Shown here: piece after piece, positions 1 to 64,000 of the stretch | Numbering within the stretch: position 1 is the stretch's first letter | How the letters are laid out: every line of letters starts with the position of its first letter | DNA from: Candidatus Bathyarchaeia archaeon | Lineage (GTDB): Archaea > Thermoproteota > Bathyarchaeia > 40CM-2-53-6 | Assembly (NCBI GenBank): GCA_049517415.1 | Contig: JBEKSC010000013.1 | Coordinates: 1-64,000 of the forward strand | Length of the DNA: 64,000 nucleotides | Direction: 5' to 3' | Translations under genes and position numbers: made by a program | The notes under the pieces: generated by a model | Seen by the model: only the letters and a program-made list of their open reading frames with translations | The model's database searches: none | What the model was told of the DNA's origin: nothing

Positions 1-237
1 CTTGGCAGCTTCAACCCCTAGTTGCCTCGAATGGCCCATCGACCCACTTGGGTCAATGATTATCTTGATTCCATGCCGCCTTGCGATGTCGTGCGTGGAA
101 TCCTTTGATTGACCATCTACGATCAAGATTTCTCTTGGTTCTTGATTTATTGCGGAGCTGAGACATTTCTCGAGGGTTCGCTGCGAATTCTTTGTCAGTA
201 TGACGACGGACACGTCGGAGGTGTTACCTTTGGTCAT
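1..237 (-). CDS. GT2 glycosyltransferase, 5' part (runs off window)
   Basis: Hand translation from ATG at 237: MTKGNTSDVSVVILTKNSQRTLEKCLSS...EILIVDGQSKDST, a typical GT-A N-terminus; absent from the ORF track. Confidence 0.85.
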   Translation of the reverse strand, partial: MTKGNTSDVSVVILTKNSQRTLEKCLSSAINQEPREILIVDGQSKDSTHDIARRHGIKIIIDPSGSMGHSRQLGVEAAK

Positions 238-295
238 GCAATTTCACCGCAGCTTTCCTATTTCCGAGTTACTTCACCAGTCACCTAAGGTCGCT

Positions 296-2482
296 TTATT
301 CGTGACACAGACCAGCCCATTTCACCCAATCCAAAGTTCTTCGTGAGCCCTCGACGAACATCGAGCGTGGTTTCCATTGGAGGGCGGTCCTAGCCATTTT
401 AGCGGAGAGCACTGTATGACAGGTTGCGATCTCATAGAGAGATTTGTCCATTGTTTGATATTTGACGAGTGCCGCGCTTGGATCACCTAGGGAAATTTGT
501 TTGGCTGACGTTAGATCGGTCACTAACTCTGCTCTCTTCTGGCCCTTCACTAGTTTCGAGCCCAGCACTAGGATCACTGGGACTCTTGCCAGTAGAACCG
601 CAAATTCGCGTGATCTGAGGACGCTTAGACACGCGGTCAACGAATCAGAACAAAGCAGAAGCATTTTCTTCAGTCGCAGGACGCCTAAACTTCCGTTAGG
701 AAGAGTCTTAGCCGGTGTGTTGCACATATTGGACAATTGCATGACATAATCGCGCCATGAAATGATTTCTTGGTCATTGTTAATTATCAGCGCTTTGCCA
801 TTGGCTTTGTCGGACTCGATTGCGCATAATATTGCGTCAACGACATCATCGACATATACGAGATTTGCGACTGCAGCACCGTTAACTAGAGTTGCGCTTT
901 CATGCATTAGGCGATGAACGATGTTGATTACCCACTCAACAGAGTAGGGACCATAAATGAGCGTGGGTCTTAGGATAACTACTGGGACTTGGTGAGCATG
1001 GTCCATGACAAGTTTCTCTGAGGCCATCTTGCCTTTGACGTATGCGGTGCTGGATCTCTTGGACTTGAATCCGCAGGACTCATCGATCAAGTCGCTATCG
1101 TGCTTAAACCCGTGGACCGCGGCGCTACTTAGATGGATTAATTTCCGGACAGCGTTTTTCTGCGCTGCTTCTAGCAGGTTCTCTATACCGCGGCTGTATA
1201 GAGCCATCTGCGTCCTTGAATCACCAGATGTGTCCTTAGCACAGTTGATTACGATATCACAACCTGCAACGGCCTTCATGACTTGGTCTCTGTCCAGCAG
1301 GTCACAGTCGAATAGTTCAACCGGGAGCCTGGCGAGTCTGACCGCTCGCTGGGGTCTATGAACTGTTGCTCTAACACTGAGATTCAGACTCAGACTTAGT
1401 TTCTCGACCAATCTCGTGCCAAGAAAACCTGAGGCACCAACGACAAGAATTTTCTTATCAGGTAAGTTTACTCGTCTTACGTCTAGTGGGGTGGAATTCT
1501 CCCACGGGTAAGTCAAGTTCCGTCGATTGGCATAGCATTCTTCAACGAACTGAAGACTGTGAAGGGAGTCTTCACCTGCAAGGCGTTTGTCGTTGGTCTT
1601 GTTTATGAAAGACCTTATCTGATCTGTAAAATAGGACGCATATGATCGCGTCCCGGTTTTTCCAATCCTTTGGCACAACTCACCTATGCGCAGATAGACG
1701 CCTGTCAGATCTGACTGACGAACTTCCAAGGAACATTGATCGCCTATGACAACCAGCTTGTTGGCCAAATTCCTAGTGTAACTTAGTTTTGCCGAGCATG
1801 GAATTTCATTTTGATTCCAACTGATTAGAGATTCTATCTCACAGTTTGACTCTATCCCAGCAAGGCCGTCATCTCTGTATGAGAGCAGTCTCAGATCACT
1901 ACCAAACAACCATATTAGAAGATCAATCGAGTGAATTCCGACGTCAATTAGTACGCCACCCCCTGAGAATTCTTTGCGGAGGAAGTTCGAGGATTTGAAA
2001 GGCCAAGTAATGGGATGCCCTTCTTCATACTCGATTTCCTTAATCTTTCCAAGGACCCCGCGTTCCAAGATCGTGCGCGCTATCCCGTAGCTGTCGAATT
2101 GACGTCTGACCAGATTCACAGCCAGACGAGCACCAGAGCGTTTGCTCGCGGCAATCATTTCAATTGCGTGCGGGCTGTTGTCGGCAATCGGCTTTTCGCA
2201 TAGAACATCGCGACCTGCCTTTAAGAAATCGATTGAGACCTTGGAGTGCAAGTAATTGGGAACCGCCACTATTGCTGCTTCGACCTTCGCTACTATGTCT
2301 CCGTAGTCTCTTGCAGCATTTCCGTGTCCGTATTGTTTGCATGCTTCGTCTGCGGCAGCAAGGTTCGGATCCACAAACCATTCGACCGTGCAGTCGGGAA
2401 TCTGGCCAAGTGCCGGAATGATATACTGTTGACTCACTGCTCCGCAACCAACAAGAGCGACTTTGACCACCAGAGTTGTCAT
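296..2482 (-). CDS. Gfo/Idh/MocA oxidoreductase fused to NAD-dependent epimerase/dehydratase
   Basis: N-half GCGAVS, CEKP, GGGVLIDVGIH; C-half GASGFLG, SSAAV, YVKGK (YxxxK), LRPTLIYGP. Confidence 0.85.
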   Translation of the reverse strand: MTTLVVKVALVGCGAVSQQYIIPALGQIPDCTVEWFVDPNLAAADEACKQYGHGNAARDYGDIVAKVEAAIVAVPNYLHSKVSIDFLKAGRDVLCEKPIADNSPHAIEMIAASKRSGARLAVNLVRRQFDSYGIARTILERGVLGKIKEIEYEEGHPITWPFKSSNFLRKEFSGGGVLIDVGIHSIDLLIWLFGSDLRLLSYRDDGLAGIESNCEIESLISWNQNEIPCSAKLSYTRNLANKLVVIGDQCSLEVRQSDLTGVYLRIGELCQRIGKTGTRSYASYFTDQIRSFINKTNDKRLAGEDSLHSLQFVEECYANRRNLTYPWENSTPLDVRRVNLPDKKILVVGASGFLGTRLVEKLSLSLNLSVRATVHRPQRAVRLARLPVELFDCDLLDRDQVMKAVAGCDIVINCAKDTSGDSRTQMALYSRGIENLLEAAQKNAVRKLIHLSSAAVHGFKHDSDLIDESCGFKSKRSSTAYVKGKMASEKLVMDHAHQVPVVILRPTLIYGPYSVEWVINIVHRLMHESATLVNGAAVANLVYVDDVVDAILCAIESDKANGKALIINNDQEIISWRDYVMQLSNMCNTPAKTLPNGSLGVLRLKKMLLLCSDSLTACLSVLRSREFAVLLARVPVILVLGSKLVKGQKRAELVTDLTSAKQISLGDPSAALVKYQTMDKSLYEIATCHTVLSAKMARTALQWKPRSMFVEGSRRTLDWVKWAGLCHE

Positions 2483-2576
2483 CCTTCCGCGCGTGGATAC
2501 TGATTATCGGTTTCCATGATTAGCCGGGTCAGGTTCCGCCCGGAGTCAACCGCTCCCATGGCAATCCGCAGACATT

Positions 2577-3785
2577 TCAGGTGTGAACCTTATGAACGTA
2601 ATTGGACACGTCGATCACGTATAATTGCCTGGTGCCCTCATGAATCGAGTCGAAGCATATCTGCGTACCCGGTCTATCCCATCGAGGGTGGAGATCGCAA
2701 CGAATCTCCTTAGTGAACGTGGGCGATGAGTAGAATCGTCCGAGGATGATTTGCGGACCATTCTCCCAACGGAATAGTTTCAGTGTACGATGGTTTGTCC
2801 TGTCTGGGTATGTATCTGTAACAATCCATTCTCTGTCGGGAGAGAAACTACAATGTCCATCTTCCGTAAGAACCCCGTCGGCAATTGATCTCCACTGATC
2901 TTTGGCAACGAGATAGAAGTTTGAGTGATCGCCCCTCTTAGCCCACATGAGAATTTCGCTAGGGCTACGCCAATCATAATGTGATACATTCCCAAACCCA
3001 GTAAGACACTGCAGGTCCGATCCGTCGGTTTTCGCAGTGAACATAATTGCTCCCCCTCTCTCTAGTTTCTTGAGTTTCCATATCCTCATCCATTTCGGAA
3101 AGAGTGGACCCGACCACTGAATGAGAAATGCAAATCGACTATCATCGGTGTTGTAAGCTACGTGATTAAAACAAACTGGATATTTCTTCATCTCTTCTAT
3201 TCTTCCTCCAAGAGTAGCGAAGACATCTGCTAAAGAGACCACAGGCCACTGCTCATCGCTTTCCAAATCAATCGAGTAGATGCTCTCTTCCAGAGGATGA
3301 AGTTTTCCGGCGTATACATCATCTACGCCTGCATAACCGTAATCTCTCCTCACCCCCCATTGCAGACGACTAAAGTTTAGACTTAAGGCACGCTTGCCGC
3401 TTTTGCTGATTGCCGCAATGGGGCGCGTCAACGTTCGATGTTCCCTCGTGTGCACGTTCAGAATAACTGACATGAAGCAATTCGCTTGACGATCGTTAAA
3501 GATGATTTCCGACTTTGGTGCTGTAGGCAACCAATGCATCATTGATGCTTGTTGAAAGTTCCATGCACGTGTGTCCGCCAATGGGATGAACCTTCCGCTT
3601 GAACATTCGACAACACCCACAGTCGCCTTGTCTTCTGGACTGGGCATATGATCCTGAAATGGAACTTCCAAACAGAGCAGATATGTTCCGTCTGCATTCC
3701 ATGGCTGAATTGCATAATACCCGAAGAAGTGGTTCATTGGGCCAGATGTAACTGCTCGAACAATGGGATCATTACGCGTCGACAT
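2577..3785 (-). CDS. TolB-like/oligogalacturonate-lyase-like beta-propeller protein
   Basis: FFGYY, AWNFQQ, DGHCSFSPD, TDTYPD, RCDLHPRW motifs, as seen in polysaccharide-cluster propeller proteins. Confidence 0.65.
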   Translation of the reverse strand: MSTRNDPIVRAVTSGPMNHFFGYYAIQPWNADGTYLLCLEVPFQDHMPSPEDKATVGVVECSSGRFIPLADTRAWNFQQASMMHWLPTAPKSEIIFNDRQANCFMSVILNVHTREHRTLTRPIAAISKSGKRALSLNFSRLQWGVRRDYGYAGVDDVYAGKLHPLEESIYSIDLESDEQWPVVSLADVFATLGGRIEEMKKYPVCFNHVAYNTDDSRFAFLIQWSGPLFPKWMRIWKLKKLERGGAIMFTAKTDGSDLQCLTGFGNVSHYDWRSPSEILMWAKRGDHSNFYLVAKDQWRSIADGVLTEDGHCSFSPDREWIVTDTYPDRTNHRTLKLFRWENGPQIILGRFYSSPTFTKEIRCDLHPRWDRPGTQICFDSIHEGTRQLYVIDVSNYVHKVHT

Positions 3786-3808
3786 GATGCTATTCCAAAC
3801 AAACTGCT

Positions 3809-3955
3809 CTAATAAAATGAGGATTCATGTAACCGTCTATATATATTGAGTAGTCTACCCGCCATCGTTTCCCGGTTGAAACCCTTTGTCATACTGCAAT
3901 ACTCCTCGGGGTTCAGTGCATGATCTAGGCCGTTCTTCATGGCATCCTCATTCAT
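3809..3955 (-). pseudogene. Possible C-terminal remnant of a GT4 glycosyltransferase
   Basis: ...FNRETMAGRLLNIYRRL resembles the terminal helix of GT-B enzymes; no N-terminal domain present. Confidence 0.35.
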
Positions 3956-3975
3956 CTTGGACGTGATAGCGGCGT

Positions 3976-4617
3976 TTACCTGTACGACATCAATTGGGAT
4001 AGCAGCAGAATCGATTGCTTGCAGTGTGTGGTCCCACGTGACAGAGGCCGTGCCCAGTGACTCCTTCCAAACATTCTTGGCTTGATATTTATTGGGACCT
4101 CGCTTATCCTTGCTCCTTGCCTCCACGCTTCGAGAACTAGGCTTCCACAGAGGCAGAACCCCCAAAGTGAAATCTGATGCGCCAAGTCTTTTCTAAACGC
4201 CCTGAAACCTGTCCCAACGTCCTCGCATCTCACACGAAGGCGGGTAATGTGAGATATGACACATTCTGATAGAGGGGGGCATTGATCCCTCTTGCCCAAA
4301 ACAAGGTCGGCAAGATCTCTAATGACAGGCTCAACGATAACTGGAATTTCAGACGGGTTGTGCTGGCCATCGGCATCCAGCGTGACAATGATGTCTCCAC
4401 ACGCCGACCTAAGACCTAGTTCAGTACTCCGTACAATTCCCATTTGCAAATTGTTATGAATCACGCGAGCTCCGGCAGCCATTGAAACGGCGGAGGTCGA
4501 ATCTGTGCTTCCGTCATCAATTACAATGACCTCTGTGCAATACTGCTTACAACATCGAACTACATCGCCGACGGTCCGTGCTTCGTTGTTCGCTGGAATT
4601 ACAGCAGATATCCTCAC
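3976..4617 (-). CDS. GT2 glycosyltransferase, DPM1-like
   Basis: VIPANNE, IDDGSTD, LDADGQH, GFRAF. Confidence 0.9.
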   Translation of the reverse strand: MRISAVIPANNEARTVGDVVRCCKQYCTEVIVIDDGSTDSTSAVSMAAGARVIHNNLQMGIVRSTELGLRSACGDIIVTLDADGQHNPSEIPVIVEPVIRDLADLVLGKRDQCPPLSECVISHITRLRVRCEDVGTGFRAFRKDLAHQISLWGFCLCGSLVLEAWRQGARISEVPINIKPRMFGRSHWARPLSRGTTHCKQSILLLSQLMSYR

Positions 4618-5003
4618 CGTCTCACCATCGAGAGCTCCTGCTTGTCAAGACACTTTGCCGTAATTGTGTTTCTCCGCCTTCCCGCAGTCAAGTCGATACA
4701 AAGAGAGTGTGGAGGCGAGGTATTCCTGTGTTTGGCGGCTGGATCACGAGCCTCACCAAGTCTCTTGTAGACCTCTACCAAACCTTTGCGTGCTTGAAAT
4801 GAAAGCGATTTGGCTTTCTTGAGAACTTTCGACCGCGATCTCTCTCGCTTTTGTCAAGTTGCTGTATACTGTGCTTTGGCCCATTCTGGAGCTTCCCCTC
4901 CGCCACTTGTCTGATCAATTACCCTGGTACATGACGAGCATGATGTAGGTTCCAACGAGGGAAATAGCATGGATGCTTGAGCATGAAATTCTGTTGATTG
5001 CTC

Positions 5004-5918
5004 TTAACCAGAAGGAGTTTCGTCGCTCAGCACTTTGGCCTTCAATCCTTTAATGTAAATCGAAAGACCTTGTTCGAACGAGGTTTGTGGCGCCCAACCA
5101 AGCACAGATTTTGCCTTCTCGATATTGGTCCTGACGCCAGCAAAATCACCAGGCCTTGGAGGTTCGTGCTTGATTGGAAAGGCACCTAATTTCTTTGTGA
5201 GCATTTCAACGATGCTTGATATGGTGACGAATTCCGTGCCTGCGATGTTAATGATTTGTTTGCTCGCAGCCTGATTTATGGCCAAGTAATGTGCCTCTGC
5301 TAGATCAGTTACGAAGACCCAGCAGCGGCCTTGCTTTCCGTCACCAAAGATGGTGATCGGCTCTTTGTTCATGGCCCTTCTGACAAATGCAGCTATCGCC
5401 ATGTTCCCTCGCATTCTTGGACCGTACGGTATGTCATACCGCAATATTGTGTAGGGCAAGGAATGCGTCTGCCCCCAGGAGCAGACAAGGTGTTCTTGAC
5501 CAATCTTTGTCTTAGTGTAGAGATCGCCAGGTATTGGCAATGGTGTGTCCTCAGTTACGGCCTCACTTGCCTTACCATACACCCAGACGCTTGAAGCCAG
5601 AATGAACCGTTCCACTTCACGGCCAGAGCAGGCTTGAAGCAGTTTCAGCGTACCGAGTTCGTTCACGCTAAGACAAAGCTGAGGATCTGTTGAGGCCACG
5701 TTGACATCTGCCACCGCTGCAAGGTGAAAGACTGTTTCGACGTCCTGCAACGCTTCGTAAACATCATCATTCGAGAGGAGGTCTCCTTGGAACCAGTCCA
5801 CATCAGGTCGGAGTGGTCGCGTTTTATCCAGTACCCTCACAGTAAGCCCCTTGGCAACCAAGGTGTCCGTCACATGACTACCGATAAAGCCTGACCCACC
5901 CGTGACTAGGACAACCAA
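5004..5918 (-). CDS. NAD-dependent nucleotide-sugar epimerase/dehydratase
   Basis: TGGSGFIG, HLAA, YTKTK, FGDGKQGR. Confidence 0.9.
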   Translation of the reverse strand: MVVLVTGGSGFIGSHVTDTLVAKGLTVRVLDKTRPLRPDVDWFQGDLLSNDDVYEALQDVETVFHLAAVADVNVASTDPQLCLSVNELGTLKLLQACSGREVERFILASSVWVYGKASEAVTEDTPLPIPGDLYTKTKIGQEHLVCSWGQTHSLPYTILRYDIPYGPRMRGNMAIAAFVRRAMNKEPITIFGDGKQGRCWVFVTDLAEAHYLAINQAASKQIINIAGTEFVTISSIVEMLTKKLGAFPIKHEPPRPGDFAGVRTNIEKAKSVLGWAPQTSFEQGLSIYIKGLKAKVLSDETPSG

Positions 5919-5925
5919 GGTTCAG

Positions 5926-7086
5926 TCAACCCATTAGCTTACTCAACTGTTCTTGGGTCACATCAATTACCGTATTAACTTCTTGGCTCGTCATCTGACT
6001 GAAAATTGGTGGATTCACCATTCGTTGACATAGGTCGTCAGCGGTCTCAAAACGAGCTCCGTGTTGTAGATAGCTCTTGAAGGCGGGTTGCATATGCAAA
6101 GGAGGCCAGTAGACTTCTCCACCGTAGATCACTCCTCGTTTTCTGCAATTTGCCTTGAACTCGTCTCTGTTGATGTTCTTAGGAAGAAGGTACGTGTATT
6201 TGTAGTAGTTGTTCAATTGATTTGGAGGGGTCACCACACGTTCAATTCCTAGCTTCTCAAGGGTCATGTCGTACGCCTTTGCAATCGCATTCCGCTTTTG
6301 AATGAAGTCGGAAAGGTGGCGAAGTTGCACTAGGCCGGTGGCGGCGCAGATTTCCGGCATTCGCCAATTGTATCCTAAACGAACGATTCGATTGCTACTG
6401 AAACTTTCCTTGCCCTGATCTCTCATAATTCGAGAGAACTCGGCGACTTCTTCATTGTTCGTGGTTATCATGCCACCTTCCCCAGATGTGATTATTTTAG
6501 TTGGATAGAAGCTGAAAGCTCCGGCCGACCCCAAAGTACCTGCTTTTTTGTTTCCAATCATAGAACCATGGGCGTGTGCCGCGTCTTCTACCAGGAACAA
6601 GCCTTTCTTGTCACACAGTTCTCGTATGCCTTCAATATCAGGACAGATTAGGCCTCCTATATGCACGGCGATAACCCCTTTTGTATTGGGAGTTAGAGCC
6701 CGTCTTACAATATCTGAGTCAATCGTTAGGCCGTCACGACTGACATCCGTTATGATTGGCGTTCCACCGGCAAACACTACGGCCGCGGCGGTGGCACCGA
6801 AAGTATTCGTAGGAAGTATGACTTCACCGGCGCTCTTCAAACCCAATGCGCGAAGAGCGATCTCAAGTGCACTGGTTCCTGAGTTCACAGCCACTGCGTG
6901 TGGTGCGTTGACGAATTTCGCGAACTCGCTTTCAAATTTCTTCGTATACGCGCCGAGTGTAAGCATACCTGAGGCAAGTATCTGCTCCAGATCCCCCTTG
7001 AGTTCATCTATGTCAGTTTGTGGGAAGAATGGCTTCGCTGGGGGTATGAGATTCTGAGCTTGGGGTCTTGCTGATTCTTGAACCAA
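5926..7086 (-). CDS. DegT/DnrJ/EryC1/StrS PLP-dependent sugar aminotransferase
   Basis: NSGTSAL, EDAAHAHG, SFYPTK, GEGG, GYNWRM. Confidence 0.95.
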   Translation of the reverse strand: MVQESARPQAQNLIPPAKPFFPQTDIDELKGDLEQILASGMLTLGAYTKKFESEFAKFVNAPHAVAVNSGTSALEIALRALGLKSAGEVILPTNTFGATAAAVVFAGGTPIITDVSRDGLTIDSDIVRRALTPNTKGVIAVHIGGLICPDIEGIRELCDKKGLFLVEDAAHAHGSMIGNKKAGTLGSAGAFSFYPTKIITSGEGGMITTNNEEVAEFSRIMRDQGKESFSSNRIVRLGYNWRMPEICAATGLVQLRHLSDFIQKRNAIAKAYDMTLEKLGIERVVTPPNQLNNYYKYTYLLPKNINRDEFKANCRKRGVIYGGEVYWPPLHMQPAFKSYLQHGARFETADDLCQRMVNPPIFSQMTSQEVNTVIDVTQEQLSKLMG

Positions 7087-7146
7087 TGAGCCAACCCTTG
7101 CTATACATCGGCCGTGCGCTAGAAAAGCTGATCGTTATCGTGTATA

Positions 7147-8433
7147 CTAGAAGGCGCGCTGGGTTTTTCCAGCGCCGCGTTCAAGAGTTTGCGAGGTATC
7201 TTCATCCGGTGCTCTGCTAGCAAGCAAGTCATAAACGGCCTTCTCTAGCACTTGGGAATTAACCCTCCAATCCGCTCTGTTCTTCGCAACTTGAAGGTTC
7301 CCCTTTCCCATATGCGATCTCAGCTCTTCGTCGCGAAGAACCGTGATGAGATATTTGGCAAGAGTCACGCTATCTCCAGGATTCACCAGGAAGCCATTCT
7401 CTCCGTGAACAACCCATTCCTCATTCGCTGGTATTCTGGTCACCACGACCGGCAACCCACATGCCATTGCCTCCATAAGGGAGGCAGACGAACCATCTGA
7501 AAACGAAGTGGAGACATACACATCGGCTGCGTTGAGAATTTCAGGAAGCAGGTGATTTGCGACGTTTCCCATGAATTCAACTTGATTCCCAATCCCGAGA
7601 CGCCGTACGAGAGACTTGTGGTATTCGAGCAGGGGACCATCTCCAATCACAAGCAGCTTCACATCGTTCATTCTAGCAAGAACAAGCGGCATCGCTCGGA
7701 TTAGGTACTCAACACCGTAGATGGGGAGCTGTCTCCTGGTACTTACTACTATCTTCTCGTGCAACCGGCCGAAGTGTGCCCTTACTCGTTTTGTTTTCTT
7801 GTGTCTGAAATGGTGGAGGTCTATCCCCCACGGGAAGCAGTATATCTTCGACGATCTGCAGCCCATACTCAGAATCGCTCTTCTTTGGATCTCACTGTCC
7901 ACTATCACGCCATCTGCCACCCGAAGCGTGAAGCGAGCGAGCACTCGCAGAATCAGCGACCTTTTTGCCTCGACAAGAATATCACTACCCCACGCCACGG
8001 CCAAGAAGGGATGATAGCCTGCAAGGGCACAATAGAGACCGCTATCCCGGGTGATCCAGTTTCCGATCACAATATTCGGACGGAGAGTGCGCACTAGAAA
8101 AGCAACACCCATGGCGCGTTCCAAGATTTCGAGAAGAAATCTTACAGGTAGCGGAACATATCTCGGAAGAGGCAAATCACGAAGGTGGACCAGAGTTGTA
8201 CCTTCCGGAGCGATTTTCTCCCCCGACTGCTTGTCAGAACGACTGAATACAGCCACAATGACATCGTGCTTCCTTGACATTATCTCCAAGAAACGATATT
8301 CGAAAGGACTAAAGCACGGCGGACCCGATGCAATTAGCTCACTACCTTGTCTTGATCTACAATGATAGAAATACAGAATCTTGTCTCTTGATCTTGTTGC
8401 CGAAGAATGGCTTGCAATGTCTTTCTTAGACAT
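7147..8433 (-). CDS. GT4 glycosyltransferase
   Basis: AWGSD, GDGP, SDGSSASLMEAMACGLPVV, GENGFLV. Confidence 0.9.
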   Translation of the reverse strand: MSKKDIASHSSATRSRDKILYFYHCRSRQGSELIASGPPCFSPFEYRFLEIMSRKHDVIVAVFSRSDKQSGEKIAPEGTTLVHLRDLPLPRYVPLPVRFLLEILERAMGVAFLVRTLRPNIVIGNWITRDSGLYCALAGYHPFLAVAWGSDILVEAKRSLILRVLARFTLRVADGVIVDSEIQRRAILSMGCRSSKIYCFPWGIDLHHFRHKKTKRVRAHFGRLHEKIVVSTRRQLPIYGVEYLIRAMPLVLARMNDVKLLVIGDGPLLEYHKSLVRRLGIGNQVEFMGNVANHLLPEILNAADVYVSTSFSDGSSASLMEAMACGLPVVVTRIPANEEWVVHGENGFLVNPGDSVTLAKYLITVLRDEELRSHMGKGNLQVAKNRADWRVNSQVLEKAVYDLLASRAPDEDTSQTLERGAGKTQRAF

Positions 8434-8832
8434 GACTGAGTACGTCCTAGTGGATCAGGCCCTATGCGGACACCCTTCTCGTAAGAATCACAGCTGGGAG
8501 AAGGATTTATAGACTTTCAAGACGCGCGCAATCCTCGATTGAGTCTTTATCGATTAGTGAGAGCGCAGTTTTCCAAACGGCGTTCTGCCTATCCATGACC
8601 GAGTAGTATAGGTATATTGTGTCATTTCTAACGATAGGGCACGGTGTATCGAACCGAGCTGGCTTTTTGCATTCAGAATTTCTTTTCCCTCGGACGGGCC
8701 ATCAACAAGCACTGACTGAATCCACGCATTTTCTAAATATGCGCCTCTGTTGGCAGCAATCCGTATGTATGGATGAAAAGGAAAACCGACCGAGGCTGTT
8801 CCCATAGCAGGGACTAGGAAGTGGGTATCATT

Positions 8833-8889
8833 GAGAAGCGCTGCTGCAGCGTCATGATAGAAGCACGATATTCCAAGCGTGGCGGTCAT
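8833..8889 (-). pseudogene. N-terminal stub of a NodU/CmcH-family carbamoyltransferase
   Basis: MTATLGISCFYHDAAAALL matches the family N-terminus (LGIScfyHDsaAal); similarity stops after ~19 codons. Confidence 0.7.
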
Positions 8890-8900
8890 CGAAGCACCAT

Positions 8901-9929
8901 CTAGGTCAAGATGTCCGGACAGTGTGCTGTCAATGCATCTGAAATGCACTTGGCAATTACTCTATGACCAAATGGTGTGTAGTGCCAGTCTGCCGGAAAA
9001 CAGCACTTCTTCTGGTCACTGCGTGACAAGTGTTTGAAGTATGGCAGTAGATCTAGCACAAAGCAGGATTCGGCCGGATTCTGAAGTGCACTAAATCGCT
9101 CCATGTATGTCGGAGAGAGATTACCGATGAAGTGATAAGGGTTCGGGAGAGGAAAGATAAAGACGATCTTCCCGCGAACTTGATCAATAAATCTCTCAAT
9201 TATCGCACGCAGCAATTGCCAACCTGCACTCTTCTCGTCGTCGTAGCCATTAAACGGTCGTCCGAGAGCAAAAGAAATTCTCTGGACAGTATTTGAGCGT
9301 CGCATCCATTCCGGCATGATCAGAGAAGTCCGGAGAGCTAGCAGTCGCAAGAACCCTCCTCGTTTGAAGGCCTCTTGTTCTGAAATCGGTTCATTGGGAA
9401 CTGGTTGATTGTGTATGACGAGTCTACCGGTCTCAAGCGTAAAGTATGGCTTCGGTCTGTACCAAATCGTGTTGGTGCCCGGTTCCCTGGTTGGCAGCAC
9501 ATCAAGTTGGACTCGCTGAATATCTCCGACATAGACAGCCAAAATGTAAACATCAGCCTCAAAGGGCTTGGCCAATGTCTCATAGACCAGCAGTTGCTGA
9601 TCCGTCCCGCTTCCCGGGAGGCCGAAGTTAAGCACATCCAAATTAGGGTAGGATTTCTCTAGGAGATCACAGAAGCGAGCAGAATTCTCGACGCCATCGC
9701 CGGCGATGTATGAGTCACCTAATAGTACAATCCGGTGCCTCCCATTTTCCCGCGCAGTTGAGTATTCTCGATCTGAGCGCATGCCAAGCGAATTGGTCTG
9801 TAACAGGTAGGGCCCGCCTTCGTGTGGAACCATCCCCTTAAGATTCTGAATGAACCACCAACCGATTACTGGGTGATAGGCGACGCGTTGTCTATGCCTA
9901 CGTCTCATTATATTCATGGTGCTATTCAC
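8901..9929 (-). CDS. SGNH/GDSL hydrolase family protein
   Basis: LGDSY, NFGLPG, DWHY..GH catalytic blocks. Confidence 0.85.
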   Translation of the reverse strand: MNSTMNIMRRRHRQRVAYHPVIGWWFIQNLKGMVPHEGGPYLLQTNSLGMRSDREYSTARENGRHRIVLLGDSYIAGDGVENSARFCDLLEKSYPNLDVLNFGLPGSGTDQQLLVYETLAKPFEADVYILAVYVGDIQRVQLDVLPTREPGTNTIWYRPKPYFTLETGRLVIHNQPVPNEPISEQEAFKRGGFLRLLALRTSLIMPEWMRRSNTVQRISFALGRPFNGYDDEKSAGWQLLRAIIERFIDQVRGKIVFIFPLPNPYHFIGNLSPTYMERFSALQNPAESCFVLDLLPYFKHLSRSDQKKCCFPADWHYTPFGHRVIAKCISDALTAHCPDILT

Positions 9930-10055
9930 GAAATCTAGCTTGATGTGTCTCTCGCATTATCGTTTCGTGTCGGTTCGATTTTTCTCTGAATACGGGAAAG
10001 CAAGGGTTTTGATATCCGCGCCCGTGACCAACATCATTGCTCCCTGGAATTAGAC

Positions 10056-11252
10056 TCAGTTTCCCTCATCGATTGGATTCCTCTGCACGGATCTCCACAC
10101 AATTTGTTTTCTATAGGATAAGAGTAGCCCTACTAGGAGATAGCATTGATGCACGACAAGGCTCCATAGTAGATTCAGCTTACCAATTTTCAATTTACTT
10201 CCGGCATACAGCGTAAGTAAGATTAGTGCTGCCCCGACAACCCAGTATACCGACACACCTACCAGCGTTACCAAAATCGCTACAAATCCCACCAAGGACA
10301 ATACTGGAGTAACGGTCATCATGAGCATACGAAGGGGAAAGATGAGATTGCCGAAGGCGCCGCATTTCTCACTAAAGAGCAAATCCTGATTCGAGCGAGC
10401 GGATTGGATCATTCTTGCGGCCCTTCGAGTTTTCTGTCGAACCTGTTCGCGAAGGTTCTCAGCAATGTGTTCATAGAAGAAAATGGTGGGTACGCATATG
10501 AACCGAAAACCTTGGCGAATGATCGATAGCGAAATATTTCCATCACTTGAACCATATGGAGGCATCGTCGGAAACATTGACTTTCTTGCAAGCAGGAATG
10601 TGGTATACCCTGGAAATGTAGAGTGAAGAGCACTTTCAGCGACAAACATTGCGTTATCCCAAAAATCTCTGTATGATTTCTCAATCTGGACTGCGGTCGT
10701 CTTCCCCAGTGACATCGGCATCATTCTTGCCGTGACGCCTCCGACGTCTCTAAACGCGGTTAGAATCTTGACCGCCTTCAGAAGTGCATCGTGATCAACC
10801 ATCGCATCAGAATCAGTTGTCGCAATTAGATCTCCCGTCGATTCCCGCAATCCCGCATTATAGCATCCATTGACTCCGGTTCTCTCGTTATTACTAACAA
10901 CCTTTCCGGGAAGACGTAGTTCCTTGAGCATACGTTCCGCGATCGCACGAGTATGATCGGTCGAAGAATCATCAATCAATATTACTTCGAATTTTGATAA
11001 AGGATATTCCATCATCGCAACATCTCGTAGCTTGGATTCGATTACTTCCTCTTCATTGTAGGCGGGGATGAGTATCGAAATCTTTGGTAGCGCATTACTG
11101 TCGAGAATTCGACTCATGACCTGAGCTAATTGCCGAAGATATTCGGACTTCTTGGGGGTTCTTACTACCATGAAAAAATAAGCCCCATAGATAGTCACGA
11201 CTATTACGAAGCATATTCCTGCGACAAATTCAGCTAATAGTATTGGAGTCAA
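10056..11252 (-). CDS. Membrane GT2 glycosyltransferase (CESA-like)
   Basis: IPAYNEE, DDSSTD, TDSD, QKTRR, N- and C-terminal TM helices. Confidence 0.9.
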   Translation of the reverse strand: MTPILLAEFVAGICFVIVVTIYGAYFFMVVRTPKKSEYLRQLAQVMSRILDSNALPKISILIPAYNEEEVIESKLRDVAMMEYPLSKFEVILIDDSSTDHTRAIAERMLKELRLPGKVVSNNERTGVNGCYNAGLRESTGDLIATTDSDAMVDHDALLKAVKILTAFRDVGGVTARMMPMSLGKTTAVQIEKSYRDFWDNAMFVAESALHSTFPGYTTFLLARKSMFPTMPPYGSSDGNISLSIIRQGFRFICVPTIFFYEHIAENLREQVRQKTRRAARMIQSARSNQDLLFSEKCGAFGNLIFPLRMLMMTVTPVLSLVGFVAILVTLVGVSVYWVVGAALILLTLYAGSKLKIGKLNLLWSLVVHQCYLLVGLLLSYRKQIVWRSVQRNPIDEGN

Positions 11253-11278
11253 GTCTATGTGCTCAGTTCATAGTTGCG

Positions 11279-11542
11279 CTAAGGTCGTTCCAGTAAGACT
11301 CTGGCGTGCCTACGTCTATCCGCGTTTCGTGAGATCAAGCTCCACGGCATAGATTTTGCCTCCGTCGCTGAGTTATCTAGGGCGTTTTCAAGTGATGTTG
11401 TTGCGGTCAGGCCGTCTTTTCGAAGTTGATCGACCCTTGCTGTCGAGATGTCGTAGAATTTGAGTTCATGCTCGAGCTGTAGCAGGCCTCTTCCAACGCA
11501 TGTTCCTACTACACCGGCGCCTAGTATGCTGACCTTAGTCAC
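11279..11542 (-). pseudogene. Truncated UDP-glucose/GDP-mannose dehydrogenase (NAD-binding N-terminus only)
   Basis: KVSILGAGVVG...FYDIS..RVDQL Rossmann start, unrelated tail after ~58 aa. Confidence 0.65.
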
Positions 11543-12474
11543 TGTAAGCGCCTCTTTCCGACAACGTGCTGGTGTGAGGTTGATTCTTGAACCATGCCTC
11601 GGAGTTTCGCAAATGTGTCCCGAGCATGCTCCTCAGATGATACCCCTACAGCTACACCAAAGAGTTTTGTCAGGCCAGAGATGTAGCTGACGGCTTCATC
11701 CAACTTCGAGTAGCCTCCTGCCATGATGCTCATTGCTATAACGTCGCCTCCATCTAGAGCCGAGAGGCAGTCTTCGCACGATTGCCGTGATTGACTCATC
11801 TGGTATCCGATACTATTGAAAGGCGTCATGATGGTCATGTCTTTCAACGCTAGTCCTGCTTGTCGGAAGACCTCCACAAATCGGACAAGGTTGTACGTGA
11901 CAAATCCCGGGCTAGCATGATAGCTTTCCCGTATGTGTTGTGCAAACGCGCCCAACATACGTACGTTACGGAGCCCTAAGCAGAGATCAGTAACCACCTC
12001 ATGTAACAGGACGCTTCGGATGTTACTGTTTTCTGGCTTGACGTTGAGGTAGGGTTGCAATTCCAAGTCAAGGTATGATTTCATCAACCCGATTGGGTCC
12101 AATCTCAATGCAGAAAAACCGGTCTCGAGTACACTCCTTGCCCTATCCAAGACAGGTAGCTTGCTCAAAGTCTCGTTGACGAGGCCTCTCATGCCTTTCT
12201 CATTAGCGAGCCGGACGTAACCCTGTGCATACGGCAACACAGGGTACAATTCAAATTCATCCTTCAAAATGTCTGATTGCTTCAGCTCAGCTAAGATCTG
12301 TAGGTTAATGGAGTGCGTCGAGAACGTGTATCCTGAAGCCCCAGCTTCGGCCGCAGCCTCAATTATATTCACAATCGAAGCTACATCCAGCTTTTCCGCT
12401 CTTTCTCTCGCCCTATCCTGGGAGAGGTGACTGACGCCTATGAAACTGTTGTCTCCAACAAGAAGAGTCTTCAG
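11539..12474 (-). CDS. Conserved hypothetical protein (probable TIM-barrel), CTG start
   Basis: ORF 11539-12372 extends in frame to LKTLLVGDNSFIGVSHLSQ; in-frame stop at 12487-12489 bounds it; AAGGGGA lies just upstream of the CTG at 12474. Confidence 0.75.
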   Translation of the reverse strand: MKTLLVGDNSFIGVSHLSQDRARERAEKLDVASIVNIIEAAAEAGASGYTFSTHSINLQILAELKQSDILKDEFELYPVLPYAQGYVRLANEKGMRGLVNETLSKLPVLDRARSVLETGFSALRLDPIGLMKSYLDLELQPYLNVKPENSNIRSVLLHEVVTDLCLGLRNVRMLGAFAQHIRESYHASPGFVTYNLVRFVEVFRQAGLALKDMTIMTPFNSIGYQMSQSRQSCEDCLSALDGGDVIAMSIMAGGYSKLDEAVSYISGLTKLFGVAVGVSSEEHARDTFAKLRGMVQESTSHQHVVGKRRLQ

Positions 12475-12486
12475 AATGTTGTCCCC

Positions 12487-13482
12487 TTACGTTGCGTTTG
12501 CAAGAATTCTGTCAATGAGGGCGTTGACCTTAGCGGCCTGAACGAAATTCGAATCAGGGGAGACTTGAGTGCGAACAGCTTCGAGAAAAGCGACGTCTTC
12601 CAAAGCATATTCTGGATCGGTGAGAAGAAATGGTGTTGAAACTTGGAAAGACTGCCGATTATAAGTGCGGCTTCCGCCGCGACTGTTTTGCTGGCCCGAT
12701 GAAACCTTGACAAAATCGTCAGTAACTGTCATTATGCCATCTTTCCCGTAGATCTGAAGCAGTAGTTCTGGGAGTCGGTAGCTACTCAGGCTCCAGCAGA
12801 TATCCATGTGCCCTTGCAATCCCGAAGCGTAGGAGAAGAGTGCGTGAACGTAGTCGTCGACGGAGCTAGAGTAGATTTTTTTCTTCACTGCCAGTACAGA
12901 GGCGGGTTCCCCGAAGAACCATATTAGAGTGTCCAACAAGTGTGGGGCGGAATCGAGCAGGACTCCACCCGAACGCTTCTTCGACCTCCATCCACTTCCT
13001 TCGCGAAGTACGTCCGAGGACAGGAAGTATGACCTGAAAAAGATGGGCTCTCCGACGGCGTTCTCCGTTAACAAGCTGCTTGCCTTCTGAAAAATCGGAG
13101 AGAACCGCCGTTGAAATCCGACCATATTTACCCCGGAGGAATGGCTTGCGGCTTCGCACGCTGCCTTTGCTTCATTGTAGGAAGACGCGAGCGGTTTTTC
13201 GACAAACATATTCAAGTTTGATTTCACCCGAAAGGATTCATTGATTATGGGAACGTGGGCGTCAATAGGCGTTGTCACGAAGAGGGTGTCTGGGTCCTCT
13301 TCCAAAATCATTTTGTCGACATCCCTGTAGACCGATATTTCTTTCGGAAGCAGCGCTTTGGCGGCGGTGGAGAGAAAGAAGTCAGCCTCACAGACAGACG
13401 TGACCCTGGCGTCTGGGAGTGAATTGACAATGCCTGCATGGAGCAGCCCCATTTTCCCCAGGCCAATAACACTGATCTTCAT
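12487..13482 (-). CDS. Gfo/Idh/MocA oxidoreductase
   Basis: GLGKMG, VEKP, GFQRRF, GGVLLD..PH. Confidence 0.9.
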   Translation of the reverse strand: MKISVIGLGKMGLLHAGIVNSLPDARVTSVCEADFFLSTAAKALLPKEISVYRDVDKMILEEDPDTLFVTTPIDAHVPIINESFRVKSNLNMFVEKPLASSYNEAKAACEAASHSSGVNMVGFQRRFSPIFQKASSLLTENAVGEPIFFRSYFLSSDVLREGSGWRSKKRSGGVLLDSAPHLLDTLIWFFGEPASVLAVKKKIYSSSVDDYVHALFSYASGLQGHMDICWSLSSYRLPELLLQIYGKDGIMTVTDDFVKVSSGQQNSRGGSRTYNRQSFQVSTPFLLTDPEYALEDVAFLEAVRTQVSPDSNFVQAAKVNALIDRILANAT

Positions 13483-13534
13483 TCGATTATCCCCTTACGG
13501 AGGGCAACGCCGGAACAAGTCGCTGTTGTTTCAA

Positions 13535-14560
13535 TTATGGATTACCTGAAGGCTTCAATCCGGAGAACAGCTCGCCTAGTATCGTCTTCGCGATACTTAG
13601 ACTATCACGAAAACCACGCAGCTTAGAGTTCCCGTGGCGCCTCTTTAGTTCGATGCTGGGGGTTTCTACAACTTTCAGGCCAAGCTTCCTTGCCTTGATG
13701 CAGATTTCTGTTTCGATCTGAAATTTCTTCGATTCCAATAGTGGCACCAGTTTCCGCACCGCATCCCGCCTAAAGGCCATGAATCCGTAGCATAGGTCCG
13801 TGTATTCTCCAGACCAAGCGTGGTTCACTACGGAGATGAAGACCTTGTTGCCGATCTTGCGGATGAAGCTGAGGTCGGTTGATCCGCCTCCCTTTAGAAA
13901 ACGAGATCCCTTCGCTATGTCTGCCCCATTTGCGATGGCCCCAATAAGTGCAGGAATCTCTTCGGGTCGATTAGAGCCATCTGCGTCCATAATTACAACT
14001 ATGTCGCTGGCATGGTCGCCCTCGAATGCCTGGCGTAGGGCATCTCCCTTTCCAGTCCCTTTTTGGAGTATGATACTGGCACCTAGCGCGGTGGCGGCAT
14101 CGACGGTTGCATCCACGCTGCCTCCATCAACCACCGTGATCTCAGCCATATTCGGGACGATTGCCGCTAAATTCTTCAGCAGGGCTGCGATGTTCTCCGC
14201 TTCGTTTAGTGCAGGTATTAGTAGAGATACACGAGCCATGTGCCGTTGTTCGAGCAGTGTTATGAGCTTCAAGCTGGCTAGAAGCGTAAATGTCTGCTGT
14301 CTGGTGAAGGTAGCCGAATCTAACCTCAGATCTGGGATCGTATCCCTTGGTGACTCCCATTCATCCCGGATATTTTCGTAGTCCGCAATGAATTGTAAGC
14401 CTGTGGGGGTCACTTCATACGCCGCTCGCAATCCATCGGTTGACACGATTTTTCTGATAAGCCCCATTTTCAGAAGATGGGAGAGGAGTGCGCTATTGAC
14501 TTCTGCTTCCTTTACCTCGGCGCTTTGAATGGGCATTTCCGCAGAACTTTCCACAATCAT
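13535..14560 (-). CDS. DPM1-like GT2 with an N-terminal partial winged-helix segment
   Basis: IPALNE, DGGSVD, MDADGS, KGSRF; N-terminal L..L.KMGLI...YEVTPTG. Confidence 0.8.
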   Translation of the reverse strand: MIVESSAEMPIQSAEVKEAEVNSALLSHLLKMGLIRKIVSTDGLRAAYEVTPTGLQFIADYENIRDEWESPRDTIPDLRLDSATFTRQQTFTLLASLKLITLLEQRHMARVSLLIPALNEAENIAALLKNLAAIVPNMAEITVVDGGSVDATVDAATALGASIILQKGTGKGDALRQAFEGDHASDIVVIMDADGSNRPEEIPALIGAIANGADIAKGSRFLKGGGSTDLSFIRKIGNKVFISVVNHAWSGEYTDLCYGFMAFRRDAVRKLVPLLESKKFQIETEICIKARKLGLKVVETPSIELKRRHGNSKLRGFRDSLSIAKTILGELFSGLKPSGNP

Positions 14561-14988
14561 GGCTGTGAGTTAACCCCCAAATAGAAAACGTAGGCGGCGT
14601 CATGCAACCATTCTCTCACTTGAGGAGCCCAATCGAAAACCCCGCCCCGATTGTTATAATTCAGCAGGAGTCTGGCTCTTTCTTTGCCGGCGGCTGTGAT
14701 GCGGCTCCGAATGCTTCCATGCAGATGTCGCATTATCTCTAGAACCTGCGTAACTAATCCCCTGTTTACGATACATCCCCGTACCTTTGCGATCCAGAGA
14801 GCGCATCGGTACAGCGCCTTCTCCGCAGAACCAATCAGGAACCAGCGGCCGCTTCTGAGGCTTTTGCGCCATAATGTGGATAGAATACCGAAGCCAATTG
14901 AAGAAGTGCCTTCAGAGAGCGTTTCGCTCGGTGATCTCCGCGGTCGGGTCATGAAACTTGAGGCTGTTGAGTTAGGAACAGACCTCAT
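14557..14988 (-). CDS. Hypothetical basic protein
   Basis: 143-aa ORF with ATGA overlap to the next gene, suggesting translational coupling. Confidence 0.6.
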   Translation of the reverse strand: MRSVPNSTASSFMTRPRRSPSETLSEGTSSIGFGILSTLWRKSLRSGRWFLIGSAEKALYRCALWIAKVRGCIVNRGLVTQVLEIMRHLHGSIRSRITAAGKERARLLLNYNNRGGVFDWAPQVREWLHDAAYVFYLGVNSQP

Positions 14989-15135
14989 TTTTCAATCAGC
15001 AGGAGTGTCACCGCTGCAATCTGCTTATGTGGTTTTGCGAACTTCCCTCTGTAATCCTGAACTAGAACAAATGCCATCGATTTCTAGCTTCAAACAGCAA
15101 TCCGTCTATAAAGGGAATCAGACAACTACGACCGA

Positions 15136-16350
15136 TTGAAATATGCTCGGAGCACTGTACCGGCCTGCATTGACCCACCAACTGCGGCCCACATCCGGTT
15201 CAATGGAATTTACAAGTGGTCAGGGACGAGGGACCTTTGGTGCTCCAGGGGACGCTGGAGTTGGCGGATCAATCCAGCGGAACGTAAGTATCCAATAATG
15301 CATTCGAATCACATCATAATGGATTGTCTGGGTTTGCAGGAGCTAAAATGCGAGGCATGCGGTAATCGCCCAGCAATGAGTAACGACATCCTCTGCCGAG
15401 AATGCTCTGAAAAGTATGCGGCCCTCCTGCAGTCAGCTAGGAGTAAGACAGGTGAAATTTTCCGCACCATGGCCGGCTCAACGGAACAGGAAATTGTCAC
15501 CCTGTCCGACTGGAACGCTGGCCAGGGCACTCAGACTTTACTTAGACATCCCATCTCAGAGAATCTGCCCGAACTCATTCATGAACAGATCCCTCTCCAG
15601 CCCAAGCATTTCGCCCAACTGGTCGGTTACCTCCTTCTAGGGTTCGGGTTCGTTGCTCTCACGGCTTCAATCTTGGTTGCATCAACTATCTTGACCTTTA
15701 TCGGTCTCGGCCTGGTCTTCTGGGGAGTGCTCACATTCTTCGTTCAGCCGCAGAAATATGTGAGGTCCGATTTGATGAATGCGACGGCAATGTCGACGCT
15801 GAGTACTATTGACAGAATAATGATCGGGTTAGGTTACCGCGAGCAGGGCGTCTATATTCCCGTAGGTAAGGAGAAGACGGTCGTTTTCGTTCCGTCTGAG
15901 CCTTTCTCAAGAATACCTGAGGGCGCCGCCATTGAAGGGAAGACCTTTCTCAGTAACCCTCAAGGCATGCTAGTCGCTCCACCCGGTCTTGCACTTGCAA
16001 GTTTGATTGAAAAGAAGCTTGACTTCACACTAAGGAATGCAGGAGTTGAAGCACTAGTGCGTGCCCTCCCGAAGGCGTTGGTGGAGGATCTTGAGATTTC
16101 TCGAGATGTTGAAATCCAAGTGGCAGGCGACAAAATCAAAATCAAACTCATTGATTCCATTTATGATGACTTTTGCAAGGAAATGCGCGAAACAAGTAGA
16201 CGCTGTGGGTTCGGGTGCCCCATGTGTAGTGCTCTAGCGTGTGTTATAGCCACTGCGTCTGGCAAACCAGTCATGGTTGAGGAAGAGGAGTCTTCGCACA
16301 AGGGAGAAACCTTATCGTCCTTCCAGTTGATTAACGAGCAGAGGTTGTAA
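15136..16350 (+). CDS. Membrane protein with N-terminal Zn finger and C-terminal V4R-like domain (true start probably ~15298-15319)
   Basis: CEAC...CREC, two TM helices, C..GCPMCSALAC. Confidence 0.65.
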   Translation: MKYARSTVPACIDPPTAAHIRFNGIYKWSGTRDLWCSRGRWSWRINPAERKYPIMHSNHIIMDCLGLQELKCEACGNRPAMSNDILCRECSEKYAALLQSARSKTGEIFRTMAGSTEQEIVTLSDWNAGQGTQTLLRHPISENLPELIHEQIPLQPKHFAQLVGYLLLGFGFVALTASILVASTILTFIGLGLVFWGVLTFFVQPQKYVRSDLMNATAMSTLSTIDRIMIGLGYREQGVYIPVGKEKTVVFVPSEPFSRIPEGAAIEGKTFLSNPQGMLVAPPGLALASLIEKKLDFTLRNAGVEALVRALPKALVEDLEISRDVEIQVAGDKIKIKLIDSIYDDFCKEMRETSRRCGFGCPMCSALACVIATASGKPVMVEEEESSHKGETLSSFQLINEQRL

Positions 16351-16375
16351 GCTTCCACCAGAATGAGTCTGCGCA

Positions 16376-17644
16376 ATGAGGCTACTCTCTCTTTCAACAA
16401 TAATCATCCTCGCCCTTGCCATTCTACTGATTAGAATCGCTCCGGTGAGCGCTACAGTGCTAGTCTATGATCATGGGTTCGCGAAGGGAATCGAGTACGC
16501 TCCACGAAACGGTAACGTGATCCCGATCAACAAGACGTCAGTCTTCACTCAAGACGACCTTAGAGTCTACGCTTACGTGACCGTTGCCTTGTACAATGCC
16601 AGCTTTACGTGGCAATGGTTTGACCCTTCGGGGCAGTTGTATCTTAACCGCACGAATTTTGTGCAATGTCAGGCATCCCCGTGCACATTTGTTTTCTATT
16701 CATTTTTCGTGGCGGGTAGGCCTGCCGCGGCTAGGGCGGGCACTTGGAGGCTGGACCTACTGGCGGACGGTTACCGACTCTACTCTGATTACTTTTCAAT
16801 ACTCCCAGTCCTCACGCAAGATAACTACTGGAATTTCGGAATAACGCAGTCCGCGCCGCCAATTGTTCACGGAAACTTGACGGTGACAATCCACCCTAAC
16901 AATCAGACCTGGCAGTATTATTCGATCTTTCTTCCTGGTGCTGTGAACATAACTGCCACCGACCTCGCGACGAACAGTCCATTGCAAGTAACGACCTTCG
17001 TCAACAGCAGTCGGATCATCGTTGACTTCGGGAAAGCGCAGTCCAACGGTTACATGTTTGTGATTAACTTCTACATGCTCTACGCGCTCGATGATCTTGG
17101 TGGATACGGTTCAGGGAATTTCGCTTTCACATGGCAGGAGTACTCATGGCAGAGGAGCAATGATTACCACACTATTCCAGAGAAGTTCACCATATCCCTG
17201 CCTCCGAATTCAACATTCGTAGATATCGTCGGCTCGAATGTTCTATCACTCAGTCCGCAAGTAAGTGGCGGCGGCGCACCTGTGGTATCCTTTGACTCCC
17301 CAGCTTCAACGACACACCGCTTTGGTTGGACAGTGTTCTATCACGATTACACCTATCGGAATTCCCACCCTAGTCCAACATCAAGTAGCAACGGCGGGTT
17401 AGCTTTGATCTCAAATCTGCCGATACCTATTCTTCCCTTGACTCTGGGCAGCGCGGGTCTGTGGACAGCGGTCATGTCAGTTTTCCTGCTAACCGCCTCC
17501 GAACTCCTATCACCCATCTATTCCAAAACGGGCGTGTTGATTAATCGTAAACGGCTTCGAATTGCAGCGCTTGTTCTCGTAAGCATTTTCATCATAACCA
17601 CTGCCTATCAGATATTCGCGTCGCAGGCTCTCGTTTCCAAATAG
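16376..17644 (+). CDS. Secreted/membrane-anchored beta-rich hypothetical protein
   Basis: Signal peptide, WFDPSG Ig-like segment, many N-x-S/T sequons, C-terminal TM helices. Confidence 0.7.
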   Translation: MRLLSLSTIIILALAILLIRIAPVSATVLVYDHGFAKGIEYAPRNGNVIPINKTSVFTQDDLRVYAYVTVALYNASFTWQWFDPSGQLYLNRTNFVQCQASPCTFVFYSFFVAGRPAAARAGTWRLDLLADGYRLYSDYFSILPVLTQDNYWNFGITQSAPPIVHGNLTVTIHPNNQTWQYYSIFLPGAVNITATDLATNSPLQVTTFVNSSRIIVDFGKAQSNGYMFVINFYMLYALDDLGGYGSGNFAFTWQEYSWQRSNDYHTIPEKFTISLPPNSTFVDIVGSNVLSLSPQVSGGGAPVVSFDSPASTTHRFGWTVFYHDYTYRNSHPSPTSSSNGGLALISNLPIPILPLTLGSAGLWTAVMSVFLLTASELLSPIYSKTGVLINRKRLRIAALVLVSIFIITTAYQIFASQALVSK

Positions 17645-17664
17645 AGCTCGTGGTTAGGCGGGTC

Positions 17665-18309
17665 TTAGATTCGCCTTGGGAAAAATAGTAACCCGAAGGC
17701 CGCGGCGCCGAGGAGGGCTAGGGAAAGGAGGACTTCTAGGAGGGGGGATTGTTGTGTAGGTTGAGTTGTGCTAACGGCTACTTTGGTCTCCTTGAGTGAT
17801 TCAGGCGATACAGCTGGCGCAGACTGGGTAGGACCAGGGCTTGAGCTGCTGCTCGGTATCTGGTCTGAAGGTGAGCTTACCGGTGCCTTACCTGAAGAAG
17901 CATAAGTCCCAATTTGCGTGTCAGCACTTGGAAATATCCTGCCATTTTCGTCAGCGAGACTACCTGCCTGCACGAAAATTGTAATGCTTCCAGTTAGGGT
18001 TGCGGGTGGCGTGAACGTGTACGCATACGTTCCAGGGGCAGTCTGCTTCAATGATGCTGTCACAGTTGTGCATGACGCGGCGCATAACTCCAAGGTTACT
18101 GTACCGGAGTTTAGAACGGCTGGTTTGCCATCCGGGTAGTGCACAGTCAAGATACTAGAGTAGAGGCTAGGGGAGGCTAAAGCGGGAGAGCCCGTGGTGG
18201 TTCCAATCAATGGTGCAGCTATCGGATAATCTCCGCTGCCGAAGACCGAGGCTACGGGTAAGGCGAAAAGAACGAGTAGCGTTATGGCGGTTAGCTTCAG
18301 AGCCTTCAT
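17665..18309 (-). CDS. Surface protein with Ser/Pro/Thr linker and C-terminal TM anchor
   Basis: Signal peptide, Ig-like segment, S/P/T-rich linker, TM followed by RR. Confidence 0.75.
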   Translation of the reverse strand: MKALKLTAITLLVLFALPVASVFGSGDYPIAAPLIGTTTGSPALASPSLYSSILTVHYPDGKPAVLNSGTVTLELCAASCTTVTASLKQTAPGTYAYTFTPPATLTGSITIFVQAGSLADENGRIFPSADTQIGTYASSGKAPVSSPSDQIPSSSSSPGPTQSAPAVSPESLKETKVAVSTTQPTQQSPLLEVLLSLALLGAAAFGLLFFPRRI

Positions 18310-18376
18310 TCGCGTCGAGGAAGATGCGTTTCTTTCAGTATATATGGCATATGGTTGGCCGATACAGAGCAGGAGC

Positions 18377-20353
18377 CTACTGTGCTCCCACTGGTCCGAA
18401 AAGGCTGTGGGGGTCCAGGAGCAATGGGTAGAGGCTGCGGAAGGCGGCGTTAACCAAGAGAAGGATCAGAATCGCCGCAAGAAAGGTTCGCGCGGTCTGA
18501 TACCTCGGAAACCTGAATTCAACCACTATGACCGCAACAACAACGCCCGTTAAGATTGCCAACCGAACGAGAGGGTCTTCGAAGAGGAACAGGCCCGCAC
18601 TGACAGCAACCAACGCCAAAGAGGCGAGGTACGATTTCAGAGGCCATTTCTCTCCTAAGCTTGGGGTTTGCCACCGCTTCGAAATGTCCAGGCATTTCTC
18701 CAAGCCTAAAGCAAGGAGGATTGGAAGCGGTGAAACGTACAGCATTCGCCAGAGCCCCGTTTCGCTCAACCCGGGGTTGATGGGGTTGTATCCGGATGGG
18801 GCAACGAGGATTGACCCAATAAACCAAGTAACGATCCAGGCCACCACATAGTTTCTTGCCCCTCCCTGCCTTCCAGAAAGGCTGTAGACGCCGATTAGGC
18901 TGAGGAGAAGGAGGAGGGGCGGAATGAAAGGAGTCCAATTCACAAATAGCTCCTGCATCGCACCCCCGAAGGACAGCAGGCTACCTGGCTGGATAACTGG
19001 CGAAGCGTACAAGCCGACCGTGTTCAGCCAATCATACCTTAGATTGGGAAAGGCTTCGTAACCTAGTGCGCCCACTGGTAGGGCAATAATGATTGCTGCG
19101 AGCGCGCTTCGTATTGACCGGTCCTTCCATGAAGTGCGCCAAGAAACGGGGACGGTTATCAGCAGGGTTGCGGCGAAGACTCCCCAGGTCCATGGATGGA
19201 TTACGAGGATAGTGAGAGAGATCAACCCTCCTGCAACGAATGTTATCAGGTTCCAGCTCCCGCTCTGAAAGTAGAGTGCGAGAAAGAGCATCCACAGCAA
19301 GTACGCAATCCAGTTGGCTTGAATTCCCGCGTAGATCCCAAGCGTCGTTGGCAACCAAAGCAGCGTGCATATTGCTGAAAGGATTGCAAGTTCATGATTC
19401 CACCCTCCCTTAAGGATCGCTAGGAAGACTGTTGAGGCTGTTGCGATGGCGAGAATTAGTGGAGCAAATTTCACGATTGAGAAGGCACTCATGCGCGTTG
19501 CAAGCTCTATGAGGTAAAGGAACCCAACGTACAATCCGTGTGTGTACGACGTAGCGAACGCTTGGTATAGTGTGAGGCTGGCTAGGGCGTTCAGCGGGTT
19601 CAGGTATCTCCAGTACGAATCGACGCCAACAATCCATGCCTGCCCCGCCAGGTACGGGTAGAAGAATATGATTATGGCTAGAATCGCGAACAGGTCCAGC
19701 GATGCAGCCAGCACTCTAACGTTAGGCTTGGTCTTAGCGGTTGGTTCATATCGAATAACTAATGGTTTGCGACGAAAACGTACTGTTAGGGGTACCCAGG
19801 AGAAGAGAAGCAGAAGCATCAGGCCGATGGCTAATGGAAAAAGCGAAAAGGTCAGGTTCAGTTCAAGCTCCTGAGATAGCAACCCCAACTGTCCGTGCGG
19901 GTTGAGCGCGGCACCGACCCAATAGTACAGGGACGACGACTCAATGAGAAGAAAAATGCTCAACGCAGGAGCCAAGACGTTACCTACTGCAAGTCCGCGC
20001 AGGTCAGACTTTGAAACGCTCAAAATGACACCGAAGGCAACGGTCGCGTAGAGTATCACAGCCGCATACTCTACGCCAAGAACCGTGAGTGATAAGGCAG
20101 CTATCCAGATTGTGAGAATCCCGATTAATCCCGACTTGGACAATTTTGATTTATTGAGTACAAGTATAGTCGGAACCGATACGCTCGATGCTAAGAAGAG
20201 GTAGAGGTCGTAGGTGGCTGATGTTAGAATCGTTTGCGTTACGTGCGGGTAGTATAGGTAGAATGGAACTTGAACCGAATTCAAAAGTACGAGTAGCCCT
20301 ATTCCCAAGCTCACTCCGCTGATGCAACGCGATAGCTTCGCCGCGAACTCCAT
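18377..20353 (-). CDS. Polytopic membrane protein, possibly GT-C-like
   Basis: 658 aa, mostly hydrophobic, GVDSYWRY loop motif, HPWTW. Confidence 0.65.
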   Translation of the reverse strand: MEFAAKLSRCISGVSLGIGLLVLLNSVQVPFYLYYPHVTQTILTSATYDLYLFLASSVSVPTILVLNKSKLSKSGLIGILTIWIAALSLTVLGVEYAAVILYATVAFGVILSVSKSDLRGLAVGNVLAPALSIFLLIESSSLYYWVGAALNPHGQLGLLSQELELNLTFSLFPLAIGLMLLLLFSWVPLTVRFRRKPLVIRYEPTAKTKPNVRVLAASLDLFAILAIIIFFYPYLAGQAWIVGVDSYWRYLNPLNALASLTLYQAFATSYTHGLYVGFLYLIELATRMSAFSIVKFAPLILAIATASTVFLAILKGGWNHELAILSAICTLLWLPTTLGIYAGIQANWIAYLLWMLFLALYFQSGSWNLITFVAGGLISLTILVIHPWTWGVFAATLLITVPVSWRTSWKDRSIRSALAAIIIALPVGALGYEAFPNLRYDWLNTVGLYASPVIQPGSLLSFGGAMQELFVNWTPFIPPLLLLLSLIGVYSLSGRQGGARNYVVAWIVTWFIGSILVAPSGYNPINPGLSETGLWRMLYVSPLPILLALGLEKCLDISKRWQTPSLGEKWPLKSYLASLALVAVSAGLFLFEDPLVRLAILTGVVVAVIVVEFRFPRYQTARTFLAAILILLLVNAAFRSLYPLLLDPHSLFGPVGAQ

Positions 20354-20480
20354 GTTCAGTGTTCGTAGGTTTTGTTCGCTTTGAAGCTATCGTTATCGGC
20401 GTGTAAGGGGGCATCAGCTCGCGACGCGTCAGGTGGAAGCGGCCGGGGGCTAATCCAAGGCGCCTGCAGAGGGGCGTCCC

Positions 20481-20723
20481 CTATTTTCTTCTCTCTCTTG
20501 GGGTTGACTGCCAGAGAAAGAAACTCAAAGCGGAAACTAGGAACGCCACTATGCCCGTAACGTCCACTCTCAAGTTGAAGGGGAAGATCCCTATGTGTGA
20601 CATGGGCAAGGCCACCCAATCTGGGTGTATCATCTGTACCATGATCACGTAAGACCAGGTAAGTAAACCAAAGAGGAAAGTTGTGAGGAAAAGCGCGCGG
20701 CGAGTATCACGCCTAAGTTTCAT
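20481..20723 (-). CDS. Small two-TM membrane protein
   Basis: ATG at 20723 gives MKLRRDTRRALFL..., with two hydrophobic helices. Confidence 0.55.
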   Translation of the reverse strand: MKLRRDTRRALFLTTFLFGLLTWSYVIMVQMIHPDWVALPMSHIGIFPFNLRVDVTGIVAFLVSALSFFLWQSTPRERRK

Positions 20724-20930
20724 GTTTGAGTCCCACCCGACCTGGTCAGAGTTGTTTCCCGCGTGCACTGCCCATGTGCGCGGCATAATATAATTGTAAA
20801 CCCTACCGTTAGCGGTTAGGAAATTCAATCGTCGGTTCGGGCTTGTCGCGGCACGCAACGTTTTATGTTTAGAGAAGTCATTGAGGGCGAGCACACACTG
20901 AACTTCAGTGTTCGGTATTCCTTCTGGTCA

Positions 20931-21440
20931 TCAAGGCTCCTTTATTTCGATTCCCAATTCGTCATAAATTGCGTCTGATTTTTCGAGTATGTCGACGTCG
21001 AAGGTTACGAAGGCGTCTATATCGTGCCCCCACTTACGGAGCCCGTCGGCGTACGCTAGGTGGACTAGGTCAAGCGTTTTGAGTTTGAGTGCGTGTGCGA
21101 GGCGGATACAATTGTGGTATTCAATGGGGACTGATAGAACGACCCCTGCCACCTTGATTCTTGATTGAGCTGGGACAGATGCAAGGAAGAAACCGGAATC
21201 TCGGATCATAAATTCCACAAGTGTTCTCACACGCCTTCTTGGGGGTTCTTGAAGCAATTCCGGTGGAGCCTCCATGTTGGAATCTATCCTGGAGATGACT
21301 GCGGCCAATTCGATTAGCGATACTGGGGAAGCTATCTTTCGGTCTATACTCTCCAGAAATGCTGTTGCCCTGCTGCTTAGTTTGTCAGTAGGGATGTATT
21401 TTGCGAGGATGACGTTCGTGTCGACATACGCCATCATCAT
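20931..21440 (-). CDS. vapC: PIN-domain VapC toxin
   Basis: YVDTNV, ELAAV, LDLVHLA, FVTFD. Confidence 0.9.
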   Translation of the reverse strand: MMMAYVDTNVILAKYIPTDKLSSRATAFLESIDRKIASPVSLIELAAVISRIDSNMEAPPELLQEPPRRRVRTLVEFMIRDSGFFLASVPAQSRIKVAGVVLSVPIEYHNCIRLAHALKLKTLDLVHLAYADGLRKWGHDIDAFVTFDVDILEKSDAIYDELGIEIKEP

Positions 21441-21694
21441 TTCCTGCCCTCGGCGACGATTTCGAGAATGCTCCTCGTGGTTTTGAATGAGAGTGGGGTC
21501 TTTCCGGTTTTTCTCAGAGCAAGCAATTTGTTTACTAACCGTGTAACGTCTTCGTCTTGTCCCAATTTTTCCTTGAGGCCTTCAGCTAGTATCGCTCTGA
21601 TAGCCTCGTTACGGCTTCGGTATGCTCCACGCTTTAGAAGTATGTTCAACTTGCGGACTTCATCATCGTCGAGCCTCACGGGTACTACAGTCAA
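21437..21694 (-). CDS. Ribbon-helix-helix antitoxin
   Basis: VVPVRL...G.YRSRNEAIR RHH pattern; overlaps the vapC start. Confidence 0.85.
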   Translation of the reverse strand: MTVVPVRLDDDEVRKLNILLKRGAYRSRNEAIRAILAEGLKEKLGQDEDVTRLVNKLLALRKTGKTPLSFKTTRSILEIVAEGRK

Positions 21695-21702
21695 TTGCGT
21701 TC

Positions 21703-21721
21703 CGTATACAATTTGTATACG
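21703..21721. promoter_or_regulatory. Palindromic operator upstream of the RHH-VapC operon
   Basis: Perfect inverted repeat CGTATACAA-T-TTGTATACG, 9 nt upstream of the antitoxin start. Confidence 0.7.
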
Positions 21722-22224
21722 CCCAGTAAAAAGGATGCGATAAATATGGAGTTAGGACGCCATGCCGTGTTTTCCGGAATCTATTCCGATGAGGTATCCG
21801 CCTCTGTACCTCTGTTGCGTATGTATTGGGAGAGTAGGCTGTGGAGGAGTGCTTGCTGGGTCACCACCTCCTCGCCGAAAGGGTCAAGTCAACGCGCCTT
21901 CCGTTTCGCTTCCGGACATTTTCAACCACTTTGCCCGCCCCTAATTCGTACGGCATGGTACCGCAGACGCGGATCAAAACGCTTCAGTCTGAGAAATCTA
22001 AGGCCTGTCGAGTCCTTGTTTCCAGCGACCATGTGGAAGGTGGTGGATCCACCCATTGAGGGGTGGTGCCAAACGGTGCCAAACGAGGGCAACCCTCGGC
22101 TCATTTTACGCCTCGATCCCCCCATACGAAGCGATCTGCAGACCCGGGCCATGTCAAAGAGTGCAAGAGTGCGGGCACCGGCTCCACTGAAATCAACCGG
22201 GTATCCTGGCTCGGGTTATTCTTG

Positions 22225-22995
22225 CTAATTCCTTCTTCGCCGGATTAGGAGAGGAGCGAGGCAAAAGGCTGCTGTGAGGATTCCATAGTAGCCGTTGAAT
22301 TCGGGTACTGGGGTTGTGGTTTGTCCGTAGCCGAGGAAGGTTCTGGCGTCCACCATCTTGTTTTGAACGTTGCTTGGAAGCGTAACAAAGGCTGGCGCGC
22401 TTCCCGATGCGAGCACGTGCACCGCGTACAAGTCGAGGGTTGAGAGCATTGGTGGGTCTAGGCGGGCTGCGGTTGCCATCGGGTCCATTATGTCGTGGCT
22501 GTCAAGTATGCTTCCCAAACCTAGAATTCGTCCCAGTTCGTGTGTAGCTAACCAGAACGCGTACTGGCGTGCGGTCAGGTTATTCGTCTGGGCCGCGGTA
22601 AAGACGGAGGGGTCGAGGTAGGTTTGGGTTGACCTAATGGAGGTGCGCGAGTTTGGCTCATAGTTGTAATTTGTCCATCCAACAGCTATCCCCGCGTACG
22701 CACTGGGCATTTGATAATTGACCTGCGCTGTGGCGGACCCGTCGTTGGCTTCAACAAACGTGTAAAGCGGGCCTGTTGAATTTTGCCAGAGCTGAGCCAT
22801 ATTCCACGCAACCGTCGCGTTCAACACAACATCGTGCGCCCATGCCGGGGACGGAGGGATTGAGATCTTGATTACGAGGGACGAAAACCTTCCGTTAATG
22901 GGAATCGATGGCTGGGCCGATACGTGCACTGGAACCAGAGTCATGACGAGTAGGGCGAAGGCAATAATGCAAGCCCAGTACCTTATTCGATGCAA
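22225..22995 (-). CDS. Matrixin-like protein with degenerate Zn motif and PEF-CTERM sorting signal
   Basis: Signal peptide; HELGRILGLGS plus Met-turn IMDP; C-terminal VPEF-TM-RRRR. Confidence 0.75.
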   Translation of the reverse strand: MHRIRYWACIIAFALLVMTLVPVHVSAQPSIPINGRFSSLVIKISIPPSPAWAHDVVLNATVAWNMAQLWQNSTGPLYTFVEANDGSATAQVNYQMPSAYAGIAVGWTNYNYEPNSRTSIRSTQTYLDPSVFTAAQTNNLTARQYAFWLATHELGRILGLGSILDSHDIMDPMATAARLDPPMLSTLDLYAVHVLASGSAPAFVTLPSNVQNKMVDARTFLGYGQTTTPVPEFNGYYGILTAAFCLAPLLIRRRRN

Positions 22996-23032
22996 GAACT
23001 ATCTAGAAAAGAGAGGCCCATTCTTCTAGACA

Positions 23033-23662
23033 TTAGGCTTCCGGACTCGGGTTCCCGATCGTGCGTGTTCCGCAGTTCGGGCACATGAAGTACCGAGCAT
23101 GCCCATGCTGGTAATCGCTACCGACCTTCTTGCAGCTCGAGCATCTGAACCAGTAGAACTTAGTCGGCCTGGGAATGCCGCGAGTGAACGCAAATTGGCG
23201 GAAACCCAACCGAACTAAAAACCGTTTCACCGCAGTAGGCGCTTCACTCTCAGTGCGCTGGCCTTCCATGATACCGCTTCGTCTCTCGATGGTGTACCAT
23301 TGCCGCTCAGAGCATCTATTACACTCAACCTCATTCTCGCCGATCACGCGGAGGCTTCTGCCGCCGCAGGCACTGCAGGCAACTCGCTCCGCCAACCTCC
23401 CACGCCCGCCGGGAATTAGTAATTCAGGTTGGCTTGTGGTCACTGAGCGGAGCAAGCTGACCACTTCGACTGGGGAAATTGTGCCAGCCTTCCGCCTAAT
23501 CTGCAGCTCGGGGAAATGTTTGCTCTCCACGAACTCCCAGCGAACCAAGAAATCAACAACCCGCTTCAACGTCCCTTCGTCCAGTCCGGAAGCCTCCTCC
23601 AAGGCCTTAGCGGACTCCCACCTTCCTTCGGGAAGAACCGACCAAACGCTTTCCAGAATCAT
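23033..23662 (-). CDS. Winged-helix-like protein with two Zn ribbons
   Basis: HTH-like N-terminus; CSAC/CNRC and CSSC/CPNC pairs. Confidence 0.7.
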   Translation of the reverse strand: MILESVWSVLPEGRWESAKALEEASGLDEGTLKRVVDFLVRWEFVESKHFPELQIRRKAGTISPVEVVSLLRSVTTSQPELLIPGGRGRLAERVACSACGGRSLRVIGENEVECNRCSERQWYTIERRSGIMEGQRTESEAPTAVKRFLVRLGFRQFAFTRGIPRPTKFYWFRCSSCKKVGSDYQHGHARYFMCPNCGTRTIGNPSPEA

Positions 23663-23690
23663 CGTCTCTTCGCCAGGTTAGGTCAGTTGG

Positions 23691-23940
23691 GAATTTTCGA
23701 GTTAAGCAAAACGGAGTCCGTATGCGTATTCCGGTTACGTACTTGCAACGATAGGGTGCTGCATATCGAGGCCTAAGCTCGCTGTAACCGGACTCTGAAC
23801 CCAAACGTCACATAGACAACCAGGCATGTGATTTCTAGAACCGCATCTTAACGTCAATGAGCCCTCGCGATTAGTCAAGCTCCGTAAGCAACTGATCGTG
23901 AATAACGGACGCGGCCGATTTCAGTCCGTGACATTGTGAG
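23691..23940. repeat. ~250-bp non-coding direct repeat, copy 1
   Basis: Aligns by eye with 24087-24336, with long identical blocks such as TCTTAACGTCAATGAGCCCTCGCGATTAGTCAAGCTCCGTAAGCAACTGATCGTGAATAACGGACGCGG. Confidence 0.95.
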
Positions 23941-24057
23941 CGTGTTTTCCTCTGCCCCTGCCGCCACCTTCAGTTCGCTTAACGATATCCATTCATTCTC
24001 GGACAGCGCTGACCTGCTTCGATCATCACTTTCTTCGCCGCCAACTTGGACAATCAT
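23941..24057 (-). pseudogene. Truncated paralog of the wHTH/Zn-ribbon gene
   Basis: SALSENEWISLSELKVAAGAEENTL vs SVLPEGRWESAKALEEASGLDEGTL; cut off by repeat copy 1. Confidence 0.6.
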
Positions 24058-24086
24058 TTTCGAGCAAACTGGGGAAGAAATTTCTA

Positions 24087-24336
24087 GAACTTTCGACTCA
24101 AGCAAAACGGAGTCCGTATGCGTATTCGGGTTACGTAGTTGAATGGATAACGATGAGGCCGCAAATCGAGGCCTAAGCTCCCTGTAACCGGACTATGAAC
24201 CCAAACGTCACATAGACAACTAACTAATTTCTAGAACCGCGTCTTAACGTCAATGAGCCCTCGCGATTAGTCAAGCTCCGTAAGCAACTGATCGTGAATA
24301 ACGGACGCGGCTGATTTCAGTCCGTGGCATTGTGAG
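24087..24336. repeat. ~250-bp non-coding direct repeat, copy 2
   Basis: Second copy of 23691-23940. Confidence 0.95.
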
Positions 24337-24536
24337 GTGGCTAGAAGGGTATCTCGTTTCCAGGCTATTATTGGTCATTGACCAGATTTCGTTTGCGCAT
24401 TCACTAGGTCTTGGTGTGGGGCGTGCTCACCGTCGCGACCTCATTGTTGCAACTGGAAGTCTATCTGTCAATCTTCTGAATCAGGCCGTTACATGCGAAC
24501 AGGCTTAAATGGGGCTTGGGGTTTTGAAGTCGCGGT

Positions 24537-24655
24537 GCCGGGGTTCCCGAGCCTGGTACGGGGCAGATCCACCTGAGCCTAAGCCTGGAATCAACGGAAC
24601 CGCAAGCCTGTGGTCCTTACGGGCCTCGAGGGTTCAAATCCCTCTCCCGGCGCCA
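24537..24655 (+). tRNA. tRNA-Ser(GGA) with two introns (24567-24582 at 29/30; 24591-24604 at 37/38), CCA encoded
   Basis: Acceptor GCCGGGG/TCCCGGC, D-stem CCCG/CGGG, spliced anticodon arm CAGGC-CTGGAAA-GCCTG, long variable arm GGTCC/GGGCC, T-arm GAGGG-TTCAAAT-CCCTC, G73; TTAAAT box at 24505-24510. Confidence 0.88.
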
Positions 24656-24715
24656 TTCCGAACCCTCTAGTTCACTTTGTGACACGAGGTACTGATCGAT
24701 GCGTCTAGACCCATC
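24639..24715 (+). repeat. att-like direct repeat (left)
   Basis: 72/77 identical to 31237-31313, first 43 bp exact (hand count). Confidence 0.95.
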
Positions 24716-24899
24716 GAGCCGATCCTAGTATCCTCATTTGAGAAGCCTTTCGGACATCTCCGGCGCCTTGGCGACGTTGAAGTTCACTATCCCTCCTCTG
24801 TAGGATCGCTCGTGAGGAGAAGGATGATTTTTGCATTGCAATTATCAACACACGAGCGTTAAATAACGCGGCAGCTCCCATGGGCTTGTAAACCAACGA

Positions 24900-25868
24900 G
24901 TGCAAGTAATTTTGAAGAGTTGGATGAGGGGAGCCAACAAAGTTCTCAAAGTCTGTGCTTCCGTTAAGAGGGGCGAAAGAACCCTCATTCTTACCGACCC
25001 AGGCATTGACCCTATGGTCCCGATATCGCTAGTACAAGCAGCTACCGAGGTTGGGTCAGAAGCAATAGTTGCCACATTGGTTAGACACTCAGCGAATGAT
25101 GAACCGCCTCGCAGAGTGGTCAACCTGATGCTCAATTCGGATGTGATACTTTCTACAACCTCTGTTACAATGTTCTACACGAACGCAAAGCGAAAAGCGT
25201 GTGAAAGAGGTGCGAGATTCTTATCGATGACTGGAACCACCCTAGATGTATTGAGCTCTGGCGCAATAGAAGCAGACTTCCTTAAGCAGAAACCGCTAGT
25301 TGAAAGATTGGCCAAGAGATTGACCGCCGCGAAAAACATTTCTATTCGAACCGCTGCGGGCACTAATGTTGTTGCAAGTGTGAAAGGACGCAGAGCCATC
25401 CCTAACACGGGCATATGCAGGAAACCCGGAGATTCAAGCGGTGTACCTGACATTGAGGTGTACGTTGCACCGGTGGAGGAAACTGTGGAAGGAACGGCAG
25501 TTATTGACGGTACTATTTCTGGAATAGGTCTCTTGCGGTCGCCCGTGAAGCTGAAGATTCATGGGGGGAAGGTAAGGAGTATCGTTGGAGGCCCAGAAGC
25601 AAGGATGTTAAGAAAAATAGTTCGAAGCCAGAATGATGAGAAGGTCTACCAAATTGCTGAGATTGGCATTGGGCTTAACCCGAAGGCGATACTCTGCGGC
25701 GCAATAATTGAAGATGAATCGGCTCTTGGAACAGCTCACTTGGCTCTAGGAGACAATTCTAAGTTCGGTGGCAGGAACCCCGCGTCTACGCATATCGATA
25801 ACGTGTTCAAACGGCCCCTGATAGAGTTGGATGGCGAAAGGCTTCAACTACCAGCCCGGATAGTTTGA
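24900..25868 (+). CDS. M29-like (aminopeptidase T/leucyl aminopeptidase-like) metallopeptidase
   Basis: PDIEVYVAP, IDGT, AEIGIGLNP, EDES, HLALGDN, THID. Confidence 0.85.
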   Translation: MQVILKSWMRGANKVLKVCASVKRGERTLILTDPGIDPMVPISLVQAATEVGSEAIVATLVRHSANDEPPRRVVNLMLNSDVILSTTSVTMFYTNAKRKACERGARFLSMTGTTLDVLSSGAIEADFLKQKPLVERLAKRLTAAKNISIRTAAGTNVVASVKGRRAIPNTGICRKPGDSSGVPDIEVYVAPVEETVEGTAVIDGTISGIGLLRSPVKLKIHGGKVRSIVGGPEARMLRKIVRSQNDEKVYQIAEIGIGLNPKAILCGAIIEDESALGTAHLALGDNSKFGGRNPASTHIDNVFKRPLIELDGERLQLPARIV

Positions 25869-27613
25869 AGGTAGAGCTCTTCTTGAGCGAATTCGCGACA
25901 GAATTTAGAAACGTGTCCTTCACATACACGGACAGCAAAGAGCCCGCTCTAAAAGACATAAACCTTAGAATCAAAGAGGGTGAGCTAGTGCTTATCACTG
26001 GCCCCAGCGGCGCTGGCAAGACTACTCTCTGCTGTTGCATTAACGGTTTGGTCCCTTACTTCTATACAGGAGAGCTGACCGGAAACGTTATCGTAAATGG
26101 CCTAGACACGAAAAATCAGACTATAGGCACTCTTTCCACAAAAGTGGGACTACTATTCCAAGACCCGGCCAGTCAGTTGGTATCACCAACAGTGGTGGAC
26201 GAACTAGCATTTGGACCTGAGAACCTAGGTATTGCCAAAGAAGAGATCGGGAAACGAATAGAATACTCACTAGACGCCATGCGACTACGTCCGTACGTTG
26301 ACAGAAACCCCGCCACGCTCTCCGGAGGTGAACAGCAAGCCTGTGCATTAGGCGCATTAGCCGCTATGCGTCCAGAAATATACGTGCTCGATGAACCTAC
26401 CTCAAACCTTGACCCAATCGGCAGCAGTACGGTTCTCTCAGCGATTACAGAACTTGCTAGAGCAGAAAAGAAGACGATGATCATTGTCGAACACAAGATC
26501 GAAGAACTCACAGATATGGTTGATACGATGCTGGTCATGGATCAAGGACGCATAATCATGAGTGGAGAACCCAGACAGGTTCTCAAAGAGACAGAACTTC
26601 TCGAGCAGGTGGGACTGAAGGCTCCCCCAGCGGCGGTCGTGTGCAATAAGTTAGCGGCCAAATTCGGAGTAGAGTTGGGCGTACCATTGACGGTGGACGA
26701 GGGTTATGAGAAGATTAACAATTTCCTAAACGGGAAAATAGTGCGACCGTTCTCCTCGTTTCGAGAGAAGCAATCAATTAGCAATCCGAAAACGGAAACC
26801 CCAATTGTCGAAGCTGATGGGCTCTGGCACACCTACCCCGGGAACGTTGAAGCACTCAAGGATGTAGACCTCCGTGTAGGACGGGGTGATTTCCTGGCCA
26901 TCGTCGGCCAGAACGGTTCAGGCAAGACTACTCTGGTGAAGCACTTTAATGGCCTTCTAAGGCCCACGAGAGGAACTGTTCTCATAGATGGCGAGGACAC
27001 TAAGCATCAGACCACTGCTCAACTGTCACGGAAGGTTGGCATGGTCTTTCAGAACCCTGACCGGCAGTTGCTTAAGTTCAAGGTCATCGAAGAGGTCAAG
27101 TTTGGCCCAAAGAATCTCGGGTTCTCTGAAGATGAATGCAACGCGCGTGCAACCGCGGTGCTCCAAGCTGTGGGACTCGAGCACGTTACGGAAAGGGATC
27201 CTCATGAGCTAGGGAAGGGTGAGAAGCAGAGGGTGGTCCTTGCTTGTGCGCTAGCAATGAAACCTGAGGTCCTTGTGATAGATGAACCGACGACAGGTCA
27301 GGATTACAAGAGGTCGAGGGAGATTATGGATCTCGCAGTGAGGCTAAACAAAGAAGGCTCAACGATTATTGTAATAACCCACGATATGAGCCTAGTGGCA
27401 GAATACGCCAAGAGGACGATCCTCATGCACCAAGGACAAATACTGTATGACGGCCCTCCGCGAGAAGCATTCACGAAAACCGAACTTTTGAAACGCAGCT
27501 TTCTGAGTCCGCCACAAGCGACCATACTGGGAATGCGACTGCGCAACTATGTCCCGTACACAGTCCTGACTACGGATGAACTGGTGGATGCTCTGACAAG
27601 GACGGTGACATGA
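25865..27613 (+). CDS. ecfA: ECF transporter ATPase, fused A-A'
   Basis: Two Walker A motifs (GPSGAGKT, GQNGSGKT), FQDP/FQNP, LSGGEQQ, DEPT twice. Confidence 0.92.
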   Translation: MKVELFLSEFATEFRNVSFTYTDSKEPALKDINLRIKEGELVLITGPSGAGKTTLCCCINGLVPYFYTGELTGNVIVNGLDTKNQTIGTLSTKVGLLFQDPASQLVSPTVVDELAFGPENLGIAKEEIGKRIEYSLDAMRLRPYVDRNPATLSGGEQQACALGALAAMRPEIYVLDEPTSNLDPIGSSTVLSAITELARAEKKTMIIVEHKIEELTDMVDTMLVMDQGRIIMSGEPRQVLKETELLEQVGLKAPPAAVVCNKLAAKFGVELGVPLTVDEGYEKINNFLNGKIVRPFSSFREKQSISNPKTETPIVEADGLWHTYPGNVEALKDVDLRVGRGDFLAIVGQNGSGKTTLVKHFNGLLRPTRGTVLIDGEDTKHQTTAQLSRKVGMVFQNPDRQLLKFKVIEEVKFGPKNLGFSEDECNARATAVLQAVGLEHVTERDPHELGKGEKQRVVLACALAMKPEVLVIDEPTTGQDYKRSREIMDLAVRLNKEGSTIIVITHDMSLVAEYAKRTILMHQGQILYDGPPREAFTKTELLKRSFLSPPQATILGMRLRNYVPYTVLTTDELVDALTRTVT

Positions 27614-27614
27614 A

Positions 27615-28454
27615 TTGTCACTCGATTATGTACCTGGAACATCGTTCTTTCATCGGCTGGATCCTAGGACGAAATTTCTCTTCTTCATACTCGCCTTCAT
27701 AATCTCTGAAGCGTTCGACGACCCGTTCCTGTTGGCTCTTGAGTTCGTGGTGATCTTCCTCATAGGTTGGCTGGCTGGGATTCCTAACTCGAAGATCGGG
27801 GGGCTCTTCAAGAATATGATTCCAGTCTTCATCATGCTCTACGTGTTGAATGTTATCTGGTGGAGTCCTCCTCGGGCCAACGTGCTCTTCTACTTGCTTC
27901 CAGCTCAGAAGTGGCTCCCGTTCTCGTATGAAGCGATGGTCTACTCTGCCGGAGTCATCCTGAGATTCGCAAACGTCCTGATTGCGCTATGGGTAATAAT
28001 GCTGACAACACCGATTAGCCGCTTCGTTTTGGGTTTCGTCAAATGGCATCTGCCACCAAGCATCGCGATGGGTATTGGGATAGGACTCGCGTCTGTTCCC
28101 ATGCTGTCGCAAGAGATAGGGATGGTTATGGATGCCATGAAGGCAAGGGCATGGGAAGTAGAATATAGAAACCCTGTCAAGAGGATACGAGCATACATTC
28201 CTTTGTTCGTGCCCATACTGTACCAAACGATTACACGAGCAGAGAACATTGCGGTTGCAATCGAGTCCCGCGCATTCGGACATGACATCTCAAGACGCAC
28301 ATACTATAGAGAAGAAAGAATGCGCGATTCAGACTACCTGGTGTTGGTTCTCGGTATAGCCGTCACGGTATTCTCCCTAGTCATTGGTTCGTACGGACTC
28401 GGATACGGAGCGTACGACTTCGTCTACAGGATGATACTTGGATTCGTCAAGTGA
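27615..28454 (+). CDS. ecfT: ECF transporter T component
   Basis: HRLDPRTK N-terminus, KARA and ESRAF Arg motifs. Confidence 0.92.
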   Translation: MSLDYVPGTSFFHRLDPRTKFLFFILAFIISEAFDDPFLLALEFVVIFLIGWLAGIPNSKIGGLFKNMIPVFIMLYVLNVIWWSPPRANVLFYLLPAQKWLPFSYEAMVYSAGVILRFANVLIALWVIMLTTPISRFVLGFVKWHLPPSIAMGIGIGLASVPMLSQEIGMVMDAMKARAWEVEYRNPVKRIRAYIPLFVPILYQTITRAENIAVAIESRAFGHDISRRTYYREERMRDSDYLVLVLGIAVTVFSLVIGSYGLGYGAYDFVYRMILGFVK

Positions 28455-28533
28455 AGTGCAGTAAGGTCACGTACATAGAGTAAGTAGTCAACCATTAAAT
28501 CAAAATCAAACGACGTGACATCGGTGAAAACGA

Positions 28534-29106
28534 GTGACCGCAAAACCAGACCAGACCAACCAACCAAAGAAATCATTTTGGTATCTCTCTTCAATACAGA
28601 TCGGGCTTGCTGCAGCATTCGGCGCCGCTGCTTTGGCAATCGTGCTTGGCGGATTGATGTTTCCCCTAGGTCCTGGCGGACTTGTCGTCGATCCTAGAAT
28701 GCCATTTGCGTTCGTGGGTGCAGCACTTACAGGACCAATCGGTGCAATCATTGTCGGATTCCTCGCGGGAGTGGGGCGTATCCCTGTCTTCAACATTCCA
28801 TTCCACGTGATAGGAGAAGTAGTATTCTTCGGCATCGGATACAAATACGTCTACAAGTGGACTAAAGGCGACCTCAAGAAAATAATCCTTGGATTCAACC
28901 TTCTTACATTACCCTACTACTTCCTCTGGGAAACAATCTATTGGCCAGTTGTAGTAGCAAACTTCATGACAAAGAACCCGAGCATGGTTATCCCGTTGTA
29001 TTTCTCATATCTGCCGGGCATGATGGTAGAGATGGTCGCAGCAATGGTCATCCAGTCAGTCATACTCACCGTGCTTCCCGCGAAATACAGACGCCCACAA
29101 TGGTAA
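28534..29106 (+). CDS. ECF transporter S component, substrate unknown
   Basis: 190-aa hydrophobic protein with GP..G..VG motif, next to ecfAT. Confidence 0.8.
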   Translation: MTAKPDQTNQPKKSFWYLSSIQIGLAAAFGAAALAIVLGGLMFPLGPGGLVVDPRMPFAFVGAALTGPIGAIIVGFLAGVGRIPVFNIPFHVIGEVVFFGIGYKYVYKWTKGDLKKIILGFNLLTLPYYFLWETIYWPVVVANFMTKNPSMVIPLYFSYLPGMMVEMVAAMVIQSVILTVLPAKYRRPQW

Positions 29107-29346
29107 ACCAACGCCGTAACATCCTCCTTTTCCTCCTTTCTTAGTCCTGTAACGCATACGTAACGTTATGCCGAGGCCCTCCCGACTAGGACCAAATTAC
29201 TCGCAAAACGTTTGACGTCCGTTAATGTTCCTATCCATGATCTTGCTTGCGCCTCTCATCGAGCTTTGTGACATTGAACATCGATTTGTGTTGGGAGGTA
29301 GATGGCGATTTAATCGTACTATGTCTTCTTCCATAGATGATTCCGA

Positions 29347-30651
29347 CTATGACAAGAAGGCGGGTATTCTTTCTAACCTGAACACATCTTCGTAGCTCTC
29401 TCTTTCCCGAATTACATGCCCTACTCCTTCGTTCACCAACACCACTAATGGTCGCGGATAGCTGTTGTAATTGCTTGACATAGTGAATCCGTATGCCCCG
29501 ACATCCATAACCGCAAGAATGTCATCCTCTTCGAGGAATGGTAGCGTTCTATTCTTTCCAAGAACATCGCCCGACTCGCAACATGGTCCGCCAATGAAGT
29601 AATTCTCCTGTCCATTAGGTGAGTTCATCTTGTTGGCGACAGCGATACGGTGAAAGGCATCGTATAATGCAGGTCGAATTAGATGGTTCATACCAGAGTC
29701 CACTAAAGCCCAATTCGCAACAGGTGTTCTCTTCACAACTCCAACCTTCGTGAGAAGAATTCCTGCACTTGCCACCAGAGATCTTCCAAGCTCCAAGATG
29801 AGTGTGAGCTCTGACGCGCGGTTGGATTCTTGACGTAACCTAGTTGCAATCGTGTCTGCGAACTCATCAAAAAACGGGATTGTCTCATTTCCGGTGTAGG
29901 AAATCCCTATTCCGCCTCCCAAGTTCATGACTCTAATCTCGATCCCGAACTTGTCCAATAGTTCATCAGAAAGATCGAGCAATACTCTGCAGGCTTCGTC
30001 AAACGGCCGAACATCGAGTATTTCCGAACCCAAGTGAACATGCAATCCGTCAATCTCAATCATATCTTGATTTGATGCAAATTCGAATACACTAGGCATT
30101 GAGTCTATTGAGACACCAAACTTGTGTTGGCTCATCGCCGTGGAGAGATGAGGATGCGTTTCAACAGGAATGTTAGGGTTCACACGCATACCGATTCTGG
30201 CTTTTATCCCCAAGCCTTTCGCAATGACCTGCACCTTCTTTATCTCACTGGGCGAATCGACGTTTATCATCACTCTCGACTTGATTGCAGTCTCCAGTTC
30301 TGCAATCGATTTGTTTGGGCCATCGAAGACTATTCGATCCGGGGGGACACCGACTTTGAGTGCTGCATACAATTCTCCTCCAGAAGCTACTTCCGCGCCT
30401 GCTCCCAGGTCAGTGAGCATTTTGCAGATTGCTAGATGTGAATTCGCCTTGTACGCATAACAGATTGTAGTCCGCTTGTGACGTGTAGTCATAGCCTCGT
30501 GGATTGCAATCCAGTTTCTCTTGACAGTTCCCGCGTCCATAACGTACAGAGGAGTACCGAACTTGCGTGTTAACTCAATCGTGTCGACCCCGCCCCAGTG
30601 CAAATGATTCTCCATCGAATGGGCCTCGGTATTAGATTGCGTCGCTATCAT
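29347..30651 (-). CDS. lysA: Diaminopimelate decarboxylase
   Basis: GTPLYV, YAYKAN, HVHLGS, ELGR, CESGD, GAYG..MSSNYN. Confidence 0.9.
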   Translation of the reverse strand: MIATQSNTEAHSMENHLHWGGVDTIELTRKFGTPLYVMDAGTVKRNWIAIHEAMTTRHKRTTICYAYKANSHLAICKMLTDLGAGAEVASGGELYAALKVGVPPDRIVFDGPNKSIAELETAIKSRVMINVDSPSEIKKVQVIAKGLGIKARIGMRVNPNIPVETHPHLSTAMSQHKFGVSIDSMPSVFEFASNQDMIEIDGLHVHLGSEILDVRPFDEACRVLLDLSDELLDKFGIEIRVMNLGGGIGISYTGNETIPFFDEFADTIATRLRQESNRASELTLILELGRSLVASAGILLTKVGVVKRTPVANWALVDSGMNHLIRPALYDAFHRIAVANKMNSPNGQENYFIGGPCCESGDVLGKNRTLPFLEEDDILAVMDVGAYGFTMSSNYNSYPRPLVVLVNEGVGHVIRERESYEDVFRLERIPAFLS

Positions 30652-31236
30652 CCCAATGGGATTCCACTCTTACAAATTGTTCTCTATATGTCGGATTAGT
30701 TCTCTTTTGTATGGAAGTATTGCTGCGGTTCCTCCGGTGTGAAGAAAGAGAGCCCTTCGGCTCCACTATGTAGGATGGCGGTGTGTCCTCCAGACATTAG
30801 AAATATCAGCGAACAAAGGTCATAGAGTAGAAACGCTCTCGCATCGTCTGCTATGATTCGGGCTGGCGTGGTCGCCTCCACCATTTTTGTCATGCCCAAG
30901 TTCAAGAGTATGATGCGTGAAATGTAGATACATTGAAATTTATGGAGCAGGAAAACGAGAGTAATGAAATCGCTCAGAAACGAGCCGATTTGCGAGAAAC
31001 TCACCGCACAGGTGTGGGGGGGGGTTCCTCCCGCCCCACCAAGTGTTGTTGAAGCAGAAGGGTCAGATTCACCCTGTCTATCCAAATACGAAAGGCTCCT
31101 GGTGGGCCCATTGTGTAACAAGTTTGCATTTGTCATATGCATCAGCGCATACCTCTTTCATGCTGTTTTATCATGGTTTTTCATATGCTAGAACATCCAC
31201 GTGCAGTGATTCACGGCGCTTAACATTCAATGCAGC

Positions 31237-31313
31237 TCCCTCTCCCGGCGCCATTCCGAACCCTCTAGTTCACTTTGTGGCACGGGGTACTGGTCAGTGC
31301 GTCTAGACCCATC
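31237..31313 (+). repeat. att-like direct repeat (right; displaced tRNA 3' end)
   Basis: TCCCTCTCCCGGCGCCATTCCGAACCCTCTAGTTCACTTTGTG identical to 24639-24681. Confidence 0.95.
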
Positions 31314-31449
31314 TAGTGTGCAATTCCTTCATCTTGCCGAGATGCGGGTCGTTAGAGAAGCAGCTTGCCTTCAGTTGCAGTGCCGTTGTCGCGATAACGG
31401 CATCAGCAATCGATCGCGTGTCAAACAGGACGCGCTTTCTACCGCTCAT
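31303..31449 (-). pseudogene. vapC: VapC with in-frame internal deletion (48 aa)
   Basis: MSGRKRVLFDTR-SIADAVIATTALQLKASCFSNDPHL...RWV: PIN N- and C-terminal motifs joined, middle absent. Confidence 0.8.
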
Positions 31450-31663
31450 TTTCCGCTCTCATTTTGTCCAACCGTGAGAAGATGTCATGTTGTGATGCCT
31501 TCCCAGTCCCAACCATGTCGATTGTCGAGACCATTTTCTTTAACAACAACCCTTCACCGGTATCCTCAATTTCCAAGGTCGTACCCTCTTCAATCCCGTA
31601 TTTCTTCCTGAACTCAGCTGGGATCATAGTTTGACCTCTTCCGGTTACACTCACGGTCACCAT
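31439..31663 (-). CDS. AbrB/MazE/SpoVT-family antitoxin
   Basis: VTGRGQTMIPAEFRKKYGIEEG; ATG at 31663. Confidence 0.9.
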   Translation of the reverse strand: MVTVSVTGRGQTMIPAEFRKKYGIEEGTTLEIEDTGEGLLLKKMVSTIDMVGTGKASQHDIFSRLDKMRAENER

Positions 31664-31922
31664 ACGAACATCAAAACTCCTACTTCTTAGAATCCTATTA
31701 AGCGTCGTCTTCGGATCGAAGGTAGATATTTTCTGTATTCGATTACCTCTCAATTTGTATGTCATACGTTCTCTCCATAGCAATCCCATCGTTAGCGACC
31801 GGTGAACGCGCAGATGCGCTCTCACATGAAAGCAGAAATTGCACGGGCGCAGTACGGATGTGCGATGTCGATTGGTTACTCCACGGCAAGGTATTTCAAG
31901 AAGCGATTCTCGGCATCGAGAT

Positions 31923-33365
31923 TTGCCACCAGACCTCTTCATAAAATACAGTCATCAGACGGCCGATTGGATCGCTCACTACCTAGAAAACATGAACGAC
32001 TATCCCGTACTGTCCCGCACAAAACCCGGCGAAATCAAATCACGCATACCAAAATCCCCACCTGAAAAACCAGAACCCTTCGAGAATGTGCTAAGTGATT
32101 TTCAAAAGGTCATCTTGCCCGGAATTACTCATTGGAACCATCCCCGATTTTTCGCGTATTTCTCAATCACAGGGTCCTACCCTGGAATCATCGGCGAATT
32201 GTTGTCAAGCGCTTTGAACGTGAACGCGATGCTCTGGAAGGCCTCTCCCTCTGCCACTGAACTCGAGGAAGTGGTGTTGGGTTGGCTGCGGCAGATGGTT
32301 GGCCTTCCGAAGCAGTTTGAGGGTGTGATAAACGATACAGCTTCCGTTGGCAGCATGTGCGCGATGGCTGCGGCGCGAGAGGCCATAGACCTGCGAGTCC
32401 GCGAGAAGGGGCTGGCCGGTAGAAGGGAGCTTCCTCAACTACGCGCCTACAGCTCTGAGGAAGCCCATTCATCCATCGAGAAAGCCGCCATTGTCCTAGG
32501 CTTCGGGCAGGAGGGTATTCGGAAGATTTCGACCGACGAAGCATTTCGGATGGATGTTCATGCTTTAGAGGAGGCTGTCAAATCGGACCTCGATGCGGGC
32601 ATAAAGCCGGTCTGTGTTATTGCAACGATTGGAACCACTTCAACTACGAGCGTCGACCCAGTGATGGAGATTGCCGAGGTTTGCAAGAAATATGGGATCT
32701 GGCTTCACGTTGACGCCGCTTATGGAGGCTCCGCAGCCATCTTACCCGAGATGCGTCCTCAATTTGCCGGCTGGGAGAATGCTGATTCCATAATCATTAA
32801 TCCCCATAAGTGGCTGTTCACGCCGATCGATTGCAGCGTCCTCTATTGCAAGCGCCCCGACGTCCTCAAACAGGCTTTCAGTCTGACCCCTGAATACCTT
32901 CGCACGACAGGAACTGGCGAAGAGAAGAATATGATGGATTATGGCATAAGCTTAGGCCGGCGGTTCCGCGCACTCAAACTATGGATGGTCATTCGTTCCC
33001 TGGGATGCGAGGGCATTGCGAACGCCATAAAAGACCACATTGCCTACGCCCGAAGACTCGCGGAGCTAATTGAGCGCCACCCAGACTTTCAGATGTTGGC
33101 CCCGGTTCCTTTCAGCACCCTAGTATTCCGATTCTCCCCCAAGAACCTGCCAAGTAAGCCTCCCTCAGACTCGGAACTTAACGACCTCAACGAAAAACTG
33201 TTGGAAGCAGTGAACGAAACAGGCAGAGTATTTCTCTCGCACACGAAACTCAGGGGAAAATTCGGAATCCGATTGGCGATAGGTAATCTGAAGACCAGCT
33301 GGGAAGATGTTTCAGAGGCTTGGGATGTGGTTCAGCAGAAGGCTGCAGAACTCTCACAGCCATGA
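31923..33365 (+). CDS. Group II PLP-dependent (aromatic-L-amino-acid-type) decarboxylase
   Basis: PGITHWNHPRFFAYF, SPSATELE, HSSIEKA, HVDAAYGG, NPHKW, GRRFRALKLW; start uncertain (ORF open from 31839). Confidence 0.9.
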   Translation: MPPDLFIKYSHQTADWIAHYLENMNDYPVLSRTKPGEIKSRIPKSPPEKPEPFENVLSDFQKVILPGITHWNHPRFFAYFSITGSYPGIIGELLSSALNVNAMLWKASPSATELEEVVLGWLRQMVGLPKQFEGVINDTASVGSMCAMAAAREAIDLRVREKGLAGRRELPQLRAYSSEEAHSSIEKAAIVLGFGQEGIRKISTDEAFRMDVHALEEAVKSDLDAGIKPVCVIATIGTTSTTSVDPVMEIAEVCKKYGIWLHVDAAYGGSAAILPEMRPQFAGWENADSIIINPHKWLFTPIDCSVLYCKRPDVLKQAFSLTPEYLRTTGTGEEKNMMDYGISLGRRFRALKLWMVIRSLGCEGIANAIKDHIAYARRLAELIERHPDFQMLAPVPFSTLVFRFSPKNLPSKPPSDSELNDLNEKLLEAVNETGRVFLSHTKLRGKFGIRLAIGNLKTSWEDVSEAWDVVQQKAAELSQP

Positions 33366-33456
33366 GTTGGCTAGCTAGGGTTATTCTGGACTCGATTTCC
33401 GGCAAGGTTTAATACAATTCAGCCTTTCGCTACTTCCCATTCGGTGTAAGAAGCAG

Positions 33457-33972
33457 ATGTCGAGAGAGTTCAGGCAAATCCTCCGCGTTGCAGGCACTAA
33501 CGTAGACGGGACGAAGAAGTTGGCTTACGGCCTCTTGCACATCAAGGGTGTAGGGCCAAGCTATGCCATTGCAATAGTTCGCGCTGCGGAGCTCCGGCCA
33601 GAGTCGAGGTTTGGCGATCTTTCTGAGGGTGAGGTCCAGAAACTGGAGGACGTGATGAAGGACCCTGCGAAGTACGGGCTGCCTTCACGGCTTTTCAATA
33701 GAAGAAAAAGTCTTGACAGCGGCCGCGACGTGCATTTGATCGGCGCGGACCTGGCGTTGAGCATTAAGACTGATGTCGATTTCATGACGGATATTCGGAG
33801 TTGGAAGGGCATTAGGCACTCCTTGGGCCTGAAGGTTCGCGGACAACATACGAGGACGACGGGCCGGAAGGGTAGGGCGGTCGGTGTGGCAAAGAAAGTT
33901 GTTATGGAAGCTGCTAGGGCAGCTATGGCCGCTGAGAGGAAGGGCGAGGAAACGAAGGAAGAAAAGAAGTAA
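33457..33972 (+). CDS. rps13: 30S ribosomal protein S13
   Basis: GIRHSLGLKVRGQHTRTTGR. Confidence 0.97.
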   Translation: MSREFRQILRVAGTNVDGTKKLAYGLLHIKGVGPSYAIAIVRAAELRPESRFGDLSEGEVQKLEDVMKDPAKYGLPSRLFNRRKSLDSGRDVHLIGADLALSIKTDVDFMTDIRSWKGIRHSLGLKVRGQHTRTTGRKGRAVGVAKKVVMEAARAAMAAERKGEETKEEKK

Positions 33973-33984
33973 GGCTGATAACAA

Positions 33985-34551
33985 ATGGGCGATCCGAAAA
34001 GACAACGAAAAACCTACGAAACTCCCAGGCATCCATGGCGAAGGGAACAGCTCGAGCTCGAACTTCGCCTAATGGGAGAATATGGCCTCCGCAACAAACG
34101 AGAACTCTGGCGTTACAAAACAATGCTTTCTCAGGTCAGGGGCATCGCGAGGTCACTGCTGGGTTCTACCGTTGAAGAACGCGAACGAGTAGAGCACGAG
34201 TACCTTTCAAAGCTTAGCCGAATCGGAGTTCTAGCCGAATCCGCTAACATCGATGAGGTTCTGGACCTGGAGATTCGAGACCTGCTGGAACGCAGATTGC
34301 AAACCATGGTCTTCAGAAGAGGATTGGCGAAAACACCCTTCCAAGCACGCCAACTTGTCTCGCACGGGCACATATCGGTGGCGGGAAAAATCGTGTCAGT
34401 GCCCGGCTACATGGTGAAGCGCGACGAGGAAGAGAAATTGAAGTTCTTCTCTCATAGCCCACTGTCGAAGGCCGACCATCCCATGAGGAAGCTTATCACA
34501 GCCACGGCCGCGGGCCAAGCTGTGAACGAACCATCCCCAAACCCTCTCTAG
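33985..34551 (+). CDS. rps4: 30S ribosomal protein S4
   Basis: [37 protein letters not shown]. Confidence 0.97.
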
Positions 34552-34967
34552 GAACGTCTTCTCAAAACTAACAGAAACATCAGCCCTACGAGTGTGAGGA
34601 CGCCGGCCAATACGATGAGGGCGACGGAATAAGGTCCGCTTCCGAGGATTATTGGAATCGGCCCAATCAAAATGATTGCCCCTCCGCTAAACTGGCCAGG
34701 GTTTGAGGCTGAACCGAAAGTTATCAGAAGCACGCCGATGAAAATAACGGCGAAAGCTATGAAAAATAGCCACGTCGCCAATGGGAAACGGGAAGTAGTC
34801 GAACTTGCCAGCGGTGAGGGAGGCCTCAGTTTGGCTTGGCATTCAGAACAAAGGAAATGGATTGGGTCGATGCAGTTGCTACAGCCAACACGCCCGCAAC
34901 CTTGGCAGATATGAGTTGCCGGCCGCATTTCACAGATTGGGCAGAGGAGAGGTGACATGCGGTTCAC
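34548..34967 (-). CDS. DUF131 membrane protein with N-terminal Zn finger
   Basis: [15 protein letters not shown]; four CxxC pairs. Confidence 0.8.
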
Positions 34968-35218
34968 CGGGCAAGGAATATTGAGGCAATGAGGACGACG
35001 GCTATGAGAATTATGGATAGTATCACGAGAGTCTTCACCGATTCGCGATCGGTTCCGAAGATTATTGGGATGGGGCCTATGAGCAGGATGCCCGCTCCGC
35101 GGGTTTTTGTCCCTTCGTTGGCCGACCTAGTGGCGAGGAGGATGACTGCAATTAACGCGAGGACAAATCCGATGAACACAAGACCGAATCCAATCGTGGC
35201 GATGGAGATCTCGTTCAA
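34964..35218 (-). CDS. DUF131 (TIGR00304-like) membrane protein
   Basis: [17 protein letters not shown]. Confidence 0.85.
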   Translation of the reverse strand: MNEISIATIGFGLVFIGFVLALIAVILLATRSANEGTKTRGAGILLIGPIPIIFGTDRESVKTLVILSIILIAVVLIASIFLAR

Positions 35219-35375
35219 CGATTTACAGTCCTAACATCTATCGATGTTCCTCGTGAACTTTAACTGTTCGAGAACATTTGCTATTTTCGACGTTCGAAAA
35301 GTCGTAATAGTTTATAAGCCCCGCAGAGGCTACCTCCGAAAGTCTTTCACAAGAAGTGAAAATATCGTGGACTTC

Positions 35376-35456
35376 GGACCCGGACGACAAGATTCATGTC
35401 GTGCAGCGGAATCTGGCCCACGACACGTACCGTTCCTCCTGAGGGGTCCGTAGGTT
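35376..35456 (+). pseudogene. Possible decayed 3' relic of rps11
   Basis: GPGRQDSCRA vs S11 GPGAQAAIRA; AHD...GVRR in another frame vs PHD...GRRV; syntenic position before rpoD. Confidence 0.4.
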
Positions 35457-36284
35457 TTGGACGTAAAGATTCTGGAAGAGAAGGACAACACACTCCGTTT
35501 CCTGTTGAAAGGAACTGGACACGCTTACGCTAACGCGCTTCGCCGCACCATGATGGCGGAAGTTCCGGTGATGGCTATTGAAGACGTTATCGTAATCGAA
35601 AACACATCCGTTCTCTACGACGAAGTGATAGCCCATAGGCTTGGGCTCATACCGATTAAAACGGACTTGGACGCTTACGTATTGCCCGAGGAATGTGACT
35701 GCAAGAGCGAGTTGGGCTGCAGTAAATGCAGGGCGTCTTTCACACTCGAAGCAGAAGCAGTTGACGAAGCAGTCATGGTATACTCATCGGCTTTGAAAGG
35801 AGAAAGTGACACAGCGCCTGTGAGTGGCAATATCCCAATAGTCAAACTGGGCCCGATGCAGAAGTTGAAACTAGAAGTTTATGCCAGGTTAGGGAGGGGG
35901 TTGGAGCACGCCAAATGGCAACCTGTTTCAGCGTGCGCCTACAAGTACGTGCCGAAGGTGACGCTGAACGCCGACAACCTAGCCAACCCCGATGAAGTTA
36001 TCCGAGTTTGCCCAACCGATGTCTACGTCCCTGACCCCGAAAACAAAATTGCCGTTCGCAATGAACTTGCTTGCACGCTGTGCATGGACTGCGTCGAGAA
36101 AGCTGTCCCAATAGATTCCAAGAAGACATTTCCAGTTAAGATTGAAGGCGATGACAGATCATTCCTGTTTTATGTAGAGTCAACCGGAGCCTTACCGCCG
36201 AAAAGAATCACGGAAGAGGCAACGAAGGTTCTAGATAAAAAGGCAAATACTCTCGCCGACTTGGCGAAGAAGGGCTTCGAATAG
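35457..36284 (+). CDS. rpoD: RNA polymerase subunit D (Rpo3)
   Basis: ANALRRTMMAEVP, AHRLGLIP, EHAKWQP, CTLCMDC ferredoxin-like insert. Confidence 0.97.
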   Translation: MDVKILEEKDNTLRFLLKGTGHAYANALRRTMMAEVPVMAIEDVIVIENTSVLYDEVIAHRLGLIPIKTDLDAYVLPEECDCKSELGCSKCRASFTLEAEAVDEAVMVYSSALKGESDTAPVSGNIPIVKLGPMQKLKLEVYARLGRGLEHAKWQPVSACAYKYVPKVTLNADNLANPDEVIRVCPTDVYVPDPENKIAVRNELACTLCMDCVEKAVPIDSKKTFPVKIEGDDRSFLFYVESTGALPPKRITEEATKVLDKKANTLADLAKKGFE

Positions 36285-36296
36285 GAGAATTCCCCT

Positions 36297-36656
36297 ATGC
36301 GCCCTGCAATCACAAACACCGAACTACTCGATACAATCAAATTCCTTAAAGTCCAAGCTAGGCAAAACAAAGCCAAGATCTGGGCGGTAACAGCGGAATG
36401 CCTCTCTGGCCCTAGACGAAACAGGGCGGTTCTAGACCTGAACCATATATCCCGGGCATCGAAACGTAACGCACTCGTACTTGTCCCAGGAAAAGTCCTG
36501 TCAGCTGGCGACATTAAGCACCCCGTGACTGTTGGGGCCTTCCAGTTCTCCCAGGCAGCGAGAGCGAAGATTGAACTAGCTGGAGGAAAATGCGTTGCAA
36601 TCAAAGATTTCGTCAGCAAGAACCCAAAGGGATCAAACGTTCTAATTCTGAGATGA
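36297..36656 (+). CDS. rpl18e: 50S ribosomal protein L18e
   Basis: VPGKVL, FSQAA..KI..AGG. Confidence 0.95.
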   Translation: MRPAITNTELLDTIKFLKVQARQNKAKIWAVTAECLSGPRRNRAVLDLNHISRASKRNALVLVPGKVLSAGDIKHPVTVGAFQFSQAARAKIELAGGKCVAIKDFVSKNPKGSNVLILR

Positions 36657-37099
36657 GTGCCATGTCGAAAGAACCTGTGCTTCTGGATGCGAATAATCAG
36701 ATCCTAGGGCGATTGGCCAGCTACGTGGCTAAACACGCCTTAAGCGGCAACGAGATCATCGTCCTCAACGCTGAAAAGGCCGTAATCTCTGGGAGGAGAA
36801 AGAACATTGTGGAAGAAGCAAAGAGGCGACTCAAAACGCGAACACTTGCAAACCAGACAACTGCCCCAATGCACCAACGGCGGCCAGACCTATACTTTAG
36901 GCGGGTAGTCCGTGGTATGCTCCCTTGGAAGAAGGCTAAAGGAAAGGCCGCGTTCCACAGGGTCATCGTGTTCATAGGCGTTCCGGAAGAGTATTCGAAC
37001 AAGACCACTGTGAAAGTGGCCGGCGCAGATGCTTCAAAGCTCGGTACACCTTACATAACCCTGGCGGACCTCGCGACGGAGACTTGGGGGGAAATTTGA
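36653..37099 (+). CDS. rpl13: 50S ribosomal protein L13
   Basis: ILGRLAS, NAEKAVISG, VRGMLP; ATGA overlap with rpl18e. Confidence 0.95.
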   Translation: MSAMSKEPVLLDANNQILGRLASYVAKHALSGNEIIVLNAEKAVISGRRKNIVEEAKRRLKTRTLANQTTAPMHQRRPDLYFRRVVRGMLPWKKAKGKAAFHRVIVFIGVPEEYSNKTTVKVAGADASKLGTPYITLADLATETWGEI

Positions 37100-37573
37100 A
37101 TGAGTGAGACACTAGAAGCGTTGCAAAAACCAGAGAAGGCTGAGAAACCCGAGAAAGCCGAGAAAGCGGAGAAGAAGAGGCTGATACTCGTCACGGGAAA
37201 AAGGAAAACCGCTATCGCAAGAGCCGTAATCAAGACCGGTTCTGGAAATGTAATTGTGAACGGCCTCCCACTTGCAACGTTCACTCCTGAGATTGCTAGG
37301 ATGAAAATAACCGAGCCCTTGGCGCTGTCGGGGGAGAGGGCGAAAGGAGTAGACATCAATGTGAAGGTTAGCGGCGGAGGATTCATGGGTCAAGCTGAAG
37401 CAGCCCGTATGGCTGTGGCAAAGGGTTTGGTCCAATGGTCGCGCAGCTCCGAACTCAAGAAGACCATGACTAACTACGATCGAACTATGCTCGCGGGCGA
37501 CCCGAGAAGAAAGGAACCTAAAAAGTTCGGTGGGCCAGGAGCCAGACGCCGGGAGCAGAAATCATACAGGTAG
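37100..37573 (+). CDS. rps9: 30S ribosomal protein S9
   Basis: [31 protein letters not shown]. Confidence 0.97.
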
Positions 37574-37581
37574 AATGAAAT

Positions 37582-37806
37582 TTGATCATACCAGTAAGAT
37601 GCTTCACGTGCGGAAAACTCGTCGCGGACCGCTGGGAAGAGTTCGCACGGCGAGTTAAGGCCGGAGAGACGCCGAAGACGGTCTTGGACGAAATGGGAAT
37701 GACAAGGTATTGCTGCCGTCGCATGTTCATATCGCAAGTGGACGTTCTAGACGATTTATTGCGTTACTCAGAGGTCACCGCTAAGAAACGTGCACAATTC
37801 GATTAA
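37582..37806 (+). CDS. rpoN: RNA polymerase subunit N (Rpo10)
   Basis: IPVRCFTCGK, RYCCRRM. Confidence 0.97.
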   Translation: MIIPVRCFTCGKLVADRWEEFARRVKAGETPKTVLDEMGMTRYCCRRMFISQVDVLDDLLRYSEVTAKKRAQFD

Positions 37807-37823
37807 GCATTGGGCGTGCCAAC

Positions 37824-38489
37824 ATGTCAGAGGTTGAAGAAAAAGAGGGAATGCCGAAGTCGGAGGATCTACTCCTCCCGCTCGAAGAGCTACTTGCCGC
37901 AGGGCTACACATAGGCACGAGGATTAAGACCGGAGACATGGAACCTTACATTTACCGTGTCAGGCCCGATGGCCTATTCATACTAAACATAGGGAAGACT
38001 GATGAGAAAATTCGTTTAGCAGCTCGATTTATCGCACGCTTTGAGGAGAGTCGCGTACTGATCGTTTCCTCTAGACTCTATGGGAAAACTCCCGTTGAGA
38101 AGTTCTGTGGAATGGCGAAGACCGTTCCAATCATTGGCCGCTTCATGCCAGGCCTTATCTCAAACCCGCTACAACCAAACCATGCAGACCCACAGGTTAT
38201 AATGGTAACCGACCCGAGAGCGGACTGGCAGTCTATCAAAGAAGCGACCAGTGCCGGAGTTCCCGTCATAGCTCTTTGCGACACAGACAATGTTTTCAGC
38301 GGAGTCGACCTTGCAATCCCTGTAAACAACAAGGGGCGACGTGCGTTGGCAATGGTCTACTACCTATTGGCACGCCAGGTACTGCGCGAGAGAGGAGAAC
38401 TCGCCCAGGATGGTGCAATCACCGGCACGGTGGATGATTTCGAGACAAAGTTGGCAGCTATCGCCCCGAGAGCGGGCGGTGAGCTTTGA
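37824..38489 (+). CDS. rps2: 30S ribosomal protein S2
   Basis: GLHIGT, GRFMPG, PVNNKGRRALA. Confidence 0.97.
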   Translation: MSEVEEKEGMPKSEDLLLPLEELLAAGLHIGTRIKTGDMEPYIYRVRPDGLFILNIGKTDEKIRLAARFIARFEESRVLIVSSRLYGKTPVEKFCGMAKTVPIIGRFMPGLISNPLQPNHADPQVIMVTDPRADWQSIKEATSAGVPVIALCDTDNVFSGVDLAIPVNNKGRRALAMVYYLLARQVLRERGELAQDGAITGTVDDFETKLAAIAPRAGGEL

Positions 38490-39337
38490 AAATCCGGAAG
38501 CCCTATGTGGCGAACGCGTTCTACGCAGGAACAAAAACTGAACTAACGGAGCAGATAACGGGCTGCTTCATCCACCCTTTTGGGCCGGGACAAGTTCCAA
38601 AAGTCGTCGAGCACGGCGCTAGGAAAATACTTGGAATAGTGTCCCCGCATGCAGGGTACATGTACTCGGGACCAGTAGCTGCGAATGGCTTTAGCCAACT
38701 TGCCGTCGACGGAGTGCCGGAAGTTTTTGTAATCCTCGGCCCGAACCACAACGGCTACGGGAGCGGTGTCTCAATCCTAACTGACGGTGCCTGGGAAACG
38801 CCCGTCGGCCTCACTTCGATTGATAGTCCCTTAGCGAAACAAATCCAGAAAGCTAGCGGCATTTTAGACGTCGACGAAAGCTGCCATTCTGCTGAACATT
38901 CTATTGAGGTTCAGCTACCTTTCATCCAATTCCTCTACAAGGATGTCCCGAAGTTCATCCCGATCTCGATGATGATGCAAGACCTTCAGACGAGCCGGGA
39001 CATAGCCAAGAGCATAGTTGATGCGTGCAAGGGCAAAAATTTCGCTATAATTGCATCAAGTGACATGACACATTACGAAACGCAAGAGAGCGCAAGCAGG
39101 AAAGACAAAACGGCAATCGAAGCCATCACAAATCTCGATGACGCCAAGTTAAATGAACTTGGAGAAGAGAACAGAGTATCCCTGTGTGGTTACGGCCCAA
39201 TTACTACGCTCATTGCGGCCGCCAAAATGCTGGGAGGAATTAAGGCGGAGCTCCTAACATACAAGACCAGTGGGGACATAACTGGTGACAAAAGTGCCGT
39301 TGTCGGGTATTCGTCAATAGTCTTCCGTCGCCAATAG
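38486..39337 (+). CDS. MEMO1 family protein
   Basis: PHAGYMYSG, GPNH, EHSIEVQLPF, SSDMTHY, CGYGP. Confidence 0.95.
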   Translation: MKIRKPYVANAFYAGTKTELTEQITGCFIHPFGPGQVPKVVEHGARKILGIVSPHAGYMYSGPVAANGFSQLAVDGVPEVFVILGPNHNGYGSGVSILTDGAWETPVGLTSIDSPLAKQIQKASGILDVDESCHSAEHSIEVQLPFIQFLYKDVPKFIPISMMMQDLQTSRDIAKSIVDACKGKNFAIIASSDMTHYETQESASRKDKTAIEAITNLDDAKLNELGEENRVSLCGYGPITTLIAAAKMLGGIKAELLTYKTSGDITGDKSAVVGYSSIVFRRQ

Positions 39338-39540
39338 GTGCAATACGCAACGTCTTAGGTAGTCATCAATCAAAGTTCTGCGGGTGAATCCGCCGGAAAG
39401 AAGAGCGCTGTCCCGGTGAGCGTGCTGTCTTTTCCCAGTGTACGATGCTAGTGCGAAGAGTTCCGCTGGGAAAATTTATAGTTGAGACAAGCCAGAAACA
39501 GCATTTGGCCTAGTGAAAATTAGGATGAAGTGTTAATCTG

Positions 39541-40511
39541 TTGGCTAAGGCAACAGCGGTTGCTCATACTATTCAGGGTTTGTTGAAATATCATGGCCTG
39601 AAGAATAAGAAACTGAGACTCCCATTCCATGATAGCATCTCCGTTTGCGTCAAAGAACTAACAACAACAGCCACTGTTGATTTCAGCCCCCAATACACTG
39701 AGGACATGATTCAGATTAACGGAAGCATCGCGAAAGGCACTGAAGCGCAGCGGGTGATAGTAGTCATTGATGCTCTGCGTAAACTCAAAAAGACCAAGGA
39801 CCACGTCAAAATAGTTAGCAAGAATAATCTCGAAAATGCAAAAGGCGTCGGTTTTTCGGCAGCAGCTTTCGCATCGATTGCGTTTGCAGCAAGCAATGCT
39901 CTCAACTTGAAGATTGACCGGTCACACTTGAGTGAGATAGCGCGTCTAGGGGCAGGATCTGCGAGCAGAAGCCTCGTCGGTGGTTTTTCCATCTGGTACG
40001 CGAACAAAAGGGGAAGGTCGTTCGCCCAGCAGCTGGATGACGGAACGCGTGTCAAACTAGCGATGGGAATTGTGCCTTGGTTTCACCGATAAAGACAGAT
40101 GTGGCGCACGAGGAATCGGCAACGTCACCATTCTTCACTTCAAGAGTGAAAACGGTCAAAGCCGCCATCCCCAAAATGATTCATGCAATCAAGAGAGGCG
40201 ACTTAGGTGAAGTGTGCAAACTTGCAGAAACGGACTCACTTAGCCTGCACGCAGTCACCATGACAGGCCGGAAAGGGCTTGTCCTCGAATCCCCTGAGAC
40301 GATCAACGTAATCCGAAGGGTCAGGACATTGCGGGAAGAGAAAGGTATCCCGGTCTGGTACTCGATGGACACCGGCCCTTCAGTCTTCCTCAACACTCAA
40401 CCCGAATACTTAGACAAAGTATGCGACGACATCGCAAGCAACGTTAACGTCCCGATCATAAGAAGCGGCGTCGGCGGCCCGGCGTACGCAGTTGACCAAC
40501 ATCTTTTCTAA
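39541..40511 (+). CDS. mvaD: Haloarchaeal-type phosphomevalonate decarboxylase, copy 1 (one frameshift at ~40077)
   Basis: AHTIQGLLKYHG, HDSISVC, RLGAGSASRS, SMDTGPS; the two ORF halves join into a full-length match to 50728-51699. Confidence 0.85.
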
Positions 40512-40611
40512 TTGGGACAGTCGGCGTCGACTGGCCAATGACGATTATTGACTGACATTTTCGCACGATTTTTCTATTGGCCCTGCAGAAAGTAATCAAG
40601 GGCTCTGAACA

Positions 40612-41544
40612 ATGGGACAGGGTGTCGGGTTTGGGAAGGTCATTCTCTTCAATGAGCACTTCGTGGTATACGGCCTCCCTGCTATAGCGTCAGCAATCGG
40701 GTCAAAGACCATCGCCCATGTTGAAAGGCAAAGTGGCTCAGGAATAAAACTCCAGGACGACAGGCCGGAAACACCAGGTTACAAGGCAGAGAAGTTCGCT
40801 CAACAGAAGGAATCCCTAGACAGGATGCTCATGTTAATGCAAATTGACACAAACCGCAACCACTTCAAGATCACACTGGCCGGTGACCTAATTGCTGCTA
40901 GTGGAGTTGGAGCCAGCGCCGCCTCATGCGCCGCAATTGCACGCGCATTTTCAGACGAGTTGGGTCTGCTCTTTACTGACGAGCGCATAAACGAAATTGC
41001 CTATGAGGGCGAAAAGGGGTATCACGGTACACCATCCGGAATCGACAACACCGCGGCAACATACGGCGGTCTGATCTGGTACAAGAGAGAAGCTAACTCG
41101 CAACACATGGAACGCATGAAACTCAAGAGGCCTGTGGAAATCGTGATGGGCAACACGGGCATAACCGCTGATACGAAAAGCGTAGTCGCAGGCGTGAAGG
41201 AACGAAGAGAACAGGAGCCTGAAAAGTATGCCCGGATATTTGATGAAGCTGCGCAGTTGGTTAAAGACGCACAGAAGCAACTCGAAGTCTTCGACCTCAA
41301 GCGCGTCGGCGCCATTATGAACAAGAATCACGAGCTGCTGCAGCAGATAGGCGTATCATGCAAGGAGCTAGACGTACTAGTGGACTTGGCTCGAGATAAT
41401 GGCGCATTCGGAGCCAAGATGACAGGAACTGGACGGGGAGGCTACATGTTGGCCTTGACACCAGGGTTGGACCTTCAAGAGCGCGTCGCAGCTGAAATTG
41501 AGAAGAAGGGTTTTCAAGCCCTGCGCACCACCATCGGTATCTAG
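40612..41544 (+). CDS. mvk: Mevalonate kinase
   Basis: GKVILFNEHFVVYG, SGVGASAA, HGTPSGIDN, GAKMTGTGRGG. Confidence 0.93.
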   Translation: MGQGVGFGKVILFNEHFVVYGLPAIASAIGSKTIAHVERQSGSGIKLQDDRPETPGYKAEKFAQQKESLDRMLMLMQIDTNRNHFKITLAGDLIAASGVGASAASCAAIARAFSDELGLLFTDERINEIAYEGEKGYHGTPSGIDNTAATYGGLIWYKREANSQHMERMKLKRPVEIVMGNTGITADTKSVVAGVKERREQEPEKYARIFDEAAQLVKDAQKQLEVFDLKRVGAIMNKNHELLQQIGVSCKELDVLVDLARDNGAFGAKMTGTGRGGYMLALTPGLDLQERVAAEIEKKGFQALRTTIGI

Positions 41545-41564
41545 AGACTAGATACCTTTTCGCG

Positions 41565-42866
41565 GTGAATCCGGTGGAGTTAGCGAGTTTTGTCAAGACC
41601 CTTGACGATAGGGGTCTTCTGATTAGGATAAGTAAGCCAGTTGATCCGAAGTACGAAATCTCGACCCTAATGAAGATGCTAGATGGGCGCGTCCTCCTTT
41701 TCGACCACCCCAAGGGGTTCAGCATGCCGATCGTAGCAAACGTCTGCTCTACGCGTGACTTGGTCGCAATAGGGCTGGGAACAAAGAGAGAGCAACTTAT
41801 GGCGAAACTAACCGACGCGATCGACCACCCCAAGAAAGCGAAAATAGTCGAAGCGGAAGGCTACCAGAACATCGGAAACGACCTCCATCGCCTGCCAGTA
41901 TTGACACATTACCCGAAGGATGGGGGCCCATACATCTCTTCAGGCATAGTCGCATGCGAAGACAAAGAATACGGCGTCAACTTCTCCTACCATCGCGCCG
42001 AGGTTCTTGGAAACGACTTGTTGGTCCTACGGATTCTTGAGAGGCACTTCGATTCCTACATCAAGCGAGGATTGAAGGAATTTGCGTTCTGTATATCCTC
42101 ACCTGTGCAGGACATGGTGAGCGCAGCAATATCGGTAGACATCGGGATTAGCGAAGCGGACATCGCCAACGCACTGGAAGAGACACCGCTGGTAAAACTT
42201 GATGGACATTTGACTCCGCCTTCAGACATCGTAATCATTGCCGAGTTGACAGGTGAGCTTCACGATGAAGGCCCGTTCCTTGACTTAACCGAAACCTTCG
42301 ACATCATCCGCAAACAAAGAGTTGCGAGAGTCAAGAAGATCTACGTCAAGAGAGGCGCTATGTATCACGCCTTGCTTCCAGGCGGGCTTGAGCACAGAGT
42401 GCTAATGGGGATGCCGAGGGAGCCGACAATCTACAGAGAAGTCGCAAAGGTGTGCGACGTCAAAGATGTTCTGGTAACCTCCGGAGGCTGCTCTTGGCTA
42501 CATGGCATCGTGAGCATACACAAGAGGAATCCAGATGACCCATCAAAGGCCATAGAGGCTGCCTTCAAAGGTCACAAATCGATGAAACATGTCTTCATCG
42601 TGAACGACGACATCAACATCCACGACCCGAATGAAATCGAATGGGCGATGGCGACGCGTTTTCAAGCGGACAAGAACATGATCATGAGAAGAGAAAAGGG
42701 ATCGTCTCTCGACCCATCCTCCGACATGGAGACGCAGATGACGTGCAAAGTCGGATTTGACTTGACGATACCTGAAGGTAGCAAGAAGGAGTTCAGACGG
42801 CCCGATCTTCCAATGAAACTGAACCTGAACGATTACCTAGAACATGAAGCACTTCACGAAGACTGA
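41565..42866 (+). CDS. UbiD-family decarboxylase, probable anhydromevalonate phosphate decarboxylase
   Basis: DGGPYI, YHR, EGPF, GGCSWLHG, WAMATRFQ, SSLDPS; directly after mvk. Confidence 0.85.
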   Translation: MNPVELASFVKTLDDRGLLIRISKPVDPKYEISTLMKMLDGRVLLFDHPKGFSMPIVANVCSTRDLVAIGLGTKREQLMAKLTDAIDHPKKAKIVEAEGYQNIGNDLHRLPVLTHYPKDGGPYISSGIVACEDKEYGVNFSYHRAEVLGNDLLVLRILERHFDSYIKRGLKEFAFCISSPVQDMVSAAISVDIGISEADIANALEETPLVKLDGHLTPPSDIVIIAELTGELHDEGPFLDLTETFDIIRKQRVARVKKIYVKRGAMYHALLPGGLEHRVLMGMPREPTIYREVAKVCDVKDVLVTSGGCSWLHGIVSIHKRNPDDPSKAIEAAFKGHKSMKHVFIVNDDINIHDPNEIEWAMATRFQADKNMIMRREKGSSLDPSSDMETQMTCKVGFDLTIPEGSKKEFRRPDLPMKLNLNDYLEHEALHED

Positions 42867-43007
42867 AGAGCTGATGCTATACAGCAAGCCGGTGGCTAGG
42901 TCGTGCCAAGCGATTTCGTTCCGCGTGGGGTTCAAACCTCACTTTTGAAGGACTGAACTTCCAAATACCCAAACTTCAAAGGTAATGATTCGCTTTCGAT
43001 AGAGGGA

Positions 43008-44281
43008 TTGCATTTGTCTAGGCGCTCTGAGTTCTCCGGCTTTTACAAGCTGCCAGTTGCGGATAGGGTGCGACTACTGAAGGAGTTCGCTGGCTTGACC
43101 GAAGAGGAAGCCGCACTGCTGGAGAAGCCTGGCGCGCTCGGTCTTGACGTTGCAAACCGCATGGTCGAAAACCTAGTGGGCGTTATGCCGGTCCCACTGG
43201 GAGTGGCAATGAATTTTCTAATAAACGGCAAGGACATGGTTGTACCGATGGCTATTGAAGAGCCATCAGTTATCGCGGCGGCGAGCAATGCTGCCAAAAT
43301 GAGCAGGTTGAAGGGTGGTTTCAATGCAACTTCGACGGATCCTGTTATGATAGGGCAGATACAAATTGTGGGCGTTCAGGATGCGCATGGTGCTCGGTTT
43401 GAAATACTCGCGCACAAAGCGGGGATTTTGAAACACGCCAATGAACAGGATCCGGTCCTCGTGTCACTAGGTGGCGGCGCCCGCGATTTAGAGGTGCGCA
43501 TTATCGACACCTTTCTGGGGAAGATGGTGATCGCCGAGCTACTCGTCGACTGTCGAGACGCGATGGGTGCGAATGCTGTAAACACCATGGTTGAAGCAGT
43601 AGCTCCCATGGTCGAGCAGATTTCAGGTGGGCGAGTTTACTTGCGCATAATTTCGAATTTGGCCGTGAAACGCCTTGCCCGTGCCAAAGCAACCTTCACC
43701 AAAGAAGCGTTGGGCGGAGAGGATGTTGTTGATGGCATCGTACAGGCGTACGCGTTCGCTGCCGCAGATCCATACCGATGCGCGACCCATAACAAAGGAA
43801 TAATGAATGGTGTGTCCGCCGTCGTACTCGCCACGGGCAACGACACGAGAGCGATTGAAGCAGGCGCCCATTCATACGCCGCTCGTTTAGGCCACTACAC
43901 CTCACTATCGACTTGGGAGAAGGACGCCAACGGCGATCTAGTTGGGACTCTCGAAATGCCCATGGCCGTTGGAATAGTCGGAGGGCAACGGCCTCCAACC
44001 CCGTCGCAAAACTAGGAGTCAAGATCCTCGGCATTAGAACAGCGAGAGAGTTAGCCGAAGTTATCGTCTCAGTCGGACTAGCGCAGAACCTAGCTGCGCT
44101 TAGGGCCCTAGCGGCTGAAGGCATTCAACGTGGCCACATGAGTTTGCACGCCCGCAACATCGCAATTAACGCAGGGGCAACAGGGGACCTTATCGATAAG
44201 GTCAGCGAACAAATGGTCGCTGAAAGAAAGATTCGGGTTGATCGGGCTAAGGAATTGCTGGAAAAATACTCTAAGAACTAG
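43008..44281 (+). CDS. hmgA: HMG-CoA reductase class II (one frameshift at ~43985)
   Basis: ENLVG, EEPSV, DAMGAN, THNKG; C-terminal [16 protein letters not shown] in the -1 frame. Confidence 0.92.
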
Positions 44282-44600
44282 TTGTTGACGGTTCTATTTC
44301 AACGAGCGCTTCCATTCGTCGTATCTTTGGTATTGCGTCCTTCTCCATCCACTCGGAGATCGTATCGTACACTTTTCTGTAATACTTCTTTGTTGCGTGT
44401 TTGACGATTCCAAGCCGTTCCATTCTTCTTACGTATCGCCATTTCATACTCCGTGAAATCTTGTCGCCCATAAGTCGGTCGATGTCAACTTTCTTGAAAA
44501 CTCTGGGAAGGTGAGCGAATGTTCCAACGATTTCCTTCGGAAAGGCCGTCAGAGATTCCTTGGAAAGCTTTCGTTTGCCGCGCGAATCATTTCCGCGCAT
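44271..44600 (-). CDS. Hypothetical basic protein, wHTH-like
   Basis: Coherent ORF from ATG 44600; [11 protein letters not shown] helix-wing pattern. Confidence 0.55.
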
Positions 44601-44708
44601 TCTGCTCTCGCTGATTCTCAAGACAAAGCCTTCTGAATGGACGGATACGACTGATATTATAAATATTTTATGAGTCACCCTGTCCCGCACGGATACACGT
44701 ATATTGCG

Positions 44709-45566
44709 TCATATCGCACCAATTAGGAAGGCTAGCATGCCGAAGGTCATCCAGACGAGCACGTAGTTCTTGCTCCTCTTCGCATTCCTGGGGCTTGAGT
44801 TTGTTAGCAGGGAATAAGCGGTTAGTAGAAAACCGATGTCACATATGGCAACCAAAGGGATGTAATAGTTCGAAACGAGTGCCAGGAGAAGGGGTGCTGC
44901 GCTTAGCGCAACTGCGGCGATAAACAGGCCCGCGCCATATTTCGCAGCTTGGGCAGGTCCCCTTGTCGCAGCCACTGACTTAACTCCCTTAGCAGTATCG
45001 CCGGGGACGTCAACTATTCCTTTGATAATTTCCCGTCCCATGCTGGAGAGAAAGGCAAGGAGGGAGAATATTCCAAGTGACCAAGTGGGGCTTGCCACGA
45101 CGAAACCCCCGTAAACGAAAGGAATCGCTACATTTGTGCTAACAAACGCGTTTCCCAAGAGTCCGGTCTTCTTGATACCAGAATTATACGAGATCATGAT
45201 GATTACGCTTACGAAAGCGATTATGAGCGCCGCAATTCCGGAATTGGCGGCGAACCAAAAACCGAATGCACCTAGGATGAATGAGAAAGAGAATGCTTCA
45301 GCTGGCTTGATCACTCCTGCCGGTATGGGCCGCTTCGGTTCGTTAATTGCGTCTATCTCCCGGTCAAAGTAGTCGTTCAAAACCATTGAGGCTGCTAAGA
45401 GAAGAAAGCCAGTCATGAAGCCGTAGAATGCTGACCTCACGGGGACGGTTGTTGAAGATATCAACTCGCCAACAATAACTGCGAAACCAATCATTACACA
45501 GTTAGGAAGTCGCATCATAGAAACTAGGCTGACAATTTTGCGGCCAGGCGGAACATACGACTGCAA
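44709..45566 (-). CDS. Digeranylgeranylglyceryl phosphate synthase (UbiA family)
   Basis: NDYFDREIDAIN.P.RPIP.G, REIIKGIVDVPGD. Confidence 0.92.
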   Translation of the reverse strand: MQSYVPPGRKIVSLVSMMRLPNCVMIGFAVIVGELISSTTVPVRSAFYGFMTGFLLLAASMVLNDYFDREIDAINEPKRPIPAGVIKPAEAFSFSFILGAFGFWFAANSGIAALIIAFVSVIIMISYNSGIKKTGLLGNAFVSTNVAIPFVYGGFVVASPTWSLGIFSLLAFLSSMGREIIKGIVDVPGDTAKGVKSVAATRGPAQAAKYGAGLFIAAVALSAAPLLLALVSNYYIPLVAICDIGFLLTAYSLLTNSSPRNAKRSKNYVLVWMTFGMLAFLIGAI

Positions 45567-45710
45567 TAAACCCAGCTCTTAGGCCTTGAAATTCAACCTT
45601 CAATCGCAACCGGCCTTAATAGAATTTCAGGCCGAATCGAAATCCTAGAGCCTTCTGAAATAAAGATCCGAGATGCGTGTGAGGTTGATTCTGCGGCAGT
45701 AACGAGGCTG

Positions 45711-45853
45711 TTATAGTGACGGCTGATACTCACGCATTAGATGGCCGCAGCGCTGGCATCTTATGAGCCTTAGCAACCTTCCCTGTTCGTCAAAATCCTG
45801 CCTATCTCATTCACTTGGCTGTGCTGACATACGTTCCGTCGACCGTGCTCCAT
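45711..45853 (-). CDS. Small Zn-ribbon protein (~47 aa) with one frameshift at ~45801
   Basis: MEHGRRNVCQHSQVNEIG / QDFDEQGRLLRLIRCQRCGHLMREYQPSL; CxH...CxxC pattern restored by one base. Confidence 0.45.
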
Positions 45854-46104
45854 TTCTGAGCGGCCAGTCGCGGTTTGCACAATTTTCTTAACAAGAACAA
45901 TTCAGTCTCGCATCCCTCTGAAAGATGTACATGATCGCCAGCGAACATGTACATGTTTGTTTCGGCGTCTCAAACCACGTTCCAAGCCAAATCTTGCGTC
46001 AGGAACAATAGCTCGCACCCAAGAGCACTTAACGCTTGGTGGAGTCTGTGGCAATCGTTACACGCCGTCGATAATTCCACTTAGTGGAACTAGGTTTATC
46101 ACCT

Positions 46105-46482
46105 ATGGGTGACAAGAGACCTGAGGAGTTCAAATTGGGTGTCTTGGTTTCCGGAGCCGTGAAGGTTGAGGAAGGCGTCGAACGTCTAAAGCGGAATGCG
46201 CTCGCTATAACTGAAGAGACAAGGAAGAAGGCAAACGCCAGGTTGAGGCCCACATGGACCAACGTTAGGAAGTCTCTAAATGGTTACCGCGCCAAACCAA
46301 TCATAAAGCGAATCGAACCACTGCCAAACAAACTTGAACATGATGGCAAAGCGCTCTTAGATAAGGCGGAATTCCGGACGAGAGTAGCGCTGACTGAAAT
46401 TATTGAGAGAACAATAGTGGAGCTCGAGAAAGCTAAGCGTAAACTCGATCAGAACGACCGAAGGCTTGTGTGTGCAGCGTAA
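46105..46482 (+). CDS. Hypothetical helical/coiled-coil protein
   Basis: Charged helical ORF, no recognised motif. Confidence 0.5.
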   Translation: MGDKRPEEFKLGVLVSGAVKVEEGVERLKRNALAITEETRKKANARLRPTWTNVRKSLNGYRAKPIIKRIEPLPNKLEHDGKALLDKAEFRTRVALTEIIERTIVELEKAKRKLDQNDRRLVCAA

Positions 46483-46532
46483 CGAACTTTAGGCTAAGTT
46501 ACCTAGTGGGCGAGGTGGAGATATGCTTCCCT

Positions 46533-46853
46533 CTAGCCGTTAACTAGCGCCAGAACCTGTTGCGCGAGGAAATCAATCTGTGGAGTTATGCTGTCTTCCG
46601 GTGGGATCGTAACAGTCCAGTCTACCTCTATCTCTCCTGTGTCGGGCGCGTAGTGGAAAATGGACGAGGCCTGGAGCATTCCAGCTTTCTCCAGAAAGGC
46701 CTTCGAGGCTAGCAGCAACTGCAGCTGCTTGCTGCCAATTGCGGACACATCGACCGTTGCACTCGGTTTGAGGTTGGGCGCAGTCAAGAAGCCAAGCGCA
46801 CTTCCCAGCAGGACACCCAATCCCCTCTTTAGGAAACCTCTACGGTTGGACAA
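46533..46853 (-). CDS. Small Tat-signal protein
   Basis: SNRRGFLK followed by a hydrophobic stretch. Confidence 0.65.
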   Translation of the reverse strand: MSNRRGFLKRGLGVLLGSALGFLTAPNLKPSATVDVSAIGSKQLQLLLASKAFLEKAGMLQASSIFHYAPDTGEIEVDWTVTIPPEDSITPQIDFLAQQVLALVNG

Positions 46854-47029
46854 GGATACATAACCAGAAAGAATCCTTGCTTCTGGCGGTTATATTGCTT
46901 GCGCACCCCGACACGGCGTTCATATGCAAAAGTATCGGGCCGATGGGCCACCAACGCCAAACCCGACGCTTTTAATAGTATCCCGCCAGTTTCTCACCTC
47001 AATTCACAACCTTCGTTACCACAAGTCGG

Positions 47030-47794
47030 TTGGTACCTCATCCTTTGGGCGACATCAGGATTGGTAATGTAGAAACTCACTTGCAAAACGTGATTAGGAA
47101 GGACGGCGCCGCCCACCTTACCTTGTTTGACCCGGAAAAACTCACACCATTGGCCGCAAGGAACCTAGCTCTGGAGGCCAAGAAGGCTGGTACTGCTGCC
47201 GCAATGGTTGGCGGTTCAACTGCCACGTCGGTCTATGAGCTTGACGCGATTGTAAAGGCGATTAAGTCTGCAGGGCTCTACGTGATTTTGTTTCCGAACG
47301 ATGTTGCGGGCCTGAGTCAGAACGCTGACGCTGTTTTCTTCATGTCCTTGCTGAACTCTATCAACCCATATTACCTATCGGGGGCGCAAGCACTTGGCGC
47401 GCCTTTAGTGAAGCGCTACGGCCTTGAACCTATACCCCTCGCGTACCTTATCGTTGGTGAGCACGGGGGCGCCGCCGGGTTTGTCGGAAACGCCAACCCG
47501 ATTCCTTACGATAAACCGGAGCTCGCGGCAATCTACGCACTTGCAGCCGAATACCTCGGGATGCGCTTTGTCTACTTGGAAGCGGGATCAGGGGCGAGAA
47601 AGGCGGTTTCGCCTGAAATGGTGCGGGCGGTTGACCGAACGTGCCATGTGAACATAATCGCCGGCGGCGGCATCAAAACTTCGTCTCAAGCTAAGGAATT
47701 AGTCGACGCGGGAGCGCGCCTTATTGTCACTGGTACGATAGCCGAAAAAGCCTCTCTAGTAACATTGCGAGCTATAATTCGAGCCATACGCTGA
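47030..47794 (+). CDS. Geranylgeranylglyceryl phosphate synthase
   Basis: FDPEK, VGGS, SLLNS, YLEAGSG, GGGIK, VTGT. Confidence 0.95.
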   Translation: MVPHPLGDIRIGNVETHLQNVIRKDGAAHLTLFDPEKLTPLAARNLALEAKKAGTAAAMVGGSTATSVYELDAIVKAIKSAGLYVILFPNDVAGLSQNADAVFFMSLLNSINPYYLSGAQALGAPLVKRYGLEPIPLAYLIVGEHGGAAGFVGNANPIPYDKPELAAIYALAAEYLGMRFVYLEAGSGARKAVSPEMVRAVDRTCHVNIIAGGGIKTSSQAKELVDAGARLIVTGTIAEKASLVTLRAIIRAIR

Positions 47795-47814
47795 ACTCTA
47801 GCTGAGGAAGCCTC

Positions 47815-49629
47815 TTGGCTCGTTCCTTCTCCAAACGCATCCGCGGCACAACACCTTACTATAATTTTATCAGGCGTGTGGCCTTTCCATCAACCCGAAC
47901 CATCGTAATCGCCTCGATAGTTTTCACGACCATCGGAATCGGCATATCCTTCTCAATAGTCGAGCGTGCGGTGACAGCCTTTCTATTTGGCGCGGCGTGG
48001 GGACTTCTTGCTTTCACTCTGCCATCTTTTGCTTCTGATATCGTCCTGTATTTCACGATAATGAAAGTGGACCCATTGTTCTATCTAAGGAGGTGCCTCG
48101 CACTCTCGATGTTCACCACAACTACCTGGGTGCTAATTTTTTTGTTCTCTGCTTTCGTAGCAGCCTTGGATGGAAGGTTCATCTTCCCCGATTTCGCAAT
48201 CATACTGGGGCTGTTCGCCGTTATCCCGCCGCGTGCCGTCGCGATATTTTCAATGTCCAGGTGTAGCTTCGCCAAGAGAACCCTCTTCACGCTTTTGGAA
48301 CCGAGTCTAACGGTCCTCTCAGTGGTCGCAGTGTTCGGTCTGCCGTTTGCTCGGATGACGACTGGTCTGGTACTGTCTTCGATTGTGGGGCTAACATTCG
48401 CTTTCGCACTGGTCGCCGTCGTTGAGGTTTATGGACGGCGGGCCATAGGGTTCTCGCCCATCCGCATGTTTAGGGCTTTTCTGACAGACTGGCTCGAGAG
48501 TGAAAACCGTGAACTTGAGTCTTACCTGAATGAGCTGGGCGTTGAGGCAGAAATTGATGCGACCGCTTTTGCGTTTCGCAAGAAAGGCTCCGATAATGTC
48601 AAGGGTGTTATGTTTGTCTCTAACTTTCACCCTGGGCCTTTCCTGAACGTCGGTAGTAGCGTTCTACCATACCTCATGGACTCCGTGATTAGCAGAAGGT
48701 TCAATGCGGTGACCCTCGTCCCACACGGGGTTTCAGGACACGAATTAAACTTGGTTTCCCAAGAACAGAACGCCAAACTAATTCGGTGGGTACTTGAAGG
48801 TCTGGAGCATGCGCATTACGATGGCAGCGCCAGCAGAGTAACGAGAATTAGTAACGAAATTGCCACAGCAACTTCCCAATCATTCGACGGATGCGCCCTC
48901 GTAACGATGACCACTTCCCCTTACGATATGGACGATGTTCCGTCCGAGGTCTCCCACAGGTTGTCAGGCCTCACTCATGGAAAGTTCCGGCATCTAGCGT
49001 TAATTGACGCCCATAACTCCCTAACCGGTCCCGCGATCATGACTTCGCAAAAGATTGGGGCCCTAGAAGAAGCGGCGTTATCAAGCCTACAAGTTACCGC
49101 GGAAGAGCCGGCGAGCCCATTCAGGGTAGGTGTGGCTCGCAAGATGCCCGCGGGGTTTACGTTAAAGGATGGATTTGGCCCTAGCGGGATTAGTGTAATG
49201 GGAATCGAAGTCTCCGGACAACGGTTCGCCTACGTAAACGTAGATGGAAACAACATGATCACAGGCCTTAGGGAGGAGATCATAAGCGCCATCAAAGCCG
49301 TTGGATTTGATGATGGAGAAGTCATGACCTCTGATACACATATGGTGAATGGAATCGTTTCTGCCCGCCTGGGATACCACACAGTAGGCGAAATGGTTCC
49401 AAGGGCTGATCTGCTCGTCCAGGTCACCGAAACTTGCCGCGAAGCGTTAGCCAACTTAGAAACCTGTGAGGTTGGGGCAGTTTCCGGCCAAATCCTTGTA
49501 ACCACGCTTGGATCAAAGTCGCTCCGTCGCGTCATGGGCCTTGTTTACAGGATATCAAAATTAACCGCGCTCACTCTCTTCCCGATTGTTGTCGCAATAA
49601 CCATCCTGTCATTACTCTTCTTGGTGTAG
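47815..49629 (+). CDS. DUF2070 family membrane protein
   Basis: N-terminal TM bundle; HPGPF, PHG.SGHE, DAHN, DGNN, TSDTH. Confidence 0.85.
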   Translation: MARSFSKRIRGTTPYYNFIRRVAFPSTRTIVIASIVFTTIGIGISFSIVERAVTAFLFGAAWGLLAFTLPSFASDIVLYFTIMKVDPLFYLRRCLALSMFTTTTWVLIFLFSAFVAALDGRFIFPDFAIILGLFAVIPPRAVAIFSMSRCSFAKRTLFTLLEPSLTVLSVVAVFGLPFARMTTGLVLSSIVGLTFAFALVAVVEVYGRRAIGFSPIRMFRAFLTDWLESENRELESYLNELGVEAEIDATAFAFRKKGSDNVKGVMFVSNFHPGPFLNVGSSVLPYLMDSVISRRFNAVTLVPHGVSGHELNLVSQEQNAKLIRWVLEGLEHAHYDGSASRVTRISNEIATATSQSFDGCALVTMTTSPYDMDDVPSEVSHRLSGLTHGKFRHLALIDAHNSLTGPAIMTSQKIGALEEAALSSLQVTAEEPASPFRVGVARKMPAGFTLKDGFGPSGISVMGIEVSGQRFAYVNVDGNNMITGLREEIISAIKAVGFDDGEVMTSDTHMVNGIVSARLGYHTVGEMVPRADLLVQVTETCREALANLETCEVGAVSGQILVTTLGSKSLRRVMGLVYRISKLTALTLFPIVVAITILSLLFLV

Positions 49630-49632
49630 ACT

Positions 49633-50703
49633 ATGATCCCGACCATTTCCCGCGATTCGCATTACATGCAACTACCGAGGGAGGTTTTGATTGGGAAGGA
49701 CGTCGCGCCTTCAGTTGGTGAAATACTCATCCGTCTTGGTTTTCACGGGCCAGCGTTGATCGTCACAGGCCACAAGGTCGTATCCATTGCCGGTGGAACA
49801 ATTCAAGAATCGCTACAGAACGCCGGCTTCAAGTCTTCAACCATGCTTGTAGATAACGCAACGACCGAAGAGGTCGCACGAGTAGAAAATGAAATTCAAA
49901 GGATCAAGCCGGACATAGTCGTTGGGCTTGGTGGTGGGAAGGATATTGATACCGCAAAAATGAGCAGTATGAAGACTTCGACGAGGTTCGTGAGCGTCCC
50001 AACCGCAGCATCCCATGACGGGATAGCAAGCCCGCTAGTTTCCATGAAAGGGTTGGGCAGGCCATACTCATACGTCGCACATGCGCCTATTGCGATCGTC
50101 GCTGACATTTCGATAATTTCTAAGTCTCCATATCCCCTCATTAGAAGCGGATGTGGCGACGTCGTCGCGAAGTATACTGCGGTTCGAGATTGGAAGCTTG
50201 CCCACAGAATCAAGAATGAGTATTACGGAGATTATGCGGCTGAGCTTGCGCTCATGAGCGCGCGCCTAGTAATGAAGAACGCAAGCAGCATACGAGCTAT
50301 GTCAAACTCAGGAGTCCACACCCTCGTTGAGGGATTGATTAGCTGTGGAGTTGCCATGAGTATTGCTGGGACCAGCCGGCCTTGCAGCGGTGCAGAGCAT
50401 CTTTTCAGCCATGCATTAGCGATGATTGCTCCCAAACCGGCGCTTCACGGCGAGCAATGCGGGGTCGGGACGATAATGTGCGCTTACCTGCATGGCGCAA
50501 ACTGGCAACTGATCAAGGACGTCCTTCACACAATAGGTGGCCCTACAACCGCTAAGGAACTTGGAATCGAACCCGAATATATCATAAAGGCGTTAACCAT
50601 GGCCCATACCATCAGGCCTGAACGCTACACGATCCTAGGGGAAAGCGGCCTTACTAAGGAGGCTGCAGAAAGAGTCGCAAAGCTCACAGGCGTGATTGAG
50701 TGA
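49633..50703 (+). CDS. egsA: sn-glycerol-1-phosphate dehydrogenase
   Basis: GGGKDID, PTAASHDG, SGAEHLFSH, LHGEQCG, IRPERYTILG. Confidence 0.96.
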   Translation: MIPTISRDSHYMQLPREVLIGKDVAPSVGEILIRLGFHGPALIVTGHKVVSIAGGTIQESLQNAGFKSSTMLVDNATTEEVARVENEIQRIKPDIVVGLGGGKDIDTAKMSSMKTSTRFVSVPTAASHDGIASPLVSMKGLGRPYSYVAHAPIAIVADISIISKSPYPLIRSGCGDVVAKYTAVRDWKLAHRIKNEYYGDYAAELALMSARLVMKNASSIRAMSNSGVHTLVEGLISCGVAMSIAGTSRPCSGAEHLFSHALAMIAPKPALHGEQCGVGTIMCAYLHGANWQLIKDVLHTIGGPTTAKELGIEPEYIIKALTMAHTIRPERYTILGESGLTKEAAERVAKLTGVIE

Positions 50704-50727
50704 TCGGCATTTGGTTGGTTTCTGATC

Positions 50728-51699
50728 TTGGCTAAAGCAACTGCGTTTGCGCACGCGATTCAGGGCCTTGTGAAGTATCATGGGCTAAAGGACAGCAAAC
50801 GAAGAATCCCATACCATGACAGCATATCGGTCTGCGTTGAGGAGCTAACAACAAAGGCAACTATCGAATTTGGTAGCGACCACAAGCAGGATGTCATTGA
50901 GATAAACGGTGACCCCGCCAACGAAAGGGAAGCCGCCCGAGTAATGGCCGTGGTCTCACCGCTGAGAGCCCTTGCGAAAACTAAGGAGCACTTCAAACTC
51001 TCAAGCAAGAATAACCTTGCTAAAGGGAAAGGGCTTGGCTTCTCAGCGTCGGCTTTCGCATCCATCGCTCAAGCTTCAAGCTCAGCTTTGAACTTGAAGA
51101 TGCAACCGGAACGCCTCAGCGAAATCGCCCGACTCGGGGCAGGGTCTGCAAGCCGAAGCCTCGTTGGCGGCTTCTCGATCTGGTACGCCAACAAGTACGG
51201 GCGCTCATATGCGGAACAGCTGCCGACGAGTAAGAATCTGAATCTGGCCATGGCGATTGTTCCCATTCCCTCACAAGTCAAAACTGACATGGCCCATCTA
51301 GAGTCAGTTACATCGCCTTTCTTCTCTGCTAGGTTGAAGGAGGTGGGTAATGTCCTGCCGAGAATGCAGAGGGCCATCAAATCCGGAGAGGTCGACGAGA
51401 TCGGTCGGCTCGCAGAAGCGGACTCCCTGAGTCTACACGCCGTAACTATGACAGGGAAGAGCGGGCTCGTCCTCATGGCTCAGGAAACAATTGGCATTAT
51501 ACAGGGAATAGTGGCCCTGAGAGAAAGCCAACACATTCCAGTTTGGTATTCACTTGACACAGGCCCCTCGGTCTTCATCAACACCACCGCCGAATCACTC
51601 GATACCGTTTGTGCGAAAATCCGTGAGTACACTAATTTTCCAGTCCTCAAGAGCAAAGTCGGAGGACCAGCTAGCACAATCGAAGACCATCTCTTCTAG
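50728..51699 (+). CDS. mvaD: Haloarchaeal-type phosphomevalonate decarboxylase, copy 2 (intact)
   Basis: AHAIQGLVKYHG, PYHDSISVC, RLGAGSASRS, SLDTGPS. Confidence 0.88.
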   Translation: MAKATAFAHAIQGLVKYHGLKDSKRRIPYHDSISVCVEELTTKATIEFGSDHKQDVIEINGDPANEREAARVMAVVSPLRALAKTKEHFKLSSKNNLAKGKGLGFSASAFASIAQASSSALNLKMQPERLSEIARLGAGSASRSLVGGFSIWYANKYGRSYAEQLPTSKNLNLAMAIVPIPSQVKTDMAHLESVTSPFFSARLKEVGNVLPRMQRAIKSGEVDEIGRLAEADSLSLHAVTMTGKSGLVLMAQETIGIIQGIVALRESQHIPVWYSLDTGPSVFINTTAESLDTVCAKIREYTNFPVLKSKVGGPASTIEDHLF

Positions 51700-51717
51700 A
51701 AGCGGAACCGCTCCCTA

Positions 51718-53466
51718 GTGAGTGCTCTTGAAATGTCAAACGAGTTAACCGAGAAGATGAGGAAGGCTGCGATACTCAATGCGATTAAGCATAATGGCAA
51801 AGCCGACCCCGGCGCAGTTCTCGGGAACTTGCTCGGCGAAAATCCCGAGCTAAGAGCGAAGGCAAGAGACCTAACATCACAAGTGCGGGGGGTTGTTGAG
51901 GAAATCAATTCTACGCCATTTGAGAAACTTACAGCGATAGCAACTGAACAGTGGCCGGAGGAGCTGGTTAGGGAACGGCCTGTGGAGGAAAGGAAGCTGC
52001 CGCCGCTCCCAAACGCCGACAAGTATCCGCTCATCGTGACGCGTATTGCGCCTAACCCCGACTTCGTCCTTCATATAGGCAACGCGCGGGCCGTTATCCT
52101 TAGCCACGATTACGCCCGGATGTATAAGGGGAAATTCATTGTTAGGTTCGAAGATACTGACCCACGCCTCAAGAAAGCCCAACTGAGATACTACGACATA
52201 ATACGCGAAGATTTGAGGTGGCTACGCTGCAACTGGGACGAAGAGTATATTCAGAGCGACCGAATTCCGCTCTACTATGAGGTAGCTCAAGCTCTAATCG
52301 CGAAAGGGGCCGCGTACGTTTGTGAATGCAAACCAGAACGATTTCGAGAATTCATAAACAGCAATTCCGCCTGCCCCGACCGAGAGTTGAATGTGGACAC
52401 ACAGACGAACCGTTGGAGGAAGATGCTCGATGGCGGGTACAAGGAGGGAGAAGCCGTTGTGCGTGTTAAGACGGACCTATCTCACCCGAACCCGGCGATT
52501 AGGGACTGGCCGGCCTTTCGAATCATCGATACAGAAAAGAACCCGCACCCCCGCGTGGGGTCAAGATTCAATGTGTGGCCACTCTACAACCTGGCCTCTG
52601 GTGTTGACGACCACAAACTGGGCATAACGCACGTGATTCGAGGAAAGGAACACCTCACAAACATGGCCCGCCAAATCTACATGTACAAACACTTGGGCTG
52701 GAAGTATCCGGACGCTGTTCATTACGGGCGGCTCAAGGTTGAAGGAATGGAACTCAGCAAATCCAAACTTATGAAAGGTGTTGAATCAGGCGAATACAAA
52801 GGTGTCGATGACCCAAGGCTCGGAACATTAGCGGCACTAAGAAGGCGGGGTTTCAGCCCAGAAGCGATAAGGCAACTCATATGGGACGTGGGCCCTAAAC
52901 CCGTGGACGTGACGATAAGCTGGGACAACATCAACTCTCTAGACCGAAAAATCATCGACCCAACCTCTCACCGATACTACTTCGTATCAGACCCCATAAG
53001 GACGAGCATCAGTGGCGTTGAGAAAGTCTTCGAGGTGCACGCCGCGCTTCACCCGCAACATCCAGAAATGGGAACCCGCACCCTGAAACTACATCCTCAA
53101 AACGGAGTAGCCTCCCTCTTCCTCGCAGGGAGCGACAGGTCAATTCTCGAGTCAGGCAAAATAGTTCGATTGATGGGGCTGTTCAACATCAAACCCCTCA
53201 ATTATTCGGATGGCGAATTCAAAGCCAAGTTCCTTGGCGAAACCGCAGAAGGCGTTGAGGACGCTCCCATCTTACAATGGGTTCCCGCGGAGCAAACCCT
53301 TCCAGCTAACGTCGTAATGCCTGATGCGTCCACCAAGAGCGGTTTCGTTGAGAACGGATTCGGCTCTGAAGCTGTCGGCTCCGTCATCCAATTCGTCAGG
53401 TTTGGTTTCTGCAGAGTGGACAACGTCGCCCCCGACCTCGTCACCGTGTACTTTGCCCATCAGTAG
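51718..53466 (+). CDS. gltX: Glutamyl-tRNA synthetase
   Basis: APNP..LHIGN, FEDTDP, RGKEH, LSKS, VIQFVRFGF. Confidence 0.97.
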   Translation: MSALEMSNELTEKMRKAAILNAIKHNGKADPGAVLGNLLGENPELRAKARDLTSQVRGVVEEINSTPFEKLTAIATEQWPEELVRERPVEERKLPPLPNADKYPLIVTRIAPNPDFVLHIGNARAVILSHDYARMYKGKFIVRFEDTDPRLKKAQLRYYDIIREDLRWLRCNWDEEYIQSDRIPLYYEVAQALIAKGAAYVCECKPERFREFINSNSACPDRELNVDTQTNRWRKMLDGGYKEGEAVVRVKTDLSHPNPAIRDWPAFRIIDTEKNPHPRVGSRFNVWPLYNLASGVDDHKLGITHVIRGKEHLTNMARQIYMYKHLGWKYPDAVHYGRLKVEGMELSKSKLMKGVESGEYKGVDDPRLGTLAALRRRGFSPEAIRQLIWDVGPKPVDVTISWDNINSLDRKIIDPTSHRYYFVSDPIRTSISGVEKVFEVHAALHPQHPEMGTRTLKLHPQNGVASLFLAGSDRSILESGKIVRLMGLFNIKPLNYSDGEFKAKFLGETAEGVEDAPILQWVPAEQTLPANVVMPDASTKSGFVENGFGSEAVGSVIQFVRFGFCRVDNVAPDLVTVYFAHQ

Positions 53467-53561
53467 TTGTTTAGGCCTCACGAATCTAATTAGCGATGAA
53501 TCGGCATGCCACGGATCCTCACAGGACCATGGTTTCCTGGGAATGATATGTTTCCAATTTC

Positions 53562-54866
53562 TTGATGATTGAAGGTAAAAAACAAACAGAGGACCAACAA
53601 CCCGGAGAACTAACGGGCAAATTTCCAATTTTATTTTTCTCCATTTTATATAATAGTTTCAGTGAATTCCCGGCGAATCCTATGGAAACGGAGACCGTTC
53701 ATATCGCGGAACCGTTCAACTCGGCCCGACGAATCGCCAAGCAACTTGACGCGCAAAACATCAAAATCTTGTCGGGCATGTGGAAGTTTGGTCCTCGGAA
53801 CCTGCTGGAGGTTTCGCGGCAGACCCGTGTCCCATTTACTTCCGTGTATAATCGGATTAGGAAACTTGAAGTTGAATCAGGAAGAGTTGCTTACCTTGTC
53901 CCGCCGCTTTCCCGAATTGGTATGACAAGAGCCGTCGTGCTAGTGGCAGCAACGGGCGGCTGCGAGGAACAGGTTAGTGAAGCCCTAAAGATACCGAACT
54001 TCTGGCGGTCAATTAACTCATGCGAAGGATCCTATACTCATCACTCTGCCCACGCAGTCCCCGTCAAACATTTCCAAGAATTCAGAGCATGCATGGCGCA
54101 GCTACGCAAGACGGGTTTGGCTACGGACGTTAAGATCATTCGCACCGGAGACCAGTATCCTAACTTCCCAGATTTCAGTTGTTACAACGCCGAAACAAAT
54201 GAGTGGACACTTCCGTGGGGAAAATGGCTTGACGCACTCGAAAAGGCTACCCCAAGCGGAGTGCCAGAGGACCCGGTGAGTTATCCGATACTCGTTGACA
54301 AGAAAGACCTAATGCTCATAAAGGAACTTGAGAAGAACGCGCGTACAAGTTTCGCGGACTTGGCACCGATTCTTGGAATATCATTACAAGGTGTCAAGTA
54401 TCGATATGACAAGAGGTTAGTGCCCAGGGGAATTGTGCGACAGTTCGCGTTCGATATATACCCATACCCGGTTGAGGTTTCAGCGTACCATGAGATGATG
54501 CTTGAGTTTGTTGACGACGTGGCTATGAGGCGATTCTATTCTGCGCACGACCGCTTTTTCTTCATATTAGCGAGTTCCAAGGTGCTCGGCCGTAGTACGT
54601 TGCTGGTAAGAACCTGCATACTAGAATCGCAGCTGCGGAACATGCTCAAATTCTTCTCCGAAATGGCGAAGAATAGGATGCTTGAATCCTATTCAGCAAT
54701 TCGAATGAGCCTCATGGGAAGACAGGCGCAGACAGTTTCTTACGAGCTCTTCGATGACGAGGCCGGTTGGATGTTCAATTCAAAAGAATGCATTTCTAGG
54801 TTGCAACAATTCGGAGACAAAGACACACGAACACCGCGAAGAATCAATGCCATACCACTATTGTAA
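53562..54866 (+). CDS. Tandem Lrp/AsnC-like HTH regulator (start probably 53682)
   Basis: Two HTH-like segments (SVYNRIRKL; DKKDL..IKELEKNARTSFADLA..LGIS); TTTATATA at ~53645. Confidence 0.75.
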   Translation: MMIEGKKQTEDQQPGELTGKFPILFFSILYNSFSEFPANPMETETVHIAEPFNSARRIAKQLDAQNIKILSGMWKFGPRNLLEVSRQTRVPFTSVYNRIRKLEVESGRVAYLVPPLSRIGMTRAVVLVAATGGCEEQVSEALKIPNFWRSINSCEGSYTHHSAHAVPVKHFQEFRACMAQLRKTGLATDVKIIRTGDQYPNFPDFSCYNAETNEWTLPWGKWLDALEKATPSGVPEDPVSYPILVDKKDLMLIKELEKNARTSFADLAPILGISLQGVKYRYDKRLVPRGIVRQFAFDIYPYPVEVSAYHEMMLEFVDDVAMRRFYSAHDRFFFILASSKVLGRSTLLVRTCILESQLRNMLKFFSEMAKNRMLESYSAIRMSLMGRQAQTVSYELFDDEAGWMFNSKECISRLQQFGDKDTRTPRRINAIPLL

Positions 54867-54880
54867 ACATGCGCACCGAA

Positions 54881-55354
54881 TCACCTTGAGAGTGGGTCTT
54901 GGTTGAGAGGTACGTCCGCTCTTTCTTTGAAGCTACCACGATTGAGACTAGGACTGCGGTTCTCGGAACTGAGTTGTCTCTTCGTCTCCACATCCAATTT
55001 TCGAACGAGTTTTATGACTTCGCGTGAAATGATTGGCGTCAATGGAAACTTTCCGTAATGTGGGCAGTATGAATCGAGATCTGTTTCTCCCGTATCTCCA
55101 TAGAAAATGGCCGGGTACAGCCGACAGCCTTCAGGCCGATGATCGTAGATGGTGCATCGCTGACCGTTATGAAAGACGCATCTCCCCGACAGATTCTTGA
55201 GCTGGCGGTTCCCGTCCTTCTTGACGATGAAGAAATCCTCAGAGAAACCAAGGCCCCTTATCCGGACGATATCTGAACTGCTCAGTTCCATGTCCGTATT
55301 CAAACAGCATTTGATGCACCCGTACTCGAGACACGTGTTTCTTATCTTCCTCAT
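54881..55354 (-). CDS. YkgJ family cysteine-cluster protein
   Basis: C..CC, CVF, CTIYDHRPEGCRLYP. Confidence 0.9.
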   Translation of the reverse strand: MRKIRNTCLEYGCIKCCLNTDMELSSSDIVRIRGLGFSEDFFIVKKDGNRQLKNLSGRCVFHNGQRCTIYDHRPEGCRLYPAIFYGDTGETDLDSYCPHYGKFPLTPIISREVIKLVRKLDVETKRQLSSENRSPSLNRGSFKERADVPLNQDPLSR

Positions 55355-55384
55355 TACTGGACTCCTGCCAAGAGTTGTAAGGGC

Positions 55385-55714
55385 TTAGTCTTCTGTGCTT
55401 TCTTCGTGTTCACACATGTCGTTCTCTGGGTAGATCCTGCAGTAGAACGGTTTTGTTTCATGGATTGCGCATGAGTAGAGGCCTGTTTTCTCTCTTTTCA
55501 GGAAGGGGCAACTTTTCGTAACGAAAACTCCGTGACGGTTGTGAGGGTCAGTGGAATTAATGGCTATGTGCTTCAGGATGTCTTCTCGTCCTTGTCTCTT
55601 CCAACGCCCTATGTCTTTGTGGGTCGCCTCAAAAGATCCCCAATGAATGACACAGCAGTCCCCCGATCGCCTGCACTTGTGTCCCTGCAACGGTTGTTCA
55701 ACCGGATTCATCAA
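55385..55714 (-). CDS. YkgJ family cysteine-cluster protein
   Basis: CRRSGDCC, CPFL, CAIHETKPFYCRIYP. Confidence 0.9.
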   Translation of the reverse strand: MMNPVEQPLQGHKCRRSGDCCVIHWGSFEATHKDIGRWKRQGREDILKHIAINSTDPHNRHGVFVTKSCPFLKREKTGLYSCAIHETKPFYCRIYPENDMCEHEESTED

Positions 55715-55836
55715 TATGCAGAGGACAAACTAGAATGATTCGGTATCCCCAGGCAGGATTCGGGATGTGAAGTGCGCTTGGCCAGGTCACGCCCACGCGA
55801 AGTAGTCTCTGCCGCAGGATTCTGTGTTTCTGGGAA

Positions 55837-56229
55837 CTAAGGCTGCTTGAAGACATCTTCAGGCTTCTTTGGCAGTTTGATCTCTCCAAATCTTAGTTCG
55901 GTATTTTTGACTGCATCGTCTAAGAGGTCACGTAGTTCTTTCATTGTTCGAAATGGAAGAATCACTTCAACCTTGTATTCTCCATCTGCCTTTGGGGTGG
56001 CTGAAGGGTCTTCCTGCATTATGATATTCGGTCCTCCGAAGATCAAGCGATAGTCGTAGTCACCGGCCAGGCCGAAAATGTTGGTCGCGTGTATGCGTTT
56101 GAAATCTTCAGCATACTTCCATTCTATACGGAGTACGCCTTCCTTTGCGCTCATTGAGAATCGAGATACGCTGGTCATTTCTGGATAAAGAACTTGCTGG
56201 ATAAGAAGCCGGAGAATGTACAATTTCAC
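55837..56229 (-). CDS. Hypothetical protein (DUF3467-like)
   Basis: IHATNIFG...F, C-terminal E.RFGEI; true start probably ~56154-56178. Confidence 0.55.
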   Translation of the reverse strand: MKLYILRLLIQQVLYPEMTSVSRFSMSAKEGVLRIEWKYAEDFKRIHATNIFGLAGDYDYRLIFGGPNIIMQEDPSATPKADGEYKVEVILPFRTMKELRDLLDDAVKNTELRFGEIKLPKKPEDVFKQP

Positions 56230-56399
56230 GGTCTTGTTGGCTTGCCTAACCCATTAGCTGTTCCCGAACCCCGCCTCTTTTTAATCCGAATCATGCAACC
56301 GCAGGCGGATGGTTCCGCAAACCATCTGGTTAATAGTCTGGCGCGGACTACGCGTACCCGGATTGGATGACGGAGCCCGAGCTCCTGGAAGTATGAGGA

Positions 56400-57107
56400 A
56401 TGATTCAGTCGTCTCAAATCATCGACTTGACTCATGACTTGTTTGTTGATATGCCCTCGTATCCCACCCTACCGTCTTTCAAGATGGATTATCTGAAGCT
56501 CGCAGCCCGGGATGGCTCAACTGTAACCATGATCACCAGGATGCACATGCACACTGGAACTCACATAGACTTCCCGTGTCACGTAATTCCTGAAGCAAAC
56601 TCTCTGAAAGATTATGGTTTGCAGGATCTTTCGGGCCAGGGCGTTGTCATAGATCTTAGTTACAAGAAGGAAGGCGAAGAGATAACCGAGAAAGATCTCC
56701 TGAAGCATGATAGTCACATCAGGAAAGGAGAGATGTTATTCATGTTCACCGGGTGGTCACGAAAAAGGGCAGTCACTCCTAGCTATCTCTTCAAGTGGCC
56801 TCATCTCAGCAAACGTGCAGCCCAGTTCTTGGTCAAAAAACGACCCAAGGTAGTAGGGATAGATGGACTTAGCATTGGGGGCTGGGGTGGAAAAATGATA
56901 GTGGGTCCAATCGCAAAGACACCCTCGCGTAAAATTCACACGATGCTACTGGGAGCGGGGATTCTAATCCTGGAGGAAGTTGCGAATCTAGACAAAGTTC
57001 TGATCCATGAAAAAGTGGCAAGGTCGTTCTTTATTTTGGCTCCGCTCCCTGTCAGAGGTGCAGAAGCTTCGCCCTGCAGAGTGATCTCTATCCGTCCTAG
57101 CGCCTAA
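56400..57107 (+). CDS. Cyclase/kynurenine formamidase family metallohydrolase
   Basis: HTGTHIDFPCH, GIDGLS, ILEEVANL, ASPCR. Confidence 0.92.
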   Translation: MIQSSQIIDLTHDLFVDMPSYPTLPSFKMDYLKLAARDGSTVTMITRMHMHTGTHIDFPCHVIPEANSLKDYGLQDLSGQGVVIDLSYKKEGEEITEKDLLKHDSHIRKGEMLFMFTGWSRKRAVTPSYLFKWPHLSKRAAQFLVKKRPKVVGIDGLSIGGWGGKMIVGPIAKTPSRKIHTMLLGAGILILEEVANLDKVLIHEKVARSFFILAPLPVRGAEASPCRVISIRPSA

Positions 57108-58224
57108 AGTATGGAAATACCTTCTTCCCGAAGAAGTCTATGAACTTGTTTTGATCTGGACTGGTGCTGAGAAATTCTATTTCTGTAACACCTGCAGCTA
57201 GGTACGTTTCGATTTTCTTTATAGCCTCCTCTTTACTGGTCAATATGAAACGCGTCTTGATTGTATCCTCTCTTGTTATCGCTTGCGCTTTCGCTTCGAT
57301 TTCTCGTGGGTCGTATACTTCAGCGTTGAATATGCCGGGAACCATCGTAGCGTTCCAGAATTTGCAGCCCGCGACGGCTCTTTCGAAATCTTCGTCGTAG
57401 GAGGTTATAATGTGAATGATCTTCTTGACCTCTTCCGCGTTTCTTCCCCCGTCTTTGGCTCCTCTCTGGACGGCTGGAAGCAGTTCAGATTTGAACTTCG
57501 ACTCGAAGACTCGGCCGCTCGTTAACAACCCGTCGGCATATTTGCCTGCGACATATGCCGTGGATCGCCCGTTGCCTGCGACGTATAACGGGATTTTGCC
57601 TCTGGGCTTCGTATACAAATTCGCTTTTCTCAGCCTATAGTATTTGCCCTCAAAATCAACGAAGCTTTCGGTCCACAGTTTCTTTATGATGATTATGGAT
57701 TCTTCAAGTCTACTTAATCTCTCACTGAAGGATGGCCAGCGTAACCCCAGCGGCGCCTCATTCATTGCTTCTCCGGTCGCCAAACACAAGAAGACGCGGC
57801 CAGGATACATGCAGCTGAAAGTCGAAAAAGCTTGGGCAACAAGAGCTGGGTGATATCTCAGCAGAGGGGGCGTGACTGTACCCAAGGAGACCTTTTTCGT
57901 CCTCTCAGCGGCTGAGGCCAGCCAAATCCACGCGAAACCGGAATGAGCGTTTGTGTGAGTCCAAGGGTGGAAGTGATCGCTACTCCAGATGCTGTCAAAG
58001 TTGTTTTCCTCAGCTTTTACCGCGAAATCCAGAAGCTCCTTAGGGTCGTATTGCTCGTGTGCTGCATAGAAGCCGAATCTGCAAATCAAGTCTTGCTCAC
58101 CTAAGGACACGAGACTGTCCAATGAGTTCTTAAGTTGTTTTGCTTTCTTGCGCGCCATCTTGTTGAACGACGAAACAGTTGTCTGCTCGGGCTTTAGATC
58201 TCTACTCGAGAGTGCTCCGAACAC
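57097..58224 (-). CDS. F420-dependent LLM oxidoreductase, G6PDH-like subfamily
   Basis: AHEQY, SDHFHPW, RYHPALVAQ, TGEAMNE; true start probably ~40 codons downstream. Confidence 0.88.
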   Translation of the reverse strand: MFGALSSRDLKPEQTTVSSFNKMARKKAKQLKNSLDSLVSLGEQDLICRFGFYAAHEQYDPKELLDFAVKAEENNFDSIWSSDHFHPWTHTNAHSGFAWIWLASAAERTKKVSLGTVTPPLLRYHPALVAQAFSTFSCMYPGRVFLCLATGEAMNEAPLGLRWPSFSERLSRLEESIIIIKKLWTESFVDFEGKYYRLRKANLYTKPRGKIPLYVAGNGRSTAYVAGKYADGLLTSGRVFESKFKSELLPAVQRGAKDGGRNAEEVKKIIHIITSYDEDFERAVAGCKFWNATMVPGIFNAEVYDPREIEAKAQAITREDTIKTRFILTSKEEAIKKIETYLAAGVTEIEFLSTSPDQNKFIDFFGKKVFPYFRR

Positions 58225-58293
58225 TCATTATCAACAATCGTTAGTTTAATATCATTTAAGATCGTTGACACAAGGCTTACAGGAGACACAACG

Positions 58294-58995
58294 GTGTGTG
58301 CCCTCAGTAGCAAAACGATAACTTATCGAGAGCTTGCAAGAACTCTGGATCTCTCCTTGCTCAAACCAGAGATGACAGAAGCCGATATCATAACTGGTTG
58401 TCGGCAAGCACTGTCCTACCAACTGGCTTCGGTCTCGGTAAAGCAATGCTATCTAAAGCTGGCTGTAAAAGAATTAACTGGGTCGAACGTGGCGGTCGGC
58501 ACGGTCGTGGGTTTTCCACATGGCGATAATACGACCGCCATCAAAGTTGCCGAGACGCGGGAGGCGGTCGCAAATGGAGCCGTAGAGCTGGACATGGTGA
58601 TCAATGTCGGTGAACTGCGTTCGGGACATACGCGATACGTGCAGGACGAAATTCAGTCCGTTGTCCAGGCTGCAGATGGCAAAGCGATCCTCAAGGTGAT
58701 CTTAGAGACTGTTTACTTGAACCGCGAACAAATTGTGCAGGCGTGTAAACTTGCGGAAGCAGCTGGAGCAGACTTTGTGAAAACCTCTACGGGCTTTTCA
58801 CCGCGCGGCGCGACACCTGAAGACGTCAGTTTGATGCGCGCTTCCGTCGGCCCCGAAGTGCAGGTGAAGGCAGCTGGAGGGGTGAGAAGCCTAGACTCGC
58901 TGCTCGCTGTGATCGACGCTGGAGCCACGCGCGTCGGTGCCTCGGCGGCGTTCCGTATGCTGGATGAATTCAACCAGCGTTATCCAAGCCGATAA
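58294..58995 (+). CDS. deoC: Deoxyribose-phosphate aldolase
   Basis: VGFPHG, ELDMV, KVILET, FVKTSTG, KAAGG. Confidence 0.93.
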   Translation: MCALSSKTITYRELARTLDLSLLKPEMTEADIITGCRQALSYQLASVSVKQCYLKLAVKELTGSNVAVGTVVGFPHGDNTTAIKVAETREAVANGAVELDMVINVGELRSGHTRYVQDEIQSVVQAADGKAILKVILETVYLNREQIVQACKLAEAAGADFVKTSTGFSPRGATPEDVSLMRASVGPEVQVKAAGGVRSLDSLLAVIDAGATRVGASAAFRMLDEFNQRYPSR

Positions 58996-59096
58996 TCCCG
59001 CGCCTTGGCAGAGAATGAAAAATCATTGTGCACATAAGGAGCAAGATAGAAACGTCCCTGAAGAAATTGACCCGCGTGAGTACTCGGAAGAAGTAA

Positions 59097-60626
59097 GTGA
59101 CAATGAGCCGCCAGCTTCTGCTAGGAATTGACATTGGAACCCAAGGCACCCGAGTTGCGTTGATTGATCCCGCCGGCAAAGTTCTCGCCAGCCACAGCAG
59201 CAACTATGACATGGTGACGCCGTCCGCGGGCTGGGCAGAAGAAGACCCCGACGATTGGTGGCACGCAACGATCTCCGGCATTCAACAGGTGATCAAAGCA
59301 TCCGGGGCTAGGCCACAGGAAGTAGCGGCGGTCGGCGCGGATGCTCAGATGCACGCTACCGTTCCCGTCGGTTCATCGGGCGAGTTACTCAGTCACGGTG
59401 TCCAACTTTGGTGCGACAAGCGCGGCGCCAAGCTGGTTGAAGAATACAAGAGCAAGTCTTTTGCCAGCAGGGCGGCCCGATTAGCCGGCAGCCCGCCTGT
59501 TGCCGCTTGGATCGGTTTCAAGATTAAATGGCTGAGAAAAAACGAACCTGATATATACGCCAAGACTTGGAAATTCCTGACCGGTTCGGGGTATATTAAC
59601 TACCGCTTAACCGGAGAGGCTGCTATCGATTGGAGTGAGGCTTCCGGTACTTACCTGCTGGACGCAGAGACGCTTGCCTGGTCTGAGGAGCTAGGCGGAT
59701 ACCTAGAAGTCGATCTCCGGAAACTTCCGCCAGTCAGCCCATCCGCCCGCGTCATAGGGAGAGTCAATGGCGAAGCGGCCAGTTTGACCGGTTTACTGCA
59801 AGGAACTCCTGTCGTCGCAGGAGCTGGCGACATGATGGCTGAGCTAATCGCCGCAGGTTTAGCGGAGCCGGGTTATGCTCTGGATATTTCGGGTACCGCT
59901 TCCGACATGGTGATCTACGTGGACAAACCAGTTCTGGACCCACCGATGATGAACTTACACCACGCCCTGCCAGGATGGATACCTTTTGGGATTGCGGAAG
60001 CCGGCGGGGGGTCGCTTAAGTGGTTTAAAGATGCCCTGTGCCAGGCAGAGGTCGCTCAGGCAACGGCGGAAGGCCGTGGCGTGTACAACATCCTAGACGG
60101 AAAGGCAGCAATCGTGGAGCCTGGATGTGAGGGGCTGCTTTACCTGCCTTATCTGATGGGCGAGCGGGTTCTCGGATCTTCTCACTCGCGGGGCGTCTTC
60201 TTCGGATTAACCCCGCGGAGCAGCATTGGTGCCATGTGGCGGGCTACCATGGAGGGTGTCACATATGAGCTGCGTCGCACTCTTGAGATCGTCGAAAGCG
60301 CCGGCAACCAGATCAACAGCATCTTTACCAGCGGCGGCGGCGCCCGCAGTAACACCTGGTCGCAGATCAAAGCTGATATCTACAGGAAGCCGGTCTCAAC
60401 GCTGGCCGAATCCGAAGGAGGGGCGATCGGCTCCGCCATCTTGGCGGGCGTCGGCGCAGGGGTCTTCGCTGATGTTCAGAGTGGGGCTAGGCCGTTCGTC
60501 AAAGTTAATCAAGTATTCGAGCCCGATCCGTCCAATCGAGCGCGTTACGATTACCTATATCTTTTGTTCAAGGAGCTGCATGATGTTCTCCAGCCAAAAT
60601 TTGTGAAACTGTTCCTAGCTCCTTGA
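59097..60626 (+). CDS. FGGY-family carbohydrate kinase (xylulokinase-like)
   Basis: GIDIGT, QMH, WCDKR, GAGD, PYLMGER, GGGARS. Confidence 0.9.
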   Translation: MTMSRQLLLGIDIGTQGTRVALIDPAGKVLASHSSNYDMVTPSAGWAEEDPDDWWHATISGIQQVIKASGARPQEVAAVGADAQMHATVPVGSSGELLSHGVQLWCDKRGAKLVEEYKSKSFASRAARLAGSPPVAAWIGFKIKWLRKNEPDIYAKTWKFLTGSGYINYRLTGEAAIDWSEASGTYLLDAETLAWSEELGGYLEVDLRKLPPVSPSARVIGRVNGEAASLTGLLQGTPVVAGAGDMMAELIAAGLAEPGYALDISGTASDMVIYVDKPVLDPPMMNLHHALPGWIPFGIAEAGGGSLKWFKDALCQAEVAQATAEGRGVYNILDGKAAIVEPGCEGLLYLPYLMGERVLGSSHSRGVFFGLTPRSSIGAMWRATMEGVTYELRRTLEIVESAGNQINSIFTSGGGARSNTWSQIKADIYRKPVSTLAESEGGAIGSAILAGVGAGVFADVQSGARPFVKVNQVFEPDPSNRARYDYLYLLFKELHDVLQPKFVKLFLAP

Positions 60627-60764
60627 GAGGAAACTCAGGGCGGGTTAATGAAACCATTCCCACCGAGAACTATTTCTAGAAGAAAGCTTTAGCCTCAGTG
60701 AACGTACGAGTGAAACAATGAGGCTATTCCACGGCAGAAGCCACTGACCGGAGAGTGATCACGG

Positions 60765-61766
60765 TTGACAAAGATATTCGTTGCATCGCGCTCCTTCGGC
60801 AAGGTAGTCGATGACGGATTTACCCTCCTGAGAAGAGAGGGAGAGATAATAGGGAATCCTTTGGGCAGAGCGTTGAGTTCGGATGAGCTTCGAGAAAGTC
60901 TCCGAAATGTAGATGCAGCATTGCTTGGCAACGACATTTGTGATGCTAACGTCTTCAATGCAGCCAGCAGACTGAAGGTTGTAAGTCGTCACGGGGTAGG
61001 AGTCGACTTCGTAGATCTCAAGTCCGCGACTCAGAATGGAATTGTGGTGACTAACACCCCTGGGGTGAATACTATCGCAGTTGCTGAGCACACAATGGCA
61101 CTGATGCTGGCGATCTTGAGGAAGATTCCCGACGCCGATTCGTCGTTGAAGTCGAAGAGGTGGGAAGGACTCAAATTCGTGGGCAAAGAGTTAGCGGGCA
61201 GAAAGCTAGGGATCATCGGCTTAGGCGCCATAGGAAAGGAAGTTGCGAAGAGAGCGAGGGCATTCGGAATCGAGATACTCTACACGGACGAAGTAAGAGA
61301 TACGCTCTTGGAAAAAGAGCTGAGCATATCATTCGTCTCTCTACACGACCTGCTGAGAATGTCGGACATAATTTCGCTTCATGTTCCTCTCACGTCTGAT
61401 ACGAGGGGACTAATTGGCCGAAGGGAGATCTCAATGATGAAGGTGGGCGCGTACATTGTCAATGCAGCCAGAGGCGGTATCGTAGACAGCGATGCGTTGG
61501 CAGAAGGGCTTCGAAACGGACGGATAGCAGGAGCAGCGATTGATGTTTTTGATAAGGAACCGCCCGACTTCTCATCCGCATTGTTCAACGTAGAGAAAAT
61601 CATCATGACTCCCCACATGGGCGCCTATACAATTGAGGCCATAAGGCGAATGGATTGTATGGCAGCAGAGAACATAGTGAAAGTCCTCCATGGCGAGACG
61701 CCCGAGCATGTGGTCAACAGAGAAGTCCTGTCCAGCCAAAGCCTCAGGATGAAAGCCTTACTCTGA
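60765..61766 (+). CDS. D-isomer-specific 2-hydroxyacid dehydrogenase (SerA-like)
   Basis: GVGVD, GLGAIG, NAARG, DVF..EP, TPHMG. Confidence 0.92.
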   Translation: MTKIFVASRSFGKVVDDGFTLLRREGEIIGNPLGRALSSDELRESLRNVDAALLGNDICDANVFNAASRLKVVSRHGVGVDFVDLKSATQNGIVVTNTPGVNTIAVAEHTMALMLAILRKIPDADSSLKSKRWEGLKFVGKELAGRKLGIIGLGAIGKEVAKRARAFGIEILYTDEVRDTLLEKELSISFVSLHDLLRMSDIISLHVPLTSDTRGLIGRREISMMKVGAYIVNAARGGIVDSDALAEGLRNGRIAGAAIDVFDKEPPDFSSALFNVEKIIMTPHMGAYTIEAIRRMDCMAAENIVKVLHGETPEHVVNREVLSSQSLRMKALL

Positions 61767-61995
61767 TACGTTGGGACTGACTGCAACTGGCATGCCTCGG
61801 TTGTAGCAATCCGTTCGACCTGAGTTTGCCTTGCCGCAAATTGCCTTTAGTGATTCGAGACAGATTGGTGGAGCGAGTAATTCTGCTGAATATGTGATGC
61901 ATTTATCAGGTCCTGCGCTTGCATTCGCAAGTCCTTACAGTTTTCTGCGGTTGCCTATGGCCTAGCGAACTGAGGCCACGCGTTAATACTGCAAG

Positions 61996-62610
61996 TCAAA
62001 TCTCGGTCATAAATTTTGGATTGTCGACAACTTCGACCCTGCCGTGCTCTTCAACGACGAGTTTTGGAAAACCTCGTTTTTGGACAGTTTCGTAGTCATG
62101 TCCTGCGTCTGCCTGATACGTAAACAAGAACACCAGCTTTTGCGTTCCTGGATTTACCACTCGGTGCCCCCATCCTGGAGGGACGTAGATCACATCTCCC
62201 ATGCTCATTCGCACTTGTTCTGAATTGCCGGTCCTCGATTGGAGCAGAATCAATCCTTCTCCGTCTAATCCCAGATAGACTTCGGAGGACGCTTCGTTTA
62301 GGTGGAAGTGTCCCTTTGTCATGTAGAATTCCTTCCCAATCTTGCCCGGATAGAGAATGGTCGTACCATAGTTCATATGCCCGCCTTCTTGGGGATGCAG
62401 ACATTCATACACTTCATAGATAATCGGATCTTGACCGGTCTTCAAGATGCTCTCTGTCGCTTGTTTGTCCGCGAAAAAAGCATGCAGATCTTGCAAGCTA
62501 CGCTTCGTTGACGTCGAGGGCGATAAAACTCCATCGTCGAGAGAAGTATGTTGGGGCTCCAGTGGTGTTTCCATCGGGTCACCTGGTGAAACACAGCTGT
62601 CAAGCCTCAC
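61996..62610 (-). CDS. Cupin-type glucose-6-phosphate isomerase
   Basis: PGKIGKEFYMTKGHFH, EVY, YVPPGWGHR, DAGHDY. Confidence 0.9.
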   Translation of the reverse strand: MRLDSCVSPGDPMETPLEPQHTSLDDGVLSPSTSTKRSLQDLHAFFADKQATESILKTGQDPIIYEVYECLHPQEGGHMNYGTTILYPGKIGKEFYMTKGHFHLNEASSEVYLGLDGEGLILLQSRTGNSEQVRMSMGDVIYVPPGWGHRVVNPGTQKLVFLFTYQADAGHDYETVQKRGFPKLVVEEHGRVEVVDNPKFMTEI

Positions 62611-62978
62611 TAGGGTTCAAAGAATATTTAAGGAAACGTGCTTGCCTCTTGGCCTCGGAGAATCAGCCTGGGACAATCTTGTTATTCAGGGGCAGTTCTA
62701 GGCTGCGAAGTCGTTCGATTTGTTTCTTGCAGTGTATTCGCAAGATCAGTTTTCAGGTCGTGCATGACGAGGAGTGTCTATCCTAGCTCGCGTCTGTTTG
62801 CCTCAGACGTGGTTCTTTCAGCCCCGACGGTTCTCGTCTATTTTGAGTTCAGGTCTTTTCGGTTATCCTTGTACAGCTTTAATTGGACGTGTCTTCGAGT
62901 TCAAGACGTATGCATTAGGCAACAGCGTCTTGGGATTGGACCATGCGGATCTCCGCGTTTCTGCAGAATTCACTGACA

Positions 62979-63902
62979 TTAGAAAGACGGCGTGACCTCC
63001 TTCTCGAAGAGGCCGATGCTCGGCAGGAGATCCTCGATGTGAAGCATGAAATAGGAAGCGCCGAGGTCCACAAAACGCTCGAGTAAGGAGATGCAAGCCG
63101 AAGGAGTGCCGACGAAACGTCTCTCAGGCGTCAGACTTGGAGGGGCTTCTCGTTCTCTTTTCCGAGCCTGCTCCTCGTCCTCACCCAGTATCAATTCAAG
63201 AGTTACAGACCTCACGATGTCCTCGATTTTCGTTCCGACGGATTCGCAGTGCCTTTCCAGGGCCGCCAGCTTCTTCTGAAATGTCTGGAGGCTTGTGGAT
63301 TTTCCTGAGAAGTTGCATGCGTCTCCGTACTTGGCCGCCACTTTGAGTGTTAGCTCTTCCCCTCCTCCTCCTATCCAGAGAGGCGGCCCTCCGGGCTGCA
63401 CCGGTTCCGGCCGGCACACCGCGTTTAAGATATGGTAATATTTCCCTTGGAACGTGACTGGTTTGCCGCTCCACATTAACTTGATTATTGCAGCCGCTTC
63501 TTCTAGACGCCGTATCCTCTCGGCGGCAGAGCTGAAACGATAGCCATACGCTCTGTATTCATCCTCTTTCCATCCGGCTCCTATCCCGAGCTCAAGGCGT
63601 CCTTCAGATATTACATCTAAGGTGGCCGCCATTTTGGCGACGAGAGCCGGGTTTCGGTAGCCATTGCAGAGGAAGAACGGACCGAGGTGGATTCTTGAAG
63701 TCTCACGTGATAAGGCCGACAGTGTTGTCCAGCATTCGAACACCGGGGAGCTCGATCCCCATGTAAAGTGATCCATTAACCACGCCGAGTCGAAGTCCGC
63801 ATCCTCACAGACACGAAGTAAGCTTACGAGCTGCTGGTAATCTGAGGGAACGGACGCATGAGGAGCCTCGTTCAGGATCGCTCCAAACTTTGTATTGATC
63901 AA
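62979..63902 (-). CDS. F420-dependent LLM oxidoreductase
   Basis: MDHF, ECWTTL, YRNPALVAKMAATLD.ISEGRL.LGIGAGW, WIGGGGE. Confidence 0.9.
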   Translation of the reverse strand: MINTKFGAILNEAPHASVPSDYQQLVSLLRVCEDADFDSAWLMDHFTWGSSSPVFECWTTLSALSRETSRIHLGPFFLCNGYRNPALVAKMAATLDVISEGRLELGIGAGWKEDEYRAYGYRFSSAAERIRRLEEAAAIIKLMWSGKPVTFQGKYYHILNAVCRPEPVQPGGPPLWIGGGGEELTLKVAAKYGDACNFSGKSTSLQTFQKKLAALERHCESVGTKIEDIVRSVTLELILGEDEEQARKREREAPPSLTPERRFVGTPSACISLLERFVDLGASYFMLHIEDLLPSIGLFEKEVTPSF

Positions 63903-64000
63903 TCGTCTTCATGCCCACCAAATGCTGGCTACCGACGAGTGCCATAAGCTGCGCTCAATCTCGCAATAGCAAATAAGAAACGCTTCGGAAAATAGTAGAT

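What the first reader, a model, noticed from the sequence alone, without database searches (positions are those of the whole stretch)
24900..30651. Island cargo peptidase + ECF transporter + stand-alone LysA: candidate diaminopimelate/peptide salvage system
Seen: the only intact cargo genes of the island are an M29-like peptidase, a complete dedicated ECF module (fused ATPase, T, unclassified S component) and a convergent lysA. No other dap genes lie in the window. Known: ECF importers mostly carry vitamins and metals; meso-DAP is a component of bacterial peptidoglycan; many TACK archaea make lysine through the LysW/aminoadipate route. Inference: this may be a mobile module that imports DAP or DAP-containing peptides from bacterial debris, cleaves them and decarboxylates DAP to lysine, which would be a new ECF substrate class.
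Basis: partly seen in the sequence, partly recalled or inferred. Interest (0 to 1): 0.75.

Follow-up and report, generated by a model that had tools for sequence, protein, structure and literature searches.

The report
Archaeal peptide-scavenging islet with orphan LysA
A small inserted DNA segment gives an archaeon that seems unable to make lysine an importer of a type normally used for vitamins, a peptide-cutting enzyme and the last enzyme of lysine synthesis, which suggests that it scavenges small peptides and turns a bacterial cell-wall amino acid into lysine, although what the importer carries is still unknown.

Summary
A 6.6-kb islet is inserted at a two-intron tRNA-Ser between 80-nt direct repeats, and two relatives lack it at that site. 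It carries a short M29/NicX-family hydrolase, a complete ECF module and an intact-site LysA. No DapB, DapF, Ddh, LysX or homocitrate synthase was found in the near-complete genome, so lysine salvage from outside meso-DAP is plausible. Related orphan LysAs recur beside peptidases (S66, M55, M20) and ABC importers in relatives lacking DapB. The S protein folds as an ECF S component of an unnamed family; its ECF-linked members sit beside amide/peptide hydrolases of many folds, and the domain also heads histidine kinases. The DAP-specific importer claim is not supported: no other S-family locus examined has lysA. Gene remnants indicate that lysA came as a dcyD-lysA pair within a larger cassette (D-cysteine-desulfhydrase-like lyase, class V aminotransferase), which points also to sulfur diamino acids such as lanthionine. 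Best reading: a decayed scavenging cassette with an ECF for amino-acid amides or short peptides plus an orphan salvage LysA. Substrates are untested. The scan's notes held no earlier finding of this.

The parts
24537..24655 (+). tRNA-Ser(GGA) with two introns (24567-24582 and 24591-24604); the integration target
   Evidence: ARAGORN gives an 89-nt tRNA-Ser(GGA) after removal of both introns, while the raw sequence with one intron allowed gives a distorted Leu(CAA) call; matches in 105 of 105 genomes of the order
24639..24718 (+). left att repeat (tRNA 3' end plus about 63 nt)
   Evidence: 80-nt direct repeat, 93% identical to 31237-31316
24737..24820 (-). remnant of a class V aminotransferase / SufS-like gene, divergent from the M29 gene
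   Evidence: blastx 61% over 28 aa, E 4e-5, to the AT-V of the genome's C14 cassette and 62% over 26 aa to the AT-V beside an S-family ECF in G057; no Pfam hit on its own
24900..25868 (+). short M29/NicX-family metallo-hydrolase (322 aa; probable start 24912) with the two-metal ligand set E186, E254, E273, H280, H298, D300 and no catalytic Tyr
   Evidence: PF02073 25.5 bits, below the cut-off of 27; PF26233 NicX on close relatives; PDB hits NicX, PepS, AmpS, AmpT; the six ligands are invariant in 43 of 43 homologs, with Asn286 where AmpT has Tyr352
25865..27613 (+). fused ECF ATPase (A-A')
   Evidence: TIGR04520 481.6 bits and TIGR04521 480.5 bits, both over cut-off; two ABC domains
27615..28454 (+). 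EcfT
   Evidence: PF02361 E 2.5e-22
28534..29106 (+). ECF S component of an unnamed family
   Evidence: no Pfam or NCBIfam hit; AlphaFold2 pLDDT 94.3; 16 of the 17 best fold matches are S components, top ThiT Z 15.8, rmsd 3.6 over 168 residues; the family profile hits RibU at E 1.4e-7
29347..30651 (-). orphan diaminopimelate decarboxylase LysA (probable start 30615, 422 aa)
   Evidence: TIGR01048 468.5 bits against a cut-off of 297.9; best PDB hit 1twi at E 3e-99; K68, R156, H206, S209, E287, R290, R326, Y330, C358, E359 and Y387 present
30670..30756 (-). probable C-terminal remnant of a D-cysteine-desulfhydrase-like (DcyD/CuyA family) gene, ending 18 nt upstream of lysA
   Evidence: best hit of a DcyD profile in all six frames of the 64-kb window, E 0.008, next best 2.8; same position and strand as dcyD-lysA in G081, G082, G084, G086; weak on score alone
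31237..31316 (+). right att repeat
   Evidence: the region after it resumes the gene order seen at the empty site in G043 and G051

Best explanation
The islet is the surviving part of a larger scavenging cassette, integrated at tRNA-Ser, from a gene pool that these archaea use for small peptides and modified amino acids. Shown: the anatomy, the ECF fold, the intact LysA site, the missing lysine routes and the neighbourhood patterns. Inferred step 1: the dedicated ECF takes up a scarce amino-acid amide or short peptide; the conserved Asp53, Arg55, His91 and Glu166 could hold a carboxylate and an amino group. Inferred step 2: the co-transcribed two-metal M29-type enzyme hydrolyses its amide bond. 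Inferred step 3: LysA, separately transcribed and originally part of a dcyD-lysA pair, converts meso-DAP from the environment (ultimately bacterial cell wall) to lysine for a host with no lysine route. DAP need not enter through this ECF. The lost DcyD-like lyase and class V aminotransferase suggest the full cassette also handled sulfur or thioether amino acids.
For: No DapB, DapF, Ddh, LysX over cut-off or homocitrate synthase over cut-off; DapL-operon proteins of relatives match only at 22-30%. LysA groups with non-operon LysAs (SH-aLRT 84-91) and apart from dap-operon LysAs (98-99). All 8 related genomes with such orphan LysAs lack DapB (completeness 69-100%). Their neighbours are an S66 LD-carboxypeptidase plus Opp-type ABC (G045), M20 plus Liv-type ABC (G057, G058), class III aminotransferase plus Opp (G054) and DcyD (G081, G082, G084, G086); a more distant one follows an M55 D-aminopeptidase (G679). 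Of 12 archaeal S-family regions fetched wide, the 10 with an ECF module all have an amide or peptide hydrolase (M24, M20, TldD, creatininase, amidohydrolase, class II GATase) and the 2 solitary S genes have none. Of 64 metagenome/genome loci, 14 have FmdA amidase and 5 a proline-iminopeptidase-like enzyme directly downstream. At equal 1.5-kb flanks, 7 of 21 S-family loci have such a hydrolase, against 0 clear cases (2 generic hydrolase fragments) in 30 control loci of PF12822 S genes, which sit by cobS/cobY, CTP synthase or purA. A second S-family ECF in this genome lies with M24, hydantoinase A/B, AT-V and M29. Remnants tie the islet to the AT-V/DcyD cassette.
Against: No substrate was measured. 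The window's S sub-clade has a long branch and only 3 known loci, one with useful flanks, and it differs from the family consensus at pocket-type positions (Met56 for Glu, Glu95, Ala170, Gln174), so family-wide neighbours may not transfer. Hydrolase queries were chosen from the same loci, the loci are related, and the control loci come from a few orthologous groups. 15 of the 16 M29 homologs found in the order (this genome's C2 paralog included) show no LysA or ECF gene in their 1.5-kb flanks by inspection. Several near-complete genus members (G041, G043, G044, G046) lack DapB, LysX and LysA alike, so LysA is not required. The M29-type enzyme lacks the Tyr that is essential in LmAmpII (PMC7023490). 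A weak DapA-like aldolase exists on C22 (TIGR00674 215.5 bits, cut-off 206.15).
Confidence: 0.5

Rival explanations
1. One reading: one co-adapted module in which this ECF imports meso-DAP or DAP-containing murein peptides, the M29 enzyme frees DAP and LysA makes lysine.
For: All three genes were kept intact while the rest of the cassette decayed. The host lacks lysine routes. Peptidase + importer + orphan LysA recurs with other importers, once with an LD-carboxypeptidase. The best M29 match in the order (49%, G081) follows a LysA-family gene directly.
Against: lysA was found in 0 of 107 other S-family locus records. The closest S locus has DcyD and M24 instead. lysA is convergent and had its own upstream dcyD. 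The LysA-family gene beside M29 in G081 has an altered substrate site. No S66 or M55 was found in this genome.
Confidence: 0.15
2. The cassette targets sulfur diamino acids such as meso-lanthionine (or D-cystine and related thioethers). The ECF imports them or their peptides, the DcyD-like lyase cleaves the D-centre to free L-cysteine, and LysA handles both DAP and lanthionine.
For: dcyD-lysA in 4 genomes of one genus, in G082 as dcyD-lysA-dapF-cysS-ridA. S-family ECF lies with CysK, DcyD, SufS-like AT-V, M24 and RidA in G057 and with DcyD and M24 in L023. The same set lies with an ABC importer and a LysA-like gene on C14. DAP has no beta leaving group, so a lyase needs another substrate (chemistry). 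D,L-lanthionine replaces DAP in Fusobacterium peptidoglycan (PMC11602996).
Against: The dcyD remnant is weak by score. The DcyD-like proteins pass no specific NCBIfam cut-off (top model: D-cysteate sulfo-lyase). The 4 dcyD-lysA genomes are one event. Lanthionine as a LysA substrate is recalled; my search found no paper on it.
Confidence: 0.15
3. The ECF imports a vitamin or cofactor precursor in amide-linked form (formylated, glutamylated or lysine-bound), which the hydrolase releases; lysA is an unrelated passenger.
For: All solved fold matches are vitamin or metal S components. The nearest named ESM Atlas clusters are ThiW and riboflavin-type S. ECF importers usually carry compounds needed in small amounts (PMC3971661). 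M20 and creatininase-family deformylases act in thiamine and riboflavin metabolism (recalled; ArfB appears as a weak hit).
Against: No vitamin-pathway gene turned up among the annotated neighbours of ECF-linked S-family loci. The neighbours are amino-acid enzymes (Ord, RidA, AlaDH-like, CysK, DcyD, proline racemase-like, branched-chain aminotransferase-like), unlike the cobalamin context of the control S genes.
Confidence: 0.12
4. The three units are a chance leftover of deletions in a dead islet, with no joint function.
For: No integrase, two eroded genes and no other locus with the full set. The genome has 14 M29-like and 3 LysA-like genes, so chance adjacency is easy.
Against: M29-A-T-S keeps its order in L023 at 67-84% identity. 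All five genes are intact with catalytic residues while their neighbours are eroded beyond most recognition.
Confidence: 0.08

Closest known systems
Group I (dedicated) ECF transporters; S components ThiT, FolT, RibU, PanT, BioY
   Same: Fused A-A', T and a six-helix S in one operon; same fold (Z 12-16); Ala-x-x-x-Ala in helix 1 (seen in the sequence; motif from PMC11109136)
   Different: The S matches no Pfam or NCBIfam family and is at most 18% identical to solved S components; its neighbours are amide/peptide hydrolases, not vitamin genes
5TMR-LYT sensor domain of LytS/BtsS/YpdA kinases (PMC11109136)
   Same: The S-component fold is reused as a receptor: 48 of the 150 best family hits are 500 aa or longer, and the 13 scanned carry HAMP, PAS or kinase domains. 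Asp-Pro-Arg after helix 1 recalls the Asn-x-Arg motif; 3 of 17 short homologs scanned hit PF07694 weakly
   Different: Here transporter and kinase-fused forms are recognisably similar in sequence within one family, the window protein has no PF07694 hit, and it sits in an ECF operon
M29 aminopeptidases (AmpT, AmpS, PepS, LmAmpII) and NicX dioxygenase
   Same: Metal ligands align with AmpT E250, E316, E340 and H345 and with the His-x-Asp motif; the closest solved sequence is NicX
   Different: About 320 aa instead of about 410; Asn in place of Tyr352; Glu where NicX-type paralogs have His. I found no characterised member of this short type
Diaminopimelate decarboxylase LysA (M. jannaschii 1twi) and DokD
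   Same: PLP Lys, catalytic Cys and the distal-site Arg/Tyr/Glu are conserved; TIGR01048 over cut-off
   Different: No upstream dap pathway; far below the DokD cut-off (239 against 700); belongs to an orphan group tied to peptidases, importers or DcyD
Bacterial murein-peptide recycling (Opp/MppA, LdcA, MpaA) (recalled)
   Same: Importer plus peptidase recovering DAP from wall peptides; an S66 enzyme plus Opp lies beside orphan lysA in G045
   Different: Here the host is an archaeon, the importer is an ECF, and no S66 or M55 enzyme was found in this genome

Membership tests
ECF transporter (group I) | Two ATPase domains and EcfT encoded with the S gene | tested here: met
   TIGR04520/04521 over cut-off; PF02361
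ECF transporter (group I) | S component with the six-helix S fold | tested here: met
   pLDDT 94.3; ThiT Z 15.8, rmsd 3.6 over 168 residues; RibU by profile E 1.4e-7
Named S-component families (RibU, ThiT, ThiW, PanT, FolT, BioY, CbrT) | Match to the family profile | tested here: not met
   0 Pfam and 0 NCBIfam families at E 0.01; nearest Atlas clusters are hypothetical proteins
ECF transporter (group I) | High-affinity substrate binding and ATP-dependent uptake | not testable with these tools
   needs binding and transport assays
LysA diaminopimelate decarboxylase | TIGR01048 score and active-site residues | tested here: met
   468.5 bits; residues. The cut-off alone is lax: two paralogs with altered sites also pass
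LysA diaminopimelate decarboxylase | Decarboxylation of meso-DAP to L-lysine | not testable with these tools
   needs an assay or complementation
DAP biosynthetic pathway | DapA, DapB and DapF or Ddh in the genome | tested here: not met
   DapB, DapF and Ddh not found, while controls rang in 11, 9 and 8 of 14 genomes; one DapA-like protein just over cut-off but 25% identical to a relative's DapA
LysW/aminoadipate lysine pathway | LysX and homocitrate synthase | tested here: not met
   best LysX 108 bits against 275.6; best homocitrate synthase 337 against 413.55, scoring as isopropylmalate synthase; LysW itself was not searched
M29 aminopeptidase | Metal ligands Glu, Glu, Glu, His, His, Asp | tested here: met
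   that E340 is a ligand is recalled, the other five are in PMC7023490
M29 aminopeptidase | Catalytic Tyr352 of the EEHYHD motif | tested here: not met
   Asn286 in 43 of 43; Y352A is inactive in LmAmpII; the alignment here is by motif, not by structure
NicX-type Fe(II) dioxygenase | His at the position of the second Glu, no second-metal ligands | tested here: not met
   The window protein has Glu254; 7 paralogs in the genome have His there
tRNA-integrated genomic island | Duplicated tRNA 3' end and an empty site in relatives | tested here: met
tRNA-integrated genomic island | Own integrase or an excised form | tested here: not met
   no PF00589 match on this contig; no joint listed in 3 runs of contigs, which cannot show rare excision

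The most novel reading that the evidence does not exclude
An unnamed ECF S-component family of sediment and peat archaea and Anaerolineae imports amino-acid amides, short peptides or cross-link diamino acids (meso-DAP, lanthionine) instead of vitamins, always paired with a swappable amide hydrolase, and the same domain serves as the input of membrane histidine kinases. With an orphan LysA clade, lysine-auxotrophic archaea would make lysine from bacterial cell-wall debris; this islet would be a mobile version that joins both.
Probability: 0.3. Interest if true: 0.8.

Novelty: new variant of a known kind. Interest (0 to 1): 0.55.

Why it matters
Solved ECF S components bind vitamins or metals. 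A family whose dedicated modules keep pairing with unrelated amide hydrolases gives concrete candidates for peptide or amino-acid-amide uptake by ECFs. Its kinase-fused members allow transporter and receptor forms of one sequence family to be compared. Orphan LysA beside LD-carboxypeptidase or D-aminopeptidase genes in genomes without a DAP route gives a simple test of whether these archaea draw lysine from bacterial necromass. It also warns against scoring lysA hits as lysine biosynthesis.

Tried and rejected
ARAGORN and Rfam missed the tRNA; my first reading of it as tRNA-Leu was dropped. Pfam and NCBIfam named nothing for S. No genome with a LysA of the window's closest clade (63-72% identical, P0160-P0166) turned up in 401 class or 401 phylum genomes sampled, so their neighbourhoods are unknown. 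No RNA holder was listed, which says nothing on expression. One of 4 runs laid had no cover. The promoter scan is sigma-70-type and was not used. The LysA tree is the quick tree, because the careful search did not finish; the S and M29 trees are quick trees with long branches. Paper searches: ECF/S-component/amino acid/peptide/archaea (52, 10 papers, none naming this family in the listing); Bathyarchaeia/DAP/lysine/peptidoglycan (59, none of the 20 listed of 575 mention Bathyarchaeia); DAP decarboxylase/salvage/peptidoglycan/lysine auxotroph; M29/NicX/AmpT (66, 5); D-amino acid terms; TrpP/MtsT (70, 2 unrelated); lanthionine with DAP decarboxylase (87, 4, listing only); archaea/peptidoglycan/necromass; ECF with Trp/Met/queuosine (105, 0). 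The library lacks most subscription papers and I read no supplements, so these blanks do not show novelty. Look-ups in the scan's notes by S sequence, LysA sequence and words gave nothing.


Full report
Observation. An 80-nt direct repeat at 24639-24718 and 31237-31316 (93%) bounds them. Its left copy begins inside a tRNA that ARAGORN and Rfam missed. With two short introns removed it is a clean tRNA-Ser(GGA), and it has matches in 105 of 105 genomes of the order. In G043 and G051 (2 of 19 tRNA loci examined) the tRNA is followed within about 1.3 kb by genes that lie beyond the right repeat here, so the cargo is an insertion. It has no integrase. Single contigs span the cargo at flank depth in 3 of 4 runs laid; the holders are peat and wetland metagenomes and may be the genome's source. 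The label Bathyarchaeia comes from an earlier scan note and was not tested; archaeal ribosomal and RNA polymerase genes follow at 33457 onward (recognised from memory).

Lysine routes. The genome is rated 100% complete and 6.86% contaminated. DapF, DapB and Ddh were not found. LysX and homocitrate synthase stay far below cut-off and score as a RimK-type ligase and as isopropylmalate or citramalate synthases. Relatives' DapB and DapF gave no tblastn hit, DapL gave 22-30% and DapA 25%. One C22 aldolase just passes TIGR00674. So lysA is an orphan and the host is probably a lysine auxotroph. Two more LysA-family genes exist (C14, C3), both beside racemases and ABC importers and both with altered distal sites, while the islet LysA keeps R326, Y330, C358 and E359. 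Passages of PMC12599289 name the equivalent Ser, Tyr, Cys and Glu as DAP contacts.

Orphan LysAs. 33 of 105 genomes of the order have a LysA match. In a quick tree of 84 rows the dap-operon LysAs form one clade (support 98-99) and the islet LysA falls in a weaker group (84-91) with non-operon LysAs. Eight other genomes carry these. G081, G082, G084 and G086 have dcyD-lysA, with dapF, cysS and ridA following in G082. G057 and G058 have M20 and a Liv-type ABC, G045 an S66 LD-carboxypeptidase and an Opp-type ABC, and G054 a class III aminotransferase and Opp. None of the 8 has DapB (completeness 69-100%). Of the 4 in this genus, 3 also lack LysX over cut-off and G054 has two. A more distant LysA follows an M55 D-aminopeptidase (G679). 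This recurring pairing with peptidases and importers is the best support for salvage. Against a vital role, several near-complete genus members lack DapB, LysX and LysA together.

The S component. It folds with pLDDT 94.3 and its best matches are ECF S components, led by ThiT (Z 15.8, rmsd 3.6, 168 residues); a family profile hits RibU. The family has 185 representatives at E 0.001. Of the best 150, 48 are 500 aa or longer, and the 13 I scanned are HAMP, PAS or kinase proteins. That mirrors the published link between S components and 5TMR kinases (PMC11109136; abstract, outline and passages). Conserved polar residues among 70 aligned sequences are Asp53 (63), Arg55 (54), His91 (58), Tyr128 and Tyr129 (52, 58) and Glu166 (59). 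The window's sub-clade differs at Met56, Glu95, Ala170 and Gln174. That these residues line the pocket and hold an amino acid is inference; I could not inspect the model's pocket.

S neighbourhoods. lysA was found in 0 of 107 locus records (646 kb, redundant, median 3.5 kb; the self loci L021 and L022 were left out) and in 0 of 86. The closest relative with flanks (84%, L023) reads M29-A-T-S-dcyD-M24. Of 12 archaeal regions fetched wide (of 21 non-self hits), the 10 with an ECF module all have an amide or peptide hydrolase and the 2 solitary genes do not; the ECF flag on L153 is a different ABC ATPase. Among 64 loci have FmdA amidase after EcfT and 5 a proline-iminopeptidase-like gene after S; most of the rest are too short to tell, and 4 lie beside kinases. 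At equal 1.5-kb flanks the count is 7 of 21, against no clear case in 30 control PF12822 loci, which are mostly cobalamin-salvage, CTP synthase or purA contexts. These loci are related, and the queries came from the loci themselves, so this is a pattern and not a statistic. A distant family member on C3 of this genome lies with M24, ECF, hydantoinase A/B, AT-V and M29.

The hydrolase. It belongs to the short NicX/M29 group (PF26233), of which this genome has 14. It keeps six ligands that align with AmpT and PepS, invariant in 43 of 43 homologs, but has Asn where AmpT has Tyr352, a residue essential in LmAmpII (PMC7023490, passages). It is therefore most likely a two-metal amide hydrolase and not a NicX-type dioxygenase; its substrate is open. 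Its best match in the order (49%, G081) follows a LysA-family gene of the altered C14 type; the other 15 loci show no such link.

Remnants. A 28-codon piece at 24737-24820 (-) matches the AT-V of the C14 cassette and of the ECF-S cassette of G057 (E 4e-5 and 8e-5). A 22-codon piece ending 18 nt before lysA is the best DcyD-profile hit in the whole window (E 0.008, next 2.8), at the place where the nearest placed relatives have dcyD. The islet is thus a deletion product of a larger cassette: AT-V, M29, ECF, S, and a dcyD-lysA pair. G057 has CysK, DcyD, AT-V, M24, ECF-S, RidA and an AlaDH-like gene; C14 here has a similar set with ABC importers. A beta-lyase cannot act on DAP, which points to a second substrate such as lanthionine, the DAP analogue of Fusobacterium walls (PMC11602996, passages), or to D-cysteine or D-cysteate.

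Mechanism and rivals. Most likely (0.5) the ECF imports a scarce amino-acid amide or short peptide, the M29-type enzyme cuts it, and LysA independently salvages lysine from outside meso-DAP. The single DAP module (0.15), a lanthionine or sulfur-amino-acid cassette (0.15), a vitamin-conjugate importer (0.12) and a chance leftover (0.08) remain. ECF importers are described as mostly for vitamins and metal chelates (PMC3971661, passages); predicted Trp and Met-precursor S components are recalled and were not seen in my searches. An orphan lysA beside the aminoadipate route is listed for Deinococcus (bioRxiv 2021.12.28.474397, two passages). A survey of D-amino-acid genes had no mention of lysA, diaminopimelate or Bathyarchaeia in its main text (PMC12363236, passages). 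I read no supplements; gene tables there could bear on novelty.

Verdict. Every part belongs to a known superfamily, but the S family is unnamed, and its tie to amide hydrolases and kinases, together with the orphan LysA group, did not appear in the searches named above. New variant of a known kind; interest 0.55.

Noticed in passing
window 24537-24655 (+): tRNA-Ser(GGA) with a 16-nt intron in the anticodon stem and a 14-nt intron in the loop; missed by ARAGORN and Rfam, and called Leu(CAA) if only one intron is allowed
   Followed up: partly
G000 C14:49381-50751 (L002) and G081 C78:2-1111 (L256): A LysA-family pair, 69% identical to each other, that passes the lysA cut-off but has a changed substrate site (Arg-Ala-Ser-Gln for Arg-Pro-Ala-x-Tyr, Tyr for Glu); probably a decarboxylase for another D-amino acid
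   Followed up: partly
G000 C14:42500-67600 (L164, L165): About 25 kb with two racemases, two DcyD-like lyases, AstE/DoeB-like, two M24, AT-V, creatininase, a CysK-like gene, a NicX-like gene and ABC importers; looks like a cluster for damaged or D-amino acids
   Followed up: partly
G000 C3:58402-59814 (L003): Third LysA-like gene, nearer DokD (287 bits, cut-off 700), between a Liv-type ABC importer and a racemase
   Followed up: no
G000, 14 places: Large expansion of short M29/NicX-family genes; of 13 aligned, 6 keep the Glu-type site and 7 have a NicX-like His site
   Followed up: partly
P0016, P0017, P0024 and 45 more: The S-family domain heads HAMP/PAS histidine kinases; in L032, L049, L050 and L075 a stand-alone S-like gene lies next to a kinase gene
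   Followed up: partly
G082 C2 (L162:5652-10621): dcyD-lysA-dapF-cysS-ridA in one direction in a genome (73% complete) where DapB was not found
   Followed up: partly
window 23691-23940 and 24087-24336: Tandem duplication with 396-nt spacing (88%) just upstream of the tRNA, with a short match on C43; unexplained
   Followed up: no
window 30949-31030: A stretch with a GC-rich hairpin inside the islet that also lies on another contig in two runs; possibly a small repeat or the end of a mobile element
   Followed up: no
window 31839-33365 (+), 31439-31942 (-), 20931-21694 (-): Outside the islet: a group II PLP decarboxylase also found after the tRNA in G043, an AbrB/MazE-type gene with no partner seen, and a PIN plus ribbon-helix-helix pair
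   Followed up: no
P0249 with P0213, P0270 with P0184: Two M29 and LysA homolog pairs share the same longest-contig length (12654 and 4752), a weak hint that they lie on one contig; chance could give this among about 2,700 pairs
   Followed up: no
L016-L020 (G059-G062): Solitary S-family genes without an ECF module lie between pyrD and a LeuA/homocitrate-synthase-like gene fused to an AsnC domain
   Followed up: no
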